DNA of 59,213 nucleotides, from positions 1 to 59,213 of IMG/VR virus record IMGVR_UViG_3300012894_000001; one strand, written 5' to 3'. A program made the position numbers and the translations under genes. Shown here in pieces: positions 1 to 59,213 of this stretch. Every line of letters starts with the position of its first letter. Position 1 is the stretch's first letter. The notes below the pieces were generated by a model. That model did not search any database, had not been told where the DNA came from, and saw only the letters and a list, made by a program, of their open reading frames with translations. The stretch is from a virus. Lineage: Duplodnaviria > Caudoviricetes.

Positions 1-123
1 CCGGGCGGCGCGGCGCTGGTCACGGTCAAGGGTGCTTCTCTTCGCTTTCTTCTGTCGCATGTCGTACCTCTCGAATGAAGGGGCGGGTTGCTTGATGGTT
101 GGTTGATATAAGGTGCTTCGGCC
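1..123. repeat. Terminal direct repeat, copy 1 (circular contig overlap)
   Basis: Bases 1-123 are identical to 59091-59213. Confidence 0.97.
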
Positions 124-309
124 CTCTCTGGGAGGGCTTGTCTTGTCTTTCGCGTGTTGTCATGCGCCTCGCCGCTGTGGCGCCTTCGGTCCCCCGCACC
201 GGGTTGGGTGCAGTGCTTTGGCGTCCTGGGCATCGTGCTGTTGTGCAGTGGCTCTTTGATGCTGCTGGACCGTCAGACGACGGCGAGCCCCAGCAGCCGC
301 GCGGTGGGG

Positions 310-705
310 CTACTGGGGCAGGGGTGCAGGCGGGAGGATGCTCAGGTCAATCGGCTTGAGCCATCCTTCCCGGCCGCGCAGGATCACGCCGACTCGCCCG
401 TGGGGTTTCGGGTTGAAGTCCCCACATTTGACGAGGCCCTCCCACTTGCACAGCGCCTCCACCAGCTCCTCAGCTCCGCACGCCTCGTCTGTCCAGGCCA
501 CGGCAATCAGGTCAATGTCGCGGTGCAAGCTGCCGTGCACGGCCAGGGCGTAGCCGTGGAAGTAGGCCCGTTGGATGAGTGGCGCGAGTGGTGGGCTGGG
601 CGGCGTGACGAGGTCGATGCCGCCCTCCCGGTCTGCCTGGTGCAGGAGTGAGGCGAGTCGCAGGTGCGCGTGGCCCGGCTGCTTGATGCTCTCCACCCCG
701 CTCAC
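310..705 (-). CDS. Phage hypothetical protein with nucleotidyltransferase-like motif
   Basis: HGSLHRDIDLIAV resembles the hGS..DhD motif of the Pol-beta NTase superfamily with short spacing; lies in the cro operon. Confidence 0.55.
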   Translation of the reverse strand: MSGVESIKQPGHAHLRLASLLHQADREGGIDLVTPPSPPLAPLIQRAYFHGYALAVHGSLHRDIDLIAVAWTDEACGAEELVEALCKWEGLVKCGDFNPKPHGRVGVILRGREGWLKPIDLSILPPAPLPQ

Positions 706-774
706 GCCAGCGCCTCGGCGGGCAGCGCGGGCAGGGGCTGGGAGGGCTGATAGGCTGAGACCTGGAGGTAAGAC

Positions 775-1014
775 ATGGAAGAATCAAGAGAAGCGGCAGC
801 GCTGAAGATTGCCGAGGGGCTGGTCCGGGGGGCCTTCCCACTCATTGAGGTTGAAGAACTCGCGCAGATGGGCGGAGGCTCAAGGAAGCGCGAGGTACTT
901 GGCACGTTCTGGACAGGCGTTGACCGATCAAACGAAGCCTCTGTCAAGGCGAGGCTGCACGAGATGGCCGATCTCATCGCTGAGTTGAAGCGGCGCCTGC
1001 TGACTGAGGGGTGA
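775..1014 (+). CDS. Hypothetical protein antisense to the cro operon
   Basis: GGAGGT Shine-Dalgarno 5 nt before ATG; helical, protein-like composition. Confidence 0.55.
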   Translation: MEESREAAALKIAEGLVRGAFPLIEVEELAQMGGGSRKREVLGTFWTGVDRSNEASVKARLHEMADLIAELKRRLLTEG

Positions 1015-1195
1015 AGAACTCCGACTGAGCAGCCCGCACCTGCTGCGCTGTCCCAACGAACACCGCCGTCCGCCATGGCAATGGCATTCCGCCGCCATCA
1101 TGAAACTCCTGAATCGTCACCGTCACCACGGCCTGCCCGGTTGCACCCGGTCGGGCCGATCTCACTGCTGCCAGCACGCGCTTGAGTAGGGTCAT
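974..1195 (-). CDS. Hypothetical protein
   Basis: ATGA overlap with the upstream GIY-YIG gene; GGAGG SD. Confidence 0.5.
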   Translation of the reverse strand: MTLLKRVLAAVRSARPGATGQAVVTVTIQEFHDGGGMPLPWRTAVFVGTAQQVRAAQSEFFTPQSAGAASTQR

Positions 1196-1833
1196 CTCGT
1201 TGCCTCCTGTGGCATGGCGCCCGCTCCCGCCGAAGCACCGGCAGAAGCAGGGAGAGGGGCGGAAAGGGCTTTCTCGTATTCGTCCTGATCCAGCAATACG
1301 ACGGGCTTTACTCCGACGCCTTCAGCGAACCGGCGGAGCTGTCGAACGCTCATGCCTTCACTCTTCTCGCCGCTGGTCTCTATCTCGCTGATATAAGACT
1401 GGGCGACCCCAATCAATTCGGCCAGCTGCCATTGAGACATGCCCCGCGCCATACGCAAGGCACAAATCCGGCCTCCGACGTGATTGGTGCTCGGCACTCC
1501 GGAACGGTTTGAGCGCCCGATTGCCCCTCTGACAATGGGGTTGGTGTTGTATCCTCGCTCGCCGTGGGCTTCCAGATAATCCGCCCACTGGCGCTCCAGC
1601 TTCTCAAGTTCGCGGGCGTCAGGCGTCCGTTGAAGCACCCTGATACGGAAGGCGTCCGGGCCGTACTCCTCAACATCCCGCTTCAGGCGCTCCGGCAAAG
1701 AATAGGCGACAGTCCTGATTCGAGAGGCGTGCTGGTTGATCCGCTTGTTCAGCGTGGCGGAACTGCCCACGTAGACCCGTCCATTGAGGGTGTTTTCAAT
1801 GACGTAGATACCCATGTCTGGAACTCGGGTCAT
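1192..1833 (-). CDS. GIY-YIG endonuclease domain fused to a C-terminal XRE helix-turn-helix
   Basis: GIYVIENTLNGRVYVGSS..RINQH..E..GYN is the GIY-YIG signature; LRMARGMSQWQLAELIGVAQSYISEIE is an XRE HTH; start at ATG 1833 overlaps the cro stop. Confidence 0.85.
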   Translation of the reverse strand: MTRVPDMGIYVIENTLNGRVYVGSSATLNKRINQHASRIRTVAYSLPERLKRDVEEYGPDAFRIRVLQRTPDARELEKLERQWADYLEAHGERGYNTNPIVRGAIGRSNRSGVPSTNHVGGRICALRMARGMSQWQLAELIGVAQSYISEIETSGEKSEGMSVRQLRRFAEGVGVKPVVLLDQDEYEKALSAPLPASAGASAGAGAMPQEATR

Positions 1834-2105
1834 GCGGGCATCCTTTCCTGCTCGCGCTCGGGGTGAGTAGGCGCAGGATCTCCGAACACCATCCGGAAGG
1901 CTGCCTCGTCTGTCAGGACGGTTAAGCTCACGTCCAGGGCGGCGGCAATGCGGCGCAGCAGGCCGAGCGTGAGTTTGTCTGCGTGCTTGTAGCCAGTTTC
2001 GATGTGGTTCTGATAGCCCTGCGTGAAGCCCAGGCGCTGTGCGAGCTGCTGTTGAGTCAGCCCGCGCTGCTGCCGGATGGCGCTGATGAGCCTGCCTGTC
2101 TCCAT
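1830..2105 (-). CDS. Cro-like XRE transcriptional regulator
   Basis: IRQQRGLTQQQLAQRLGFTQGYQNHIETG HTH; divergent from the CI-like gene. Confidence 0.85.
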   Translation of the reverse strand: METGRLISAIRQQRGLTQQQLAQRLGFTQGYQNHIETGYKHADKLTLGLLRRIAAALDVSLTVLTDEAAFRMVFGDPAPTHPEREQERMPA

Positions 2106-2250
2106 GAATATATATTACCAATAAGTATTGCAGATGGCAAGAGGAGTATGGTATTACTAATTAGGCGTGAGTGATTGTCGCTCGCCCAGAGGCGTCTTAG
2201 CCTGAATTATGCATTACTACGCGATATTTTCCCGTTACCTACTACGATCC
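2106..2250. promoter_or_regulatory. Lysis/lysogeny switch: leaderless cro promoter and repeated operator-like sites
   Basis: Minus strand TTGCCA-N17-TAATAT-N6-ATG; imperfect ATTAC-N6-GTAAT-type palindromes at 2114-2129, 2153-2168, 2213-2228 and 2234-2249. Confidence 0.7.
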
Positions 2251-2333
2251 GCCGGAGGACCACCACGATGCTCGGAAGCCACTTTATCCCCACTCCACGC
2301 TCACCCTTTCCGGCTGAGATGGTAGAGCGCACC

Positions 2334-3077
2334 ATGCCTAAGGAAGGAAGCCGTCGGGGGCGGGGTGGGCCGTTCGAGAAGGCTGGCAGCGTCATCAAAA
2401 CCTTCCGGCAGCAACTCAAGTGGACTCAGGAGGATCTCGCCGCTGCCTATGGCAGCACCCAAGGCTACATCTCCAGCATTGAGCGCGGCTGGCAGCCGAT
2501 TACCACCGCCAGCGCCGAATGGTATGAGCGCATGGCCGAGGCTCTCAAGATTGATGTGCAAGAGTTGATGCGGGCGCTTGAAGTTGATTTCGTGATCGCC
2601 CGTGATCCTAATTCGAGCGCACCAGAGCCAATTGAAGGCGTTTCTGAGAATTTGTCTATTGCCAACTTAGACACTATTCGTTATGTTAGATTCATAACAA
2701 ACGCCGTACAGATCGGAGGCACTGGGGATGACGCTCTGACAGATAACGTTGAATTCTTTATCCCGCTCACGCTCGCTCAACAACGCTCCCCCTACCTCAG
2801 AATTGGGATTGTCGGACGCAGTCATGTGGATGCCGTACCCAATAACGTCAAGGTTCTCTTTGATGTAGAGCTCACTCCGGATGAAGGAAGCACCGTTGTT
2901 TTTACAGTCGGCAAGGATTGGTACCTTGGGTATTATTCAGAACCCGATAAGTGTATTGTCACCGACCGACCGATTTCGGATAACCATGCCCGTCGCCTGC
3001 CGCTTGCTAGCGTCCATTTTGAAGGAGTCGTTGAGAGCTATCAGCCTGTACGCCGTCCCAGTCGCCCAAAAAACTGA
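2334..3077 (+). CDS. CI-like repressor (XRE HTH plus degenerate S24-like C-terminal domain)
   Basis: FRQQLKWTQEDLAAAYGSTQGYISSIERG HTH; beta-rich C-terminus; divergent from cro; start codon uncertain (2319 or 2334). Confidence 0.8.
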   Translation: MPKEGSRRGRGGPFEKAGSVIKTFRQQLKWTQEDLAAAYGSTQGYISSIERGWQPITTASAEWYERMAEALKIDVQELMRALEVDFVIARDPNSSAPEPIEGVSENLSIANLDTIRYVRFITNAVQIGGTGDDALTDNVEFFIPLTLAQQRSPYLRIGIVGRSHVDAVPNNVKVLFDVELTPDEGSTVVFTVGKDWYLGYYSEPDKCIVTDRPISDNHARRLPLASVHFEGVVESYQPVRRPSRPKN

Positions 3078-3090
3078 ATCCCCTTTCAAT

Positions 3091-3123
3091 AGAGCCCCGC
3101 CCTAATTTCTTGAGCGGGGCTTT
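3091..3123 (+). terminator. Intrinsic terminator after the repressor gene
   Basis: AGCCCCGC...GCGGGGCT stem followed by T residues. Confidence 0.6.
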
Positions 3124-3129
3124 AACCTC

Positions 3130-3158
3130 TTGCATTTATTACTTACTACTATTATTAT
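3130..3158 (+). promoter_or_regulatory. Early (pL-like) promoter with operator in the spacer
   Basis: TTGCAT-N17-TATTAT; ATTACTTACTACTATT (3138-3153) resembles the switch-region sites. Confidence 0.7.
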
Positions 3159-3238
3159 ATAGATACCCCAAAAGGGAACCCCCGACCACTCAGCGGACAG
3201 CAGAGCGTGAATCGGGGGCAGCGACCAAGGAGTCACTA

Positions 3239-3610
3239 ATGAACAGCGTAACCCACTCCATCCCCGCCCACAACCCCACCCCCGCGCCCGCCACGGCATC
3301 GGCCCGTGACTTCTACGCCCCGCGCTCGGCGCTGGAATCCGCCGCGGCGAAGATCACGACCGACCGGGACACCTACTACGCCGACTGCATGTGCTTCAGC
3401 GGCCCGAACACGAAGACCTCGAAGCACAGCGTGGTCATCCGCCGAGCGAGCGACCGCGCCATCGCCCCGGCCACCAACACCCTGATCGTCAAGAGCACCG
3501 GCTACAGCAGCGTGGCCAACGTCGGCAGCTGGGACACCTACAAGGACGCCGTGCAGGCCCTGCTGGAACGCGGCGTGCAGTGGTTCGAGAGCAAGGAGCG
3601 TGTGGCATGA
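3239..3610 (+). CDS. Hypothetical protein, first gene of the early operon
   Basis: AAGGAG SD before ATG 3239; strong GC3 codon bias. Confidence 0.75.
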   Translation: MNSVTHSIPAHNPTPAPATASARDFYAPRSALESAAAKITTDRDTYYADCMCFSGPNTKTSKHSVVIRRASDRAIAPATNTLIVKSTGYSSVANVGSWDTYKDAVQALLERGVQWFESKERVA

Positions 3611-3993
3611 GCGAAGAGAGGAAGGCTACCGAGAACGTAGACGCCATCTACGATGCGCACGTTATCTACTGGGATGTGCTGAACGAGCGCCTCCGGCAGA
3701 TCAGCCAGGAGGGCTGGACGCCCGAGCACGACGACGCCCACACCGGCGGGGAGCTGGCGCTGGCCGGGGCGTACTACGCCAACGTGACGGCCCGTGCGAC
3801 GCCCACGACGGAATGGCCGTGGGACCTGAGCTGGTACAAGCCGACGAACAAGCGGCGCGACCTGGTGAAGGCCGCCGCGCTGATCATCGCAGAGATTGAG
3901 CGCCTGGACCGGGCAGTTGAGGCCGATCTCATTGCCCTGCGCGGACAGGCGGCGGCAGCGGAAACCTTCAACGCGGACGGGGTAGACCTGTGA
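3607..3993 (+). CDS. Conserved phage hypothetical protein
   Basis: ERxRQ..EGWTPEHDD..GELA..WPW..WYKP..RRDLVKAAALIIAEIERLDR is a motif I recognise from many phages; ATGA overlap. Confidence 0.8.
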   Translation: MSEERKATENVDAIYDAHVIYWDVLNERLRQISQEGWTPEHDDAHTGGELALAGAYYANVTARATPTTEWPWDLSWYKPTNKRRDLVKAAALIIAEIERLDRAVEADLIALRGQAAAAETFNADGVDL

Positions 3994-4205
3994 CTGCCGC
4001 CGAGCTGGCCCCGCTCTCTCTCCCCACCTTCCGCCTGGAGCAGCGCGTGAAGATCACCGGCCCGGACGACACCGGCTGCTGCGAGCGCGTGGGCCAGGAG
4101 GGCGTGGTGGCGTTTGCGACGCCCGGGGACGACTGGGTCGTGGACTTCGGCGACATGCAGTGGGGCTGGTACGCGGGGAAGAACCTGCAGGGGGTAGAGG
4201 CGTGA
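3990..4205 (+). CDS. Small SH3/KOW-like hypothetical protein
   Basis: GTGA coupling; FRLEQRVKI..GQEGVV pattern. Confidence 0.65.
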   Translation: MTAAELAPLSLPTFRLEQRVKITGPDDTGCCERVGQEGVVAFATPGDDWVVDFGDMQWGWYAGKNLQGVEA

Positions 4206-4573
4206 TGACTCCGGAAGTGAAGGCGCAGTGGCTGGCCGATCTGCGAAGCGGTGAGTTTGAGCAGGGCAGAGGCGTGATGCGCAGCCCTGAGGGCCAGTTC
4301 TGCTGCATGGGCGTGCTGTGCGACCAGTACGCCCGCACCCACGGTGAGGACTGGGGTCCGGTCACCACCATCTATGGCGCTGAGGGCTACAGATTTGATG
4401 GGGAAGTTACCTTCCCTCCCGAAAAGGTGGTTGATTGGGCCGGCCTGGAATACTTCGACCCGAACGTTCTCCACCCTGACGGGATACAGGGAACCGTCTG
4501 CATTTCAACGCTGAACGATCATGACGACCTGACGTTCGCCCAGATCGCCGACCTGATCGAGGCCCAGCTGTGA
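4205..4573 (+). CDS. Conserved phage hypothetical protein
   Basis: WLADLRSGEFEQGRG..FCCMGVLCD..LND..TFAQIADLIE, a widespread phage family. Confidence 0.8.
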   Translation: MTPEVKAQWLADLRSGEFEQGRGVMRSPEGQFCCMGVLCDQYARTHGEDWGPVTTIYGAEGYRFDGEVTFPPEKVVDWAGLEYFDPNVLHPDGIQGTVCISTLNDHDDLTFAQIADLIEAQL

Positions 4574-4878
4574 GCGCCACCCGGATGACCTGCGAGGGCT
4601 GCGGCGAGCGCTTGACGATGGGCGACGGCGAGACCCAGTGCACGGGGTGCGAGACGAAGTGCAAGGCGGTCAACCCGGAGATTGTCCGGCTGATCCAGCA
4701 GGAGGGCGTCGAGTTGCGCATTTCCGGCCATCTTCGCAGCGGCTTCAATGCCGGCCTCAACACCAACTGCGGCAGCAGCTCCGTCTGGTTGGCCGAGTCG
4801 GACTGGTTCCCGACCATTCAGGAGGCTGTGCAGGCCGTGCTGACCGACCAGAGCATCCAGCCCGAGGTGGACGCATGA
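4570..4878 (+). CDS. Zn-ribbon hypothetical protein
   Basis: Two CxxC pairs; translationally coupled to neighbours. Confidence 0.65.
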   Translation: MSATRMTCEGCGERLTMGDGETQCTGCETKCKAVNPEIVRLIQQEGVELRISGHLRSGFNAGLNTNCGSSSVWLAESDWFPTIQEAVQAVLTDQSIQPEVDA

Positions 4879-5123
4879 CTTCCCGCTCCAGAGGCTCCAC
4901 CCGCATCATCACCGGCTGCATCCTCTTCATCGGCTTCGCAGGCAATGCGAACAACAGCCCTCTGACGCCCCAGATCCTCCTTGCCCTGGCCCTCTCGGCC
5001 CTCCTCGCCGTCTGGGGAGCCGCCAGGAACCAGCATGGGCCGCTGCTGGCGCGAGCAAAAGGGTGGGCTGGAAGAGGGGTACGGGCCAGACGGCAGGTGC
5101 TGTACCGCAGGGCAAGCTCGTGA
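4875..5123 (+). CDS. Small membrane protein
   Basis: GAGGTGG SD, ATGA overlap, two hydrophobic segments. Confidence 0.6.
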   Translation: MTSRSRGSTRIITGCILFIGFAGNANNSPLTPQILLALALSALLAVWGAARNQHGPLLARAKGWAGRGVRARRQVLYRRASS

Positions 5124-5302
5124 GCCGGGCGGAGGGGTATCTGCGGGACCGGCTGATCGACGCGCCGCTGTCGGAGAGCTGCCCGGATCGGCACCGCTGC
5201 GAGCCGAACACCTGCGACTGCGAGGTCATCCCAGCGAGAGAGCCGTACGTGTTCACGCTGGCGGAGCTGGAGATCCTGGCCGCCTACAAAACCCAGAACT
5301 AG
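5120..5302 (+). CDS. Small Cys-containing hypothetical protein
   Basis: GTGA overlap with the previous gene. Confidence 0.5.
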   Translation: MSRAEGYLRDRLIDAPLSESCPDRHRCEPNTCDCEVIPAREPYVFTLAELEILAAYKTQN

Positions 5303-5362
5303 CACCTGCAGGCCCGTCGACGGATTGAACATCTGGCCCTCTCGCACGCACAGGAGTCCACC

Positions 5363-6559
5363 ATGACCGCAATCGCACGCACCACCAAAGCTGCTGCCCT
5401 GCCCCAGTCGCCCGCCTCGTTCGTCCCTGGGCCCACCTTCAAGCGTGCGCTGGCCCTGGCCGGCCTGGTCGCCCCGACGCGCAGCAGCAATCCGCTCCTC
5501 CCCGCCCTGAGCTTGCACAGCCTGGACGGTGCCCTGACCGTCAGCTGCACCAACCTGGAGATGATCCTCCACCAGCAGGTGACTGCGGCCGATCTCCCGG
5601 ACTTCCATGTGATGGCGAACGCGCAGAAGCTGCGTCAGGCCTCGGCCTTCATGGCTGAGAGCACCGTGCCCCTCAGTGTGGACGGCAAGCAGCTGCGAAT
5701 CGGTCTCGAAGAGGACGGGTCGGTGATGACGCTCGAAACCCGGCCCGGCGAGGAGTTACGGATCTTCGAACGGATGGGCCTGAACGACACGCCCGCCTAC
5801 ACCCACCGCGTCCCGGCCGCCGAGCTGCGCAACGCCCTGCGAGCGGTCTCGTACGCTGCCTCCAACGAGGCCTTCCAGGCCGTGTTCCGGGGAATCGCCC
5901 TGAAGCAGCGGAACGGCGGGTACGAGGTGGTGGCCTCGGACGGCTTCCGCGCGGCCATCTACACGGTCAGTGCACCCCTGCCAGACGCCATCATCCCGAA
6001 GCGTGTCGCCCAGGTGATCGCCGAACTGCTGAAAGGCGCCAAAGCGGGCGACGAGGTCGAACTGGCCGTGGTCGAGGCAGGCAAGGTGAACGAGGGCGCG
6101 GCGTGGCTGGCCGTTCGAACCGGCGGGGTGCAGCTGTACTTCCGCTGCATGGACGGCACCTTCCCGGACTATGGCCGGGTCATCGAGAGCGACACCGCGA
6201 AGTGGATCAACGCCACCTGGAGTCGTGAAGGCATGTTGCGCCGTCTGAAGATGCTGCGCCTGACCGCTGACCACAACAGCAACCACCGGATCGAGTTCAG
6301 CTACCGCGGCGACCGCCTGAGCCTGAAGGCCGAGGGCGACGACGGCAGCATGCAGGCCACCCTGCCCCTGGAAGCCCCTGTGGCACGCACGAAGGACGGC
6401 GCCGACACGGCCTTCAACGCCCTGTACCTGATGGACGCCCTGGGCAACACGGCCGCCGAGCACACGCTGATTCGCGCCTCCCACGAACCGAAGCCCAACG
6501 GCCGCGTCCAGATCAGCGCCGGGCCTTACCTGGCCATCGTGGTGGCGTTCCGTGTCTGA
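5363..6559 (+). CDS. dnaN: DNA polymerase III beta sliding clamp homologue
   Basis: RSSNPLL, CTNLEM, YAASNEAFQAVFRGI, VVASDGFR, DGTFPDYGRVI and AFNALYLMDAL are beta-clamp motifs; 398 aa. Confidence 0.92.
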   Translation: MTAIARTTKAAALPQSPASFVPGPTFKRALALAGLVAPTRSSNPLLPALSLHSLDGALTVSCTNLEMILHQQVTAADLPDFHVMANAQKLRQASAFMAESTVPLSVDGKQLRIGLEEDGSVMTLETRPGEELRIFERMGLNDTPAYTHRVPAAELRNALRAVSYAASNEAFQAVFRGIALKQRNGGYEVVASDGFRAAIYTVSAPLPDAIIPKRVAQVIAELLKGAKAGDEVELAVVEAGKVNEGAAWLAVRTGGVQLYFRCMDGTFPDYGRVIESDTAKWINATWSREGMLRRLKMLRLTADHNSNHRIEFSYRGDRLSLKAEGDDGSMQATLPLEAPVARTKDGADTAFNALYLMDALGNTAAEHTLIRASHEPKPNGRVQISAGPYLAIVVAFRV

Positions 6560-6803
6560 GGTCGCCCCCACACCGCCCGCCCTCACCCCCCGCGAGTCTG
6601 ACATCCTGCCGCTCCTCGCCGACCGCCTGAGCAACAAGGAGATCGCCAGACGCCTGACCATCTCCCCATACACGGTGAAGGACCACTTGGGCCGCCTGTA
6701 CCTCAAGCTGGCCGCACACGACCGCCATCACGCCGTCCTCCAGGCCCGTGCCCTGGGCCTCCTGCCCGCGCTGGCTGGGGCCGGAGCTGGGAGGGAAGGA
6801 TGA
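6552..6803 (+). CDS. Stand-alone LuxR/GerE HTH regulator
   Basis: LTPRESDILPLLADRLSNKEIARRLTISPYTVKDHLGRLYLKL. Confidence 0.9.
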   Translation: MSEVAPTPPALTPRESDILPLLADRLSNKEIARRLTISPYTVKDHLGRLYLKLAAHDRHHAVLQARALGLLPALAGAGAGREG

Positions 6804-7402
6804 CGGCATGGACGCACAGTGACCTTGTCCGCATCGCCCGAGCATGGCTGTTCCGGCATGGTCACGGCGTGGTGTTCTCCGAGTTCCAATACATGGGCCA
6901 CGACGAGTTCCCGGACGGGCTGGGCTTCCGGCCCTTCCTTGACTACACAGTTTTGATCGAGTGCAAGGCGAGTCGCAGCGACTTCCTGGCCGACGCTAAA
7001 AAACCCTTCCGGCTCAACCCTGAGCACGGTATGGGTGACTTCAGGTGGTACATGGCCCCCGCTGGTCTTATCCGCCCCGATGAACTCCCGGAGCACTGGG
7101 GCCTGCTGGAAGTGCAGCCGAACGGACGGGTCTGCAAGACGGTCTGCCTCGCCTACATCCAGAAGACGAACACCGAGAACTGGCGTGATCTGCATGCACG
7201 ACGGGATGTCCAGCAATTTCAGAAGAACGCTCTGGCAGAGCAGCGCCTGATGTATGCCGCCGCCCGCCGCCTCACCGTTCGGGAATGCTGGGACATCCTG
7301 GGCACCCCAGAAGGTCAGCGGGTCACATGGCAAGCTGCCCACCCCGCCCAGGCCCCGGCCGCAGCCAGAGCAGGAGCGCCAGTACGCGCACAGGAGGGAT
7401 GA
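6800..7402 (+). CDS. MmcB-like PD-(D/E)xK nuclease-fold protein
   Basis: PDGLG..LIECKASRSDFLAD.KK..ELPEHWGLL. Confidence 0.75.
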   Translation: MTAWTHSDLVRIARAWLFRHGHGVVFSEFQYMGHDEFPDGLGFRPFLDYTVLIECKASRSDFLADAKKPFRLNPEHGMGDFRWYMAPAGLIRPDELPEHWGLLEVQPNGRVCKTVCLAYIQKTNTENWRDLHARRDVQQFQKNALAEQRLMYAAARRLTVRECWDILGTPEGQRVTWQAAHPAQAPAAARAGAPVRAQEG

Positions 7403-7403
7403 G

Positions 7404-8300
7404 ATGAAGGCAGTTGTGATGGTATCCGGTGGCCTCGCCTCCTGGGCCACGGCCAAGCTCGCCAGCAAGAAGTACGAGCAAGTCGCCTATTTGTTCAACG
7501 ATGTTTTGGTCGAAGATGCCGACCTCTACCGGTTCCTGCTCGAAGGTATGGCGAACGTGCTGGGCGTTCCTGCGCCCACCGACCTGATGCGCCGCGCGCT
7601 GGCCCTGCCAGACGTGGACAGTGACGCCAATGTGGAGATCCGCCGTGCCGAGCTGGCCAAGATTCGCGCCGAGGCGATGCAGCGTCTACCCGGCTTTACT
7701 TGGCTGGCCGATGGTCGCACCCCGTTTGAGGCGTGGCATGACCACCGCTTCATCGGGAACAGCCGACTCGCACACTGCAGCATCGAGCTGAAGGCGGCCG
7801 TGGGTGACGCCTGGGTGGACGCGAACTGCGACGCCGAGACCGTTCAGGAGTTCGGAATGTACTGGGACGAGGGTGGACGCATCGAGAAACTGCGGCGCCT
7901 CAAGAGGCGCCGCATCGGAGACCTGCTCTTCCAGTCCGGGTTGACCCACAGCGACATCGCCGCCTGGGCGAAGTGCGAGGGCATCCCGATCAGCCGCAGC
8001 TACCTCTACGGGTACAGCCACGACAACTGCAGTGGGCTCTGCTGCCGCAGTAAGCCGTGGCGGGCGTGGTGGATTCACGAGACCTCCGAGTCGTTCGTGG
8101 CCCGCACCTGGGTCGAGGCAATCGGCTGCTTGTTCGGCATGGTCGGCAACAGCTTTGAGGATGACGAGATACAGAGCGGCGAGCTGGACCTGCACGCTAA
8201 CACCGTCACCGACGAGGACGGGCGCACGCTGACGCTGGCCGAGTGGATTGCTGAGATTGAGCCCACGGAGCCGTTCCAGCTGGGGACGAGCTATGTCTGA
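7404..8300 (+). CDS. PAPS-reductase/PP-loop-like protein, apparently truncated and fused to an unrelated C-terminus
   Basis: VMVSGGLASW, EDADLYRFL, CSIELK and YLYGYSHDNC..C motifs, then an abrupt change to an acidic tail. Confidence 0.7.
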   Translation: MKAVVMVSGGLASWATAKLASKKYEQVAYLFNDVLVEDADLYRFLLEGMANVLGVPAPTDLMRRALALPDVDSDANVEIRRAELAKIRAEAMQRLPGFTWLADGRTPFEAWHDHRFIGNSRLAHCSIELKAAVGDAWVDANCDAETVQEFGMYWDEGGRIEKLRRLKRRRIGDLLFQSGLTHSDIAAWAKCEGIPISRSYLYGYSHDNCSGLCCRSKPWRAWWIHETSESFVARTWVEAIGCLFGMVGNSFEDDEIQSGELDLHANTVTDEDGRTLTLAEWIAEIEPTEPFQLGTSYV

Positions 8301-8700
8301 GTCGATTGCCGCGCCCGCCCCGGCCTTGTCTGACGCTGAGGCAGCAATAGAAATCCTGACCGAGTTGTTAGATCGATTTGAGGTCAAGCATCGGCTGGGC
8401 AAACGGACACTCGCTCAGCTGCTCATTTCGCGTGGCGTCCGGCTCGATGCCCGCCTCCTCGCTCAGCAGCCTGCCGCCCAGGCCCCGGCTGAGGCGTTGG
8501 CAGAGGAGATTGCCGCCCTCACAGCCGAGTACAACACCTTGCCGATTGTGGATAACGGCCTGTGGTACCCGCTCGGGAATCTGATCGAACTGCTGGAGAA
8601 GCAGGCCAGTGTCGCGCGTGGTGTTGAGTTGTGGCGAGGTGATGTTGCTAAGCGGCGCGCTGCTCTGACCGCCGCCGAAGCTGGGGAGGCGGGGTCTTGA
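8293..8700 (+). CDS. Hypothetical modular protein
   Basis: Overlaps the previous stop; contains boundary repeats A and B. Confidence 0.65.
   Translation: MSESIAAPAPALSDAEAAIEILTELLDRFEVKHRLGKRTLAQLLISRGVRLDARLLAQQPAAQAPAEALAEEIAALTAEYNTLPIVDNGLWYPLGNLIELLEKQASVARGVELWRGDVAKRRAALTAAEAGEAGS
8451..8495 (+). repeat. Boundary repeat A, copy 1 (copy 2 at 10412-10462)
   Basis: CCGCCTCCTCGCTCAGCAGCCTGCCGCCCAGGCCC is identical in both copies; copy 2 has an extra AGGCCC before CGGCTGAGGC. Confidence 0.9.
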
Positions 8701-8712
8701 GCGGGTTGGGGG
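8656..8712 (+). repeat. Boundary repeat B, copy 1 (copy 2 at 10869-10927)
   Basis: CGCGCTGCTCTG(A/G)CCGCCGCCGAAGC(T/C)GGG, then similar sequence through the start of the next gene (MSGLG in both). Confidence 0.85.
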
Positions 8713-9161
8713 AGGTGCTGCATAAGCTGGCGCAGGTGCTACCGGAGCGGTTCAAGTTCAGCGCCGCCGATCCGGATCGCTTTCTCGTCCATCTGCCGCA
8801 CACCCTGCGAGGAGACCCGAAGCGTTGGCTTACCATCTTCTATCGCGACGAAGGCGAATGGGAGCTGGAAGAAATTGATGGGTACATGTGGCTTGAGTTC
8901 GCGCTCAGAGAGGAGTGCGAGGCACGGGATTGGCCTTGGGTGACGCAACAATTTATGAAGAAGTGGCATCCGGACCGGGGCTGCAAGGCACTTGTGTACC
9001 GTCCTGGTCTGCCTGTCGATAGCTGGGGCAAGCAGCAAGACTTCTTGGAAGCAGAGGCCAGCACCCCAGCCCACGCCCTCGCCATGGCGTTCCTCGCCGC
9101 CCTGGCCCCTGCCCCCGCCGAGGCCGAGCAGCAGCAGGGGAATGAGGAGGGAATGGGATGA
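8697..9161 (+). CDS. Hypothetical protein
   Basis: TTGA coupling; C-terminal TPAHALAMAFLAAL motif typical of small phage proteins. Confidence 0.7.
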   Translation: MSGLGEVLHKLAQVLPERFKFSAADPDRFLVHLPHTLRGDPKRWLTIFYRDEGEWELEEIDGYMWLEFALREECEARDWPWVTQQFMKKWHPDRGCKALVYRPGLPVDSWGKQQDFLEAEASTPAHALAMAFLAALAPAPAEAEQQQGNEEGMG

Positions 9162-9697
9162 GTGAAATGATTCGAGGCTTGACGTTGCGCCACCCGTGGG
9201 CATGGGCATTCTTGAAGGGCAAGGATGTCGAGAACCGGACGTGGCGTCCAGAGAGGCAAGGCGGCAAGGTCGGGATGTTCGTCGCTCTGCACGGGGGTCT
9301 GCCCCCGAAGAAGACGGATCACGACTACCACGACGAGATCGCCCACGCCCTGGAGTGGATGGACGATTTAGGTCTCATCCCCGGTGTTGAGTTGCCGGAC
9401 TTCGGGCATTACTACCAGCCGAATATCATCCGTGGCATCTCACCATCCGCTACGGCTGAGAACACCGCCCGCTTCTGCCTGCCTGGGATTGTCGCCGTCG
9501 GCCGGTTGACCAGCGTTTCTGACAACAGTGAGTCACCGTGGGCTGCCGAGGACCAGCAGCACTGGCATATGGATGTAGTGGTGCTGCCTGAACCCGTCCC
9601 GCATCGTGGTGGTCAGGGTCTCTGGACGGTAGAGCCGGACGCGTTGCTGCAAGTGCGGCAGGGCTGGAAGCGTGCTAACGAGGGAGGAATGGAATGA
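9158..9697 (+). CDS. ASCH/PUA-like domain protein
   Basis: LTLRHPWAWAFLKGKDVENRTW..LHGG..PVPHRGGQGLW. Confidence 0.85.
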   Translation: MSEMIRGLTLRHPWAWAFLKGKDVENRTWRPERQGGKVGMFVALHGGLPPKKTDHDYHDEIAHALEWMDDLGLIPGVELPDFGHYYQPNIIRGISPSATAENTARFCLPGIVAVGRLTSVSDNSESPWAAEDQQHWHMDVVVLPEPVPHRGGQGLWTVEPDALLQVRQGWKRANEGGME

Positions 9698-10023
9698 AGG
9701 CAAAAGCATTGGTTGAACGTCTCAGCACGCTGACCGCAGAGAAAGGGCAGGACATGGAAGTGCGGTTGATGGTGGACAGTGGGGACGGCACATGTCTCGG
9801 TGCCTGCGAACTGCAGGACATCTGGTGCGGTGAGGATGTGGCGGGGACGCAGCTGTGGATCATGCTGTCCGGCACCGAGGGCACCACGACGGCAGAAGCG
9901 GGGAACACCGAGGCCTCACCCTGCCCGAACTGTGGTCGGGAGTCGAATGCACCCCAGAAGGACGGGCGCATCTACTGTTTTTCGTGCGGACAGGACTACC
10001 GCCAGGGGGAAGCGTGGCCATGA
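9694..10023 (+). CDS. Hypothetical protein with C-terminal Zn ribbon
   Basis: ATGA coupling; CPNC..CFSC. Confidence 0.7.
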   Translation: MKAKALVERLSTLTAEKGQDMEVRLMVDSGDGTCLGACELQDIWCGEDVAGTQLWIMLSGTEGTTTAEAGNTEASPCPNCGRESNAPQKDGRIYCFSCGQDYRQGEAWP

Positions 10024-10916
10024 AAGAGCATGTCATGAAACGGGACAAGGAAGGGCTGTGCTGCGTGATCTGCGGGGCGTGGGACACAGATTCAGATTTC
10101 ACAGCAGAGTGCACTGGCTCAGTGGTAACGCAGGAGGTGATCGACAAGCTGGTCGAGCCAGTGACCCCCGACCGGACCCCCGCGCCCGCCCAGGCCGGAG
10201 CTGGGGAGTTTATGGTCTGGATCGCCGTCGGGCCCAGCGGCAAGATCGTGTCTGCGTCCAGAGAGCGTTACCCCTCGGACGGGAGGGAGCAGCACGTTTC
10301 AAGGGAGCAGTTTGCGCGCGAGTTCGGGCGCCCCGACAGTGTGGTCTTGCTTGTGCCCGGCCCGGTCACTCTCGGAGGGCAGGTTCCGGCCAAGCACTTG
10401 ACCGCCGCGCTCCGCCTCCTCGCTCAGCAGCCTGCCGCCCAGGCCCAGGCCCCGGCTGAGGCTGGGCAGCTAGAGGTCGTGTCGGCGGCCGTCCATGACG
10501 AGTGGATGGAAGAGCAGCGTAGGCGAGGCCGGACCAGCTCAGTCGGGCGTGACGGTGAAGAGTACATGGTGCCGTACTCGGAACTCAGCGAGGCCGCAAA
10601 AGAGCTTGACCGCGTGACCGTGCGGGCCGTACTGAAGCACGTTGCCCAGCCCGTCGCCCCGGCTGAGGAGAACAAGCGGCTGCGAGAGGCGCTGACGGAA
10701 GCCCTGCCTGTGCTTGACGCAGTGCTGGCCCGCAGGCGAGTTCTCGACAATATGGCTGGCCCGACGATGGGCCGCCACCCCATGCAGGACGAGTACAACA
10801 GTGCCGAGGCAGCCCTCGGCCGGTTGGTGCGGAGTCCGATCCGGTTCAGCATGATGATTGACCGTGCCCGCGCTGCTCTGGCCGCCGCCGAAGCCGGGAC
10901 CGAGGCAGGGGCGTGA
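10020..10916 (+). CDS. Mosaic protein containing a RyR-repeat-like domain
   Basis: VHDEWMEEQRRRG..MVPYSELSEAAKELDR matches the RyR domain pattern; segments are separated by APAEA linkers. Confidence 0.7.
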   Translation: MKEHVMKRDKEGLCCVICGAWDTDSDFTAECTGSVVTQEVIDKLVEPVTPDRTPAPAQAGAGEFMVWIAVGPSGKIVSASRERYPSDGREQHVSREQFAREFGRPDSVVLLVPGPVTLGGQVPAKHLTAALRLLAQQPAAQAQAPAEAGQLEVVSAAVHDEWMEEQRRRGRTSSVGRDGEEYMVPYSELSEAAKELDRVTVRAVLKHVAQPVAPAEENKRLREALTEALPVLDAVLARRRVLDNMAGPTMGRHPMQDEYNSAEAALGRLVRSPIRFSMMIDRARAALAAAEAGTEAGA

Positions 10917-11356
10917 GCGGGCTGGGGTTCAGCACCCTTCCGGCCGATGCGCAGTACTGGCTGGCCGACCATTACCTGCACTTCATTCCGACACCCATTA
11001 CGCCAGAGCAGCCCGTGCCGCTCATGGATGACGCTACGTATGCCCGCTTTATGGAAGCCACGCAAAACGAGATCATCAAATTCAATTCAGCTCAGGATTT
11101 CCTCGAATTCTGGTGGTTGAGCCGGGAGGATTCGGGCAACCGTAACAAGAAGCAGCGGGCCGTGATGCAGGTCGAGTACGAGGCCGAGCGTGAGCGCGTG
11201 AGGGCGCAGCGGGACCGCACCGCTCAATACGTCGGATACGCCCAAGCACTCCGGGCAAGACGTGAGGAGGTCCGGGTAGCCGCACTGGCAAGCGCATTAG
11301 CCGAGCAAACTGCCGCTTTAGAGCAGAGTGATGGGGAGGTGGACCGTGGGGAATGA
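10913..11356 (+). CDS. Hypothetical protein
   Basis: GTGA coupling; coiled-coil-like C-terminus. Confidence 0.65.
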   Translation: MSGLGFSTLPADAQYWLADHYLHFIPTPITPEQPVPLMDDATYARFMEATQNEIIKFNSAQDFLEFWWLSREDSGNRNKKQRAVMQVEYEAERERVRAQRDRTAQYVGYAQALRARREEVRVAALASALAEQTAALEQSDGEVDRGE

Positions 11357-11732
11357 CGTGAGCGTGACGACCCCAGTGCACAAGGCCAGGAAGGCGCACC
11401 GATGCGAGGAGTGCTGGCAGACCATCCAGCCCGGCGAGGCGTATCTCCGCAACAGCGGTGTGTTCGAGGGGGAGCCGTACTCCTACCCGCTCTGTCAGAA
11501 GTGCGAGGCGCTCTGGCGGCTCTGCTGGGAGCATTCGGACCGCTTCCACTTCGACCACGGCGACCCGGTACCCGTCAGCGGGCTGCGCGACCACTTTGTG
11601 GACATCGACGTGCTGCAACGTGACGAGGTCTGGAGCATCTGTGGCGTGACGCTGGAGTTTGCCGACCTGCTGGAATACGCGCCTGATCGACCGTGGCTTC
11701 CGGTGCAGCCGCTTCCACGGGCAACCCAGTGA
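11328..11732 (+). CDS. Phage Zn-binding hypothetical protein
   Basis: KARKAHRCEEC..IQPGEAY..CQKC is a common phage family; true start probably slightly downstream. Confidence 0.75.
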   Translation: MMGRWTVGNDVSVTTPVHKARKAHRCEECWQTIQPGEAYLRNSGVFEGEPYSYPLCQKCEALWRLCWEHSDRFHFDHGDPVPVSGLRDHFVDIDVLQRDEVWSICGVTLEFADLLEYAPDRPWLPVQPLPRATQ

Positions 11733-11950
11733 CCTCGGCGGGCCGGGGCGCAGGCGAGAGCGGGTGTGAGGCGAAGTCTGCGCTGTCAGGCAACTACACG
11801 CACGCCCACGGTGAAGCCGAGCGCCGCCTGAAGACCGGTGCCCGTCAAGGTCGCTGCCTGACGTGCAAGCTGTGGCGCTGGGCAGACGAACCCTGCCCGC
11901 TGGCGACGTTTGCGAAAGGCAAGGCTCCCAAACCTGAGCCTATCCAGTGA
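11729..11950 (+). CDS. Small Cys-containing hypothetical protein, last gene of the early operon
   Basis: GTGA coupling; CLTC motif. Confidence 0.5.
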   Translation: MTSAGRGAGESGCEAKSALSGNYTHAHGEAERRLKTGARQGRCLTCKLWRWADEPCPLATFAKGKAPKPEPIQ

Positions 11951-12021
11951 CCCACCTGCCTTGCCCAGCTATCTAAAAGGCCAGAACTTATACTGCCTAG
12001 TTGTTTTTAGGCCGCATAAAT

Positions 12022-12052
12022 GACAAGAGGCCGACGTATTGTCGGCCCCCCG
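12022..12052 (-). terminator. Hairpin/terminator closing the tRNA-like transcript
   Basis: GGCCGAC-N5-GTCGGCC stem followed by TCTTGTCATTT on the minus strand. Confidence 0.6.
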
Positions 12053-12085
12053 TTGACCTACTATCTGGCTTTCGGCTGGTCTGCC

Positions 12086-12156
12086 GGGGAAACGTTGGAA
12101 TCGAACCAACTCCTAGACGGCGCTGCCGCATCGCTCTCCCAATGAGCTGCTTCCCC
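12086..12156 (-). ncRNA. tRNA-like RNA C (canonical D and T arms, aberrant anticodon arm)
   Basis: GGGGAAG/TTTCCCC acceptor, GCTC-ATTGGGA-GAGC D arm, GTTGG-TTCGATT-CCAAC T arm; no 5-bp stem with 7-nt anticodon loop. Confidence 0.75.
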
Positions 12157-12180
12157 ATTTCGGGCCATCTTATTAAGCGC

Positions 12181-12250
12181 TGGCCTTCCCAGGTGGGGTA
12201 TCACTCCCCCACATCGCGCTGCGCAGCTCTCGCGTCTTGATACGCAGGCC
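12181..12250 (-). ncRNA. Putative cloverleaf-like structured RNA B
   Basis: GGCCT/AGGCC closing stem ending in CCA; internal hairpins GCGT/ACGC, GCTG/CAGC and GTGGGG/CCCCAC. Confidence 0.45.
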
Positions 12251-12263
12251 CTGCACGGGCATC

Positions 12264-12336
12264 TGGTCGCTCCGCCCGGAATCAAACCGGAATTACCAAC
12301 TTTATCGCTGGCGTCTTTTCATTAAACGACAGAACT
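12264..12336 (-). ncRNA. tRNA-like RNA A (73 nt, encoded CCA, 6-nt anticodon loop)
   Basis: AGTTCTG TC GTTT AATGAAA AGAC G CCAGC GATAAA GTTGG TAAT TCCGG TTTGATT CCGGG CGGAGCG ACCA folds as a cloverleaf. Confidence 0.8.
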
Positions 12337-12374
12337 GTTGTCAAGAAGCGGGTCGAGCCCGCCCCCTTCCTAAG

Positions 12375-12404
12375 AGTTTAACCCTTTAGACGTCTGGACG
12401 TCTA
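12375..12404 (-). promoter_or_regulatory. Putative promoter for the tRNA-like array, overlapping partition repeats
   Basis: TAGACG-N18-TAAACT on the minus strand; AGACGTCT-GGACGTCT repeats cover the -35 element. Confidence 0.5.
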
Positions 12405-12656
12405 GCTGTTCAACCATTCAGACAGCAGCCGGTTCATGAGCGTGCTCAGGTCTTCATCCGTGCCCAACAGCTGCCGCTGGGCGTTGAGCTTTACATCTTT
12501 CTGCAGATAGAGCGTGGTCTTTTCAAAGGCAGCGTTGCTGGATTTCCCGCCCCGGCCGCTTGGCTGTTCAGGCGTCTGAACGTCTGGACGGCTGGGCGTC
12601 TCGCTTGCTTTTTCCCTGAAGTTGCTGACCATGCCGAACCGACTGGGCTTGCTCAC
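12402..12656 (-). CDS. Small ParG-like (ribbon-helix-helix) partition adaptor
   Basis: Directly downstream of ParA; flexible N-terminus plus KTTLYLQKDV..LSTLMNRLLSEWL RHH-like C-terminus. Confidence 0.75.
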   Translation of the reverse strand: MSKPSRFGMVSNFREKASETPSRPDVQTPEQPSGRGGKSSNAAFEKTTLYLQKDVKLNAQRQLLGTDEDLSTLMNRLLSEWLNS

Positions 12657-13260
12657 CGGGCCGCCTCGGCAAAGGCCATCATTTCCCGCGTGGCGCTTTC
12701 GTAGTCCATGCCCGCAATCCGGGCGCGGATGTTCTTCAGGTTCCCCACCGTGACGCCCTGGGCAGACGCATCTTCAAACGCCTCGCTGCGCCTGATCTGG
12801 CTTTCCAGAACAGGGACGCCCAGCCCGGTCAGATAGTCCCGCGCCGCCTCCGCTTTGGTCGACGGGTGAGGTGGGACGATGGTCAGCAGCACCCTGAAAG
12901 CCCGCCCGCTCTTTCGCAGCACGTCCGCCGTCTCCAGCACTGCGCTCAGGGCCAGGGTGGACGGCGGGGAAGGCAAGATGACCAGATCGCTCTGGTGTGC
13001 CAGGTCGGTGATGTCCCCGTCTGCCAACCCGCCCTCGGTGTCGATCACCACATGCGCGAAGTCCTGGCTGGCCTGCCCCGCCTCGCTCTCAGGGAGCACC
13101 GTGAAGGGCAGTAGTCCCGCGCTCGCCCAGAGTGTCGCGCTGCGGGTATCGTCCCCGTCTATGAGCAGCGTGGGGCCACGGCGGGCTAGGTAGCTGGCGA
13201 CGTGTACGGCTGAGGTCGTCTTACTGACGCCCCTTTTTTACTGATAAACGACAAGATCAT
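12653..13260 (-). pseudogene. parA: ParA/ParF-type partition ATPase with a 1-nt frameshift in the Walker A motif
   Basis: ATG 13260 gives MILSFISKKG; the other frame continues GVSKTTSAVHVA..LLIDGD..HVVIDTEG; one G is missing in the A6G4 run at 13230-13239. Confidence 0.85.
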
Positions 13261-13267
13261 GCCGGGA

Positions 13268-13326
13268 ATCATGCGGCTAAATGTCTGAGAGTTCAAGCGT
13301 TCAGACGTCTAAACGTCTCGACGGCT
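13268..13326. promoter_or_regulatory. parA leaderless promoter and tandem 8-bp centromere/operator-like repeats
   Basis: Minus strand TTGAAC-N17-CATGAT-N7-ATG; tandem AAGCGTTC AGACGTCT AAACGTCT CGACGGCT; the same unit occurs near 12388-12403 and 12571-12601. Confidence 0.7.
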
Positions 13327-13363
13327 GCGGCTTGGAGGATAGTTACCGGACTACTCGGCTGAT

Positions 13364-13642
13364 TTGCCCTACCCTGTCCCAGTGCGCCCTTTCTACTCTC
13401 CGGTCGAAGCCGCCGGTCTCCTCGCTGACGCCTGGGCCGCCGATAGGGGAGAGGAGGGGTGGGTCGATCCGGTCACGCTAGAAGCGCTGGCGTGGTCTCT
13501 CGATGCTGACCCGGAGTATCTGGAGGAGACGTGGCAGGCGTGGGCGGACGAGCTGGAGGCGCAGGGGTATACACCGACTGAGCTGGACGAGGCGCGGTAC
13601 TGGCTCGACGTGGTGGTGATCGGGGGAATAGGGGAGAGCTGA
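13364..13642 (+). CDS. Small, highly acidic, Trp-rich protein
   Basis: About 20 D/E versus 3 R and no K in 92 aa; divergent from parA. Confidence 0.65.
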   Translation: MPYPVPVRPFYSPVEAAGLLADAWAADRGEEGWVDPVTLEALAWSLDADPEYLEETWQAWADELEAQGYTPTELDEARYWLDVVVIGGIGES

Positions 13643-13796
13643 GGTGAAAAGGCGCCCCCGCCTAGACGCTTCTCAGCGCGGGCGGGGGCTTCTGGGCCTT
13701 AGTTCCTCTTTTTAACTATCTCGCCTCGTTTACCCCCGAGCCTCACTATCAGGGCACCCAGGACCACAGTTTAGCGTTTACGGCGCAAGGTGTCCG

Positions 13797-14144
13797 TCAC
13801 TTCAGCTGGATGTACACAGGACGGTCGCCGCTGCCGGCCCGATAGAAGGTGGCGCTGGCGTTCTTCAGCGTGCCGGTGATGCTTAGGCGGTAGCCCTTGC
13901 CGCTCGGCACGTCGCCCACTGGACAGATCCAGCTCTTGCTGTACGGCGTGCATTTCGCACCCACCACCGTCACCGGCCCGAACAGCGTCACCACCGCGTC
14001 CTCGGCGACCGTGGCGGCCGGGTTGGACAACAGCACCGTCGCGCCGTCGGTGGTCAGCGTGGCGGGCTCGCCCTGCACCGCTGAGAGGATCGGAGCGCAC
14101 GAGGCCAGGAACCCGGCCACCAGGATGATCAGCATCTTCTTCAC
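13797..14144 (-). CDS. Lipoprotein in the lysis cassette (possible outer-membrane lysis factor)
   Basis: MKKMLIILVAGFLASC lipobox; last gene of the late operon. Confidence 0.75.
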   Translation of the reverse strand: MKKMLIILVAGFLASCAPILSAVQGEPATLTTDGATVLLSNPAATVAEDAVVTLFGPVTVVGAKCTPYSKSWICPVGDVPSGKGYRLSITGTLKNASATFYRAGSGDRPVYIQLK

Positions 14145-14308
14145 AGCCCCACCTCGCTTTCCAGTTCGAGAATCTTGGCCTGCATCTCCCCGCGCGTCTG
14201 CGGGTCGAGACGGGCCGTACCGTCGGTCAGGTCGCGCACCAGGCGCAGGGCCAGCAGCAGCTCTTCCGCGTTCGGGATTGACTTCTTGAGTAGTTCGAAG
14301 ATGTTCAC
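14141..14308 (-). CDS. Small hypothetical protein (55 aa)
   Basis: GTG start with GGAGG SD, coupled by GTGA overlaps on both sides; read by hand, below the ORF-track cutoff. Confidence 0.6.
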   Translation of the reverse strand: MNIFELLKKSIPNAEELLLALRLVRDLTDGTARLDPQTRGEMQAKILELESEVGL

Positions 14309-14787
14309 TTCAGGTCCTCCAGTCCAGTCGGTGCCGGGACGTTCTGCAAGTCGGCGTAGGTGGCTGGGGCGTACCCAGCCGGGAGATCAGAGGCGGTACC
14401 CATCTGGACGGCTTGCCCAGCCTTGGCAGCGTCGATCTGCTTCTGGTAGTCCCCGAAGCCTTTGATGATCGCCGTGGCGTAAGCACCCAGGGCCGCCCAC
14501 CAGCCCGCCGAGCCGGAGCCGAAGGCGTGGCTGAACAGGCCAAAGCCCAGCACGAAGGCGGTGCTGAGCACGATGTACACGTAGCGGGTGGTGTCCCCCT
14601 GGAAGCCCAGGCGCTTCTTCAGCAGTGTCGTGAGTGGGCTGGCGACTTCCTTGACCAGCCAGCCGATCACCACACTGGCAAGCGTCCAGATGTAGTCGGG
14701 CACCTGAGCAGCCCCCACCACCGGGGCCGCACTCTGGGCGAAAGCGAACGAGCATGCCAGAACCAACATGGGCCAGATCCACTTCAT
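14305..14787 (-). CDS. Holin-like membrane protein
   Basis: Signal-like N-terminus plus about three TM segments; immediately downstream of the endolysin. Confidence 0.7.
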   Translation of the reverse strand: MKWIWPMLVLACSFAFAQSAAPVVGAAQVPDYIWTLASVVIGWLVKEVASPLTTLLKKRLGFQGDTTRYVYIVLSTAFVLGFGLFSHAFGSGSAGWWAALGAYATAIIKGFGDYQKQIDAAKAGQAVQMGTASDLPAGYAPATYADLQNVPAPTGLEDLK

Positions 14788-15548
14788 AACTTCCTCCTGT
14801 TCTCGATGGCGAAGCCGACCAGCTCGCCCGTCTGTTTGTTCTTGACCAGGCTGACCCGGTCGTACCCCTGGGCGTTCTTGAGCCGCAGAATCACCTGTTC
14901 TTCAGAGGCAGGCTTGACCACGGCGGGCGCAGGTTGAGCGACCGGCGGCGGCACCGTTACCCGTTCGGCCCGGTCTTGCCACTCGGCGAGCTTCGTGCCG
15001 TTGATCGGGTCGGTCCACTGGAAGTGCATGCCGTCGGCGTACGCACCCGTCCAGCGCCCACCCCAGGTCCAGCCGTACTCCTCGAACACCTGCACCACGT
15101 CCCGGTTGATCTGCATCCGCTCGAGCGGCACGCCGTACCCGTTCCAGGCCGCGTCGAGGTCGATGGCCGCCCCGAAGGCGTGCACGCTCAGTGCCCGGGC
15201 CGGGTCGTGGCCCATGTGGCGGCCCACGAAGGCGCCGTTGTAGGTCTTGAGCTTGCTGGCCAGGCCGCGCCGGACCACCTCGGCCCAGGTGGCAATCAGC
15301 ACCGGCGCGACCAGGCGGTGCAGGGTGATGCTCTTGACCACCACGCCGGGGTAGGCGGGCCAGCCGGGCAGGCTGCTGATCGGGACGCGCACCAGGTTGG
15401 CAGCGGCCCAGGACGGTGAGGGGTCGAAGTTGCCGCCGCCGGTCTCGCGGGCGCCGGGGCCCTTCGGGTTACCGTAGGCGGCCATGAGCTGCGCGGTAGT
15501 CTCACCGGCCGGGCGGGCGCGGATGGCCGCAGCGATGTCTAGGGTCAT
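14784..15548 (-). CDS. Endolysin, M15-family Zn peptidase
   Basis: SVHAFGAAIDLD and WGGRW..DGMHFQ motifs; start at MTLDIAAA (ATGA overlap). Confidence 0.9.
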   Translation of the reverse strand: MTLDIAAAIRARPAGETTAQLMAAYGNPKGPGARETGGGNFDPSPSWAAANLVRVPISSLPGWPAYPGVVVKSITLHRLVAPVLIATWAEVVRRGLASKLKTYNGAFVGRHMGHDPARALSVHAFGAAIDLDAAWNGYGVPLERMQINRDVVQVFEEYGWTWGGRWTGAYADGMHFQWTDPINGTKLAEWQDRAERVTVPPPVAQPAPAVVKPASEEQVILRLKNAQGYDRVSLVKNKQTGELVGFAIENRRKL

Positions 15549-16078
15549 GCTTTCCACCTCTCGAGTTCCTTCTCGGCCGTGTGCGCCCTGGCCTCGGCCA
15601 CCTCCGCCCGGACCCGGTACTCGGCCAGGGTGTCCCAGATGGTCGGTCGCGTGCACAGCCGCCACGTCAGCACGATGGTCGCCAACTCGGCCAGCAGGAA
15701 GCTGAGCGTCGCCGGGTTGCCGGTGTAGACGTTCCGCGCGAAGTTCATCATCAGCGCCGTCGCCACCACCACCCAGGCGGCCCGCGTCTGCCACGGGGCC
15801 TCACGCACGTACCAGAGCGCGTAGGCGATGATCAGTGCCGGCACCCAGCGGCCGATCACCAGCAGCAGCCCGCTCACGCTGGTGTGCAGCTCCGGGATGA
15901 TCTGAGTCGACCCGATCACCGTGTCGCCGATGTCGGCCAGCACCGCCGGTACGAAGGCGCCCAGCAGGATCACTCCGCCCAGGAACACCACCAGCAGCGC
16001 GTCCCCCCACGTCCAGGCCGGGCCGCGCCGGGCGTGCGCGCGCTCCACGAGCCGTTCAGCTTGTTTTGTTGCCATCAT
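15545..16078 (-). CDS. Multi-TM membrane protein (lysis module)
   Basis: About four hydrophobic segments and a C-terminal coiled coil. Confidence 0.7.
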   Translation of the reverse strand: MMATKQAERLVERAHARRGPAWTWGDALLVVFLGGVILLGAFVPAVLADIGDTVIGSTQIIPELHTSVSGLLLVIGRWVPALIIAYALWYVREAPWQTRAAWVVVATALMMNFARNVYTGNPATLSFLLAELATIVLTWRLCTRPTIWDTLAEYRVRAEVAEARAHTAEKELERWKA

Positions 16079-16430
16079 TCGGACCCTCCTTTTTCGTGAG
16101 TGAGACGCCATATTTGCCACTGATCAGGCCTGCCGCGAAGCTCCAGAGCGGCGGGCCGATGGAGCCGTAGACCATCGCCAGCCCCATCGCCGCCTTGATC
16201 TGGAGAGGCTTGATGCTGTCCTGGATCAGCAGCAGCGAGACGGCCGCCAGCGTGCCGTACAGGGTGTCTCGCATCACCTCGCCGAGCGTGGTCGGCACCT
16301 GCCCGGCGCGGCGCAGGTTGTCGCGTTCCTTGCTGGCCCGGAGCCAGCTGACCACCAGGGAGAGCACCACGCTCACGGTCAACAGGACGATGAAGCGCAG
16401 CCCGATCAGTTCCTGCAGCTCTGGTGTCAT
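16056..16430 (-). CDS. Membrane protein, holin-like
   Basis: About three hydrophobic segments; upstream of the endolysin. Confidence 0.65.
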   Translation of the reverse strand: MTPELQELIGLRFIVLLTVSVVLSLVVSWLRASKERDNLRRAGQVPTTLGEVMRDTLYGTLAAVSLLLIQDSIKPLQIKAAMGLAMVYGSIGPPLWSFAAGLISGKYGVSLTKKEGPNDGNKTS

Positions 16431-16756
16431 TCCACCCCCTCGGGGACGCGCCACCAGCGGCCGGAGCGGTCCTGCCATTCGACCCACCACCAGCTCGGGG
16501 TCTCCCGGATCAGTGCGCGGTTGGGGAACAACTCTTCGCGGCCGGGCGGGTTGTCGGGGAGGGAGCCGCCGAGCAGGGAGGCGTAGCGGACGTAGGCCAC
16601 ACCCTTGCAGCCGGGGCGCTGGCGAATCTCCAGGCGCTTGTCGAGCAGGTTTCCGGGCGTGGCAGTGACGGTAACCCGGCAGAGGGTGGGGGCAGGAGGC
16701 GAGAGGGAAGCGGACGCGGCCCCGGACAGCAGGGCCGCGAGCAAGACATGTTTCAT
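16427..16756 (-). CDS. Secreted hypothetical protein
   Basis: MKHVLLAALLSGAASA signal peptide; GGAGAG SD. Confidence 0.7.
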   Translation of the reverse strand: MKHVLLAALLSGAASASLSPPAPTLCRVTVTATPGNLLDKRLEIRQRPGCKGVAYVRYASLLGGSLPDNPPGREELFPNRALIRETPSWWWVEWQDRSGRWWRVPEGVE

Positions 16757-16769
16757 GGACTCTCCAGGG

Positions 16770-18362
16770 TCAGGCGGCGTCGGTGCTGATCTTCAGGTCG
16801 AGGAAGGAGGTGGCGGCCGTCAGGCCGATGACCGTGCCTGCTGCCTTGAACAGCTGGATGCGTGCCGCTCTGGCGGCATCCGCCTCGGCCAGCCCAGCGA
16901 GCGGGGACGCGGGGACATTCCGCTGGATGTTGTTCGCGGTGGTCAGCCCGGTGGTAGTCGGCGTCCAGATCGGCGTGTAGCCCTTCCGGTAGGTGCCGCT
17001 CTTGTCGAACACGTAGTAGCCGACGTCCGAGTTGGTGATGAAGTTGTCGTGGTACAGGGAGGCGTCCGAGTTGGTCAGGTTCCAGCTCTGCAGTCCACCA
17101 CCTTCCTGCCCGTTGCCGTCCGCCCCGCTCTGGGAGGCCCAGGCCAGCTTGCTGTAGCCACCAGGCGCATTGCTCCGGATCACGCCGGCGCTGACGACGA
17201 TGATGTTGTCGAGCCCCTGATGGTGCCCAGCCTGAATCGCCGCGCCGTAGTTTGCGGTCGTGACGATGGTCACGGACTGCATCACGAAGCCCTGCGACAC
17301 CGTCGTCTCCGTGAGCCCCGTGAAGCCGATCTGGTCGCCCATCAGTCCGCCCGTGCCGGAGTAGGGAATGGTGTTACCGTTGCTGTCCCGACCGAACCAT
17401 ACCGTTGTCCCGCCGCTGGCGACGAACAGGGGGTCATACGGCAGGGCGTTCTCGACCAGCCCGCGCCGGAAGTACATCGTCTCGCCTGACTTGCAGTAAC
17501 TGTTGTAGACGCTGAGAGCATCCTCGAAGTAGGCCCCGTACACGGGGTCGTTCCGAAGGATGAAGTCCTCGCAATACGAGTTGTTGCCGGGAAAGCTCTT
17601 GCAGTTCTGGAGCTGAATGTAGTTCGCGACGAGGTGGTTGGTGGTCCAGTTGCCGCTCGCGTCCACCTGCCGGCCGTCGACGTTGTACTTGCCCCACTTC
17701 GAGATGCGCACACCACCGGTGGAGAGGCCGCTCAGCGCGTTGGAATTGAAGTCGGCCATCAGGGTGCCGCGCGTGCCGTGCGACTCGCAGTTCACCACCT
17801 CGAGATTCGCCACCTTCTCGCCGGCGATGTCATGGGCCGGCAGGGCGTTGGCGAACCCTGCCGGTGGTTTGCCAGACAGGAACAGGGTTTCTTCGAACCG
17901 GAGATTTGCGTTGGTCCCGAGGTACACCATGCCGGTCTGCTGGCTGGCGTTCAGGCCCCACCCGAAGAGATTGCTCAGGTAGACGGTGACGGCCAGGGTC
18001 GTGAGGAACTTGACGGCCGGCACCCCGGGGACGGTGCTCCGCAGGTTGCCGAGGCTGATGCGGTACCGTCCATTCACCATCGGGCCATACGTTCCAGCGG
18101 TCAGGTCGGCGTCCGTGATGACGAGTGAGGTGGTCCGGTCCGTCCAGCCGATCAGGTTCGCAAGCCTGTTCCGCAGGGTGATCAGGTTCAGACCGTCAAT
18201 CAGGAAGGCCGGAAGAATCCGCCCGTTGGCCCCCTCGGCGAGCGCGAGGCTGACCGAGGTGGTCACCACCAGGGCGGCGCCGTCCAGTCGGTACTTGGTG
18301 GCCGGGTTGTCCGCGAGCACCACCAGGCCTTTGGCGTCGATCGTGACGTAGCGGGCCATCAC
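16770..18362 (-). CDS. Tail-associated beta-helix-like protein (putative receptor-binding/depolymerase)
   Basis: G/N/T/S-rich 530 aa protein in the fibre cluster. Confidence 0.65.
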   Translation of the reverse strand: MMARYVTIDAKGLVVLADNPATKYRLDGAALVVTTSVSLALAEGANGRILPAFLIDGLNLITLRNRLANLIGWTDRTTSLVITDADLTAGTYGPMVNGRYRISLGNLRSTVPGVPAVKFLTTLAVTVYLSNLFGWGLNASQQTGMVYLGTNANLRFEETLFLSGKPPAGFANALPAHDIAGEKVANLEVVNCESHGTRGTLMADFNSNALSGLSTGGVRISKWGKYNVDGRQVDASGNWTTNHLVANYIQLQNCKSFPGNNSYCEDFILRNDPVYGAYFEDALSVYNSYCKSGETMYFRRGLVENALPYDPLFVASGGTTVWFGRDSNGNTIPYSGTGGLMGDQIGFTGLTETTVSQGFVMQSVTIVTTANYGAAIQAGHHQGLDNIIVVSAGVIRSNAPGGYSKLAWASQSGADGNGQEGGGLQSWNLTNSDASLYHDNFITNSDVGYYVFDKSGTYRKGYTPIWTPTTTGLTTANNIQRNVPASPLAGLAEADAARAARIQLFKAAGTVIGLTAATSFLDLKISTDAA

Positions 18363-19759
18363 GGGCCTCTGGGAGCAGAACCTGGGGCAGCCCAGTAGGC
18401 GCCGAAGTCGCCGATCCAGACCCGGCCACCACCGCCGCCCACGCCGACGCCGCCCGCGCCCATCACGCTGTTCTGCCAGCCCCAGAGCGTGTAGTCGCTG
18501 GGTTCCGTGCCGCCGGTCGGCCAGATCTTCGCGCCGACGAAGGTGCCGATGGTGTCGAGCACTACCCGGAAGCCGACGCCGCCGTCGAGGGTGGGGGCGA
18601 GCTGATTGCCGCTGGCCGGGTCGGTGCAGTTCACCCAGTTGGTGTTGCCGTTGAAATACCCGAGGGAGAACGTTCGGTTGGCCGCAGTGTCGTTGGAGTT
18701 GATGTACACACCGACCCCCACCGGCGCCGCGCCCGTGCCTGAGACGCGGTTCAGCACCACCATCGGGCTTCTGTTCCCGTCGCCCTTGCTGACGACCGTC
18801 TGCATGCCACCGTCGACGAAGGCGGTGATCCCGGCGTGCATGCCGACCTGCCAGGCGTAGGCGGTGTTGTTGAACTCAGCGATCGCCCCGTTTGGCGAGG
18901 AGCTGTTCGTGTTTGCCTGCGTGAACCGGAAGGTGCCGCCGAAGTTCCCCCAGGGGTAGGTCCAGATGCCGGCCGGAATCGCCGCGCCGTCCGTGTAGGC
19001 ATAGGTGCCGGTGGTGGCGATCTTATCCTGCACCGTCTGGACCGGTGTGCCGGTGATGTCACCGAAGCGGATGCTGCCGAGCGTCAGGTTGGCCAGCAGG
19101 GTGCTGGCGCTGAGTGCTTGCCCCGGTTCCAGGTACGCCTGGAAGGCGGTCGGAGCATACGGCGTGTAGCCGTTCGACGCGTTCCGGTCGTAGTAGGCCA
19201 CGTTCGTGTCGGCGTTGCTCGTCTTCTGCTTGAGCGTCATCACGAGACCAGCCGTCAGCCCCGACAGCCCGGTGATCTGCCCCTGGTTCAGCAGGTAGTA
19301 GTTGCCGTTCGGGTGCTTGAAGAATCTCGGAATGTTGTCGCGGAGCTTGCCCAGCATCGAGCGGTCGAGGTCGCGCACCACACCGGGCGCGACGAGGTAG
19401 CAGATGCAGCCGGTGGTGCCGCCCGTCAGGCCGGTGACGATCAGCGGATCGGGGGCCGCGGCGCCTGCCGCCGCCAGCACTTCCATCTTGGCGCTGTCGA
19501 AGGCGAACGTGGCTGGGCTGGTGTGGGCCGCCGTGACCCGGTAGCTGCTGCCGCCCTGGGTGAAGGTGTCGTTGACCGCGTAGGCCGTCGCGGCGGCCCA
19601 GGCGTTACGGGGATTCAGACCGGCCACGGTGAAATCGGTCTGCCCGGTGCCGTCGTCGTAAGCGACCCGCAGCGTGGTCGCGTTCGGCTTGCTGAAGGCC
19701 AGTCCCCGCCCGGCCTTGCCGCCTCCGCCTCCGCCCCTGCCCCCGAAGTTGCCGGTCAT
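18359..19759 (-). CDS. Tail fibre-like protein with a CBM5/12-type carbohydrate-binding module
   Basis: AWAAATAYAVNDTFTQGGSSYRVTAAHTS motif; beta-sandwich-like C-terminus. Confidence 0.7.
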   Translation of the reverse strand: MTGNFGGRGGGGGGKAGRGLAFSKPNATTLRVAYDDGTGQTDFTVAGLNPRNAWAAATAYAVNDTFTQGGSSYRVTAAHTSPATFAFDSAKMEVLAAAGAAAPDPLIVTGLTGGTTGCICYLVAPGVVRDLDRSMLGKLRDNIPRFFKHPNGNYYLLNQGQITGLSGLTAGLVMTLKQKTSNADTNVAYYDRNASNGYTPYAPTAFQAYLEPGQALSASTLLANLTLGSIRFGDITGTPVQTVQDKIATTGTYAYTDGAAIPAGIWTYPWGNFGGTFRFTQANTNSSSPNGAIAEFNNTAYAWQVGMHAGITAFVDGGMQTVVSKGDGNRSPMVVLNRVSGTGAAPVGVGVYINSNDTAANRTFSLGYFNGNTNWVNCTDPASGNQLAPTLDGGVGFRVVLDTIGTFVGAKIWPTGGTEPSDYTLWGWQNSVMGAGGVGVGGGGGRVWIGDFGAYWAAPGSAPRGP

Positions 19760-20154
19760 TTGGCGAACCAGGTCAGGCGCACGCCCGCCGTCGACTTGAG
19801 GGCGAGGTGGGTGAACTGAGTCAGGCCGGTGCTGTCGAGCAGCCGGTAGGTGTCGGCCGTGCCCGCAGGCAGATAGCCACCCGCCGAGCCGTTGCTCACG
19901 TCAGCAACCGGAGCCTCAGCGGTCACGGTGCCGTTGCCAGCCCGGAAGCGCAGGTCGCTCAGGATGGTGCCGACCACCAGGTTCTCGATTCGTACCGAGC
20001 CGGCATTCGTGGGGATCTGCACCGGGTGCACGCCGTCGAGGGACTGGCTGCCCGGCAGGTACTCGTTGATCATCCCGTCGATGGGGGTCATCAGGATCGG
20101 GGCATAGTTCGGCCCCGAGGGCTGGAAGGCGAGCGGCTGTGCTTTGTCGGACAT
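19756..20154 (-). CDS. Hypothetical tail-associated protein
   Basis: AGGAGG SD; ATGA coupling. Confidence 0.7.
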   Translation of the reverse strand: MSDKAQPLAFQPSGPNYAPILMTPIDGMINEYLPGSQSLDGVHPVQIPTNAGSVRIENLVVGTILSDLRFRAGNGTVTAEAPVADVSNGSAGGYLPAGTADTYRLLDSTGLTQFTHLALKSTAGVRLTWFAK

Positions 20155-20166
20155 GCTGAACCTCCT

Positions 20167-20190
20167 GAAAAACCCCGCCGAAGCGGGGTG
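20167..20190 (-). terminator. Intrinsic terminator after the tailspike gene
   Basis: ACCCCGC-TTCG-GCGGGGT-TTTT on the minus strand. Confidence 0.8.
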
Positions 20191-20207
20191 TGGATGGGCT
20201 GAGTGGC

Positions 20208-22313
20208 TCAGTTCTCTAGGCGCCTGATACTCACGCTGGTGGTGATGTTGACGGTGTCGCCATAGACCTGCGTCCCTGTGCTGCTGTAGGCCCAGACGTC
20301 GATCACGTCACCGGTGACCAGTTCCAGCATCCCGGTATTCGTCAGAGCGATGGAGCCGGTTACGATGCCGTCCTCACCGATCTTCAGCGACTCGACATTG
20401 TACCGCCGGACGGCCGCGTTGACGCTGGTCCCGTTCGACCCGACGAACACCACCGTCGCGGCGATCAGGTAGAGCCCGTTCGCCTTCACGGTGTACGTGC
20501 CCGGTGCCATCGCGTCGGGCCTGACGGCGTCCCCGCCGGTACTCATGACGCGCTCCATGTTCACCCGCGTCCAGGTCGTCGCCGGGATGCTTTGCAGGGC
20601 GTTCTGGGCAGCGGCGGCCAGGAGCGGCTGGTATTCGAGTTGACCATCCGGTCCAGTCACGTCCCTGACGATGGTGTTCGGCCCGACCTTGACCACGGCA
20701 CGGTCATAGGCGCCGGTGGCCGAGCCGTTGAGGATCTTGTTGCGGTCGCTGATCCCGATCTCGCGCACCGCCACGTCCTGATGGGTGCGGGTGCCATTGA
20801 TCGTGTGCTCTCCGGCGTAGACCGTGCAGTCGAAGCTGTCGACCAGCAGGATGTCCGCGAACCCGTACCCCGGCCCAACCTCCCCGGTGGTCTGGTCAGG
20901 GTCATTGATCCGGTTGTTGTTGATGTAGGTGTTCGCGTGTACGACGAGGTGGCGCGTCTGGTACGCATAGATGGCCCATTTTCCGAGCTGGTAGAAGTGC
21001 CCGGCGATCTGGTGCAGGCTCCCGCCCTCAATCAGCGCGGCCCCACCGGTCAGCACGCCGTCGTAGCTGCCGTCGAAGCGGCAGTCGGCCAGGACCTGCA
21101 TGCTGACGGCGTTCGGGGTGCACCAGATGGCGCACTTGTCCCAGCTGGGTACGAAGTCGGTGCCGGCCACTGAAAGGTTGACCGTCTCCACTTTCAAACC
21201 GAACTCGCGCCGGTTCGCCCAGATGTAATTGCTGCCGGTGATGCGGGAGTCGCTGTGTTGCATCACCACGCTGCCGCTCTTGCACCAGATGTTGGTCAGG
21301 CGCGTCATGAAGCACGTGGCGTTGCCGCTGGCCAGACAGGCGATACCTGACAGGCCCTGCCGGTCGAGGTCGTCCTTCGAAAAGACGTTCACGTCCTCGA
21401 CCACCGCGTTGATGGTGTCCCAGAGGGTGATCTCCCAGGTGGCCGTGGGATGCACGTCGGGGCGTTCGAGCGACATCCGTCGGATCGTCACACCCTTGGT
21501 GCCCTCGGCCAGCACCTTCTTACCTTCCGCGTCATTCGGCAGGGCAGCCTTCGGTGCCGTCTCGAAGAACGGTACGTCTGTGGTCGCCAGTAGGATGGTG
21601 GCCATGCCGGAGCCGTAAAGGTCGGTGTTGGCCCCCACCACGACCTTGTGTGCCCACTGGTAGGTGGCCGGGAGGATGTACACCTGCCCGCCCACGTTCA
21701 CTGCGGTCTGCAGCGCGTCGCTGTTGACCGTGCCGGAGGCCGCCGCGCTCATGCCGGCCCAGGCAGCGAGCACCGGCCCAGCGTAGAGCCGGATCGCGTA
21801 CAGACCGCCGGGCAGCCCGTACACCGTGCACCCGTTGGTCGCGCCGGTATCCCGGACGGCAAAAGTGCCACCCAGGATCGCCTGCTGCACAATCACCGTG
21901 TCCCCCGAGGCCAGCCCGGCGACACCGGCCAGCAAGGTCGCCAGGGTATCCACCGTCAACCGCTGCCGGATCTGGTTCACGTCGGCGCTGCTAGCAAGGG
22001 CGTCACCCGCCGCCACCCAGGCGTGCGTGGCGAAGTTCCACTCGACCCGCTGCTGCCGCCCCCCGGGCCGGTAGGCGCCGCTCAGGGGCCGGTCCCGTGA
22101 CCAGGCGGTCTGCTCGCTGCTGGTCGGCACACGCGGCAGGGAAGCCGTGAACGAGATGAAGCGGGGATCGAGACCGGCCAGGGCCAGCACGGCGGGGCCG
22201 GCGTCGGCGGCGACCTGCAGGTCGTCTGCCATGGTCCCGACCCGCTGGGTCAGGTCGGCGTACAGTTCGACCGCGCCGCCGAGGGCGTCGGCTTTCAGGA
22301 ACTCGTTGCTCAT
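20208..22313 (-). CDS. Tailspike with pectate-lyase-like beta-helix and C1q-like C-terminal domain
   Basis: NSDALQTAVN..VYILPATY..LYGSG beta-helix cap; TYTVKANGLYLI..LELVTGDVIDV C1q-like motif. Confidence 0.8.
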   Translation of the reverse strand: MSNEFLKADALGGAVELYADLTQRVGTMADDLQVAADAGPAVLALAGLDPRFISFTASLPRVPTSSEQTAWSRDRPLSGAYRPGGRQQRVEWNFATHAWVAAGDALASSADVNQIRQRLTVDTLATLLAGVAGLASGDTVIVQQAILGGTFAVRDTGATNGCTVYGLPGGLYAIRLYAGPVLAAWAGMSAAASGTVNSDALQTAVNVGGQVYILPATYQWAHKVVVGANTDLYGSGMATILLATTDVPFFETAPKAALPNDAEGKKVLAEGTKGVTIRRMSLERPDVHPTATWEITLWDTINAVVEDVNVFSKDDLDRQGLSGIACLASGNATCFMTRLTNIWCKSGSVVMQHSDSRITGSNYIWANRREFGLKVETVNLSVAGTDFVPSWDKCAIWCTPNAVSMQVLADCRFDGSYDGVLTGGAALIEGGSLHQIAGHFYQLGKWAIYAYQTRHLVVHANTYINNNRINDPDQTTGEVGPGYGFADILLVDSFDCTVYAGEHTINGTRTHQDVAVREIGISDRNKILNGSATGAYDRAVVKVGPNTIVRDVTGPDGQLEYQPLLAAAAQNALQSIPATTWTRVNMERVMSTGGDAVRPDAMAPGTYTVKANGLYLIAATVVFVGSNGTSVNAAVRRYNVESLKIGEDGIVTGSIALTNTGMLELVTGDVIDVWAYSSTGTQVYGDTVNITTSVSIRRLEN

Positions 22314-22930
22314 CCGCCCGCCCGGATGATGTAGTTCAGGGCCAGGAAGGGCGGCATGGTGTTGTGGCCCGCGTTCCCGCCCGTCGCGTCGGTGGGGGCT
22401 GCGCCGTTGTAGTCGTAGCTCCCGAAGCCGGTGGTGCCACCGTGGGCACCCTGCGGAATCTCGTACAGCCCGGCGGTGTCATTCTGGGCGGTCGGAGCCA
22501 GGTGGGTGTGGCTGGGCATCTCCTGCAGGGTCAGGGCGTGGGCCTCCTCACCGCCGGTCTGGCCGCGCGTGCGGTTGCTGAGGCCCTGTCCCTGCCCGGC
22601 GCCGATCACCGTGCGGCCGCGCAGGTCTGGCAGGTTGAACGTCGTCGTGTTGTTTCCGGCGCCGAAGGTGGTGCCGATGGCCGCGTACAGCTGCGCGTAA
22701 TCGGTCCGGCTCACGGTCTGCCCGTTACAGATCAGCCAACCGGCGGGTGCGGCCGGACCGGCGAAGGCCAGCACGGTGCCGGGCGGGCAGACGAGGAGTT
22801 GCACCCCGGAGAGCATGTTCAGCAGCTTCTGGAAGGCGTTCCGGAGTGGTCCGCTGTCGCGCGGGTCTCCGGTGCTCGGCACGGTCAGGGAGCCCAACGG
22901 CTCGGCGGTCGGGGTGAGTTGCTGAGGCAT
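22310..22930 (-). CDS. Phage tail collar domain protein
   Basis: PPGTVLAFAGPAAPAGWLICNGQTVSRTDYAQLYAAIGTTFG..TFNLPDLRGR. Confidence 0.92.
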   Translation of the reverse strand: MPQQLTPTAEPLGSLTVPSTGDPRDSGPLRNAFQKLLNMLSGVQLLVCPPGTVLAFAGPAAPAGWLICNGQTVSRTDYAQLYAAIGTTFGAGNNTTTFNLPDLRGRTVIGAGQGQGLSNRTRGQTGGEEAHALTLQEMPSHTHLAPTAQNDTAGLYEIPQGAHGGTTGFGSYDYNGAAPTDATGGNAGHNTMPPFLALNYIIRAGG

Positions 22931-22932
22931 GA

Positions 22933-23787
22933 TTACACTCCTGGTCTCAAGTAGAGGATCGTCGGATGGTTGGTGTCCCAGACGCTGCCGTCATCCCAGG
23001 GCGAGCCGTCGTCCCAGTAGTCGGTGACGAACTGCGACACCAGATAGATGCCGCGCAGGCGGGCGTGGGCGGGCTTGATCTGGTCGATCACCGCGCGCAC
23101 CCGGTCGATCTCGGCCTGGGTGAGCGACAGGTCCCACAGCGAGCCGTCGTCCCAGCGGCTGTTGTCGTCCCAGGCGTCGGCGTTGAAGCTGGCCTCGGTG
23201 GGGGTCAGGTAGAGACTGAACTCGGCCCAGATGGTGCGGTCCGTCTGGTAGTGCTCGACGATCCGGGTCGGTGGGTAGCTGTAGTAGCGGTAGTCGTCCG
23301 GCACGATCAGGGTGGGCAGGGTGTAGGTCTGATCACCCACCGTGTAGGTGCGACTGCCGCTGGTCACCTCGCCGCCGCCCGCCTGGGTGAGCGTCACACC
23401 GCCCGTGACCGCCGGGAAGACCCCCTCGGCCGTGCTGCCCTCCAGCATGCCGATGCGCACGCCGTAGCCCATGTGCTCGAGGGCGGCCAGCATGCCGGGC
23501 AGGGTGCCCGCCTGGTCCCAGAACTCCCAGGCCCGCAGCAGGCGGTTCCGGAAGGCATCCGGGTACTCGCCGGGGTAGCGCTGCAGGCCGCGCTCCTGCC
23601 CGATCAGCTCCAGGCCGTCTTCGGGGGCGAACGCGATCAGCCGGGCCAGCATGGCGGCCTGCGCCCTGGCGGCCAGATCGTCGAGGACACCCGCCAGCGC
23701 CGCGAGATGCGCCTGGGTGCCTTGGTCCTGGTAGTCGAGCGGGTTGATCCGGCTCAGCCGCCGCAGGTAGTCACTGAACCCGGTCAC
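22933..23787 (-). CDS. Baseplate wedge/tail protein I-like
   Basis: LELIGQERGL..FRNRL..GT..GM and IKPAH motifs; follows baseplate J. Confidence 0.8.
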   Translation of the reverse strand: MTGFSDYLRRLSRINPLDYQDQGTQAHLAALAGVLDDLAARAQAAMLARLIAFAPEDGLELIGQERGLQRYPGEYPDAFRNRLLRAWEFWDQAGTLPGMLAALEHMGYGVRIGMLEGSTAEGVFPAVTGGVTLTQAGGGEVTSGSRTYTVGDQTYTLPTLIVPDDYRYYSYPPTRIVEHYQTDRTIWAEFSLYLTPTEASFNADAWDDNSRWDDGSLWDLSLTQAEIDRVRAVIDQIKPAHARLRGIYLVSQFVTDYWDDGSPWDDGSVWDTNHPTILYLRPGV

Positions 23788-24875
23788 CTCCAGACCAGCG
23801 TCGGCGTCAGGGTCACGGCCTGAACGGGGGTCAGCACCAGGTCACCGAAGCTGTCGGCGACCTTCGCGTCGACCATCCCGGCTGGCAGCATGGCCGCCTC
23901 GACGATCGCGCTCTCGTAGAGCGTGCCGCCGATCGGCATGGCCTGCTGAAGCGCCGAGAGGTTGGCGAGCACCTCGCCCTCAATCCGGGCATGGTCGGCT
24001 CCCGGCGCGTAGAGCGTCAGGGTCAGGCTGGCCTGCACCTCGGTCGCGGCGTACACCTGCACGTCGGCGGTGACCGGCCTGCGGTCCTGGATGTAGGCGT
24101 CAGCCAGCGCCACCGCTGCCGGGCCGATACCGCCCTCGCCCCAGACCACCACGTCGACGGTGCCCTGCCCGCGCGGGTGCTGATCGAGCACAGTCACCCG
24201 GTCGATGCTCGGCGCACTGGAGAGCGCCCAGAACTCGTACGCCCCCCGTGTCGCCCCTCCACCCCGCTCGGCCCATCGGAGGCGGCAGCGCTCTCTCAGG
24301 CTGGTGTCGCTCTCCCGGTCGGCCCCGGACAGCACCAGCCAGCCGGGGCCGTTCGTGACACTCAGACCCGGCTGCGGGGTGTTGAGTACGGTCAGGCTAC
24401 CGGTCACCACGTTCGCCGCGCTGCCCGCCTCCTGTGCCTGGGCCAGCACCGAGACGCTGCCTCCGGCCTCCACCGTGCCCCGTGCGAGCGTCACGAAGCG
24501 CACCGCGCCGCTGGTGGTGCTGGCCCAGACCGCCCCCGCCTCCAGTTCATACGGGCCGCTGCCCGGTAGGGCGGTGAACGTCAGGTACCCCTGAGCGAGC
24601 ACCGAATCCTGGCGCAGCAGGCCGTACTGGCTGTAGGCGAACTCATCCAGCGAGTCGCCGGCCGCCAGTTGCAGGTAACCACCCGCTGCCAGCAGGGCGA
24701 TCAGCCGCTCGTCGTCGGCCATTCCTTCAGCAGCGATCTCCAGCAGGGTGCGCTGCGGGTCGCCGGGCGTGTAGTTGGTGAGCGGGTGGCCTGGGAATTC
24801 CAGGCTCAGCACATTCAGCATCCGGGCCACGAGCTGCGCCCGGGTGCGCGGTTGGATCAGGTCAGAGAGGGGCAC
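23784..24875 (-). CDS. Baseplate J/gp47-like protein
   Basis: AAGDSLD, GADRESDTSLRER, AYEFWAL and RGQGTVDV motifs. Confidence 0.92.
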   Translation of the reverse strand: MPLSDLIQPRTRAQLVARMLNVLSLEFPGHPLTNYTPGDPQRTLLEIAAEGMADDERLIALLAAGGYLQLAAGDSLDEFAYSQYGLLRQDSVLAQGYLTFTALPGSGPYELEAGAVWASTTSGAVRFVTLARGTVEAGGSVSVLAQAQEAGSAANVVTGSLTVLNTPQPGLSVTNGPGWLVLSGADRESDTSLRERCRLRWAERGGGATRGAYEFWALSSAPSIDRVTVLDQHPRGQGTVDVVVWGEGGIGPAAVALADAYIQDRRPVTADVQVYAATEVQASLTLTLYAPGADHARIEGEVLANLSALQQAMPIGGTLYESAIVEAAMLPAGMVDAKVADSFGDLVLTPVQAVTLTPTLVWR

Positions 24876-25245
24876 TGGACACCTCGAATTGTTGCCCTGC
24901 CTGATCGGCGCTGATGACCAGAGTGAACGGTCCAGACGCCGTGTCGAGATCGGCTCTGAGCTGGATAGATTTCAAGGTGACTTCCACTGGCGTCACAGTT
25001 GCGTTCAGCACTCGTTCGTCCTCCTCAATCTCGATTTCCAGCACGGCACAGAGGTCTGCGCCCCCATCAGTCACACCCTCGCCGAGGTAGTCGTACAGAC
25101 TGCACCCGTAGCTGAGGTCATAAAAAACCGCACCTTTCGGGGTGCGGATGCGGCGCGCAATGGATTCGGTGAGCAGGTCAAGGCCGGAAATAAGGCGACC
25201 GTTCAGGCCCGGCGAGGCGCTCAGATCCGTGCCAAAGTCAGGCAT
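24862..25245 (-). CDS. Baseplate gp25/W-like protein
   Basis: SIARRIRTPKG..YG..IEEDERV pattern upstream of J. Confidence 0.85.
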   Translation of the reverse strand: MPDFGTDLSASPGLNGRLISGLDLLTESIARRIRTPKGAVFYDLSYGCSLYDYLGEGVTDGGADLCAVLEIEIEEDERVLNATVTPVEVTLKSIQLRADLDTASGPFTLVISADQAGQQFEVSSAPL

Positions 25246-25858
25246 GGAACACCGCCAGGAGGCCGGGAAGCGCCCCTAGCCGGGCATCCAATTGAGCCAG
25301 TAAGTCGTCGGTGGATGATTTCACCGCTTGCAGACTGGTCAGCTTCTCCTGAGCGTTGTTCAGCATGGACGCCTTGCCGGTCAGTTCGGTGTCCACTTTG
25401 GTCAGAGCGCCACCGGCCAGTCCGAGAAGATAGCCCGCCGCCGGGCATGCCGCCTTGACTGCGGTTGCCGTCGTCCCGCTGATAAGAGACTGAAGATCAT
25501 GTAGGGTTGTTTGGGCTTCTCCCAACATCGCTTGGGCATCAGCCAGCGCGGTAAGTTGGGATGTAACCCCTTCGATCTGAGTATCAATTAGCGCGGCGTA
25601 ACTGGTCAGCTTGGCCTTCTGATCGTTCAGAGCACCAGAGAGTAACCCCGCAACCTCAGTGCTCCCCAATTGGGCTTTCAAGGCGGCTGCGACCTGTGGA
25701 CCGAGGACGCCTGACAGGGCGTCTAAGTCGCAGGTGGTGGCAGGCGGTGGCAGAGCGGGAAGTTCCGTAGTAGGTGGCTGCGGGACTTCAGAAGGCGCAT
25801 TGGCCTGTTGAGCTTCCCAGTTCGCACCCTGTGAGTCAAGGAATTCTGTGAGTAGCAT
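25238..25858 (-). CDS. Coiled-coil hypothetical protein in the baseplate cluster
   Basis: Coupled to both neighbours; heptad-rich. Confidence 0.65.
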   Translation of the reverse strand: MLLTEFLDSQGANWEAQQANAPSEVPQPPTTELPALPPPATTCDLDALSGVLGPQVAAALKAQLGSTEVAGLLSGALNDQKAKLTSYAALIDTQIEGVTSQLTALADAQAMLGEAQTTLHDLQSLISGTTATAVKAACPAAGYLLGLAGGALTKVDTELTGKASMLNNAQEKLTSLQAVKSSTDDLLAQLDARLGALPGLLAVFHA

Positions 25859-25861
25859 CTT

Positions 25862-27184
25862 TCACCCCGAGTTGACGCGACTGCTGCCGCCAGAAATAAC
25901 ACCCGGCCCGGCCGGTGTGGTGACGGGATCGCCGAGGCGGGCCACGGGTGGGCCGCCGTCAGCAAGGGTCATGGTGGCGGCGGTGAGGTCAAGGTGCGCT
26001 ACGCCTCGCAGCGTCGTGGTCATACTGGCTGTTGTCATCAGCAGGCCCTGCCCTGCCCGGTCGCGTAGCGTGACACTTTCCGCCCCGCTCTCGGCCTTCA
26101 ATTCCAAAATCTGACCAGCAGCGTCCTGAAGCAATGCGCGCGGATTGGCATAGACCGATTCATCACTGGTCTTCCCCCTGTCGTCATCCAAGAGGAACCG
26201 CTGACTCATCCCGGTCAGAACGTCGAGCATCTCCAGCTCACCAATGACGTGCAGGACCAGTGGCCTGCTCGGGTCGGCGAGTTGGAAGATCATGATCGCC
26301 GTGCCGCCCGCCTTTACCTTCACCCGACCACCAGGGATCGGGGGAACCAGCGGAACGCGGGTCAACTTTGGGAGCTGCGGATGGTCCGGCTGAAGATCGA
26401 GGTGGTGGTCACCGTGGTCTCGGAGAATTCGACATGGGAAGTGGGCGAGATAGTCAGTGTGCCCCATCACACCGCGCACCACATTCGCCAGCCCGGCCGG
26501 GCCCTGATCCGTACCGTCACCAGTGCTCACGCCACTTCGTAAGCGCTCGCCGACGTGGTGGACCACTCGCGTGACGCGCTTTGCGATTGTTTCGTCGCCC
26601 CGGGTCATGTTCAGGAGCACACCCGGCGCCAGGGTCGGATCGTCAGTCACCACGAAGACACCTTGAGCGCTGTCCTCGCTTTCGATGGCGAGGCGGTTCG
26701 GGTGTTCCTCCCACTGCTCAATGCCGATCCGCACGGTGCCATCAGGCATGACCCGCCAGATGCGCTCCGGGTAGCGGGCCATCAGCGAACCGAGCGCCTC
26801 GAAGGCCGCGCCTGCTGGCCTGATCCAGTGAGGCAGGCTTCCAGGTAGGTCGATATCGCCCGCCACCTCCCCGCATTCTTCGAGAATGTCGCGGGCGATC
26901 TGCTCAGGTGAAAACGAGCGGTAAGCTTTGGCATCAATGATGTTGCTAAGGCCCCCGCTGCCACCGACCACCCGCACCGCTTGAAAGCCGCCTTCCGGCC
27001 CGGCACGATCAACGGCGCATCGGTAGAGTGGCCCACCGTCAAATTGGGCGTCTACGCGATCTCCCTTTTCCAACATCTCTTGGGTGTCCAGTAAAACATC
27101 GGCAACCAAACGCCCTCTCAGAGGCATGATGATCTGCCCAGAAATGACTGGCGCACTCGCCAAAGTGAGATAGGACAAAGGCAT
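25862..27184 (-). CDS. Fused baseplate hub/spike protein (VgrG-like) with PAAR-like tip motif
   Basis: Hub-like N-terminal half, OB-fold-like middle (LTRVPL..VKAGGT..F..DPSRP), beta repeats, C-terminal PVARLGD..GVISGGSSRV. Confidence 0.7.
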   Translation of the reverse strand: MPLSYLTLASAPVISGQIIMPLRGRLVADVLLDTQEMLEKGDRVDAQFDGGPLYRCAVDRAGPEGGFQAVRVVGGSGGLSNIIDAKAYRSFSPEQIARDILEECGEVAGDIDLPGSLPHWIRPAGAAFEALGSLMARYPERIWRVMPDGTVRIGIEQWEEHPNRLAIESEDSAQGVFVVTDDPTLAPGVLLNMTRGDETIAKRVTRVVHHVGERLRSGVSTGDGTDQGPAGLANVVRGVMGHTDYLAHFPCRILRDHGDHHLDLQPDHPQLPKLTRVPLVPPIPGGRVKVKAGGTAIMIFQLADPSRPLVLHVIGELEMLDVLTGMSQRFLLDDDRGKTSDESVYANPRALLQDAAGQILELKAESGAESVTLRDRAGQGLLMTTASMTTTLRGVAHLDLTAATMTLADGGPPVARLGDPVTTPAGPGVISGGSSRVNSG

Positions 27185-27200
27185 CACCTCCAATGAAAAA
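27184..27200. repeat. 17-bp direct repeat, copy 1 (copy 2 at 31589-31605)
   Basis: TCACCTCCAATGAAAAA is exact at both ends of the inserted cassette. Confidence 0.9.
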
Positions 27201-27224
27201 CCGCCCGATGAAGGGCGGTGAAAA
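27196..27224 (-). terminator. Intrinsic terminator ending the inserted cassette
   Basis: ACCGCCC-TTCATC-GGGCGGT-TTTT on the minus strand. Confidence 0.8.
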
Positions 27225-27236
27225 GGTTGGTTGAGT

Positions 27237-28136
27237 TCAATTCAGAGCATCAAGGGTAAGTGTCTTGTCCGGTCTTAGAAGTGGCTCCTGATCGATGGTC
27301 GGCTTCTGCGGCGACTCAGACCACTTCGCGCCTAGATGCTCTACCAATTCAAACAGTCGTTTGACGTAATACGGCGCGAGATGGCTCGCGCCCTCAGGAC
27401 TTTCTGCGATTTGCCTCAGATCGGCCAGACTGTATGCGTCCAAGGCAGTAAGGGCAGCCACCGCCTTCTGCGCAGCATTCTGAAAGCGCTGGGCTGCCTC
27501 TAGAGGTTTCCCATCTTCCAGCTCCTGCCGAGTCATGGTTTTAGGGAGGACGGGAACCAGAATCTTCTTTCCGTCACCCAGTTCCATCTCCTCGACACCT
27601 TGATACGCGGGTGGGGTGTGGCTAGGCTTTGCGGCCTTGGATTTTGGGGGCATGACAGCCATACTGGCAGGCTCGCTCAGCTCGGGCAACTCTTCGAACG
27701 GCGTAGGCTCAGGCTGATACTGCTGATGGTGCTCTTGAATGCGTGCCACCACGTCTTTTCGAGCGATGGGCTCGCCCGCTTCCGCCCGCTGGATGAACTC
27801 TTGTCGAATCGTCTCGGGGGTAGACCCGGAAGCCAGGGCATAGAGAGCAGATGGGGCAACTTCTAAATTCGTAAAATTTACGAATTTGAATTGCTCCGCC
27901 ACCTGCATGAACTTCGAGGCTGCACTTCCCGACCAGCTGAACTCCGCACTAAGCCACGCACTGAAATTTCCATGGCCCAGCACACTCTTGACCTCTGTAA
28001 GTCGCTGTCCAATCTCTACGATGTCCTGGGCGGCTCGGCGGGCGAGGTTGCGAATCTCCCCAGTGTGTTCCTGCACCACTTCGCGCTCAGGCGCCTTCAG
28101 GAGGTCATAGTCAAATTCTCTGGCCTCAGTTTCCAT
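27237..28136 (-). CDS. DUF3102-like domain protein
   Basis: IVEIGQRLTEVKSVLGHGNFSAWLSAEFSWSGSAASKFMQVA..SALYALA. Confidence 0.85.
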   Translation of the reverse strand: METEAREFDYDLLKAPEREVVQEHTGEIRNLARRAAQDIVEIGQRLTEVKSVLGHGNFSAWLSAEFSWSGSAASKFMQVAEQFKFVNFTNLEVAPSALYALASGSTPETIRQEFIQRAEAGEPIARKDVVARIQEHHQQYQPEPTPFEELPELSEPASMAVMPPKSKAAKPSHTPPAYQGVEEMELGDGKKILVPVLPKTMTRQELEDGKPLEAAQRFQNAAQKAVAALTALDAYSLADLRQIAESPEGASHLAPYYVKRLFELVEHLGAKWSESPQKPTIDQEPLLRPDKTLTLDALN

Positions 28137-28770
28137 AAGCTCCCTCGCTGCCGTACTCAGACTCTGGCACGCCCAGCAAGATCGGGTGAATCGCTGGAAG
28201 CTCTTTCAAAACGGTGAGGCCATGGGTGGTGATGGCGGAAGAAGTCAGCCCCTGTTTTTTCTGGCCTTCGCTGATACCGCTTGCCATCTGCGCCATACGG
28301 CTCTGCCATTCGGCCCAGAGATCAGTGGTGGCAATCCCTACACTGCCACGCCAGTCACTCAAGACGCTGATTCCACAGATGTTTACCACGAAGCCCCTCA
28401 GGTACGTCAGGCTGCGGTCAACTTCTTTCACGCTGATGCCCAAGCGCTTGCCAATGTCTTCGCGGCTGATTTTACCGGGGAACTCAGTCTCAATCTCGAC
28501 CAGTACATCGAAATCAATCGCCTTGGGCCGACGCTTGAATCCGGCAGCCTTAAGCTCTTCACGGGCCTGAACAAAGTGTGGGCTCTCGTCAGCGAAGACG
28601 CTGCGCAACATGTTGGCAAACGCACCACCACCGAGCCAATTCTGGCCGAACGCCCCCAGGGGAGCGCCGGGCGTACGGAATGTGGCGTTCAAGACCGAGC
28701 GAGAGTGCTTGGCGCGCTTATAGCGGAGTTCGAGCGGACTGCGTTCCATCAGCGGTTCAATATTCGACAT
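28126..28770 (-). CDS. Hypothetical protein with HTH-like segment
   Basis: GGAGAG SD; ISREDIGKRLGISVKEVDRSL. Confidence 0.65.
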   Translation of the reverse strand: MSNIEPLMERSPLELRYKRAKHSRSVLNATFRTPGAPLGAFGQNWLGGGAFANMLRSVFADESPHFVQAREELKAAGFKRRPKAIDFDVLVEIETEFPGKISREDIGKRLGISVKEVDRSLTYLRGFVVNICGISVLSDWRGSVGIATTDLWAEWQSRMAQMASGISEGQKKQGLTSSAITTHGLTVLKELPAIHPILLGVPESEYGSEGAYGN

Positions 28771-28825
28771 GTTCTCTCCAGCAATGCAAAGCGCCCACCA
28801 TAGAGGGCGAGCGCAGACGCGATGT

Positions 28826-29071
28826 TCAGTTGGTGTCGGCGAAGTACTGATAGTTCCGAATCGCACACAGGGCCCAGTTCATGCCTTCTTGGTCAGCGCT
28901 GTTGACGCAGACGCAGTGGAATCGTCCGCGTTTGATTTGGACGATCAGCGGGTAGAGCGTGCTGAGGGCGCGGAATTCTGGCTCGGTCAAGCTGAACTTC
29001 CCCTTGAAATCGGACATGCGCCAGGAAATGTACCAGCCGCTGCTGTCCTCTTCGGGGCGCGGTGCGCTCAC
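28826..29071 (-). CDS. Hypothetical protein
   Basis: GTGA coupling within the cassette operon. Confidence 0.55.
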   Translation of the reverse strand: MSAPRPEEDSSGWYISWRMSDFKGKFSLTEPEFRALSTLYPLIVQIKRGRFHCVCVNSADQEGMNWALCAIRNYQYFADTN

Positions 29072-29244
29072 TGCACAGCCTTCAGGCTCTTGAGTGCAGA
29101 TCGCTGAGCAATCGAGAGCCCACTCTCAGATTCTTCTCGCTCCAACAGGTTCAGCAACGCTCTCACAGCATTCGGGGAAAGCTCAAGGACGACAACGGGA
29201 ACTGTTATTAAAAAACTACCGGTAAAATATAGTCTTCCCTTCAT
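29068..29244 (-). CDS. Small hypothetical protein
   Basis: ATGA overlap with the HNH gene stop. Confidence 0.5.
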   Translation of the reverse strand: MKGRLYFTGSFLITVPVVVLELSPNAVRALLNLLEREESESGLSIAQRSALKSLKAVQ

Positions 29245-30011
29245 TTCTTGACTGATTCTCTGTAAACCTTGAACTCTTGCGGGGTTCGAGCCCATTTTGA
29301 AGCGTTACAACTTCGGCAAGCTAAACATAGGTTCGCAGGCCAATTTGTACCACCCCTCGAAAGTGGGATTTTATGCTCAACTTCTCCCATCCCATTTAAT
29401 AATGCGTGACAGTAAAAACATGCATCACCCTGAAGAATACGTTTTTGCTGTAGATCATCTTTGTTAAACCTGCCTGAGGCAGATGCCACCCTAGCTTTAC
29501 GCATTGTATTAAATACAACGCGTCGTTTTTTATAACAAGTTTGACATATGCTAGCAGGATTTGCTCTAGATGGTTGCTTGTACATCTCATCAAACGTTTT
29601 ATGCTCTTCGCAATGTCTGCAGTATTTCTTTCCGGGTTGAAGATCAAGATGAAGTTTACGTCTAGACCGATTAGGATTTTTAATATCCGCACGGCGTCTT
29701 GCCTTTTTTGCACATTTTTCATTGTGGCACTTGCGACAAATGCTGCTTCTCAATATGCGGCCCCATCGTAAATGCATATCTTGTAGTAAAGTTAGCTTAT
29801 TACAAGATATGCAGAATCGAAATCCTTCAGGTGCAGTTTTTTGAGGCTCTCTTTTCAGCCTTTCAGGATTTTTTTTACCCTGGCGTCGCACTCGTCGGAT
29901 AGCAGCCTTGAGTTTCCGGCATTTCTCGCAGTCCTGCGTAGGCCTCCCGCGTCCATTCCAGACAATAGCCGTACCGCACTGGCATGTGCGCTCTAACTCC
30001 CCCCTACTCAC
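29241..30011 (-). CDS. HNH endonuclease with N-terminal Zn-finger repeats
   Basis: Multiple CxxC pairs; CFYC..EVEHKIPLSRGGTNWPANLCLACRSCNASK; AT-rich DNA. Confidence 0.9.
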   Translation of the reverse strand: MSRGELERTCQCGTAIVWNGRGRPTQDCEKCRKLKAAIRRVRRQGKKNPERLKREPQKTAPEGFRFCISCNKLTLLQDMHLRWGRILRSSICRKCHNEKCAKKARRRADIKNPNRSRRKLHLDLQPGKKYCRHCEEHKTFDEMYKQPSRANPASICQTCYKKRRVVFNTMRKARVASASGRFNKDDLQQKRILQGDACFYCHALLNGMGEVEHKIPLSRGGTNWPANLCLACRSCNASKWARTPQEFKVYRESVKK

Positions 30012-30330
30012 GCCTGCACCCCTCTTCAAAGCGGGCTGGGCGGTATTCCCAGGGCATCCGGTCAGACTTAGCCCGGTTGCAGTCGGGGCAGGCAATGACG
30101 AGGTTGATCGCATAGTTACTGCCTCCCCTGCTGAGCGGAATGAAGTGGTCCACCTGGAATTTGTTCGGGCCGAAGAAATCGAGCTTGCAGTAACAGTAGT
30201 GGCAGAGGTTGTTTTGCCTGCCGAGCCTTATCATCACGTCCCACTTGTCGAAGGTGCCGACCGCGCCGACTTTCTCAGCGCGGCGGCGGTGGGTGGACCT
30301 GATCTTGTCCCCACCCCGCCGGCCCTTCAT
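30004..30330 (-). CDS. Small HNH endonuclease
   Basis: CHYC..VDHFIPLSRGGSNYAINLVIACPDCNRAK. Confidence 0.9.
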   Translation of the reverse strand: MKGRRGGDKIRSTHRRRAEKVGAVGTFDKWDVMIRLGRQNNLCHYCYCKLDFFGPNKFQVDHFIPLSRGGSNYAINLVIACPDCNRAKSDRMPWEYRPARFEEGCRRE

Positions 30331-30626
30331 CAGTGAACCTTCCCGCCGAACCGCTCTTCCAGTTGAGCACCGACCCGGTTCATCTGCTCCCGAAGGTTGA
30401 TCTTCGAGCTGTACTTGCCGTCCTCCCAGGTGAGCAGCCATGCCAGGGCGGCCTGTTCGAGCAGCAGTTCGAGGTGATCGAAGGCGGCGTAGTGGAGGGC
30501 GGTGTGCTTCATGCACTTCGGGCAGAAGTATTCCGGCTCACCGTCGTTCATCGAGAGCACGCCGTTTGGCACGTTGCAGCCGTCGCACTTTCCGATGATG
30601 CTGCGGGGGAAGTTACTCGGCTGCAT
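30330..30626 (-). CDS. Zn-finger hypothetical protein
   Basis: GGGAGG SD before MQPS; CDGC..CPKC. Confidence 0.65.
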   Translation of the reverse strand: MQPSNFPRSIIGKCDGCNVPNGVLSMNDGEPEYFCPKCMKHTALHYAAFDHLELLLEQAALAWLLTWEDGKYSSKINLREQMNRVGAQLEERFGGKVH

Positions 30627-30884
30627 CTGCCCCCTCCCGCGCATCTTCTCTTTCCTCAAGATCTTTCTGATTGATAAAGTCGGCGTGCGACCGAATAGCG
30701 GCCAGCATAAGAGTCGCTGTGGAGTGGTCCTCTGCGGTGAGACAGGCCACCGAGAAACTCTGACCACGATAGGCGGGCTGAGCGAGAAGCGGAACCAGCC
30801 CGCCTATCGCACGAACCTCGGCAAGGTTCAGGGAATTGCCGACAGCCAGTTTGATGTATTGCTCTCTCCCGCTGATGTACCAGC

Positions 30885-31163
30885 TCACGCGACCTTCTCC
30901 ACGCTGCCCTGGCTGCACTTGGCATCCGCGATGATCTCGGCCACGTCCTGCATGGTGGCGGGGTTGCCGTTGACCGTGTAGGTGAGGTCGGCGGGCTGGG
31001 CGCTCTGCTGGCCGGTCATGGTCACGGTGTAGTGGTGGCTGCCGATCCGAACGCGGTCCATCTCGACCCAGACAAGAACACTAAAGGTCTTGGTTAAAGG
31101 GGCGCTCAGGGCGGGCTGTGACGGCTGTGTGACGGCTTCTGCGTATACTGTCATGTAATCCAC
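30885..31163 (-). CDS. Hypothetical protein, first gene of the cassette operon
   Basis: GAGGTG SD; downstream of the cassette promoter. Confidence 0.65.
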   Translation of the reverse strand: MDYMTVYAEAVTQPSQPALSAPLTKTFSVLVWVEMDRVRIGSHHYTVTMTGQQSAQPADLTYTVNGNPATMQDVAEIIADAKCSQGSVEKVA

Positions 31164-31219
31164 CTCAACTCGGATTCCAAGAAGGGCGCTTTCCTAGGGC
31201 GTCCCCCTTCTTGGTTCCT

Positions 31220-31310
31220 CTATATTACTATATTTAGTAACACAGGTCAAGGATACGTAATTAAATTACTTGATTAGCTTGAAAGTTACGCAGAACCGGT
31301 ATACACTGTC
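31220..31310. promoter_or_regulatory. Divergent promoters of the cassette with a palindromic operator
   Basis: Minus strand TTGACC-N17-TAATAT overlapped by TTACTA-TATT-TAGTAA (31225-31240); plus strand TTGAAA-N17-TACACT. Confidence 0.75.
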
Positions 31311-31326
31311 TGAGAGGTGAGCGGGA

Positions 31327-31578
31327 ATGACTACAATGATGGATATGGGACGCATCAAAGTTCGGCTGCCGGTAGTGATGGCCGAGCATCGAATCAAACA
31401 GAAACAGTTGGCCGAGGCTTCTGGCCTACGCCCGGCCACCATTAACGCTCTTTATAACGAGCAGGCAAAGGGCATCCAATGGGAAACCCTCGCCCAACTC
31501 CTCGACGGATTGCACAAACTTACCGGGCAGGCCTACGCAATTTCCGATCTGCTTGAATACGATCCAGAAGTCAATTAG
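31327..31578 (+). CDS. Small XRE/Cro-type HTH repressor of the cassette
   Basis: IKVRLPVVMAEHRIKQKQLAEASGLRPATINALYN..ISDLLEY. Confidence 0.9.
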   Translation: MTTMMDMGRIKVRLPVVMAEHRIKQKQLAEASGLRPATINALYNEQAKGIQWETLAQLLDGLHKLTGQAYAISDLLEYDPEVN

Positions 31579-31600
31579 ACACATACCCTCACCTCCAATG

Positions 31601-31634
31601 AAAAAGCCCCAGGCATCGCTGCTGGGGCTTTTCT
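31601..31634. terminator. Bidirectional intrinsic terminator
   Basis: AAAAAGCCCCAG-N-CTGGGGCTTTT between convergent genes. Confidence 0.85.
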
Positions 31635-31650
31635 CTGATCTGTACTACTT

Positions 31651-32058
31651 CTAGTCTGCGGCTTGTCCTAGTGCAGGTTGAAGAGGGGCGCGAATAACAC
31701 GCCCAGTCTTCCGGTCTGTCATCACGATCACTGCATCGTAGTCGAGGGCGTCTGCATGTTCACCGACCGAGGAAATCTTGGGATTGGCGGCGGCATTCTC
31801 GATCTGCGAGATGCGCCCTTTGGTGACGGTTTTCAGTTCTGCGACTTGCTCAGCGGTCAGCCTTCTGCGTTGGCGGGCCACCTTGAACGCCTCACCGATG
31901 CTGTCAGCAACAAAGGCAGCGCCAAAATCAGACTCGATTCCGCCTTCTCCCTCAGCCGTCAACAAGCCTTCAGGTAGATCCTCAGCCGGAGTAATGCTCC
32001 CGTCTTCATTCAACGCGGCTTCAAGGAGGGCCAGTTTTGCTCTCAGACGTTCGTTCAT
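31651..32058 (-). CDS. XRE HTH antitoxin (HigA-like)
   Basis: ARQRRRLTAEQVAELKTVTKGRISQIENAAANPKISS; acidic N-terminus; ATGA overlap with the toxin gene. Confidence 0.8.
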   Translation of the reverse strand: MNERLRAKLALLEAALNEDGSITPAEDLPEGLLTAEGEGGIESDFGAAFVADSIGEAFKVARQRRRLTAEQVAELKTVTKGRISQIENAAANPKISSVGEHADALDYDAVIVMTDRKTGRVIRAPLQPALGQAAD

Positions 32059-32444
32059 ATCACTCCTTTTCTGCCTGTTTTCACAGCCAGCGACATATCT
32101 ACGGCCTCTTCAATAAGGTCGTAGTCTGGATCATCACCATCCACTTTGTACTCGGCATTCGCCAGAATAGGCCTACCATCTCTTTGCCAGAAAAGGTAGA
32201 CCCTTGCGCCGCCAGCGAGACCGCCTCTGGTATGAGGCTTTAATTCCGAAATGCCGCGATAGCCCTGTAAAGAGAAATGGAAGCTGCTCCCATGTCCGTT
32301 TACACGAAGGTCTCGGCACATCCAAATACACTCGCTGACCGTCTCCCGGTAACCACCTCTGTTGAGGTCCAGGAGGCACTCGATGATGCGAGGATTCTTG
32401 GCGTGAAGCCTGTCAGGGTTTCGCGCATAGATCAATCCAGGCAC
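32055..32444 (-). CDS. RelE/HigB-like toxin
   Basis: GISELKP..GGARVYLF..ILANAEYK fits the RelE/Gp49 pattern; toxin-before-HTH gene order. Confidence 0.7.
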   Translation of the reverse strand: MPGLIYARNPDRLHAKNPRIIECLLDLNRGGYRETVSECIWMCRDLRVNGHGSSFHFSLQGYRGISELKPHTRGGLAGGARVYLFWQRDGRPILANAEYKVDGDDPDYDLIEEAVDMSLAVKTGRKGVI

Positions 32445-32480
32445 GTGTTTAGTCTAAGCTATACCTGCAACTATTGCAAC
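32445..32480 (-). promoter_or_regulatory. Leaderless promoter of the TA operon with a palindromic operator
   Basis: TTGCAA-N17-TAGACT-N6-GTG; TGCAA-N3-TTGCA palindrome overlapping the -35 element. Confidence 0.75.
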
Positions 32481-32659
32481 AATGACTTGGGCACCTTCTC
32501 CGCCCCACTACCGGCATTCGCTCCAGTTCATATCGGCCAAATTGGCCGTTTTCGATCTGATAGGGAAATGTAGAATCAGGAATTCAGATCTCTCTGCCCG
32601 CCGAATGCGTGGGCTTTATTTTGCCGCCCTCCCCACTTGAGCTTGTGCCACCATGAGGG

Positions 32660-33166
32660 ATGAGACGACTCATCCTGACTTTTGCTGCCATGCTACTGAG
32701 TGGGTGTGCATCTCACGGGCCGTCGGAAGCGGCCGTAGATGGATTTCTCGGAGCATTAAAGAAAGGGGATGACGCCCTGGCCCGCACATATGTAGTCGAG
32801 GGTCAGGACTTCCAGGCGCTCCAAATTGCCGATGCAAACGCCAGCGCCCATGAGCTTATGGCCCGCATCTGGAAGCACATGTCATTTCAGGTTGGCAAGC
32901 AGTACAGCGGGATTCAGGGTCTTCCAATGGTACCAGTCCAGCTCAAAACGGTTGATCTTCAAAAAGTCATCGAGGAAATGGAAGGCGCTCAATTTCCCGA
33001 TACATCCCAGCAAGCCTATTTAGACCGTCTAGATTCTGGTGATCTACCCATGAAAGAGGCCCGGTACGAAGTGCCGGTTTACAAGGAACAGGACGACTGG
33101 AAACTATTCAGCACTGGTGATTTGAACGAGGCGCTGACGGGTATGTTCATCCCGATCAAGCCCTGA
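32660..33166 (+). CDS. Lipoprotein moron (candidate superinfection exclusion)
   Basis: MRRLILTFAAMLLSGC lipobox; opposite strand to the tail operon. Confidence 0.75.
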   Translation: MRRLILTFAAMLLSGCASHGPSEAAVDGFLGALKKGDDALARTYVVEGQDFQALQIADANASAHELMARIWKHMSFQVGKQYSGIQGLPMVPVQLKTVDLQKVIEEMEGAQFPDTSQQAYLDRLDSGDLPMKEARYEVPVYKEQDDWKLFSTGDLNEALTGMFIPIKP

Positions 33167-33171
33167 GGTGG

Positions 33172-34395
33172 CTATCTGACGCCCGGAAACTGACTGGCCG
33201 TCGCATTGACCGGCCGAGCCAGCCTGAACGCACCGGGCGGGGCGGGTGGATTGTTGCTCGGAGCGCTGGAGAGAGCAGGTTGCCCCTGGGGGGCCGAAGA
33301 AATTGGTGCAGGCGGCCCCTGTATCAGCTTTTTAGGCACGAGCCGAAGTGCAGGCTTGCCGATGCTAGTCGGCGTGCCAAGGGCACTTATGGAGGTGACC
33401 CCTCGCGCATCTACCGGCCTGCCGGCTGCATCGAAGCCGGTTGCACGCCCCGCTGCATCAACCTTCCCGTGCTTGGCGAGGTAAGTGACCATAGAGTTTG
33501 AGATAACGTTTTTGCCGTCCCAGACGCCAACGTGGCCTGCGCCGCTCTTGTCGTGGGCGAAAAATATTAAATCGCCTGGCTGAAGGCTCGCCTGCGCCGC
33601 CGCGCTCCAGGGGATGGACAACTCAGCCGACTTGAACCTTCCCTCTGTCTGAAGCGCTGTGTCTCCGAAATACTTCGGATCGCCGCCGGAATCCTGCCAG
33701 ACATACCGGGCAAAGGTGGAACAATACCCGCCCGATGCAGTGGTGTGGTAGCCATCCCGGCTATATCGAGGGGTGGCGACTAAGTTCCTTTGGGCTGCCG
33801 CCAGCACCTTCTGTCCCTCTGCAGAGGTAGACACAGCAGCGCGGCCACCAGTTAATGACGGCCCCGTCCCACTACCCGAACCCGGTATCTTCAACCCCGT
33901 CCCATCGTCGGACGGCAGCACTCCCGTCTTCGCCTTAAGCTGTTCCCGAAAGACTAGGGAGACGATGTACCCGGTGCGAGGGCTGTACGGCTGGCTCTGC
34001 TCGGAAACGAAGTACAGCCGCTTGATCCGCCTGCTTGTCACCTCTGGATGGGCACAAGCGAAGATGGACATCCGGTTGATCGGAGGCGTGGTGCCAGCTT
34101 TGATCTCCGCCGCCGTTGGGGGTGGAGTCTTTTCAGTGCCACGCCGGAAGATCGCCAGTACGTCACGGTATTTCAGCCACTCGGCATGCTCGGTCATGGT
34201 GAGTTGAACGGAAACCTCTCCGGTCGGCTCATTGATCTGAGCCTGAGTGTTGCCACCCCCTGGTGTGTCCTGGCTGTCGAGATTGGCGGCGAGGCCGACC
34301 GTGACCCGCGCCGTGCCAGGCAGAACGATCCGCTTCGATCCGATGAGCAGCACGAAGGTGTCATGCAAACCCGGCTGTGCAATGGGACTGCTCAG
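33172..34395 (-). CDS. Tail-associated protein with C-terminal NlpC/P60 (CHAP-like) hydrolase domain
   Basis: GGYCSTFARYVW..PGDLIFF..GHVGVW Cys/His motifs; follows the tape measure gene; probable CTG start after AGGAGGTG. Confidence 0.8.
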   Translation of the reverse strand: MSSPIAQPGLHDTFVLLIGSKRIVLPGTARVTVGLAANLDSQDTPGGGNTQAQINEPTGEVSVQLTMTEHAEWLKYRDVLAIFRRGTEKTPPPTAAEIKAGTTPPINRMSIFACAHPEVTSRRIKRLYFVSEQSQPYSPRTGYIVSLVFREQLKAKTGVLPSDDGTGLKIPGSGSGTGPSLTGGRAAVSTSAEGQKVLAAAQRNLVATPRYSRDGYHTTASGGYCSTFARYVWQDSGGDPKYFGDTALQTEGRFKSAELSIPWSAAAQASLQPGDLIFFAHDKSGAGHVGVWDGKNVISNSMVTYLAKHGKVDAAGRATGFDAAGRPVDARGVTSISALGTPTSIGKPALRLVPKKLIQGPPAPISSAPQGQPALSSAPSNNPPAPPGAFRLARPVNATASQFPGVR

Positions 34396-34408
34396 AACTT
34401 CACCTCCT

Positions 34409-36886
34409 TCACCGCGTACCTGCCCCAATCTCTGAACTGTACTGACCCAGAAGCTTCGTACCACCCTCGTACAGCGCCTGGGCGATCTGCTTCGGATCTG
34501 CCCCGGCCTCAACGCTGATGTGCTGAATGATCGTCGGCCCGTCTTTCGCCCAGCGGTCATTCAGCTTCTCTGCGGCTTCCTTGCTGGTGATAACGCCGTC
34601 CTTATCAGTATCGAGCCCAACATTGCTCTTGTAGTACATGCTGGTGTTCGGATCATTCGCGCTCCAGATCGGCCCAGTGTTGTTCGCGCTTCCGCTGAGG
34701 ACCGCCATGTAAAGCTGCTCAAGGGTCGCGCCCTTCTTCACCCCGTGCATGGTCAGGTACTTCTCAATCAGCGGAAGCTGCTCGGCCCGCGTCATGCCGC
34801 GGATGCTGTTCAGATTCGTACCCAGCTCTCCGGCTGCGGCAGATTGGAACTGAATCAGGCCCGCATTGATGAGATGACCGTCCGCGTTTTTGCGAAACGA
34901 TCTAGGATCAGCCCCACTCTCTAGATTGATGACTTTGAGCAGGTCGAGTGGTTTGAAACCCAACCGCTTACCCATGTCAATCAACCCAGAAGTAAAGCTG
35001 TCGTCTCCTTTGTCATACACCTGTTTTTCAGGAGTATAAGTTTGGCCCGTAAAACCACTGACAAGCTGTTGCCAACCGTTTATGGCTCCTTTTACTGGGT
35101 CATAGTGCAGCACTCGGTTAAATCCAGTCGCGTCTTCAGGCTTCTCGATTATCAGCTTAATAATTGGATTGTCTTTAAGTGACTCCATAAAAGTAGCGAA
35201 TTTCTCGAAGTGACCGTACAGGCCGTCCCCGGCCGCCTTCAGCCCGACAATCGCCCCGATGACAAGTCCAACGATCCCAAAGACGCGGAGCCACAGGCTT
35301 GCCAGTGCCGCGGCTCCACCGTTTGCTGCTGCCCAGGCACCGGCCATGCCTCGGAGGCCCAGCCATGCGCCGTACAGGATGCCCCGCCAACCACCCATGA
35401 GGACGGTAAACACTCTGGTGATCGGGGTCAGCACCGCCATGATCCGCTGGAGCCTCGCCAGCCAGAGCGCGTTGAGAACACCATTGGCCGCCAGCATGGG
35501 CAATGCTGCGTTCAGGAGTGTCACGGCAGCCAAGAGGCGGAAGATGGCTGGGATAGGCCCTAGGACAAAGCCCATCGCCAGTCCGAAGACCTTGAAGGCT
35601 ACCGCGCCACCAATCAGGTAGCCGAGGATGCGGGCCAGGTTGTCGCCGCCCTCGGTGCCGAGCAGTCCGAAGGCTTTCAGCAGCATCCGGATCGGGCGGA
35701 TAACCACCTCGGCCACGCGCCAGAGGAACATCAAGCCTTCGCCGACGCCACGAGCGAAGGCAATGACCTTGGGCCCCGCCCCGCTCCACCAACGACCGAA
35801 ACGATCAAGACTGTCGAGCAACCTGTTGATGAGTTGTGTTGCTCGGTCGCCCTCGGTGGCATCCGCCAGCGGGCCGAAGATGGCCTTGCTGATGGTCGCC
35901 ATACCCTTCGTGATGCTGTCTTTGATCCGGCTCCCTGGCGGCTTGTTGAAATCGGTCAAGTTGACGAGATTGGACATAAACCGCTTGGCGTCGTCCAGTC
36001 CTCCAGCGTCGAACAGGTTGGAGAAGATCCGCTGAGGTCGGCTCAAGAGTGTGCTGATGAGACCCAGGAAGGTTCGACTCTGCCTGTCCATGCTGCCTGC
36101 ATAATCGGTATTCAAGCCGTTCACGATGGCATTGATGGCAGCGGTTCCGCTGATCCGTCCCGCCTCCTGAAGCTTCCGGTAGTTAGGGCCGAACGCCTTA
36201 ACCAGATAGTCGTTCGTCCCGATGCCCGCTTCCTGGAGTTGAAGCAGCTCATCACCTTGCAGGACGCCTTTCGACTTGATCTGACCAATGGCCCGGTTGA
36301 TCGCCTCCCACTTCTGGGCGGCGTCGCCGGGATCAGCACCGAGCGCAGATGCAGCATCACCTGTGATACGCCCGAGCCCTTGCACTTGACTGAAGGTGAA
36401 TTTACTGGCCAGGAGCTGCTTCACAGCGGCGTTCACATCGTTGTCCTGGTAAGGTGTCAAGTCAGCAAACTGGGCAATCCACCCAGCGGCGCTCTTGATC
36501 TGCGCCTGGTTATTCGTCTTCAGCAAAGTACCAAGACTCAGCAGCTGCCCTTCCCGTGCTCCAGCGCCCCCCAGGGCGGCCTTCCCAGCAGCCCCAGCTA
36601 GAGCGACCGGGGCAAGCGCCAGAAGGCCCGTCAAAGCCATGCTGATGCGTCGCGCCCGGAGGTGGGTACGCTCCATGCTGGCGTTGGTCTTCTCGACGGC
36701 GGCAGTGATGCGGTTGGACGCCCGTACCCCGTCATCTCCATAGCGCCCGAAGGTGCGGCCGTTACGGCCAGTCGCCCGCTCGATCTGGTCGAGTTGTCTC
36801 TGCATCCGATCCAGCCGATTGATGATCTGCTGTGCCGGGGTGCTTATCCGGTCGATCAGCCGCAATACGAAGTCCACTCCCGACAT
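34409..36886 (-). CDS. Tape measure protein with C-terminal lysozyme-like domain
   Basis: FADLTPY, IGQIKSKGVLQGDELLQLQEAGI tape-measure motifs; VINLESG..GLIQF..QL..YL transglycosylase-like C-terminus. Confidence 0.92.
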   Translation of the reverse strand: MSGVDFVLRLIDRISTPAQQIINRLDRMQRQLDQIERATGRNGRTFGRYGDDGVRASNRITAAVEKTNASMERTHLRARRISMALTGLLALAPVALAGAAGKAALGGAGAREGQLLSLGTLLKTNNQAQIKSAAGWIAQFADLTPYQDNDVNAAVKQLLASKFTFSQVQGLGRITGDAASALGADPGDAAQKWEAINRAIGQIKSKGVLQGDELLQLQEAGIGTNDYLVKAFGPNYRKLQEAGRISGTAAINAIVNGLNTDYAGSMDRQSRTFLGLISTLLSRPQRIFSNLFDAGGLDDAKRFMSNLVNLTDFNKPPGSRIKDSITKGMATISKAIFGPLADATEGDRATQLINRLLDSLDRFGRWWSGAGPKVIAFARGVGEGLMFLWRVAEVVIRPIRMLLKAFGLLGTEGGDNLARILGYLIGGAVAFKVFGLAMGFVLGPIPAIFRLLAAVTLLNAALPMLAANGVLNALWLARLQRIMAVLTPITRVFTVLMGGWRGILYGAWLGLRGMAGAWAAANGGAAALASLWLRVFGIVGLVIGAIVGLKAAGDGLYGHFEKFATFMESLKDNPIIKLIIEKPEDATGFNRVLHYDPVKGAINGWQQLVSGFTGQTYTPEKQVYDKGDDSFTSGLIDMGKRLGFKPLDLLKVINLESGADPRSFRKNADGHLINAGLIQFQSAAAGELGTNLNSIRGMTRAEQLPLIEKYLTMHGVKKGATLEQLYMAVLSGSANNTGPIWSANDPNTSMYYKSNVGLDTDKDGVITSKEAAEKLNDRWAKDGPTIIQHISVEAGADPKQIAQALYEGGTKLLGQYSSEIGAGTR

Positions 36887-37080
36887 CACTCACCCCCTTT
36901 CGCCATGGTTTGCAGATGAACCCGTTGGAGCTGGGCGTGCCACATCGCCCCAAGAAGGGCGTTTTCACTGGGTTCTCCCTCTTCCATTTCGCCTTGCTGA
37001 AATGCCAGGAGACACCGCGCGAGCCGCCGCAATCGCCCCGCATCCACCTCTCTATTCAGGGCTTTCCAGGCCTCAGCGAA
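36886..37080 (-). CDS. Putative frameshifted extension of the tail assembly chaperone (gpGT-like)
   Basis: 64-codon open frame at +1 relative to the chaperone, ending in TGATG overlap with the tape measure ATG. Confidence 0.6.
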   Translation of the reverse strand, partial: FAEAWKALNREVDAGRLRRLARCLLAFQQGEMEEGEPSENALLGAMWHAQLQRVHLQTMAKGGE

Positions 37081-37462
37081 ACGTCTTCTCTTTCACCTCG
37101 GCGTCGCTGCCCGCTTCCTTCATGATCTGCGTGTAGATCTGCGTGACCACCATCGGGTACTTGGCGAACAGCCCGTCAATTTCACCGCTTTCCGGGGCCA
37201 CTGCCAACAGTCGGGTGAAGTTCCGCATCGCCGGGGTAGCGGGCTGGTCCTTGTCCTTCAGCTTGCTCAGGCTCAGCACGTGCTGGTCGAGTTCCGTCTG
37301 ACTGGGCTTACGGAGAATCAGGTCGAACTCGTGGTCGCCCTGCTCAATCCCCCAGATCTTCAAAGCGCCGTTGTGCTCGATGTTCAGGATCTTGAACTCT
37401 TCCTTGGTCAGTCCTGCGATCCGCTGTTCAGTAGCCTGCGTGCTTCCTTCGGTGTTGGTCAT
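37073..37462 (-). CDS. Tail assembly chaperone
   Basis: Position between tube and tape measure genes; ILRKPS motif. Confidence 0.75.
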   Translation of the reverse strand: MTNTEGSTQATEQRIAGLTKEEFKILNIEHNGALKIWGIEQGDHEFDLILRKPSQTELDQHVLSLSKLKDKDQPATPAMRNFTRLLAVAPESGEIDGLFAKYPMVVTQIYTQIMKEAGSDAEVKEKTFR

Positions 37463-37517
37463 AAAAACCTCGCTTGAAATGGATTTCTGGGCCGGAATTT
37501 CTTCCGGCGCGTTTGGG

Positions 37518-37970
37518 TTACTTCAGGCCGGTGGGCATCTGGCTGAACGGTGCGTGTCCATTCCAGAGGATCACGCGGGGTTTAAAGCCGATGTTCCGCA
37601 TCAGGGGATCCGCTCCGCTGCTGTCGCTGGCGCCACGCTTGGTGAAGCGGCAACCCTGAAGGGTGTCGATCGTCAGCTTGCTGTCACCATGCTTCTGGTA
37701 GGCGTTGGTGATGGTAAAAGACGCCTCGTAGAAGGTGGTCTTCACGGTGTCCATCAGCAGGGCGAAGTCGTCGGCGAACATGTCCAGCGAGGAATCGTCG
37801 GTCTTATAAATTCCTGCGGTGAGGGCCAGGACGATCCGGCTGTTGCCATCCACGTCGCCGCGCTCCAATGAGTCGCCATAGGAGTAGGTTTTGACGGTAT
37901 ATTCGACAGCTCCGATCTTGAGCGTCGTGTGGACGAAGCTGGCAGCCTCGCCGTCTAGAGAGAACTTCAT
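37518..37970 (-). CDS. Tail tube protein
   Basis: 150 aa beta-rich protein after the sheath; DTLQGCRFT motif. Confidence 0.85.
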   Translation of the reverse strand: MKFSLDGEAASFVHTTLKIGAVEYTVKTYSYGDSLERGDVDGNSRIVLALTAGIYKTDDSSLDMFADDFALLMDTVKTTFYEASFTITNAYQKHGDSKLTIDTLQGCRFTKRGASDSSGADPLMRNIGFKPRVILWNGHAPFSQMPTGLK

Positions 37971-39406
37971 GCGCTACCCCCGGTCGTCGTGGTGGGCTGG
38001 ACTGCCGCGCCAGCATTCAAGAGGGCCAATGCCGGATTGACGAAGCCGATGCGCAGGCCGATCTCCCGCATATATCCAAGCGGGATGATGCCCAGGTCGG
38101 CCTCAAACCGCTTGGTGCTCAGGATGTTGATCGTCCGATCGGCACGGACCCGAATGCCGCTCACGTTGCTTCCCAGCGCGGCCTGAATCTCATTGGTCAC
38201 GAAGGATTCGAGAGCCAGCGCCTCGGTCTCCAAGATATGTCCAGTCGTGGTGTCCACCGGGATGTCGTCGCCCAGGTACACCTGCATGGCGAGATTCCCG
38301 ATGCGGGCGGCCTCATCAGCCACTTCTCGCGCTTGGATCTCGTCGTAATCGGAACCGATCACGCTCATCATCGGCCAGTTACCGGCGTAGATGCCTTCGC
38401 GGCCGTCGATGGTCCGCAGACTGGCGTAGCGGGTCGTGGCGCCGTACAGATTGGCGTCGAACGTCAGATCGCCCATACCGATCATGGCCCCAGAGCGGAC
38501 ACGATAACTGGCCTCGCCGATCGGTACGGTGCTCCGGCGGCGGCTGAGCACCCAGGCGCTGTTATGGACCTCGACACGCTGCGTGAGAGGGTTATAGACC
38601 TCGCCACCATCGAGGGCCAGTGCGATACGGCTACTGGCGAGGTTGCCGAAGAGCGCATTCAGGCTATTCACGTAGTCGCTGTAGCTCTCTCCGGCATTCA
38701 TCGGGCGAGCTTCGAGCAGCACATTGGTGAAGTATTCGCGCTGCTCTCGTTCGGCGAGAATGCTGTCCACTCCGGCGAACAGGGCAGGCGTGGCCGTACC
38801 CAGGATGTGCACGAAGCGGATCTTCGGGCGCGTCGTCAGCAGTGCGCTGAGGCCCGTCACGACATCGCTCAGGGTTGCCGTCGGCGCGGTCGCACTCAGG
38901 GTGTGGGTATCACCAACGGCCAACGTGCCTGACCCAAAAGTCAGGGTGATACCCAGACCGTTGAGCACGATGATCCCGTTGACCGGCAGCGCCTGCTCAG
39001 TACCGTCATTGCCGTTCACGGTCAGGATATAAGCGGGTCCGGCCTGCCCAACGGTTCCGCCACGAGTGAAGGTCACCCGTGCCACCAGCGCGTCGGTGGG
39101 AGCGCCGCTTGGGGTGGCGACGCTGGAGCCCGTTCCAGTTTTTGTGACGGTACTGACTGTACCTGCCACGCTGCCCGGGATGCGCCAACCGATCACTGGT
39201 GCAGTCTCGATCAGAGCCACAGCCAAGGCGTTCGCCAAGGGGCCACTGGAGAAGGTAGTGGATACCTGAGAGGGTCGGGTGAGCACCTGCGCACTACCGA
39301 GCGGCCCTGCAGCGGCCACGCCGATCTTGGCATGCACATCACCAAGGGGCGGGATGATGCCCAAGTTGAAATCTTGGAAGCGGACGTCGACATTGGCTAG
39401 GGTCAC
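37967..39406 (-). CDS. Contractile tail sheath protein (DUF2586-like)
   Basis: 479 aa; DRTINILST..IIPLGYMREI..IGFVNP C-terminal sheath motif. Confidence 0.88.
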   Translation of the reverse strand: MTLANVDVRFQDFNLGIIPPLGDVHAKIGVAAAGPLGSAQVLTRPSQVSTTFSSGPLANALAVALIETAPVIGWRIPGSVAGTVSTVTKTGTGSSVATPSGAPTDALVARVTFTRGGTVGQAGPAYILTVNGNDGTEQALPVNGIIVLNGLGITLTFGSGTLAVGDTHTLSATAPTATLSDVVTGLSALLTTRPKIRFVHILGTATPALFAGVDSILAEREQREYFTNVLLEARPMNAGESYSDYVNSLNALFGNLASSRIALALDGGEVYNPLTQRVEVHNSAWVLSRRRSTVPIGEASYRVRSGAMIGMGDLTFDANLYGATTRYASLRTIDGREGIYAGNWPMMSVIGSDYDEIQAREVADEAARIGNLAMQVYLGDDIPVDTTTGHILETEALALESFVTNEIQAALGSNVSGIRVRADRTINILSTKRFEADLGIIPLGYMREIGLRIGFVNPALALLNAGAAVQPTTTTGGSA

Positions 39407-39627
39407 TCAATCACCTCCTGGAGCACTTCGGTGTGCGCGGCCCGGAAATCGGCCTCACTCACTTCCAGGCCAGCGGGCCAGTTCTTCTGCGCGGCCACGG
39501 CGGCGAGCTGCCAGCCGGACACGCCCTGAAGGGCGGCCTGCTGCTCAAACGGAAGCAGGCCAGCTTGTGGGCTGGCCTGCTCAGGGGGACTGCTCGAAGA
39601 TGGTTGTTCCTTCGGGTTCTGGGCCAT
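39403..39627 (-). CDS. Small conserved pre-sheath protein
   Basis: W..G.EVSEADFRAA motif; GTGA coupling to the sheath gene. Confidence 0.7.
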   Translation of the reverse strand: MAQNPKEQPSSSSPPEQASPQAGLLPFEQQAALQGVSGWQLAAVAAQKNWPAGLEVSEADFRAAHTEVLQEVIE

Positions 39628-40102
39628 GTGTGGGCTCCTGTGGAATGAGGATGGTCAGTGGAAGCTGGAAGACATGCTGGGTGAACTGCTCGACTCGGAC
39701 GCGGGTAACATCCGTCTTCTCGACAGTGCTCGGAGTCAGCACCGTCATGCGGGCCACCCGTACTGGAAGGTTGTTCCAGGTCTCGGTGCCGTAGCGGATG
39801 ATGACGCTGTCCACCTTCCCTCCGAGGGGAATTAAGGCACCTAACACCGTCAGGGCCAGGTCACGGGCCTGGTCGAAGCGAGTGGCGCGGCAGATGTACT
39901 CAGTGGCTCCCGTCGCTGATGCCAGCGCCTCCGGCTTGTTCTTCGTCAGAGGCGACAGCACGTCAGAGAGCGGCAACATCACCACGTGTGGCAGCCGGGG
40001 CTGATCAATCAGCTTTTCCGGCCCAAGGAAGACTGGGAGTTTGCCGCTGTCCAGCTCGGGCGAGGTCAGCGCGGCCTGTAGAGCCTCCCAGGTGTCCTCC
40101 AT
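39581..40102 (-). CDS. Putative tail terminator/completion protein
   Basis: Position and size between neck genes and sheath. Confidence 0.6.
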   Translation of the reverse strand: MEDTWEALQAALTSPELDSGKLPVFLGPEKLIDQPRLPHVVMLPLSDVLSPLTKNKPEALASATGATEYICRATRFDQARDLALTVLGALIPLGGKVDSVIIRYGTETWNNLPVRVARMTVLTPSTVEKTDVTRVRVEQFTQHVFQLPLTILIPQEPTHGPEPEGTTIFEQSP

Positions 40103-40530
40103 CAGAGGCTCCCGTACTTCGAGTTGAGGTACACCGTGAACGAGGCCACGATGGCCTTCTCGAACCTGGGCGGCAGGTCGTCCTGGGGCAGGTACGGGCG
40201 AGCCACGCTGGTGCGGGTGCCGTACTGGTTGAATCGGTCGTAACCGATGCTCCTAGGCAGGCCGCTAGTCTTGACCACCACGTCCCGCACGTCCGCCCGC
40301 CAGACGATGCCGTCGCGCAGCTTGCGGGTGTCGGTCAGGGTCTTGCGGCCTTCACGCTGCGCCGCCCGGCTGGGCCGCCAGGGCACGCCGTACGGGTCGC
40401 TCTCGGTGTCGAAACCGACCTGCACCTGCTCGACGATGGCCTGCCCCGCCAGGTTGCTCAGGTCGTGCAGCATCTGGTCGGAGCCGAGGTCGCGCAGCCC
40501 GCGCTTGAGCCGTTCGAACTCCGGGTTCAC
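40102..40530 (-). CDS. Virion morphogenesis (Mu gpG/P2 gpS-like) protein
   Basis: DPYGVPWRP..LTDTRKLR..NQYGT..ARPYLP. Confidence 0.85.
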   Translation of the reverse strand: MNPEFERLKRGLRDLGSDQMLHDLSNLAGQAIVEQVQVGFDTESDPYGVPWRPSRAAQREGRKTLTDTRKLRDGIVWRADVRDVVVKTSGLPRSIGYDRFNQYGTRTSVARPYLPQDDLPPRFEKAIVASFTVYLNSKYGSL

Positions 40531-41012
40531 AGCCCGCCCACGATCAAGGGGATGGACGACGGCGACCACTCCGGCGCACCGGGTGTGCTCGTCTCGACGT
40601 CCACGACCTCGAACGGGGGCAGCACTGTCCCGGCGGGGAACAGGGCGTCGAAGGCCCGACCCTGATTGAGCCAGGCCGCCACGACCTCGTTCGGATCGCG
40701 CCGGGTCTCACTGTTGCCGTCCACCGCGCGGGTGCGCCAGAGGGTCGGATCACCGAGGTACATCCGGGCGGCCGTGACGTGCGGGCGGTATCCGAGGACG
40801 GTGCCGTCCGGCAGCTTGACCGCGTCCAGTTCGGCCAGGGCGTCGATGGCCTGGTCCGAGCGGCTGAACTCCGGCCACACGTCGCCGTGGGTCGGCTCGT
40901 TGGTGCGGACGTTTGGGTAGTCGCGCAGGTATTGCCGCACCCACGCCAGCGCCCAGTCGGGGGAGTCCAGCTGGATCGGGGAGAGGTTGCCTTCTTCGTA
41001 GGTGCGGGCCAT
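40527..41012 (-). CDS. Putative head-tail adaptor
   Basis: GGAGGTG SD; position after capsid genes. Confidence 0.6.
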   Translation of the reverse strand: MARTYEEGNLSPIQLDSPDWALAWVRQYLRDYPNVRTNEPTHGDVWPEFSRSDQAIDALAELDAVKLPDGTVLGYRPHVTAARMYLGDPTLWRTRAVDGNSETRRDPNEVVAAWLNQGRAFDALFPAGTVLPPFEVVDVETSTPGAPEWSPSSIPLIVGGL

Positions 41013-41026
41013 TGGTCACCTCCAAA

Positions 41027-41578
41027 TTAAAAATTTGTTGACGCAAAACTACCGAATTTTTCTATCGCGGCTTTGTCGTATGCCAAAGCCGCTTCTAAAG
41101 CAGTCGGAAAGAATCCAATATGTACTTGCGTTCCATTGACTCGAATGTATGCACGGTACTTTTCGGCTTTCCTATTTTCACGGTATGTGACGCCCTTAAA
41201 CCCCGATTTGCTATCCACACGCAATACAGCGTTTCTTTGGTTGTCTTGGTTACTACAGACTCTCAAATTACAGATGCGATTATCCAGCTTATCGTGATTT
41301 ATGTGGTCAACAGAATCATTCTCAGAGGGTGAAAGAATTAAGCGATGCATTCGGATGTTGAATGCATGTATTTCTTCGCCCTTGGGAATTACTCTTTTCC
41401 CTCCCAAAAAGACTCTGGGATACCAACAAGCGGCATAACCACCAGTGAAAGCCCATGTGTATTGGGAGAGCAGATCGAACTTATCTTCATCTACTACAGC
41501 AAATCTCCCACGACCTTTCTTGCCGCTGAGAGGAATGAGTCGAGCCCCATCTGGACAAATAAAATCGCTCACAGGCAT
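41027..41578 (-). CDS. HNH-AP2 homing endonuclease
   Basis: MHRLIL..VDHINHDKLDNRICNLR..N..N plus SGFKGV..IGFF.TALEAALAYDKAA..FG AP2 domain; AT-rich. Confidence 0.93.
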   Translation of the reverse strand: MPVSDFICPDGARLIPLSGKKGRGRFAVVDEDKFDLLSQYTWAFTGGYAACWYPRVFLGGKRVIPKGEEIHAFNIRMHRLILSPSENDSVDHINHDKLDNRICNLRVCSNQDNQRNAVLRVDSKSGFKGVTYRENRKAEKYRAYIRVNGTQVHIGFFPTALEAALAYDKAAIEKFGSFASTNF

Positions 41579-41737
41579 CTCCCGTGAGCCGAGGTTGAAA
41601 TAGCAGTTTCAGGGCCATAAACTGGCCACTGAGCCGCACACTCGGCTCCCGTCCAGAGGCGTTAGCGCGCCGTCTGGACATTTCTATTTTAACACTTTTA
41701 CCGTCCCAGAGCTGCTCAAGGTGGATTTGTGGTGCGG

Positions 41738-42232
41738 TTACTGCTCGGCAGGCGTCGGGGCGACGAGGACTTCCAGCACCTTGTCGGCCAGCCGCTCGCC
41801 GATGCCCTGGATGGCGATCAGGCGCTCACGGGCGTCATCCGGCAGGGCCAGCGTGTCGGGCGTGGTGACCGGGGCGGCTTCCAGTTCGGCCACCTTCGCC
41901 TTCAGCTCGTCCTCGCGCTTCAGGCTGTCGGCGGTGTCCTGCAGCAGACTGTTGCGCTCGGTCTGCCATTCGCCGGTCTTGCCTTCCAGGTCCTGCGACA
42001 CCTCGGCCAGGGTGGCCTTCAGGCTGTCGCGCTCACTGGTCAGGGCGTCGAGCTTGGCCTGAAGCTCCTGCTGGCCCGCCTCGGCCTGGGCGATCAGGCT
42101 GTCGCGGTGCTCGATGACCTGCGCGAGCTGGGCCTCGACGTTCGGCGCGTCGATCTCGCTCAGCAGCTTGCCCTCTGCGGTCACGGCGTCGCCGTTCGAG
42201 TTCACGAATCCGTCGCCTCGTTGGAAGATCAC
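41738..42232 (-). CDS. Coiled-coil protein with C-terminal helix-hairpin-helix
   Basis: LIAIQGIGERLADKV HhH motif; coupled to the capsid gene. Confidence 0.7.
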   Translation of the reverse strand: MIFQRGDGFVNSNGDAVTAEGKLLSEIDAPNVEAQLAQVIEHRDSLIAQAEAGQQELQAKLDALTSERDSLKATLAEVSQDLEGKTGEWQTERNSLLQDTADSLKREDELKAKVAELEAAPVTTPDTLALPDDARERLIAIQGIGERLADKVLEVLVAPTPAEQ

Positions 42233-43377
42233 AGGGTGCCTCCAAGGGTCGGGTCCTGGTACACGCCGGCGGTCGCCGCGTTGAACTGGGCCACGGCCGC
42301 CACGCCACGGTTGCGCACGCCGAAGCCGATCTCACGGCCCCAGTACTCGCTCTGCAGCGGGAAGGTCACGATCTGCCCGACCATCCGCAAACCAGGCGTA
42401 CCGACCACCGCGTCCTCGCCGGTCGGCTCACGTCGCCCGATGGCCGGGACAGCCGCCGCCGCGTTCGCCACCGCGCCGTAGTTCGGGAAGATCCAGCTCT
42501 TCACCCAGACGTCGGTGCCGTTGTAACGCCCGATCAGCCGGTTGTTGCTCCGGCCGGTGTCGAGGCGCTGCACGGTGATGCTCTGGGTGGTAGCGACCAC
42601 GATGTTCGGGTCGACCGCCGCCGTGAAGCCGGGGAAGGTGCGCACGGTGGCCTCCTGCGCCACGTTGATGTACGTCTCCAGGCGGTTGTTGTTGCTGTGC
42701 TCGGCCACGTTGTTGATCAGCGCGTCCAGGGCGGCCGGGGTGAAGGCCGTGAAGGCCATGTAATGGTTGTGGGTGCCGTCGAAGGTCTCGCCGTTCGGGC
42801 CCATCGGGGGCGCGACCCCGTCGGCGTTGTAGAGCGCCTTCAGGCTCAGGCTCATGTTGTCCCGCAGCCAGTCCACGAAGGTCGAGTTCGTCGGGTTGAA
42901 GAGGGTGTTGCGCACCTGCCGGATGGTGTTCCGGATGTCAGCGGACTGGGCGTTCAGGGTGGCCAGAGCCACCTGCGCGGGCGTCGCGCGGTGCAGGTAA
43001 TCGGCGGTGAAGCCCACACCGAACTGGTAGCGCTTGATCGGAATGCCGATCTGCTCGGGCGTGCCGACCTTCTGGGTGCGCACGCGGCCGTACTCGTCGA
43101 CCTCGGCCATGTCGCCGTCGAGCATCATGCCGCTGGCGTCGGGCACGATCCTGCTGGAGACCGGGGCGACCAGGGTGGAGGTCATGTCGTTGGCGATGCT
43201 GTTGTGGATCGCCAGTTCGGCCTGCACGGCGGCCTGCACGTCTTCCAGGCCGAAGAGGATCACGGTCTGGTTGGTGACGTTCTGCAGGTCGCGCAGGTCG
43301 TGGGTGCCGGTGCGACCTGCGCGCGGCACGTTGGCGAAGGCCAGCGCGGTGGAGAGGAACAGGAACTGCTTCATCAT
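42229..43377 (-). CDS. Major capsid protein
   Basis: 382 aa, strongest codon bias, after scaffold and decoration genes; FDGTHNHY motif. Confidence 0.85.
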   Translation of the reverse strand: MMKQFLFLSTALAFANVPRAGRTGTHDLRDLQNVTNQTVILFGLEDVQAAVQAELAIHNSIANDMTSTLVAPVSSRIVPDASGMMLDGDMAEVDEYGRVRTQKVGTPEQIGIPIKRYQFGVGFTADYLHRATPAQVALATLNAQSADIRNTIRQVRNTLFNPTNSTFVDWLRDNMSLSLKALYNADGVAPPMGPNGETFDGTHNHYMAFTAFTPAALDALINNVAEHSNNNRLETYINVAQEATVRTFPGFTAAVDPNIVVATTQSITVQRLDTGRSNNRLIGRYNGTDVWVKSWIFPNYGAVANAAAAVPAIGRREPTGEDAVVGTPGLRMVGQIVTFPLQSEYWGREIGFGVRNRGVAAVAQFNAATAGVYQDPTLGGTL

Positions 43378-43778
43378 GCCACCTTCGAGCCGAAGCTCCG
43401 GGTGCAGATCAGGTCGCGGGTGGAGACCGCGAAGAAGCTGCCCGTGGTGTCCTTCGTGCCGGCCGCGTCGCCGATCTGGCCGGCGGCGTCCGAGAGGAAG
43501 TAGGTCTTGCCGGTAATCAGGGTCCCCTCAGCGGCCAGGAACTGGATGCTCAGGCCGTAGCAGGTGATCGGCTGGCCTTTCGCGGCCTTGCGGGGCGAGA
43601 TGCCGAAGAACTGCGCGCCGGTCGTGCCGACCCAGCGGTAGACGAGGCCGTCGGCGCGGAGCTCGAGCGGCTGGCCGGCGAGGACATCCTCACCGAGCAA
43701 CTTGCCCGCGTGCTGCTGGGCGAACTGGGCACTGGTCGTGTCGATGGACGACCGCGGGCTGATGATGATGTTGGCCAT
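43374..43778 (-). CDS. Head decoration/cement-like protein
   Basis: 134 aa between scaffold and capsid; GEDVLAGQP..GKTYFLS..G pattern. Confidence 0.7.
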   Translation of the reverse strand: MANIIISPRSSIDTTSAQFAQQHAGKLLGEDVLAGQPLELRADGLVYRWVGTTGAQFFGISPRKAAKGQPITCYGLSIQFLAAEGTLITGKTYFLSDAAGQIGDAAGTKDTTGSFFAVSTRDLICTRSFGSKVA

Positions 43779-43788
43779 TTAAAGCTCC

Positions 43789-44517
43789 TTAGAACGAGTA
43801 CTCGCCGCTCTGACGTTTCTCGGCGGCGATCTGCTCGGTTGTGCGGCCACCCGTGGCGGCTGCGCCCGCGCCACCCAGGGGCACGCGGGGAGTGATGGTG
43901 CGCTGCTGCTCCTGCTGCTGCTCGCCACCTTGGGCGCTCAGCGCGGGCAGGAAGTCGCCCCAGTTGGCCTTGGCGTACTCGGTCAGCGGCTGGACCTTGC
44001 CGTCCGCGCCCTTCACGCCGTAGGTCTTGACCTTCTCGCCTTCCTTCTCCCCGTCGACTTCCAGTTCCTCGAAGGTCAGGTCGCCGCCGAGCTTCTCGAG
44101 CACGCCGGGTTTGTAGCCCACCCGCTCGGCCACACCGCGCAGCTGCTCGCGCCGTTCGAATCCGGCTAACTTCTCACTGGCCTGCGTGCCGCTCTCGACC
44201 TTTGTCTTGACCTCGGCCGGTGCGCCCAGGGCCTGGTACTCGGTCCACTGGGCGGCCTGCTCTTTGGTCAGGACGACGGCCCCGTCGGGGAGTTTGGCCT
44301 GAGCGACTTCACCCTCAAGCGTGCGAACCCGGTCACGGTAGGTGGCGTTCTCGCCCAGCAGGGTGGCTGCCAGGGCCATGGCGTCGCCGTTGTGCTTGGA
44401 GAGCTGCCCCTGGAGGTTCCGGGCGACCTTGTCGGGATCTTCGCCTTCGGCACGGTGGGGGAAGGCGGCGAGCGCCAGGGTGGCAGACAACAGCAGGCGG
44501 TTGGAGAGGGTCTTCAT
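43789..44517 (-). CDS. Capsid scaffolding protein
   Basis: Helical, charged, ENATYR motif, flexible Gly-rich C-terminus; canonical position. Confidence 0.75.
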   Translation of the reverse strand: MKTLSNRLLLSATLALAAFPHRAEGEDPDKVARNLQGQLSKHNGDAMALAATLLGENATYRDRVRTLEGEVAQAKLPDGAVVLTKEQAAQWTEYQALGAPAEVKTKVESGTQASEKLAGFERREQLRGVAERVGYKPGVLEKLGGDLTFEELEVDGEKEGEKVKTYGVKGADGKVQPLTEYAKANWGDFLPALSAQGGEQQQEQQRTITPRVPLGGAGAAATGGRTTEQIAAEKRQSGEYSF

Positions 44518-44522
44518 GGTCT

Positions 44523-44630
44523 GTTCCTCCTTGGGAACGCGAGCCCTGCACCTTGGCAGAGACGACGAAGCCCCCGACCTTGCGGGGGCGACTGGGGCGA
44601 ACAGGACTTACCACCGGGCCTTGCCGGGTG
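44523..44630 (-). promoter_or_regulatory. Four tandem hairpins with CAAGG loops in the scaffold leader
   Basis: CACCCGG-CAAGG-CCCGGTG, GCCCCCG-CAAGG-TCGGGGGC, CTCTGC-CAAGG-TGCAGGG, GTTCC-CAAGG-AGGAAC; the last contains the SD. Confidence 0.75.
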
Positions 44631-44638
44631 CCGAGGTG

Positions 44639-45148
44639 CTACATCCGGTACTCGTCCCTGGGCGGCCCGGTCGACACCAGAGCGCGGCCCAGAGCCTGCT
44701 CAGCGTCCTCGTGCGGGTAGGCGTCCACCTCGGCGGGCAGCAGCACCTCGACCCGGAAGGCCAGGGCGTACGGCCCAGCCAGGAAGTCCGGCCAGAGGAA
44801 GGTTTGTAGCGCGGGCAATCTGCTGTCGCTGACGGTGGCTCCCTCGGCAGTCAGCTCGACAGCGACAGCGTGCTGAATCCCGGGCAGGCGCACGGCGGCG
44901 ATGCTGAGGAGGAGCTGCTGAGGCGTACCGTGCGAGCGCAGCATCTCCCAGAACAGACTGTCGGTCGGCTGTTGATCGGTGCTGGCGTACAGCGTCATGC
45001 TCATCAAACCAAGTCCATGCAAGCGGGCGTAGAACCGCGGATTGCTCAGATCGCACACGTGATCGAGCAGGGTTCCTTCACCCGTGATGGCGTAGGCGGC
45101 GTGGTACAGGCAGCCCCAGAGATTGAATTGCCTCGCGTGTTCAAGCAT
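44639..45148 (-). CDS. Putative papain-like (C39-type) cysteine peptidase
   Basis: Q-x5-C (QFNLWGC), HAVAV and VSDS occur in the order expected for Gln/Cys/His/Asp. Confidence 0.55.
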   Translation of the reverse strand: MLEHARQFNLWGCLYHAAYAITGEGTLLDHVCDLSNPRFYARLHGLGLMSMTLYASTDQQPTDSLFWEMLRSHGTPQQLLLSIAAVRLPGIQHAVAVELTAEGATVSDSRLPALQTFLWPDFLAGPYALAFRVEVLLPAEVDAYPHEDAEQALGRALVSTGPPRDEYRM

Positions 45149-45156
45149 GTGTCACC

Positions 45157-45759
45157 TCACGGCAGGAACTTGAGGATGTGCCCGCAGAAGGCCTTCTCGC
45201 TCCACGGTAGCTCGGCGGCCCCTGGTCCGTAGACCATGTAGCCGCCGATGTTGAAGAGCTCGTCGACGCCGATGATCTTGCCTTCGAGGATGCTGTGGGC
45301 CCTCGGCTCCTGCACGGGCCGCAGCCGGATGAACTGCTTGCGGGTCGCGCCGTTCACCGTGGCGCTCGACCGTGTACCCATGCGAACCGCGTCGGTCACC
45401 AGGATCTGCGCCGCCAGCCGGGCGTACGGACTCACCAGGGCCTCGCTGGCGCCGGTGAGCACGATGCCCGCCCGTTCGGTGACCACGGCTGCCCGCTGGA
45501 TGGAGAAGGCCACGCCCTGATCGAGCAGCGGGGCTGTCAGCGCCTGCGAGCCGGTCAGGTCGGCCTGCTGGGCCGCCGCACCGGCCTCGAAGCCCTCAAA
45601 CGCACCGAGGCGGGCGCGCTGCTCGATGGCCGCCCGCACGCTCGCGTCGGTCGCCCCGCTGCCGAGCCGCCGGAACAGGTCGGCCAGCAGTTCGGTGAAG
45701 TCGGCCGTGACGCCCTGTTGCAGGTCGCCGCTGAGCTTGCCGAGGCCTGCGAAGGTCAC
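45157..45759 (-). CDS. Minor head protein (Mu gpF-like)
   Basis: After portal; KQF..PRAHS.LEG..VDELF..PG..E..FC pattern. Confidence 0.7.
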   Translation of the reverse strand: MTFAGLGKLSGDLQQGVTADFTELLADLFRRLGSGATDASVRAAIEQRARLGAFEGFEAGAAAQQADLTGSQALTAPLLDQGVAFSIQRAAVVTERAGIVLTGASEALVSPYARLAAQILVTDAVRMGTRSSATVNGATRKQFIRLRPVQEPRAHSILEGKIIGVDELFNIGGYMVYGPGAAELPWSEKAFCGHILKFLP

Positions 45760-47399
45760 GCGCTGACCGGGTTCTGGTCGATGGTCTGCGCTCCAGCGTC
45801 AAGCAGCTTCTTCAGGGCCTCCTCTCGGTTGACCGTGAGCGGGTTGGTGGCGCGGTCCTCTTCGATCCGCCCTTTCTCCATCGCCACGTCGGTCACGCCG
45901 GGGGTGGATTCGAGCATGGCGTCCAGGCTCAGGCCGCCCGCCTGCCACATCAAGAGCTTGACCTTCAGCTCCTCGAGGTTAGCGGCGTCCACGTCGAGGG
46001 TGAGTTTGGGCGTGAAGGTCACGTCCTGGTACTCGGCCTGTTTTGCGGGGCCGATCATCATCCCGGCCAGCATCAGGGCCGCCTTCAGTGCCCAGGCCAG
46101 GGCCGAGCCGATGTCCTGGGAGGCGAAGGCCACCCGACGCTCGAACGGCTTCCTTGACTGACGCTTGCTCTCACCGCTCACCCCGCTGCGGGCCTCGCCG
46201 TCGATGCGCCACGTCTGGTCGAACTTGTCGAGGATGCGCTTGATCCAGTCGTCCATGCTGGGGATGTGGTAGTCGGCCGGGTTCAGCGGGTCGACCACTT
46301 CCCACTTCGGCGTGAGGCGGCTGGGCATGTTCGTCTCGGAAATGTCCTCTGGCACCACCGTCAGGCCCTTCAGGTTCACCACCACGCCCGGCCCCATCTG
46401 GTACGCGGCGGGCTTGCCGCTCGGGTCTGTCGGTGGCTCCGCGTTGCTGACGATGAACTGCCGGTACCCGGTCTGCTCGTCGTTGCGGCCCTTGTAGGTC
46501 GTGACGACGTTCAGCCGGTCCTGGGCGTCGCGGGCACTGAGGGTAATGCTGCTGCCGCCGTCGCGGTCGGCGTGGAACATCAGAAAGGTCGGGCGGCGGG
46601 TGGTGCCGACCGAAGCCATCGGGTTGTCGGCCTCAAAATCCGGCAGCGGCGTGAGGGCCCCGGCTGTGCCCTGCAGGAAGCGGTGCACCGTGTCGCGGGT
46701 GTACAGCTCGACGTAGGTGGCGTCCTGGCCATCCGCGTCTTTCTGCACGTAACGGTTCCAGTACCCGATGGTACGGCCGTGCGCGTCGATCAGGGGACCG
46801 GCGTGGCGCGGGTCAAGGCTCTCGACGTAGATCAGCTCCAGGGCTTCGTCCAACGTCTTAGGCGGAGTCGTTTTGATCTGCTCGGCGTAGTCGTCCGGGA
46901 CCGAGACGCGCATCACCAGGCGACCGGCCCACCAGCGGGCGCGGGCAGCATCACGCAGGATGTCGTTCAGCCTGGATTCCTGCTGCCAGGCGGTGAGCGC
47001 GGCCGGGATCTCGGCCTTCGTATCCAAGGAGTTGCCGCCGAGCAGGGCGTCCCAGTCCGGCTCTTTGCCGAACAGGGCGTTGACCTCGGCCTCCATGCTG
47101 GGTCCGATCTGGTCGTCCTGCACCAGCTGAGGCAGCACGTCCGTCAGGTCGCCACTGGTGGGCTTGCGACCTTTCCAGTAGATGCCAGTCTTGCCGATCT
47201 GGTTGCCGTGCGCGTAATCGTGCAGCACGTTCAGGTCGAGCAGACCGAGCGCCTTCACGCCCAGTGCCGCGCTCAGCAGCACGGGGAGACCAGGCGGGAG
47301 CTTGAGGCCGGCCAGTTCCAGCAGCGTCGGGGTGCCGAGGGTACTGGTGACCATGGGCAGGACCGGGGGCGTCATCATTCCGGGTTGGGGTAAGGTCAT
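45756..47399 (-). CDS. Portal protein
   Basis: 547 aa directly after TerL; QDRLN and SGES motifs of SPP1-like portals. Confidence 0.85.
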   Translation of the reverse strand: MTLPQPGMMTPPVLPMVTSTLGTPTLLELAGLKLPPGLPVLLSAALGVKALGLLDLNVLHDYAHGNQIGKTGIYWKGRKPTSGDLTDVLPQLVQDDQIGPSMEAEVNALFGKEPDWDALLGGNSLDTKAEIPAALTAWQQESRLNDILRDAARARWWAGRLVMRVSVPDDYAEQIKTTPPKTLDEALELIYVESLDPRHAGPLIDAHGRTIGYWNRYVQKDADGQDATYVELYTRDTVHRFLQGTAGALTPLPDFEADNPMASVGTTRRPTFLMFHADRDGGSSITLSARDAQDRLNVVTTYKGRNDEQTGYRQFIVSNAEPPTDPSGKPAAYQMGPGVVVNLKGLTVVPEDISETNMPSRLTPKWEVVDPLNPADYHIPSMDDWIKRILDKFDQTWRIDGEARSGVSGESKRQSRKPFERRVAFASQDIGSALAWALKAALMLAGMMIGPAKQAEYQDVTFTPKLTLDVDAANLEELKVKLLMWQAGGLSLDAMLESTPGVTDVAMEKGRIEEDRATNPLTVNREEALKKLLDAGAQTIDQNPVSA

Positions 47400-47410
47400 C
47401 GGTCACCTCC

Positions 47411-49009
47411 TCAGTACTGGGTCACGACGCTTCCGCGTGGAGCCTCGAGCTTGAATGTCTTACGGGTCAGCACTTCCCGGAGCCACGCATCGGCGTCGGC
47501 CAGGTCGTAGGGTTTGTATTCGGGCAGGCGCTTGAGGCTGGCGAACAGGGCGAGGTGCGTCCCTCTAGCCTCGACGAACTCGCCGCGCTCACGGGCGCTC
47601 AGGGCCACCTGCCAGCGCTCCCGCTTGCCGCCGGTCGCCGTGCTGGCCTTCACCTGCACCAGACGCGGCTTCGGGGTGCTGGCGGGAATCAGGCCCTCGG
47701 CGATCAGGGCGGCCCAGGTCTGGGCGTACACCGCGATCCAGGTGTCTCCGCCCTGGTTGGTCTCGATCACCAGCTGACTGGCCTTCAGCTCGACGGCCTT
47801 CTTGCAGGCGCGGCGCATCATCCCGTCGGTGGTGTCGCGGCCCTCCCAGCTGTACAGGCCGACCACCCGGCCGCCGGGTAACCTGCCACCGGCGCGGATG
47901 CCGTTGCTGTCGCTGTTGTCGGTGGCGGTCACGGCCGGGTCGCAGACGACGGCCACGTCCTCGAACTCGGAGAGGTCGGGAGCGTTGACCAGTGTCTTGT
48001 CGAGGTCGAAGCCTTCGTAGAGGTTGCCGGTCAGCGCGCCGACTTCGTTCTGCTTCTCCTCGATGAACTGCGTCGGCCCCATCTGGTTGAGTTCCGCTTC
48101 CAGGGCAGCCAGAGACATTTTCTCAGGCCAGCTGCTGACGCCACCCGTGATCCTGTACACCGGTCGACCCTCGGCGTTCTGGCCGGTCAGCTCGAACTCC
48201 AGCCCGCGCACCGCCGGGTGTGGTCCGCTCACAATCCGGTCCATCAGGAAGTCCGCCGGATGCTCGGGATCGAGGTCGGCCAGGCGGGTGAAGATGCCGT
48301 GGGGGTTAATGATGTTCTGCAGCCCGATCACCACACGGTGAGAGGCCCCGGCCGGGATGATGCTGCTCGTCAGGGTGCGGATCTTCTTCGCCGTGGTCCT
48401 GAGGGTGTCCTCTTTGCTGTCGAGGTCGTCGAGCAGGATCACGTCCGGGCGACTGCCTTCGAGCAGCAGGCCTCGGATGCTGGTGTCGAGCCCGGCGGCG
48501 TCCACCACCACACCAGACGCGGTACGCATCCGGTCACGGCGCCAGCCTTTGCTGTTGCCGAACTTGTTGACCTCGCGCTGGGAGAGGAGCGGGTAGTACG
48601 ATTCGACCTCGGCCGATTCGAGCACCGCCCCGATGTTCTGCACGGCGTCGTTCGCCTGGTCCTGCGTCTCCTTGACGTACAGGATGTAGCGGAACCCGGC
48701 GGCAGCCAGTCGGACCACCGCGCGCTCAGCGTTGGTGGTCTTGCTGAACCCGCGCGGCCAGATGTAGATCTCGGTGGCAGTGCGGCCTGGGGTGTGCGCC
48801 CACATGCGGGCCCAGAACTCCTCGTGGAAGTCGGCCAGCGGGCGAGTGTAGGTACGCGGGAAGAGGGCCTGAAGCCAGGGCAATGGCGCGAGCGGGGCCT
48901 GCTTGCCGTCGCCGAGTCTAGTTGAGGGCTGGTAGAGCGTTGCCAACGTCTCGCTGTCCAGAAACTGCGAGGGATTGTAGGCGCTGGGCGATCCGGTCGA
49001 GTACGTCAT
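47411..49009 (-). CDS. terL: Terminase large subunit
   Basis: PRGFSKTT Walker A, RPDVILLDDLD Walker B, VVCDPA, IETNQGG and YDLADA nuclease motifs. Confidence 0.95.
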   Translation of the reverse strand: MTYSTGSPSAYNPSQFLDSETLATLYQPSTRLGDGKQAPLAPLPWLQALFPRTYTRPLADFHEEFWARMWAHTPGRTATEIYIWPRGFSKTTNAERAVVRLAAAGFRYILYVKETQDQANDAVQNIGAVLESAEVESYYPLLSQREVNKFGNSKGWRRDRMRTASGVVVDAAGLDTSIRGLLLEGSRPDVILLDDLDSKEDTLRTTAKKIRTLTSSIIPAGASHRVVIGLQNIINPHGIFTRLADLDPEHPADFLMDRIVSGPHPAVRGLEFELTGQNAEGRPVYRITGGVSSWPEKMSLAALEAELNQMGPTQFIEEKQNEVGALTGNLYEGFDLDKTLVNAPDLSEFEDVAVVCDPAVTATDNSDSNGIRAGGRLPGGRVVGLYSWEGRDTTDGMMRRACKKAVELKASQLVIETNQGGDTWIAVYAQTWAALIAEGLIPASTPKPRLVQVKASTATGGKRERWQVALSARERGEFVEARGTHLALFASLKRLPEYKPYDLADADAWLREVLTRKTFKLEAPRGSVVTQY

Positions 49010-49484
49010 GGTCCAACACCTCCTCTCGCACGATGGTCAGCACGTCCCGGGCGAAGGCACGGGCATCGTCGATCTTGATGTGTTCGGTGCTCTCGCCCAG
49101 GATCAGGCGCTCGAGCTTCACCAGCCGTTCGTAGGCGGCCACTGCTTCGTGCGGCTTCTCGTAGGCTGCAGACTTGCCTTCCACCCCGCCCGCGTACTTC
49201 AGGGCGTTCAGCTTCATCGCCTGGATCTGCGCGAGCTGCTGCGAGGTGTCGCGGGCCATCACGGTGGACTGAAGATCGGTGATTTTCTCGCCCGCCCGCT
49301 CTCCCACTTTTTCCCAGTGGGCTTCCCGAAGGGCCAGCCACTTTTCACGCGAGGCGACGTTCTGAACGGTCTTTTCCTTGATCCCGATTCTTCCCGCGTA
49401 TTCCCGCAGGGAGGGTTGGGAGGCATCGGTGATGAAGCCGAGCCGCAGTTCAATCCAACTGTGCTTGTCTGCCACTCCGCTCAC
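48918..49484 (-). CDS. terS: Terminase small subunit
   Basis: SLREYAGRIGIKEKTV..EKW HTH; LERLILGESTE; upstream of TerL. Confidence 0.85.
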   Translation of the reverse strand: MSGVADKHSWIELRLGFITDASQPSLREYAGRIGIKEKTVQNVASREKWLALREAHWEKVGERAGEKITDLQSTVMARDTSQQLAQIQAMKLNALKYAGGVEGKSAAYEKPHEAVAAYERLVKLERLILGESTEHIKIDDARAFARDVLTIVREEVLDHDVLDRIAQRLQSLAVSGQRDVGNALPALN

Positions 49485-49487
49485 CTC

Positions 49488-49670
49488 CTATTGCCCTAGA
49501 AAGTCCTTCAGCCACCGGTCCACCCTGATATCCGTCTCCGTCCTCACCCGCACCGGCGCGGGCTCCAGCTCGGGCAGAGGTTCAGACTTGGTGTCCCAGG
49601 CTCGCTCAAGTTCGCGGTTCAGGCTGGCGACCTGCTCGGGAGTGGGCGGCTTGCGCTGCTTGCGGGGCAC
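49488..49670 (-). CDS. Small hypothetical protein
   Basis: AGGTGA SD-like sequence; in the late operon before terS. Confidence 0.5.
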   Translation of the reverse strand: MPRKQRKPPTPEQVASLNRELERAWDTKSEPLPELEPAPVRVRTETDIRVDRWLKDFLGQ

Positions 49671-49852
49671 CGGGCATCACCTACAGCGGCTCGGCGTACA
49701 GCCAACGGCCCTGAGCGACGAAACGGCGAGGGATGCAGCCCAACGCCTGCCGTCCGGCCCGGTTCTGCGCGGTCAGGTGCTCGGCCACCTCAGCGGCCCG
49801 GGCTTCAGTCTTGAAATACCAGACGTACTCCATCGGGCCTCCTGACGGCATG

Positions 49853-49883
49853 AAAAAAGCGCCGACCCGGTGTGGGTGGCGCT
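49853..49883 (-). terminator. tR'-like terminator just downstream of the late promoter
   Basis: AGCGCCACCC-ACACC-GGGTCGGCGCT-TTTTT. Confidence 0.8.
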
Positions 49884-49916
49884 GATTGGTTTCGACTTTT
49901 CGTGAACTCTAGCAAA

Positions 49917-49945
49917 AGTGTACTCGTTGACGGCAAAACCCGCAA
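49917..49945 (-). promoter_or_regulatory. Late (pR'-like) promoter
   Basis: TTGCGG-N17-TACACT upstream of the whole virion operon. Confidence 0.75.
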
Positions 49946-49948
49946 GAG

Positions 49949-50287
49949 TTAAGTATCGCGCTTGGCATATTGACCGCACTTCAGGGCGGCGTTAACGCGG
50001 TCAATCAACACGTAAGCATCTTCAGGGCTCAGCGGCTGGGGTAGGGCATGGGAATATAGCGAGACCGAATATTTGACCAAGCGCTCAGCGCGCCCTACGA
50101 TCTGACGGGCCCATTCCTTACCCTTGCCGATCATGTCGCCAATCTCTTGATAGGTGTGCCCGTTCAACCGAAGAATCCAAGCCCGAGCTTCGAGTTCGGT
50201 AAATTCCAGCTGTACCCCTGCGGCAACAACAACCTCAGTCTCTTGACCGCGTAAAAACTTACGGGTGCTGGGAGCGGCTTCATTCAT
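49949..50287 (-). CDS. Sigma70-region-4-like HTH protein, candidate late regulator/antiterminator
   Basis: FTELEARAWILRLNGHTYQEIGDMIG..RQIVGRA; immediately upstream of the late promoter. Confidence 0.7.
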   Translation of the reverse strand: MNEAAPSTRKFLRGQETEVVVAAGVQLEFTELEARAWILRLNGHTYQEIGDMIGKGKEWARQIVGRAERLVKYSVSLYSHALPQPLSPEDAYVLIDRVNAALKCGQYAKRDT

Positions 50288-50864
50288 CTCCCTCCATCTT
50301 ATCCGGGTGGCCCATCACTTGGCGGCAATAGACTAAATGCGCCTCGGCTTGCTCGTCTCGAAGGACCACGGCGAGACTCAGCACGGCCAACCCCCAAGCG
50401 GCCATGCGAGAAGCGTCGCGCGCCCAGGACGCCCCGGCACGCAGCAGACTCTCCGGCTTGCGGGCCTCGGGGCGTCGCAGGGCGTCGAGCAGGCGTCCAG
50501 ACTCGCGCGTCTCTTTAGCTGTGCTGAGCCCCATCCGGGTGATGATCTGCGCCACCTCGCCCTCGAGGTACTGGCCGGTCGGGAGGCGGAGCATGGTGGC
50601 CTGATCGGGCAGCACCTCGCCGAGGGTGGTGACGTAGCCCCAGCGGTCGGCGAATCCGGAGTAGGTGACGGCGGGGGTGGGGACGCGGCTGTGCTCGACC
50701 TGCCAGCACAGCAGGGCCTGATACCACTGCTCGGCGTACTGGCGGGCTTCGCGCTGCCGCTCTCTGGGGGCGGTGAGCTGGTCGACGGTCTGGCGGGCGC
50801 GGTTCTGGCCCAGGCGGCGACGTTCGGGGGTCAATCGGGCCTCCGGTTCAAGGATCATGGTCAT
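50280..50864 (-). CDS. Hypothetical protein
   Basis: ATGA coupling; codon bias. Confidence 0.65.
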   Translation of the reverse strand: MTMILEPEARLTPERRRLGQNRARQTVDQLTAPRERQREARQYAEQWYQALLCWQVEHSRVPTPAVTYSGFADRWGYVTTLGEVLPDQATMLRLPTGQYLEGEVAQIITRMGLSTAKETRESGRLLDALRRPEARKPESLLRAGASWARDASRMAAWGLAVLSLAVVLRDEQAEAHLVYCRQVMGHPDKMEGDE

Positions 50865-51166
50865 GAATGCCCCTTGAATTTGACGATGGCCCGGCACATG
50901 CCTGACGGCTCAACGCGCAGCAGGTTTATCGAGGTGACGGGGCCTGAGAGAACACCGTGCGCAGTCTCGAGCCGGCACATGATCGGGGCAGCTCGGAGCG
51001 ACCGTTTCAGACCGAGCAGCTCTGCCGCCGTCATCACAGCTTCGGATTGCGCCTCGGAGAGTGCGACCTGAAAGCGAGCCCGCCGGAGTGTTTCGCCATT
51101 CACGAACAAGTCGGCGGCGGCCTGAGCGACCCTCGTCGCTTCACACATCACTTCTTCTTCGGTCAT
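50861..51166 (-). CDS. Hypothetical protein
   Basis: ATGA coupling at both ends. Confidence 0.55.
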   Translation of the reverse strand: MTEEEVMCEATRVAQAAADLFVNGETLRRARFQVALSEAQSEAVMTAAELLGLKRSLRAAPIMCRLETAHGVLSGPVTSINLLRVEPSGMCRAIVKFKGHS

Positions 51167-51363
51167 CGGTGCAGCTCCAAAAGCATTGCGAGTGTCCGGA
51201 TAAGGCCGCGCCGCTTCATTTCTTCGATCAGCGCATCTCGACGTGCGTAAATCTGAGCGACCTGCCAGGAAGCATCTTCAGAACACAGGTACTTCATGCC
51301 GTCGAAACTGTTCACGAACTCGGCCCGAAGCTGCGTTTCGGGTAGGTCAATCAATCTGCTCAT
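51163..51363 (-). CDS. Small hypothetical protein
   Basis: GAGGAGG SD before MSRLIDL. Confidence 0.5.
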   Translation of the reverse strand: MSRLIDLPETQLRAEFVNSFDGMKYLCSEDASWQVAQIYARRDALIEEMKRRGLIRTLAMLLELHR

Positions 51364-51427
51364 CGGTGCTGCTGCCTCCTCTGCCTGAGCCGGGGCAGGC
51401 GCGCGAGGTGAAGTCGGAGGGCGGGGG

Positions 51428-51730
51428 TCATGCGTCCGCCAGCTGCTCGAACACCTCGGCGTAATCCTCCATGACCGAGGCCTGAATCCGCTCGAACTCG
51501 GCGTCAGCGACATACCCATGCCCGTACAGTTCGTCGAGCAGGCGGACGGTCTCAGACGACATCTGGGGAATCACTGGACGGTGAGGACTTGTGATTTTGT
51601 CGCTTGAGAAGCTCAGCATCGAGCAGTGAATGAACGTGAAACCTTGCCAGCCCCGCCTCGTCTTCGGCTTGGCGTCGGTGTACAGCTCTTTCAGCAGGGC
51701 CTCGGTGGCGGGCGTGATGTCGGCGCTCAC
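51428..51730 (-). CDS. Hypothetical protein
   Basis: GTGA coupling. Confidence 0.6.
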   Translation of the reverse strand: MSADITPATEALLKELYTDAKPKTRRGWQGFTFIHCSMLSFSSDKITSPHRPVIPQMSSETVRLLDELYGHGYVADAEFERIQASVMEDYAEVFEQLADA

Positions 51731-51890
51731 CGCTTAGCCTCAAGCAGACAGATCAGAAGCATGAAAAAGAAAACAGTCCGGCCCATGTAGTAGGACCGCT
51801 CGGCCCAGGACTTGCGCTTGTCGAGTGACCAGTGGTGGTTGAGGAGGCAAGAAACGAGCGCGATGATCTGGAAAAAGATGTAGACCCAGT

Positions 51891-52100
51891 TCATCGTCCC
51901 GCCTCCAGTGTCTGGGCCACCTGCTGCCCGGTGAGGGTGAGCACCAGCCCGCCCGCATCTCCCTCGCGCACATACGCCAGCTCGAGCAGCCGCACCCGCG
52001 CGGGGCAGGCGTCCACTGGGACGGCCCGCTCACCACGACCCTGGGCGTCCCACAGGCGCAGGAGGAGGAGGGCGGGGGCACCGTTGGGACGGAGGCTCAC
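51891..52100 (-). CDS. Small winged-helix-like hypothetical protein
   Basis: LLELAYV..LTLTGQQVA pattern; coupled. Confidence 0.55.
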   Translation of the reverse strand: MSLRPNGAPALLLLRLWDAQGRGERAVPVDACPARVRLLELAYVREGDAGGLVLTLTGQQVAQTLEAGR

Positions 52101-52345
52101 TCGGCGGGCTCTGGGTTCAAAGCAGCGCGAAGATAAGTACGGGCGCAGGAGCCCTGATCTATCTCTGCCGTTACGGAGCCGTCTACGTGGCCCACGGTCG
52201 TACGCGCGACACCTTTGCTCCAGGTCTCGGGCTTCGCATAGACCTCAAGGCCCCTCTGGAGCATGTTGGCTTTCGCTGTCAGAGCGGCATTACTTTTCTG
52301 GAGGCGTTCAATCTCGAATTCGATAGCTGCGGCGTTCATGTTCAT
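52097..52345 (-). CDS. Hypothetical protein
   Basis: AAGGAG SD; ATGA coupling. Confidence 0.6.
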   Translation of the reverse strand: MNMNAAAIEFEIERLQKSNAALTAKANMLQRGLEVYAKPETWSKGVARTTVGHVDGSVTAEIDQGSCARTYLRAALNPEPAE

Positions 52346-52710
52346 GTCATCTCCTTGACTACTTTTCGGATCTGCCGCCCGAGGGCAACGATCTGCTTTG
52401 CTTCTTCCGGCGTGCGGATCAGGTGGGGGTGGATGCCGTAGGTCTCGCGGAGGTGGTGGTGCATGTCGCGCTGCTCGTCACTGAGTCGCCCGCTCTCGGT
52501 CTTCAGCTCGATCAGCACGGCCAGGCACACGCCGAGGCCGCAGCCGAGCAGGAACACGCGGTCGGGGAAGCCCGTCTTGATGGTCCCGTGCCGCTTGCCA
52601 CCCCGGACCACCAGGGCCGCGTCCGTCTTCAGGTCCGAGTACCAGCCGGCCCGGATGAACAGGTCCCGCACCTGGGCCTCGATCTGGGCCTCCGAATAGC
52701 CGGGGGTCAG
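52342..52710 (-). CDS. VRR-NUC domain nuclease
   Basis: GFPDRVFL..IELKTESGRLSDEQ; upstream SEAQIEAQV extends the domain to a CTG at 52710. Confidence 0.85.
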   Translation of the reverse strand: MTPGYSEAQIEAQVRDLFIRAGWYSDLKTDAALVVRGGKRHGTIKTGFPDRVFLLGCGLGVCLAVLIELKTESGRLSDEQRDMHHHLRETYGIHPHLIRTPEEAKQIVALGRQIRKVVKEMT

Positions 52711-53507
52711 GAGGCCACCCGCTGTTCGCTCAGGTGGCGACCGTAGCCCTGCATGTGCGGTGAGGTTCGGGAGGCCAGCCAGTCCAGCAGGGCGGGCAGT
52801 GGCCAGTAATACCCACCGTGTTGGGTCTGACGGGCGGGCGCGTCCGGGTTGCGCTGTGCCCAGGCGTTGACCGAGGTTGGGTTCAGGCCCAGCGCTTCGG
52901 CGATCTCGCGGCTGGTCAGGCTGCCGCGCGGCGTCGTGAGCGGCTGCACCGGCAGGTTGGCGGCAATGGGGTGGACGGTGTACGGGTCGTACCGGTAGAC
53001 GTTGCCAGACGCGCCCAGGACCCGCGCACGGCGAATGCTGGCGTAGGGTTCCACGCCCGCCTTGCGCTGCTTTCTGACCGTCTCAGTGCTGACGTGCAGT
53101 GCGCGGGCGACCTGCTCGATGGTCCACCAGCCTTTCGAGGTCTGGACGTCGATGTGCCCGGCATAATGATCGCGCAGGAGCTGGGCGTCCTGGCTGGTGA
53201 GCATCATGTGCCGGCCGTAAGTGGTGGCGGGGATGCCCAGGGCAACGATGGCTTTGCGCAGGTTGGCCGGGTCGATCCTGAGTTCGGCGGCCAGCACGAT
53301 GCTGCGGATCATGCGTTCGGTCTGGGCGTACTCTTCTGGCGCTCGCATGTGGTAGTGGACGGCGTGGGGCGGCAGGTCGAGTTGCTGGGCGATCTGCGGC
53401 AGTGTCAGGCCCTGTAGGCGCATCTTGTGGATCCGGCGGGCGAGTTTGGGTCCGTCGATCCTGCCGTCCGGGTGACGGGCAACCTTCCGAGGCGGATCCC
53501 CGCTCAC
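52707..53507 (-). CDS. Multi-HTH DNA-binding protein
   Basis: GLTLPQIAQQL, WTIEQVARALHVSTETV and LTSREIAEALGLNPTSVNAW HTH segments. Confidence 0.75.
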   Translation of the reverse strand: MSGDPPRKVARHPDGRIDGPKLARRIHKMRLQGLTLPQIAQQLDLPPHAVHYHMRAPEEYAQTERMIRSIVLAAELRIDPANLRKAIVALGIPATTYGRHMMLTSQDAQLLRDHYAGHIDVQTSKGWWTIEQVARALHVSTETVRKQRKAGVEPYASIRRARVLGASGNVYRYDPYTVHPIAANLPVQPLTTPRGSLTSREIAEALGLNPTSVNAWAQRNPDAPARQTQHGGYYWPLPALLDWLASRTSPHMQGYGRHLSEQRVAS

Positions 53508-53673
53508 CGGCCCACCGCCCGCACCCGCTGCTTCCCGCCGATGCCGGGCAGCGTCTGCCGCTCGACCTTCCGCAGGGCCTTCTCGGCGGTGTTCGTGGCG
53601 CGCCGCTCGATGCACTTCTCGCCCCCGCACACCCGGCCGTGAGACGGGCTCCGGCCCCCGCAGTGGCGGCAGC

Positions 53674-54114
53674 TCACGCGGGCACCGGACGGAAGACGAT
53701 CACAGCGCACGGGAACGGGGCGTTCTCGGTGGCCGCGCCGAACTTCAGCCGGCCCGGCACGAACCGAACCGAGGCCAGCGGGTTCGGGAAGATGTACTGA
53801 TGCCACGCTCTGGTGTCTGTCCGGGCCGGAATGAGCATGACCACGACCGCGCCCTGCTCGGCTTCCTCGGCAGCCTTCTGAATCCACCTGCCGATCTGGC
53901 GACCGTACGGCGGGTTCACCCACACCACCTCGCTCTGCCAGTCCTGCGAGAGCCCGTCGCTTTCCTCGGTGTAGAAGCGGGGGCACAGGGCGTTCTCCGG
54001 GCTCGCGGCGGCGTCGAGGGTGAAGTGGAACTCGTCGTCGAGCGCCTGCCAGAAGTCGCGTGGCGTCGTCCAGTCCATCTTCTCGCTGCTGTAGTGCACG
54101 GCCATCGCGTTCAT
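53674..54114 (-). CDS. Phage DNA N6-adenine methyltransferase (short Dam-type family)
   Basis: WTTP..FTLDAAAS..DGL..VWVNPPY..LIPARTDT..GRLKF..APFP. Confidence 0.92.
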   Translation of the reverse strand: MNAMAVHYSSEKMDWTTPRDFWQALDDEFHFTLDAAASPENALCPRFYTEESDGLSQDWQSEVVWVNPPYGRQIGRWIQKAAEEAEQGAVVVMLIPARTDTRAWHQYIFPNPLASVRFVPGRLKFGAATENAPFPCAVIVFRPVPA

Positions 54115-54341
54115 GCCGGCACCTTCCCGGTGGCCGCCGCGTAGGCGTCTCCCGCCTTCTCCCAGGCCGCCTCCCACTGGTCTCGCCACGTCAGCCCCTC
54201 GACGGGCGCAGGCTTGTTCAGCAGGCCTCCCAGGGCTGCGGTGAGGCTCTCCAGTTCCCCGGCCGCTTCCATCACCTCACGGGCGGCGTCCGGTTCTAAG
54301 CCCTGGGCGATGTTGCGCAGGGCGGTCGCTCGGCCCGCCAT
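54111..54341 (-). CDS. Hypothetical protein
   Basis: TGATG and ATGA coupling. Confidence 0.6.
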   Translation of the reverse strand: MAGRATALRNIAQGLEPDAAREVMEAAGELESLTAALGGLLNKPAPVEGLTWRDQWEAAWEKAGDAYAAATGKVPA

Positions 54342-54640
54342 CAGCCGACCACGATCCGCACGTAGCGGGTGAGCTTGAAGCCGCGCCACCAGGGGAAGGA
54401 GATGTAGGTCTCGTCACTGACCTCCCGGCCGGCCTGGAAGTGCCCGACGACGATCCGCCGGCGCATGTCGTCGATGTGTTCACCTTTCCATTTGCCGCGC
54501 AGGATGTGGCCGTTCTCGTCGTAGTGCAGGTCGATGACCTCGCGGCTGAGGATCTTGGCTTGCTCGTCGTCTTCGTAGCTGTCGAGCGTGAGGTTCGGGT
54601 ACTCGATGGGGTTCATTTCCATCTCCAGGGCAGCAGGCAC
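54341..54640 (-). CDS. Hypothetical protein
   Basis: Codon bias; coupled to the next gene. Confidence 0.65.
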   Translation of the reverse strand: MPAALEMEMNPIEYPNLTLDSYEDDEQAKILSREVIDLHYDENGHILRGKWKGEHIDDMRRRIVVGHFQAGREVSDETYISFPWWRGFKLTRYVRIVVG

Positions 54641-54702
54641 CCCGCCTGGGCGCGTGCCGGGGCGGGGGTGAGGAGGGAGAGGTGGGTTGTAGGGGGAGGG
54701 GG

Positions 54703-55752
54703 CTAGAAGAGCACACCCTGCTGGGTCAGGTCAGGGCGGAGGCAGTGCGGGCTGAACATGATGACCTCACGGTGGCCGTTGTGGCTCCCGTCATCGTTGG
54801 TCGACTGGTAGCCCTTCCGGGCCTTCCAAGGGACAGCGACCCACCCGGCGGCTTCCAGTTCAGGCGCGTCGCCATACGAGCAATACGCGATCCGGAGCTG
54901 TGGGTTTCGGCCGTTCTCCAGCGCCCAACTTCGGACGTCGGCGGCCACGGTGCCGCTGTACTCGCTGCCATACACGTCGTTATCGGCGCTCTCGGCGGCG
55001 TAAGGCGGGTCGAGCAGAATGGCGGTCAGGCCGTGCTTCGTGGTGACGCTCTCGCCGAGTACCCGCGTCCAGTCACCGCAGCAAATGCGCGTGCGGCGCA
55101 GGCGGGTGCTGAGGGCATTCATCCAGTCGTAGAGCGCAGGATTGTCGAGCGTCGTCTGGCAGACGCCGACCGGGGCGTTCTTCAAATAAGGGATTTGGCG
55201 ACTCACCCCGACTTCCGGCGGCCCGGGGTTTACACCAGCGGAGGCGCTGCACAGTCTCGGCAGCTTCCGGCGCACCCCCGCACCCTCGCGCTTGACGAGC
55301 AGGCCATCCTGGGCCACCCAGGGACCCTCACCGCTGCACCAACCGGAGCCGATCCAGTTGCAAGCGCCCCAGATCCAAAAACCTGCCAGTCGGGCATCGA
55401 AGTAATCCGGGTCAGCCATCAGGCGCTCTGTCAGGTTCTCGCGGGCGTTGACTAGGTGCAGGTGCCGGGCGGTCAGATCGACCTCGACCACCGGCTGGTC
55501 GGCGTAGAAGGCCACGGCGTCCGGGTCGAGGCGGATGGCCCGCCAGGCGTTACTTAGCAGACCGTCGAGGTCGTTCACCGTCTCGGTCTTGGGCGCGTGG
55601 GGCCGGGCCAGCAGGACGGCGAGGCTGCCGGCGAAGGGTTCGACGAAGTTAGCAGGGTCCCCGAATCGAGGCCAGATGAGTTCGGCAGCGCCTCGCTTAG
55701 AGCCGAAGTAGGGGAAGGGCGCCCGCAGTGGGGCTCGGGTGTGGGCGGTCAT
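54703..55752 (-). CDS. D12-class N6-adenine DNA methyltransferase
   Basis: PFPYFGSK, FVEPFAGSLAV, ETVNDLD and LDPPY motifs. Confidence 0.92.
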   Translation of the reverse strand: MTAHTRAPLRAPFPYFGSKRGAAELIWPRFGDPANFVEPFAGSLAVLLARPHAPKTETVNDLDGLLSNAWRAIRLDPDAVAFYADQPVVEVDLTARHLHLVNARENLTERLMADPDYFDARLAGFWIWGACNWIGSGWCSGEGPWVAQDGLLVKREGAGVRRKLPRLCSASAGVNPGPPEVGVSRQIPYLKNAPVGVCQTTLDNPALYDWMNALSTRLRRTRICCGDWTRVLGESVTTKHGLTAILLDPPYAAESADNDVYGSEYSGTVAADVRSWALENGRNPQLRIAYCSYGDAPELEAAGWVAVPWKARKGYQSTNDDGSHNGHREVIMFSPHCLRPDLTQQGVLF

Positions 55753-55965
55753 GCGCCTCCAATGGGCAAGGGCGCACCCCAGCGAGGGCCGGGGCGGGAG
55801 CGGGGGATAGCGTCACAAATTGAGACGCTATGAAATTTGGAGGAGGTGGGGATTTTAAACACACCGAATTCGAGGGGTTTAGAACAGGTAGGCGAGGCTT
55901 ACACGTTGCCCAGGGGGAAGGGGAGGCCTCGGTATAAAATAGGTGTTCCGCTTCCCTTCCCTGGC

Positions 55966-56826
55966 TCAGTCGGCGGCGATCTGGTGCCGCTCGCTGGCCC
56001 GCTGCGCCGCTCGTTCCTTGATCCTGGCGTGCAGGCTCTTCGTCTGCGGGCGCTCGATCAGCTCACGGTAGTTCGGCCCGTTGAAGATCACCACCGCGCC
56101 GTTGTTCCAGAGGCGCTCGAAAGCACGGCGTCCCAGCTGCGCTTCGAGTTCCTCGCGGCTGAGGTTGCTGGTCAGGATGGTCGGCCGCCCGGCGTCGTAG
56201 CGCTCGTCGATCACCGAGGTCAGCAGCCGCTCGTTGTGGTCCGACTGCTTGTCGGCCGCGCCCACATCGTCCAGCAGGATCAGGTCCGGAGCGGCCAGCC
56301 CGGTGATCATGTCGTCCTCGGTCGGGCCCTCCTTGCTGCCGTAGGTGGAGCGCACGCGGCGGGTGAACTTGCCCCACTTCACCCGCGCCACGGTGTGCCC
56401 GGCCTCGGCGGCGTGCGCCAGGATCATCGTGGCCGCCTGCGTCTTGCCCCGCCCGTAGTCGCCCACAAAGATCAGCCCGCTGTTCTCGCGCACCATCTCA
56501 GCGGCGCTCAGGGCGTACTCGTGCGCCAGCTGCCAGCTCTCGTGGCTCAGGTCGATCTCGCTCCAGTTGGCGGCGTAGATCGTGCCGGCCACCCCGGCCT
56601 CTTCCAGCGCCTTCTGGCCCACGGTGCGGCGGTGACGCTCGGCGCAGGTGGGGCAGGGGCGGGCCACGGCGGCCTGTCCTGGGGTGAAGCTGACGTACAC
56701 AGTGCCGCTCTCGCACAGGGGGTTGCTGCAGGTCTGCTTGTCGGCCGGGATGGTGGGCGGCTCCGCGATGACGATCTCACCCGAACGAACCTTCCGGAGC
56801 ACCGCTTCCACGTCGAATTTCGTCAT
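55966..56826 (-). CDS. DnaC/IstB-like AAA+ helicase loader
   Basis: N-terminal Cys pairs, GDYGRGKT Walker A, LILLDDVG Walker B, IDERY..PTILTSNL..ERL. Confidence 0.93.
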   Translation of the reverse strand: MTKFDVEAVLRKVRSGEIVIAEPPTIPADKQTCSNPLCESGTVYVSFTPGQAAVARPCPTCAERHRRTVGQKALEEAGVAGTIYAANWSEIDLSHESWQLAHEYALSAAEMVRENSGLIFVGDYGRGKTQAATMILAHAAEAGHTVARVKWGKFTRRVRSTYGSKEGPTEDDMITGLAAPDLILLDDVGAADKQSDHNERLLTSVIDERYDAGRPTILTSNLSREELEAQLGRRAFERLWNNGAVVIFNGPNYRELIERPQTKSLHARIKERAAQRASERHQIAAD

Positions 56827-56827
56827 C

Positions 56828-57748
56828 TCAGTTCTCCCACGCCGCAGCGCTGTACTTGTCCTCGGGGGCCTGGGTCGCAGGCAGGGCGGGGAGGCCCTTG
56901 CGCTGCGCCTCCTGGTCGAGCAGGTCGCGCAGGCGGGTCGGGGCCTTCACCTTGTGCTCGGTGTGCGTGGCCTGCGCCTCTTTCGCCAGCTCCTGCACCC
57001 GCTCGATGGAGAGGGCGAACCAGTCGCGGCGGCGATTTACACCGAGTGGCTGGATCTCTTCGAGCACCCGGTCAACGAAGGCGTGGCTCAGGGTGCGCCG
57101 CAGGTACTTCTCGGTCGCGCCGACCGCCGCGCCGCCGCCCGGAACCTTTTCAGGGGCTTCGGTTTGGGATGAACTTTCGTTCGCCTTGGGTGCGCCCTGT
57201 TCTGGTTCCTGAAGAGGGGTGGTGGGTTGGGGTTCTGGGTCCTGGGTTGCTGCTGGGATTTCTTCCGGGCTGGGTTCGAGCGCGGGCGCCGCAGGCGCCT
57301 TCTCTCTCTTTTCCATATTTGTTAAATCAGTATTTTTTAAATCAGTATTACTAGTTGCGGGTTTACCGTCAGTGGTTCGACCATCAGTGGTAAACCCGGT
57401 TGTGGTGGAAATTTTACCATGACGGGTTTTCCCCTCTATGGTCGCTGCAGGTTTCCCGTGGATCTCGTCATCCACGATGTAGTCCCAGGTAATGCGCCCT
57501 CGACCACCCCGGCTCTTCTCCCTGACGACATATCCAAGGTCTTCCAACTCTTTCATGGCGCTCTGGTGCGCCTCTTTTCCATCACGGCTTTGTAGCTCCA
57601 GCCAGTCCATGTAAAAGTCCCAGTCTTCGGGCCTGGACATCATCACCGCGAGCAGGCCTTTGGCCTTCAGACTCATGGCTTTGTTCAGGATTGCAGCGTT
57701 GTCGATCTGCGTAAACTCACGCACCTTCTTGCGGCGTCGAATGGCCAT
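56828..57748 (-). CDS. Replication initiator (winged-helix N-terminus)
   Basis: FTQIDNA..MSLKAKGLL..SRPEDW..MKELEDLGYV; upstream of the loader; internal repeats. Confidence 0.85.
   Translation of the reverse strand: MAIRRRKKVREFTQIDNAAILNKAMSLKAKGLLAVMMSRPEDWDFYMDWLELQSRDGKEAHQSAMKELEDLGYVVREKSRGGRGRITWDYIVDDEIHGKPAATIEGKTRHGKISTTTGFTTDGRTTDGKPATSNTDLKNTDLTNMEKREKAPAAPALEPSPEEIPAATQDPEPQPTTPLQEPEQGAPKANESSSQTEAPEKVPGGGAAVGATEKYLRRTLSHAFVDRVLEEIQPLGVNRRRDWFALSIERVQELAKEAQATHTEHKVKAPTRLRDLLDQEAQRKGLPALPATQAPEDKYSAAAWEN
57310..57462. other. Putative replication origin inside the initiator gene
   Basis: AT-rich tract with TTAAATCAGTATT twice (57322, 57337), ACCRTCAGTGGT twice (57365, 57380), inverted repeat CGGGTTTACC/GGTAAACCCG (57358-57398) and further GGTTT(T/C)CC units. 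Confidence 0.7.
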
Positions 57749-57782
57749 CGGATGAACCTCTGCCCGTCTCAACCCCGGTACG

Positions 57783-57910
57783 TTGACCGGGAGCACAGGG
57801 ACGGGTATCCTGTGCATAGGCGTAAGCCTCCGACTCGCCAGTCGGAAAAGCTATGGATTTGTGTGTGTTGCGCAGCCTGTTGACTCCCCAGTCCGGCTGC
57901 GCTTCCCTTT
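57783..57910 (+). ncRNA. Putative counter-transcribed antisense RNA (about 90 nt, with its promoter) over the initiator leader
   Basis: TTGACC-N17-TATCCT promoter (57783-57811), hairpins AGGC-GTAA-GCCT and CCGACT/AGTCGG, terminator-like GCGCAGCC/GGCTGCGC-TTCCCTTT. Confidence 0.65.
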
Positions 57911-57953
57911 GGCCTGATCTCGTGGCCTTCGGGTTAACCGCAGTGTACTAGAT

Positions 57954-58178
57954 TCATGGGGAATTCATCACGTTCGACAGCTCGGCGCATTCAGTGGGGT
58001 AGGTGCTTCCCCAGTGCCCCCGGAACCAGTCAAGTTCGTCGAGCAGCTCAGGGTCGGCCAGGGTCTTGAGGTACGCAGTGCGGGCCTCGCGGGCGCCCTG
58101 GGCAAGGCTGGGCGTGTAACTGGGATCGGTGTGGGTGGTGAGCAAGGTAATCACTGCGGCGCGCTGGGCGGCCGTCAT
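57954..58178 (-). CDS. Hypothetical protein
   Basis: ATGA coupling to the antirepressor gene. Confidence 0.6.
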   Translation of the reverse strand: MTAAQRAAVITLLTTHTDPSYTPSLAQGAREARTAYLKTLADPELLDELDWFRGHWGSTYPTECAELSNVMNSP

Positions 58179-58954
58179 GCCATGTGTGGCTGCACAGGGG
58201 GGCTACTCGGCGTGAGCAAGGCGAGGTGGGCGGTGAGGCGCGTCTGAAGCCAGGCGAGGCCTCGGGTGGTGACGCGGGTGGTGCGGCTGACGTGGATGCC
58301 GTCCGGGGCCGCTTTGGTGTCCACCGTGAAGTAGTGGGCGTCGAGGTACTTCTGATAGGGCACGTTGTGGTTCTCGTTTCCGCTGCGCTTCCGGTCCATC
58401 AGGATGCCGCGCTCCCTGAGCAGGGCGAACAGCTTCGTCTGGCCCAGGCCGAGGTTCAGGATCTTCGCGGTGGCCGAGACGCTGTAGGTGCCGTCGGATT
58501 CCATCAGGGCGTCGAATGCCTCAGCCTTCGGAATCAGGGCCGCGTTCTCCTGCACCAGCCGGTCCTTCTCCTCGATGGTCGAGGCGAGCTGGCGCAGAGC
58601 GTCTGGGTAGGACGGCAGGGCAAGAGGAGCGGGAGGCAGGCCGTAGCTGCCGGTCTTGCGGATGCTGGGAATCACCTCGCTGGTGATCCACTTCCGGAAG
58701 GGTCGGGCTTCGGGCCGGCGGGAACGTAGGATTAGGCTGTAGAGCCCGGACTCATTGATGATGGTGGCCTGTTGGGTTCCGCCAGGGGTGTCCATACTGT
58801 GGACACCCTTCTCGTCTTCGTCCAGCAGGCCCAGGCTGCTGCGGGGATTCCCGAGGCCGAGCACGAAGGTGACATCGGTGGCGATGAACCAGGGCTCACC
58901 GTCGATCATCACCGCCCGGATCGGCGTCAGGTCGAACTTGAAGGACTGCAGCAT
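58175..58954 (-). CDS. BRO-N / KilAC (ANT) antirepressor
   Basis: DGEPWFIATDV, INESGLYSLILRSRRPEARPFRKWITSEVIPSIRKTGSY, PKAEAFD, NVPYQKY and TRVTTRGL motifs. Confidence 0.93.
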   Translation of the reverse strand: MLQSFKFDLTPIRAVMIDGEPWFIATDVTFVLGLGNPRSSLGLLDEDEKGVHSMDTPGGTQQATIINESGLYSLILRSRRPEARPFRKWITSEVIPSIRKTGSYGLPPAPLALPSYPDALRQLASTIEEKDRLVQENAALIPKAEAFDALMESDGTYSVSATAKILNLGLGQTKLFALLRERGILMDRKRSGNENHNVPYQKYLDAHYFTVDTKAAPDGIHVSRTTRVTTRGLAWLQTRLTAHLALLTPSSPPVQPHMA

Positions 58955-58964
58955 GGCCTCTCCC

Positions 58965-59150
58965 TTACAGTGGCTTGCGCGGGAGCAGGGCGGCGGCCTT
59001 GCTGCGCGGCAGGGTGTTGAAGATCGCCCCGCTGGCATAGGCTTTCTTCGGCCAGGGTGCTCGTGCGTCCTGCAGGGCCTCAGCTTGATTCCGGGCGGCG
59101 CGGCGCTGGTCACGGTCAAGGGTGCTTCTCTTCGCTTTCTTCTGTCGCAT
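58965..59150 (-). CDS. Small basic hypothetical protein
   Basis: GAGAGGT SD; stops just before the antirepressor SD. Confidence 0.55.
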   Translation of the reverse strand: MRQKKAKRSTLDRDQRRAARNQAEALQDARAPWPKKAYASGAIFNTLPRSKAAALLPRKPL

Positions 59151-59213
59151 GTCGTACCTCTCGAATGAAGGGGCGGGTTGCTTGATGGTTGGTTGATATA
59201 AGGTGCTTCGGCC
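59091..59213. repeat. Terminal direct repeat, copy 2
   Basis: Identical to 1-123. Confidence 0.97.

Follow-up and report, generated by a model that had tools for sequence, protein, structure and literature searches.

A candidate small-RNA precursor of tRNA-shaped units around a predicted pseudoknot RNA in a phage of probable Deinococcus host

A gene-free gap in the genome of a temperate phage holds, on the minus strand, two tRNA-shaped RNAs with altered anticodon loops (RNA A and RNA C) and between them a third RNA, RNA B, which begins with a predicted pseudoknot. With roughly even confidence, we read the three as one processed small-RNA precursor in which the tRNA shapes are the cutting sites. 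The cassette would be transcribed as one precursor from about 12370 to 12025, that is from a TAAACT box to a 3' hairpin. RNase P would cut 5' of A and 5' of C, and 3'-end processing behind A would free B with a defined 5' G. The 5'-terminal pseudoknot would likely protect B from 5'-3' decay, A and C may persist as stable uncharged look-alikes, and B would be the likely payload, which in the lysogen would act on a host protein. What RNase P, RNase Z and the CCA-adding enzyme recognise in a tRNA is the acceptor, the T arm and the elbow; the anticodon is ignored. Because these processing enzymes read the top half of the tRNA, A and C are predicted to be cut. A T arm and acceptor that are conserved while the anticodon is dispensable, as in t-elements, were found in all four units that stand upstream of a copy of B.

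The phage and its exchangeable slot

The window, i.e. the whole stretch of DNA analysed (59,213 nucleotides), is a 59.2-kb virus record which is complete and bounded by direct terminal repeats. A scan of 79 ORFs gave matches to terminase, major head, tail sheath, baseplate, endolysin, repressor, antirepressors and a ParA-like protein; these structural, repressor and antirepressor matches make the virus a temperate phage with a contractile tail. None of the 79 ORFs matched an integrase, and the phage is probably kept as a plasmid. Its host is likely Deinococcus, since the closest ParA relative in the genome collection (86%) lies on a 51.5-kb D. radiomollis plasmid (L002), endolysin relatives occur in 23 of 111 Deinococcus genomes, and the Deinococcus contig L072 has stretches at 81-95% identity to the window.

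On one side of the cassette a run of plus-strand genes ends at 11950, on the other the minus-strand par operon at 12402. The description of this gap as gene-free was confirmed, no ORF of at least 80 aa lying in it. Outside the cassette, parA (a PHROG ParA-like match) and a small downstream gene, likely a DNA-binding partner of ParA, occupy 12402-13260 on the minus strand. parA carries a one-base frame break in the Walker A region which is common to L002. Homologs of the parA region are 81-84% identical, nucleotide identity to L002 being 81%.

What lies behind the par genes varies. L072 has a different array of 450 bases ending in B with a matching terminator, L002 has a short hairpin RNA, and in L396, the second prophage of genome G103 (91% identical to window 15545-16779), there is only a terminator. 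By these comparisons, related phages fill the slot of the cassette with different content. The slot is closed by a short conserved palindrome (11996-12013), of which L041 and the empty slot of L396 have nearly the same sequence. A direct DNA search with the gap gave no match in 50,697 phage and 72,556 plasmid records. ParA relatives were absent from the viral contigs searched; one was found in genome contigs (L002, array-free) and 33 loci in metagenomes. The nine closest of these 33 were inspected, one being the window itself; none of the other eight shows it, but four of these end before or just past the slot. The endolysin relative L001 has no array either.

At the 5' side of the cassette, a promoter-like TAGACG-N18-TAAACT had been proposed. 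Both hexamers are present on the minus strand (TAGACG at 12404-12399, TAAACT at 12380-12375), but TAGACG falls in AGACGY iterons that flank the par operon (12380-12404). Ten such repeats occur in 12380-13330 against 1.19 expected, and 7-11 are found in each of five relatives' par loci that have no RNA array; TAGACG is therefore probably a centromere-like partition iteron, not a demonstrated -35 box. TAAACT is the predicted -10 box: the identical hexamer stands at the same place in L002, and L072 has TATACT at the equivalent place. A sigma-70 promoter scan of the region called no promoter, TAAACT included. The 5' leader hairpin (12372-12340) was borne out, with a folding energy of -16.1 kcal/mol and a place in the centroid fold; Deinococcus genome comparisons gave no convincing homolog of it. 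Likewise, the 3' hairpin proposed as terminator is present (12052-12024, -21.0 kcal/mol) and L041 has a counterpart in the same position whose stem differs in sequence, but the U-tract of the window hairpin is imperfect and a terminator scan gives no call, so that it stands as a predicted terminator. Short trailer hairpins precede it (12085-12066, minus strand) and contain one match to the motif GNCGAAN0-1G (12076-12069), which is within chance (0.37 expected, P ~0.3). The whole gap folds modestly better than its shuffles (z -2.35). A spacer motif of related arrays (motif D) is absent from the window, and no antisense target was found inside it, the best self-match having an E-value of 0.063.

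RNA A, RNA C and two families of tRNA bodies

The gap had been described as holding three tandem cloverleaves. A relaxed cloverleaf descriptor, allowing anticodon loops of 3-9 nt and any base at position 56, matched RNA A and RNA C and nothing else on both strands of the 59-kb window, so that A and C are tRNA-shaped but B is no cloverleaf. None of 5000 dinucleotide shuffles of the gap held a descriptor match. As a control, the descriptor found 24 host tRNAs, all with a 7-nt U33 loop and none with U56. Neither A (GAUAAA, 6 nt) nor C (GCAGCGC) has the 7-nt loop with Y32 and U33 of a canonical tRNA. RNA C is a sub-threshold tRNA in Rfam; ARAGORN calls no gene at default settings, and RNA A has no Rfam match at E up to 10.

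RNA A (12336-12264, minus strand) is a complete unit by descriptor match, fold and pair probabilities. As the earlier note had it, four arms, an encoded CCA, the 6-nt loop and an A1xG72 mismatch are all there, as are the tertiary positions U8/A14, A15/U48 and A19/U56. Pairs are kept at 6 of 7 positions in the acceptor, 4 of 4 in the D stem, 5 of 5 in the anticodon stem and 5 of 5 in the T stem, with pair probabilities of 0.55-1.0 and one exception at 0.15. The damage is concentrated in the loop, since stems and CCA are intact while the loop would need at least two changes to reach Y32-U33. A sequencing error was considered as origin of the loop; no single inserted base would give Y32-U33. We likewise rejected tmRNA identity: RNA A has U3:G70, the tmRNA criterion being G3:U70 plus a tag reading frame, and there is neither an ARAGORN tmRNA call nor an Rfam tmRNA match. 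The searches turned up no close homolog of RNA A; its intact stems alone would argue for selection on it.

A covarying A19:U56 elbow had been taken as a sign of mimicry and of selection on shape. This argument fell. The A19/U56 pattern, which selects for the elbow and not for the loop, matched 100 viral loci; 14 of them hold such cloverleaves, and 14 of the 15 distinct ones have canonical 7-nt loops. As A19:U56 thus occurs in ordinary phage tRNAs, RNA A likely inherited its elbow from one.

RNA C (12156-12086, minus strand) has normal D and T arms as claimed, with 27 bits in the Rfam tRNA model (cut-off 29) and an ARAGORN score of 97.7 (threshold 100); a score of at least 97.6 was reached in 2 of 1000 shuffles of the gap. 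Its anticodon arm had been said to be unable to form 5 bp with a 7-nt loop. A 7-nt loop on four of five pairs can in fact be drawn, but that loop has no Y32/U33, and a fold closed to a 3-nt loop is favoured (-29.0 vs -23.2 kcal/mol). The acceptor of 8 bp is fully paired; one connector base replaces U8-N9, so that U8 is missing, CCA is not encoded, and the canonical T-stem register has a probability of 0.15. The 5' 25 nt are 84% identical to a unit that in genome G081 likewise stands downstream of B and reaches 50.2 bits in Rfam, with a 6-nt loop.

Searches with the three homologous arrays described below led to two families of tRNA bodies, here called extended-arm and C-like. The extended-arm family (G103, G018, G029 and G110) has 97.1% of its cells paired, and 10 of 26 pairs show compensatory change, five of them in the acceptor and three in the inserted arm. 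The C-like family was aligned from G081, G046, G062, a broken copy and window C, which is tied to the family by no more than these 25 bases at 84% and by its position. Here 4 of 20 pairs are compensatory and 87% of cells are paired, a figure that is understated because the acceptor of window C is misaligned by one column and the degenerate copy is included. In the three intact Deinococcus C-like copies the loop is 6, 7 (with C33) or 8 nt long, non-canonical each time and different in each, the 7-nt one carrying a Lys anticodon. Clearly broken copies of the C-like unit occur in G081 (L202, L203), and window C and the 3' module of window B are more degraded than their homologs. Phage context is supported by terminase subunits for G018, G110 and G069 and weakly, by an integrase, for G062, and the neighbours in G046 and G029 matched only families of unknown function, in a scan that covered 50 of 74 ORFs at these loci. 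The general claim of the earlier note that non-decoding tRNA-shaped RNAs kept for their shape exist in Deinococcus mobile loci is upheld by these compensatory pairs. Since in both families compensatory change preserves the body and the anticodon arm is altered, the alignments define a class of altered-anticodon tRNA bodies under selection for shape. Units of both families also occur without B and would therefore need a value of their own.

RNA B and its upstream neighbours

RNA B begins at the G directly after the CCA of RNA A and is the most conserved piece of the cassette. BLAST with the gap as query found three strong matches in 111 Deinococcus genomes (E 3e-11 to 4e-6), confined to the first 40-53 bases of RNA B, and short weak matches in 14 other Deinococcus genomes. 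The three homologs (in G081, G103 and G111) came up again with a pattern search and with a covariance model, and each lies in a prophage among phage genes. In the 5' module (12263-12221, minus strand) a predicted pseudoknot is formed by a 3-bp hairpin (S1) whose loop pairs with a strand 30 bases downstream (S2, 6 bp), around a nested 4-bp hairpin (S3). In the alignment of four sequences 98.1% of cells are paired, which 0 of 500 shuffles reach in a control that ignores relatedness, and four of six S2 pairs are compensatory; slid controls attain at most 46% paired cells. As four sequences are few and S2 was chosen from the same alignment that was scored, the pseudoknot is put forward as a predicted fold. 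The 3' module (12220-12176), delimited by alignment and coordinates, is a small hairpin common to the homologs. The window copy carries a 20-nt hairpin insert in it (12212-12193) and lacks the CGAAG that follows the hairpin in the three homologs. A looser cloverleaf ending in CCA, as which RNA B had been described, could not be recovered: neither the descriptor nor ARAGORN at a threshold of 70% made a minus-strand call, and the homologs back the pseudoknot and have neither B's third hairpin nor its final CCA.

No Rfam family matched RNA B. The covariance model gave 27 further weak matches (at most 29.9 bits, with 51 candidates per genome scored), and no tRNA-like neighbour stood at 16 of the 27 weak matches examined. 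Patterns of B in viral contigs yielded 8 and 24 matches, all rejected as lying in apparent coding sequence, and a third pattern none. The 3'-module pattern had seven matches in 364 Deinococcota genomes, namely the three known copies and four in apparent coding sequence; its reversed control had five. B is absent from 58 loci around 20 other prophage endolysins, from the L002 replicon, and from nine further loci searched with filters off, L392 being left out because of its size.

In all four copies the invariant first G of B follows, by eye, a T arm and an acceptor 3' strand. The acceptor 3' ends before it read NCCA in three copies and ACCC in one. The four upstream units are unrelated in body, and what they have in common is the tRNA top half, acceptor plus T arm. 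The G103 unit is Leu-like in body, its anticodon arm longer by about 20 bases. In G111, 11 bases connect acceptor and T arm, and both the D arm and the anticodon arm are missing. The unit in G081 is Trp-like, with a normal 7-nt Trp(CCA) loop and a 4-nt D loop; this normal loop counters the notion that all units are non-decoding. A second copy of this Trp-like unit stands without B (L201). Counted against the processing model are the number of B copies (n=4), the lack of a close homolog of A, the degraded C and 3' module of B, the normal Trp loop in G081, the second Trp-like copy and the C-like and extended-arm units that stand without B, and the modest folding advantage of the gap over its shuffles.

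Alternative readings and known systems

A link to Ro60 and Y RNAs had been suggested for the cassette. TROVE genes were matched in three of five host genomes tested, with no match in G081 and G046, which are possibly incomplete. The host rsr operons of G001, G103 and G111 have upstream arrays of spare tRNAs and tRNA-bodied RNAs, with weak Rfam matches to Y RNA and YrlA models. GNCGAAN0-1G, a motif linked to Rsr binding (PMC4201824), is enriched in these host arrays (4 vs 0.43, 4 vs 1.05 and 3 vs 0.49 expected) and in none of 10 phage-type arrays. Window B does not contain this Ro-binding motif, and GNCGAAG occurs at a fixed place in two of the three B homologs. The G111 rsr array contains a spacer motif that is also present in the phage arrays, and the sister prophage L396 encodes a TROVE protein of 453 aa beside parA, which suggests that these phages share a stock of RNA parts with the host rsr locus. 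To this extent the suggestion stands. In the window itself, which is a complete genome, no TROVE match was found. Rfam models of Y RNA, YrlA and Deinococcus Y RNA have no match in the gap at E up to 10, and the motif expected near the 5' end of a Y RNA has its sole match, the one within chance, near the 3' end. By these marks the cassette is not a member of the Y RNA family.

It is possible, if doubtful, that A and C are themselves the product and serve to divert, or compete for, host proteins recognising the tRNA elbow or the CCA end, such as toxins that modify tRNA ends, sensors of damaged tRNA or the Ro60/Y RNA repair pathway. Such a role would be compatible with processing and would explain why two conserved tRNA-body families occur in loci without B. 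It is favoured by the mixed rsr arrays of the hosts and the spacer motif common to the phage arrays and the G111 rsr array, by the TROVE protein of the sister prophage, by GNCGAAG in B homologs, and by the second gene after the array in G111, an Acb2/Tad1-type anti-defence protein (Pfam 52.9 bits, cut-off 27). The 6-nt 'anticodon loop' of D. radiodurans Yrn1, as described in PMC4201824, also resembles RNA A. Against it count the missing enrichment of the Ro-binding motif in the phage-type arrays, its absence from window B, and the lack of TROVE and Y RNA matches reported above. Anticodon nucleases are unlikely targets of such decoys, and the least likely ones in our analysis, because PrrC, according to PMC3014915, depends on the sequence of the anticodon and a stable stem inhibits it; altered, closed loops would be poor baits. 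We consider it quite unlikely that A and C are decaying remnants of an ordinary phage tRNA cluster, with selection on B and on the families elsewhere. Ordinary tRNA clusters do occur in two of 20 other Deinococcus prophage regions (L162, L180), the elbow of A is found in normal phage tRNAs, the D arm of C is found in all eight distinct ordinary phage tRNAs having it, each with a normal loop, and decay is visible in the broken C-like copies of G081 and in the loss of U8 and CCA from window C. Simple decay fits poorly, however, with damage in A that spares stems and CCA, with a fully paired 8-bp acceptor in C, and with three intact C-like copies that all have non-canonical loops, each different.

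Two further readings concern what B or the units might do. That B is a self-cleaving ribozyme of an undescribed fold, freeing the 3' end of the upstream tRNA-like unit in the manner of theta ribozymes, appears very unlikely. The core is highly conserved and, by prediction, pseudoknotted, and the hairpin followed by CGAA at the end of three B homologs is reminiscent of the J4/2 strand of HDV. Theta ribozymes, which are minimal HDV-like, are described in PMC10879173 as pseudoknotted RNAs starting with G at a phage tRNA 3' end, and B has its G1 within 5 nt of a tRNA-like 3' end, directly after it, in four of four copies. A nested double pseudoknot P1-P2-P3-P1.1 with a catalytic C in J4/2, as expected of theta or HDV-like ribozymes, was not found: an HDV-like descriptor, itself without positive control, had no match in the four sequences, there is no consistent P2 helix, and CGAA is missing from the window copy. 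No hammerhead core was found in the B sequences and no Rfam ribozyme matched; moreover, unlike the theta ribozymes of that account, the upstream units mostly encode CCA and the host is not among gut Bacteroidota or Bacillota. Least probable of all is that the units are working translation adaptors, i.e. nuclease-resistant tRNAs or frameshift suppressors, possibly for the break in parA. This break is common to L002, two C-like units have loops of 7 nt (with a Lys anticodon) and of 8 nt, and phage tRNAs with altered anticodon loops are reported to escape nucleases (PMC10264068, PMC11464382). Neither A nor C, however, has U33 or an anticodon fitting the parA site, L002 with the same break has no descriptor cloverleaf in its 51.5-kb replicon, and units with 20-40 extra arm bases, or without the arm, cannot decode. 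An unlikely but wider proposal is that B represents a new class of phage functional RNA, either a ribozyme of undescribed fold or an anti-defence RNA engaging the host Ro60/tRNA-repair pathway, with non-decoding tRNA bodies as interchangeable carriers, the whole being a modular, RNA-only counter-defence cassette of Deinococcus phages.

A processed precursor cut at tRNA shapes is of a kind known in outline from t-elements, T4 RNA C and RNA D, and Y RNAs. New are the predicted pseudoknot of B, the constant link of B to tRNA bodies that are themselves interchangeable, and an overlap with Deinococcus rsr RNA arrays; the open-access literature, supplements aside, yielded no description of RNA B, of an A19-U56 elbow or of the cassette as a whole. 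Phage accessory RNAs of this type go unannotated because they score below the thresholds of tRNA finders and Rfam. Small, cloneable and at home in phages of a harmless host genus, they offer a handle on the role of non-decoding tRNA-like phage RNAs and on whether phages turn RNA against the Ro60/Y RNA and tRNA-damage pathways, which were first described in Deinococcus. B in particular offers a compact conserved fold, still predicted, outside the catalogued families.

C4 of P1/P7 and CI of P4 are immunity RNAs of phages that are matured by RNase P; unlike them, the cassette has no such Rfam match and no antisense target in the window. The t-elements of plant mitochondria are, in the account of PMC1920247, non-decoding tRNA-like shapes whose T arm is conserved; RNase P and RNase Z cut at their ends, by which the ends of neighbouring RNAs are defined. 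The present cassette differs from that account in being bacterial and phage-borne, in flanking a small structured RNA and not an mRNA, and in that its cutting is predicted. T4 RNA C and RNA D are small non-tRNA RNAs from a phage tRNA region, their role being unexplained in PMC3014915; the likeness is one of description, and unlike that region the cassette has no normal tRNA and has a conserved pseudoknot module. YrlA and Yrn1, bacterial Y RNAs that occur in Deinococcus and in some phages, have tRNA-derived D and T arms without decoding, and Yrn1 has a 6-nt 'anticodon loop' (PMC4201824). They differ from the cassette as characterised there, for here we find no Ro60 gene, no 5' GNCGAAN0-1G and no Rfam Y RNA match, and the arms follow the normal tRNA order with a real acceptor end. 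A and C are set apart from ordinary and anti-defence phage tRNAs, which decode with a 7-nt U33 loop (PMC10264068, PMC11464382), by having no such loop. With ordinary phage tRNA clusters the cassette has in common the probable origin of its bodies, including the A19:U56 elbow, and similar slots in Deinococcus prophages.

Genes of the window, among them parA with a one-base frame break

The parA gene of the window, which lies on the minus strand beside the tRNA-like cassette, carries a one-base frame break at an A6G4 run in the region encoding Walker A (window 13260-13225, minus strand). The same one-base break is found in the isolate replicon L002, a 51.5-kb plasmid of D. radiomollis (positions 5970-6010), and it is absent from seven other close metagenome homologs, namely those in which the start of the gene is seen. 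Since the break recurs in two independent sequences, the comparison suggests programmed slippage or frameshifting, rather than sequencing error, as its likelier source.

On the plus strand, window 13364-13642 holds an ORF of 92 amino acids that matches no known family; it is 88% identical in the sister phage contig L072, and three weaker copies occur in the Deinococcus genome G001. Several HNH and GIY-YIG endonuclease genes are also present in the window (29241-30516, 41027-41578 and 1192-2121), some of them sitting among structural genes in A+T-richer DNA.

A phage-borne TROVE protein and the host rsr arrays

A sister prophage, a second one in genome G103 (L396, contig G103:C18), encodes a TROVE/Ro60 protein of 453 amino acids between its lysis genes and parA (4096-5640). 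Upstream of this gene lies a site that resembles a promoter, together with two related small hairpin RNAs. These RNAs could be the Y RNAs of the TROVE protein; the GNCGAAN0-1G motif linked to Rsr binding was not found on their sense strand. In the host genomes G001, G111 and G103, arrays of spare tRNAs stand in the rsr operons, upstream of rsr, the Ro60 gene (L394, L395 and L397, respectively). Mixed among the spare tRNAs are tRNA bodies in which a Y-RNA-like stem replaces the anticodon arm, and at lowered threshold ARAGORN makes 12 sense-strand calls in the array of G111.

Recurrent elements and neighbours of tRNA-like arrays

A 55-nt spacer, here called motif D, consists of AGACC, a hairpin and then GGGGAAGAA. 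It stands 5' of tRNA-like units in five phage-type arrays (L042 1403-1461; L043, with two copies; L198; L209; L226) and in one host rsr array (L395 1788-1834). Judged by eye, motif D could form a pseudoknot; it has no Rfam match and was not found in the window. A second non-coding element, conserved and roughly 80 bases long, is found repeatedly towards the beginning of such arrays (L042 1200-1290; L206, L207, L219, L221, L222, L211). It is present in G111, G002 and G030 and in four copies in G038, and has no Rfam match among the loci scanned.

A family of tRNA bodies of Leu/Ser type has 20-40 additional bases in the anticodon arm (L041 1398-1503, L224, L226, L229), and in three of the four members the same 7-nt loop closes the extended arm. 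Locus L209 of genome G069 contains a tRNA-like unit (1564-1650) whose triplet, UCA, is of the opal-reading kind but whose base 33 is C; the unit before it is Ser-like and has an enlarged anticodon arm. Arrays containing RNA B, the predicted pseudoknot RNA, have protein genes as neighbours: an Rv2179c-like 3'-5' exoribonuclease gene adjoins the one in G081 (L074 10262-10843), and an Acb2/Tad1-type sponge gene lies near that of G111 (L073 10476-10691).
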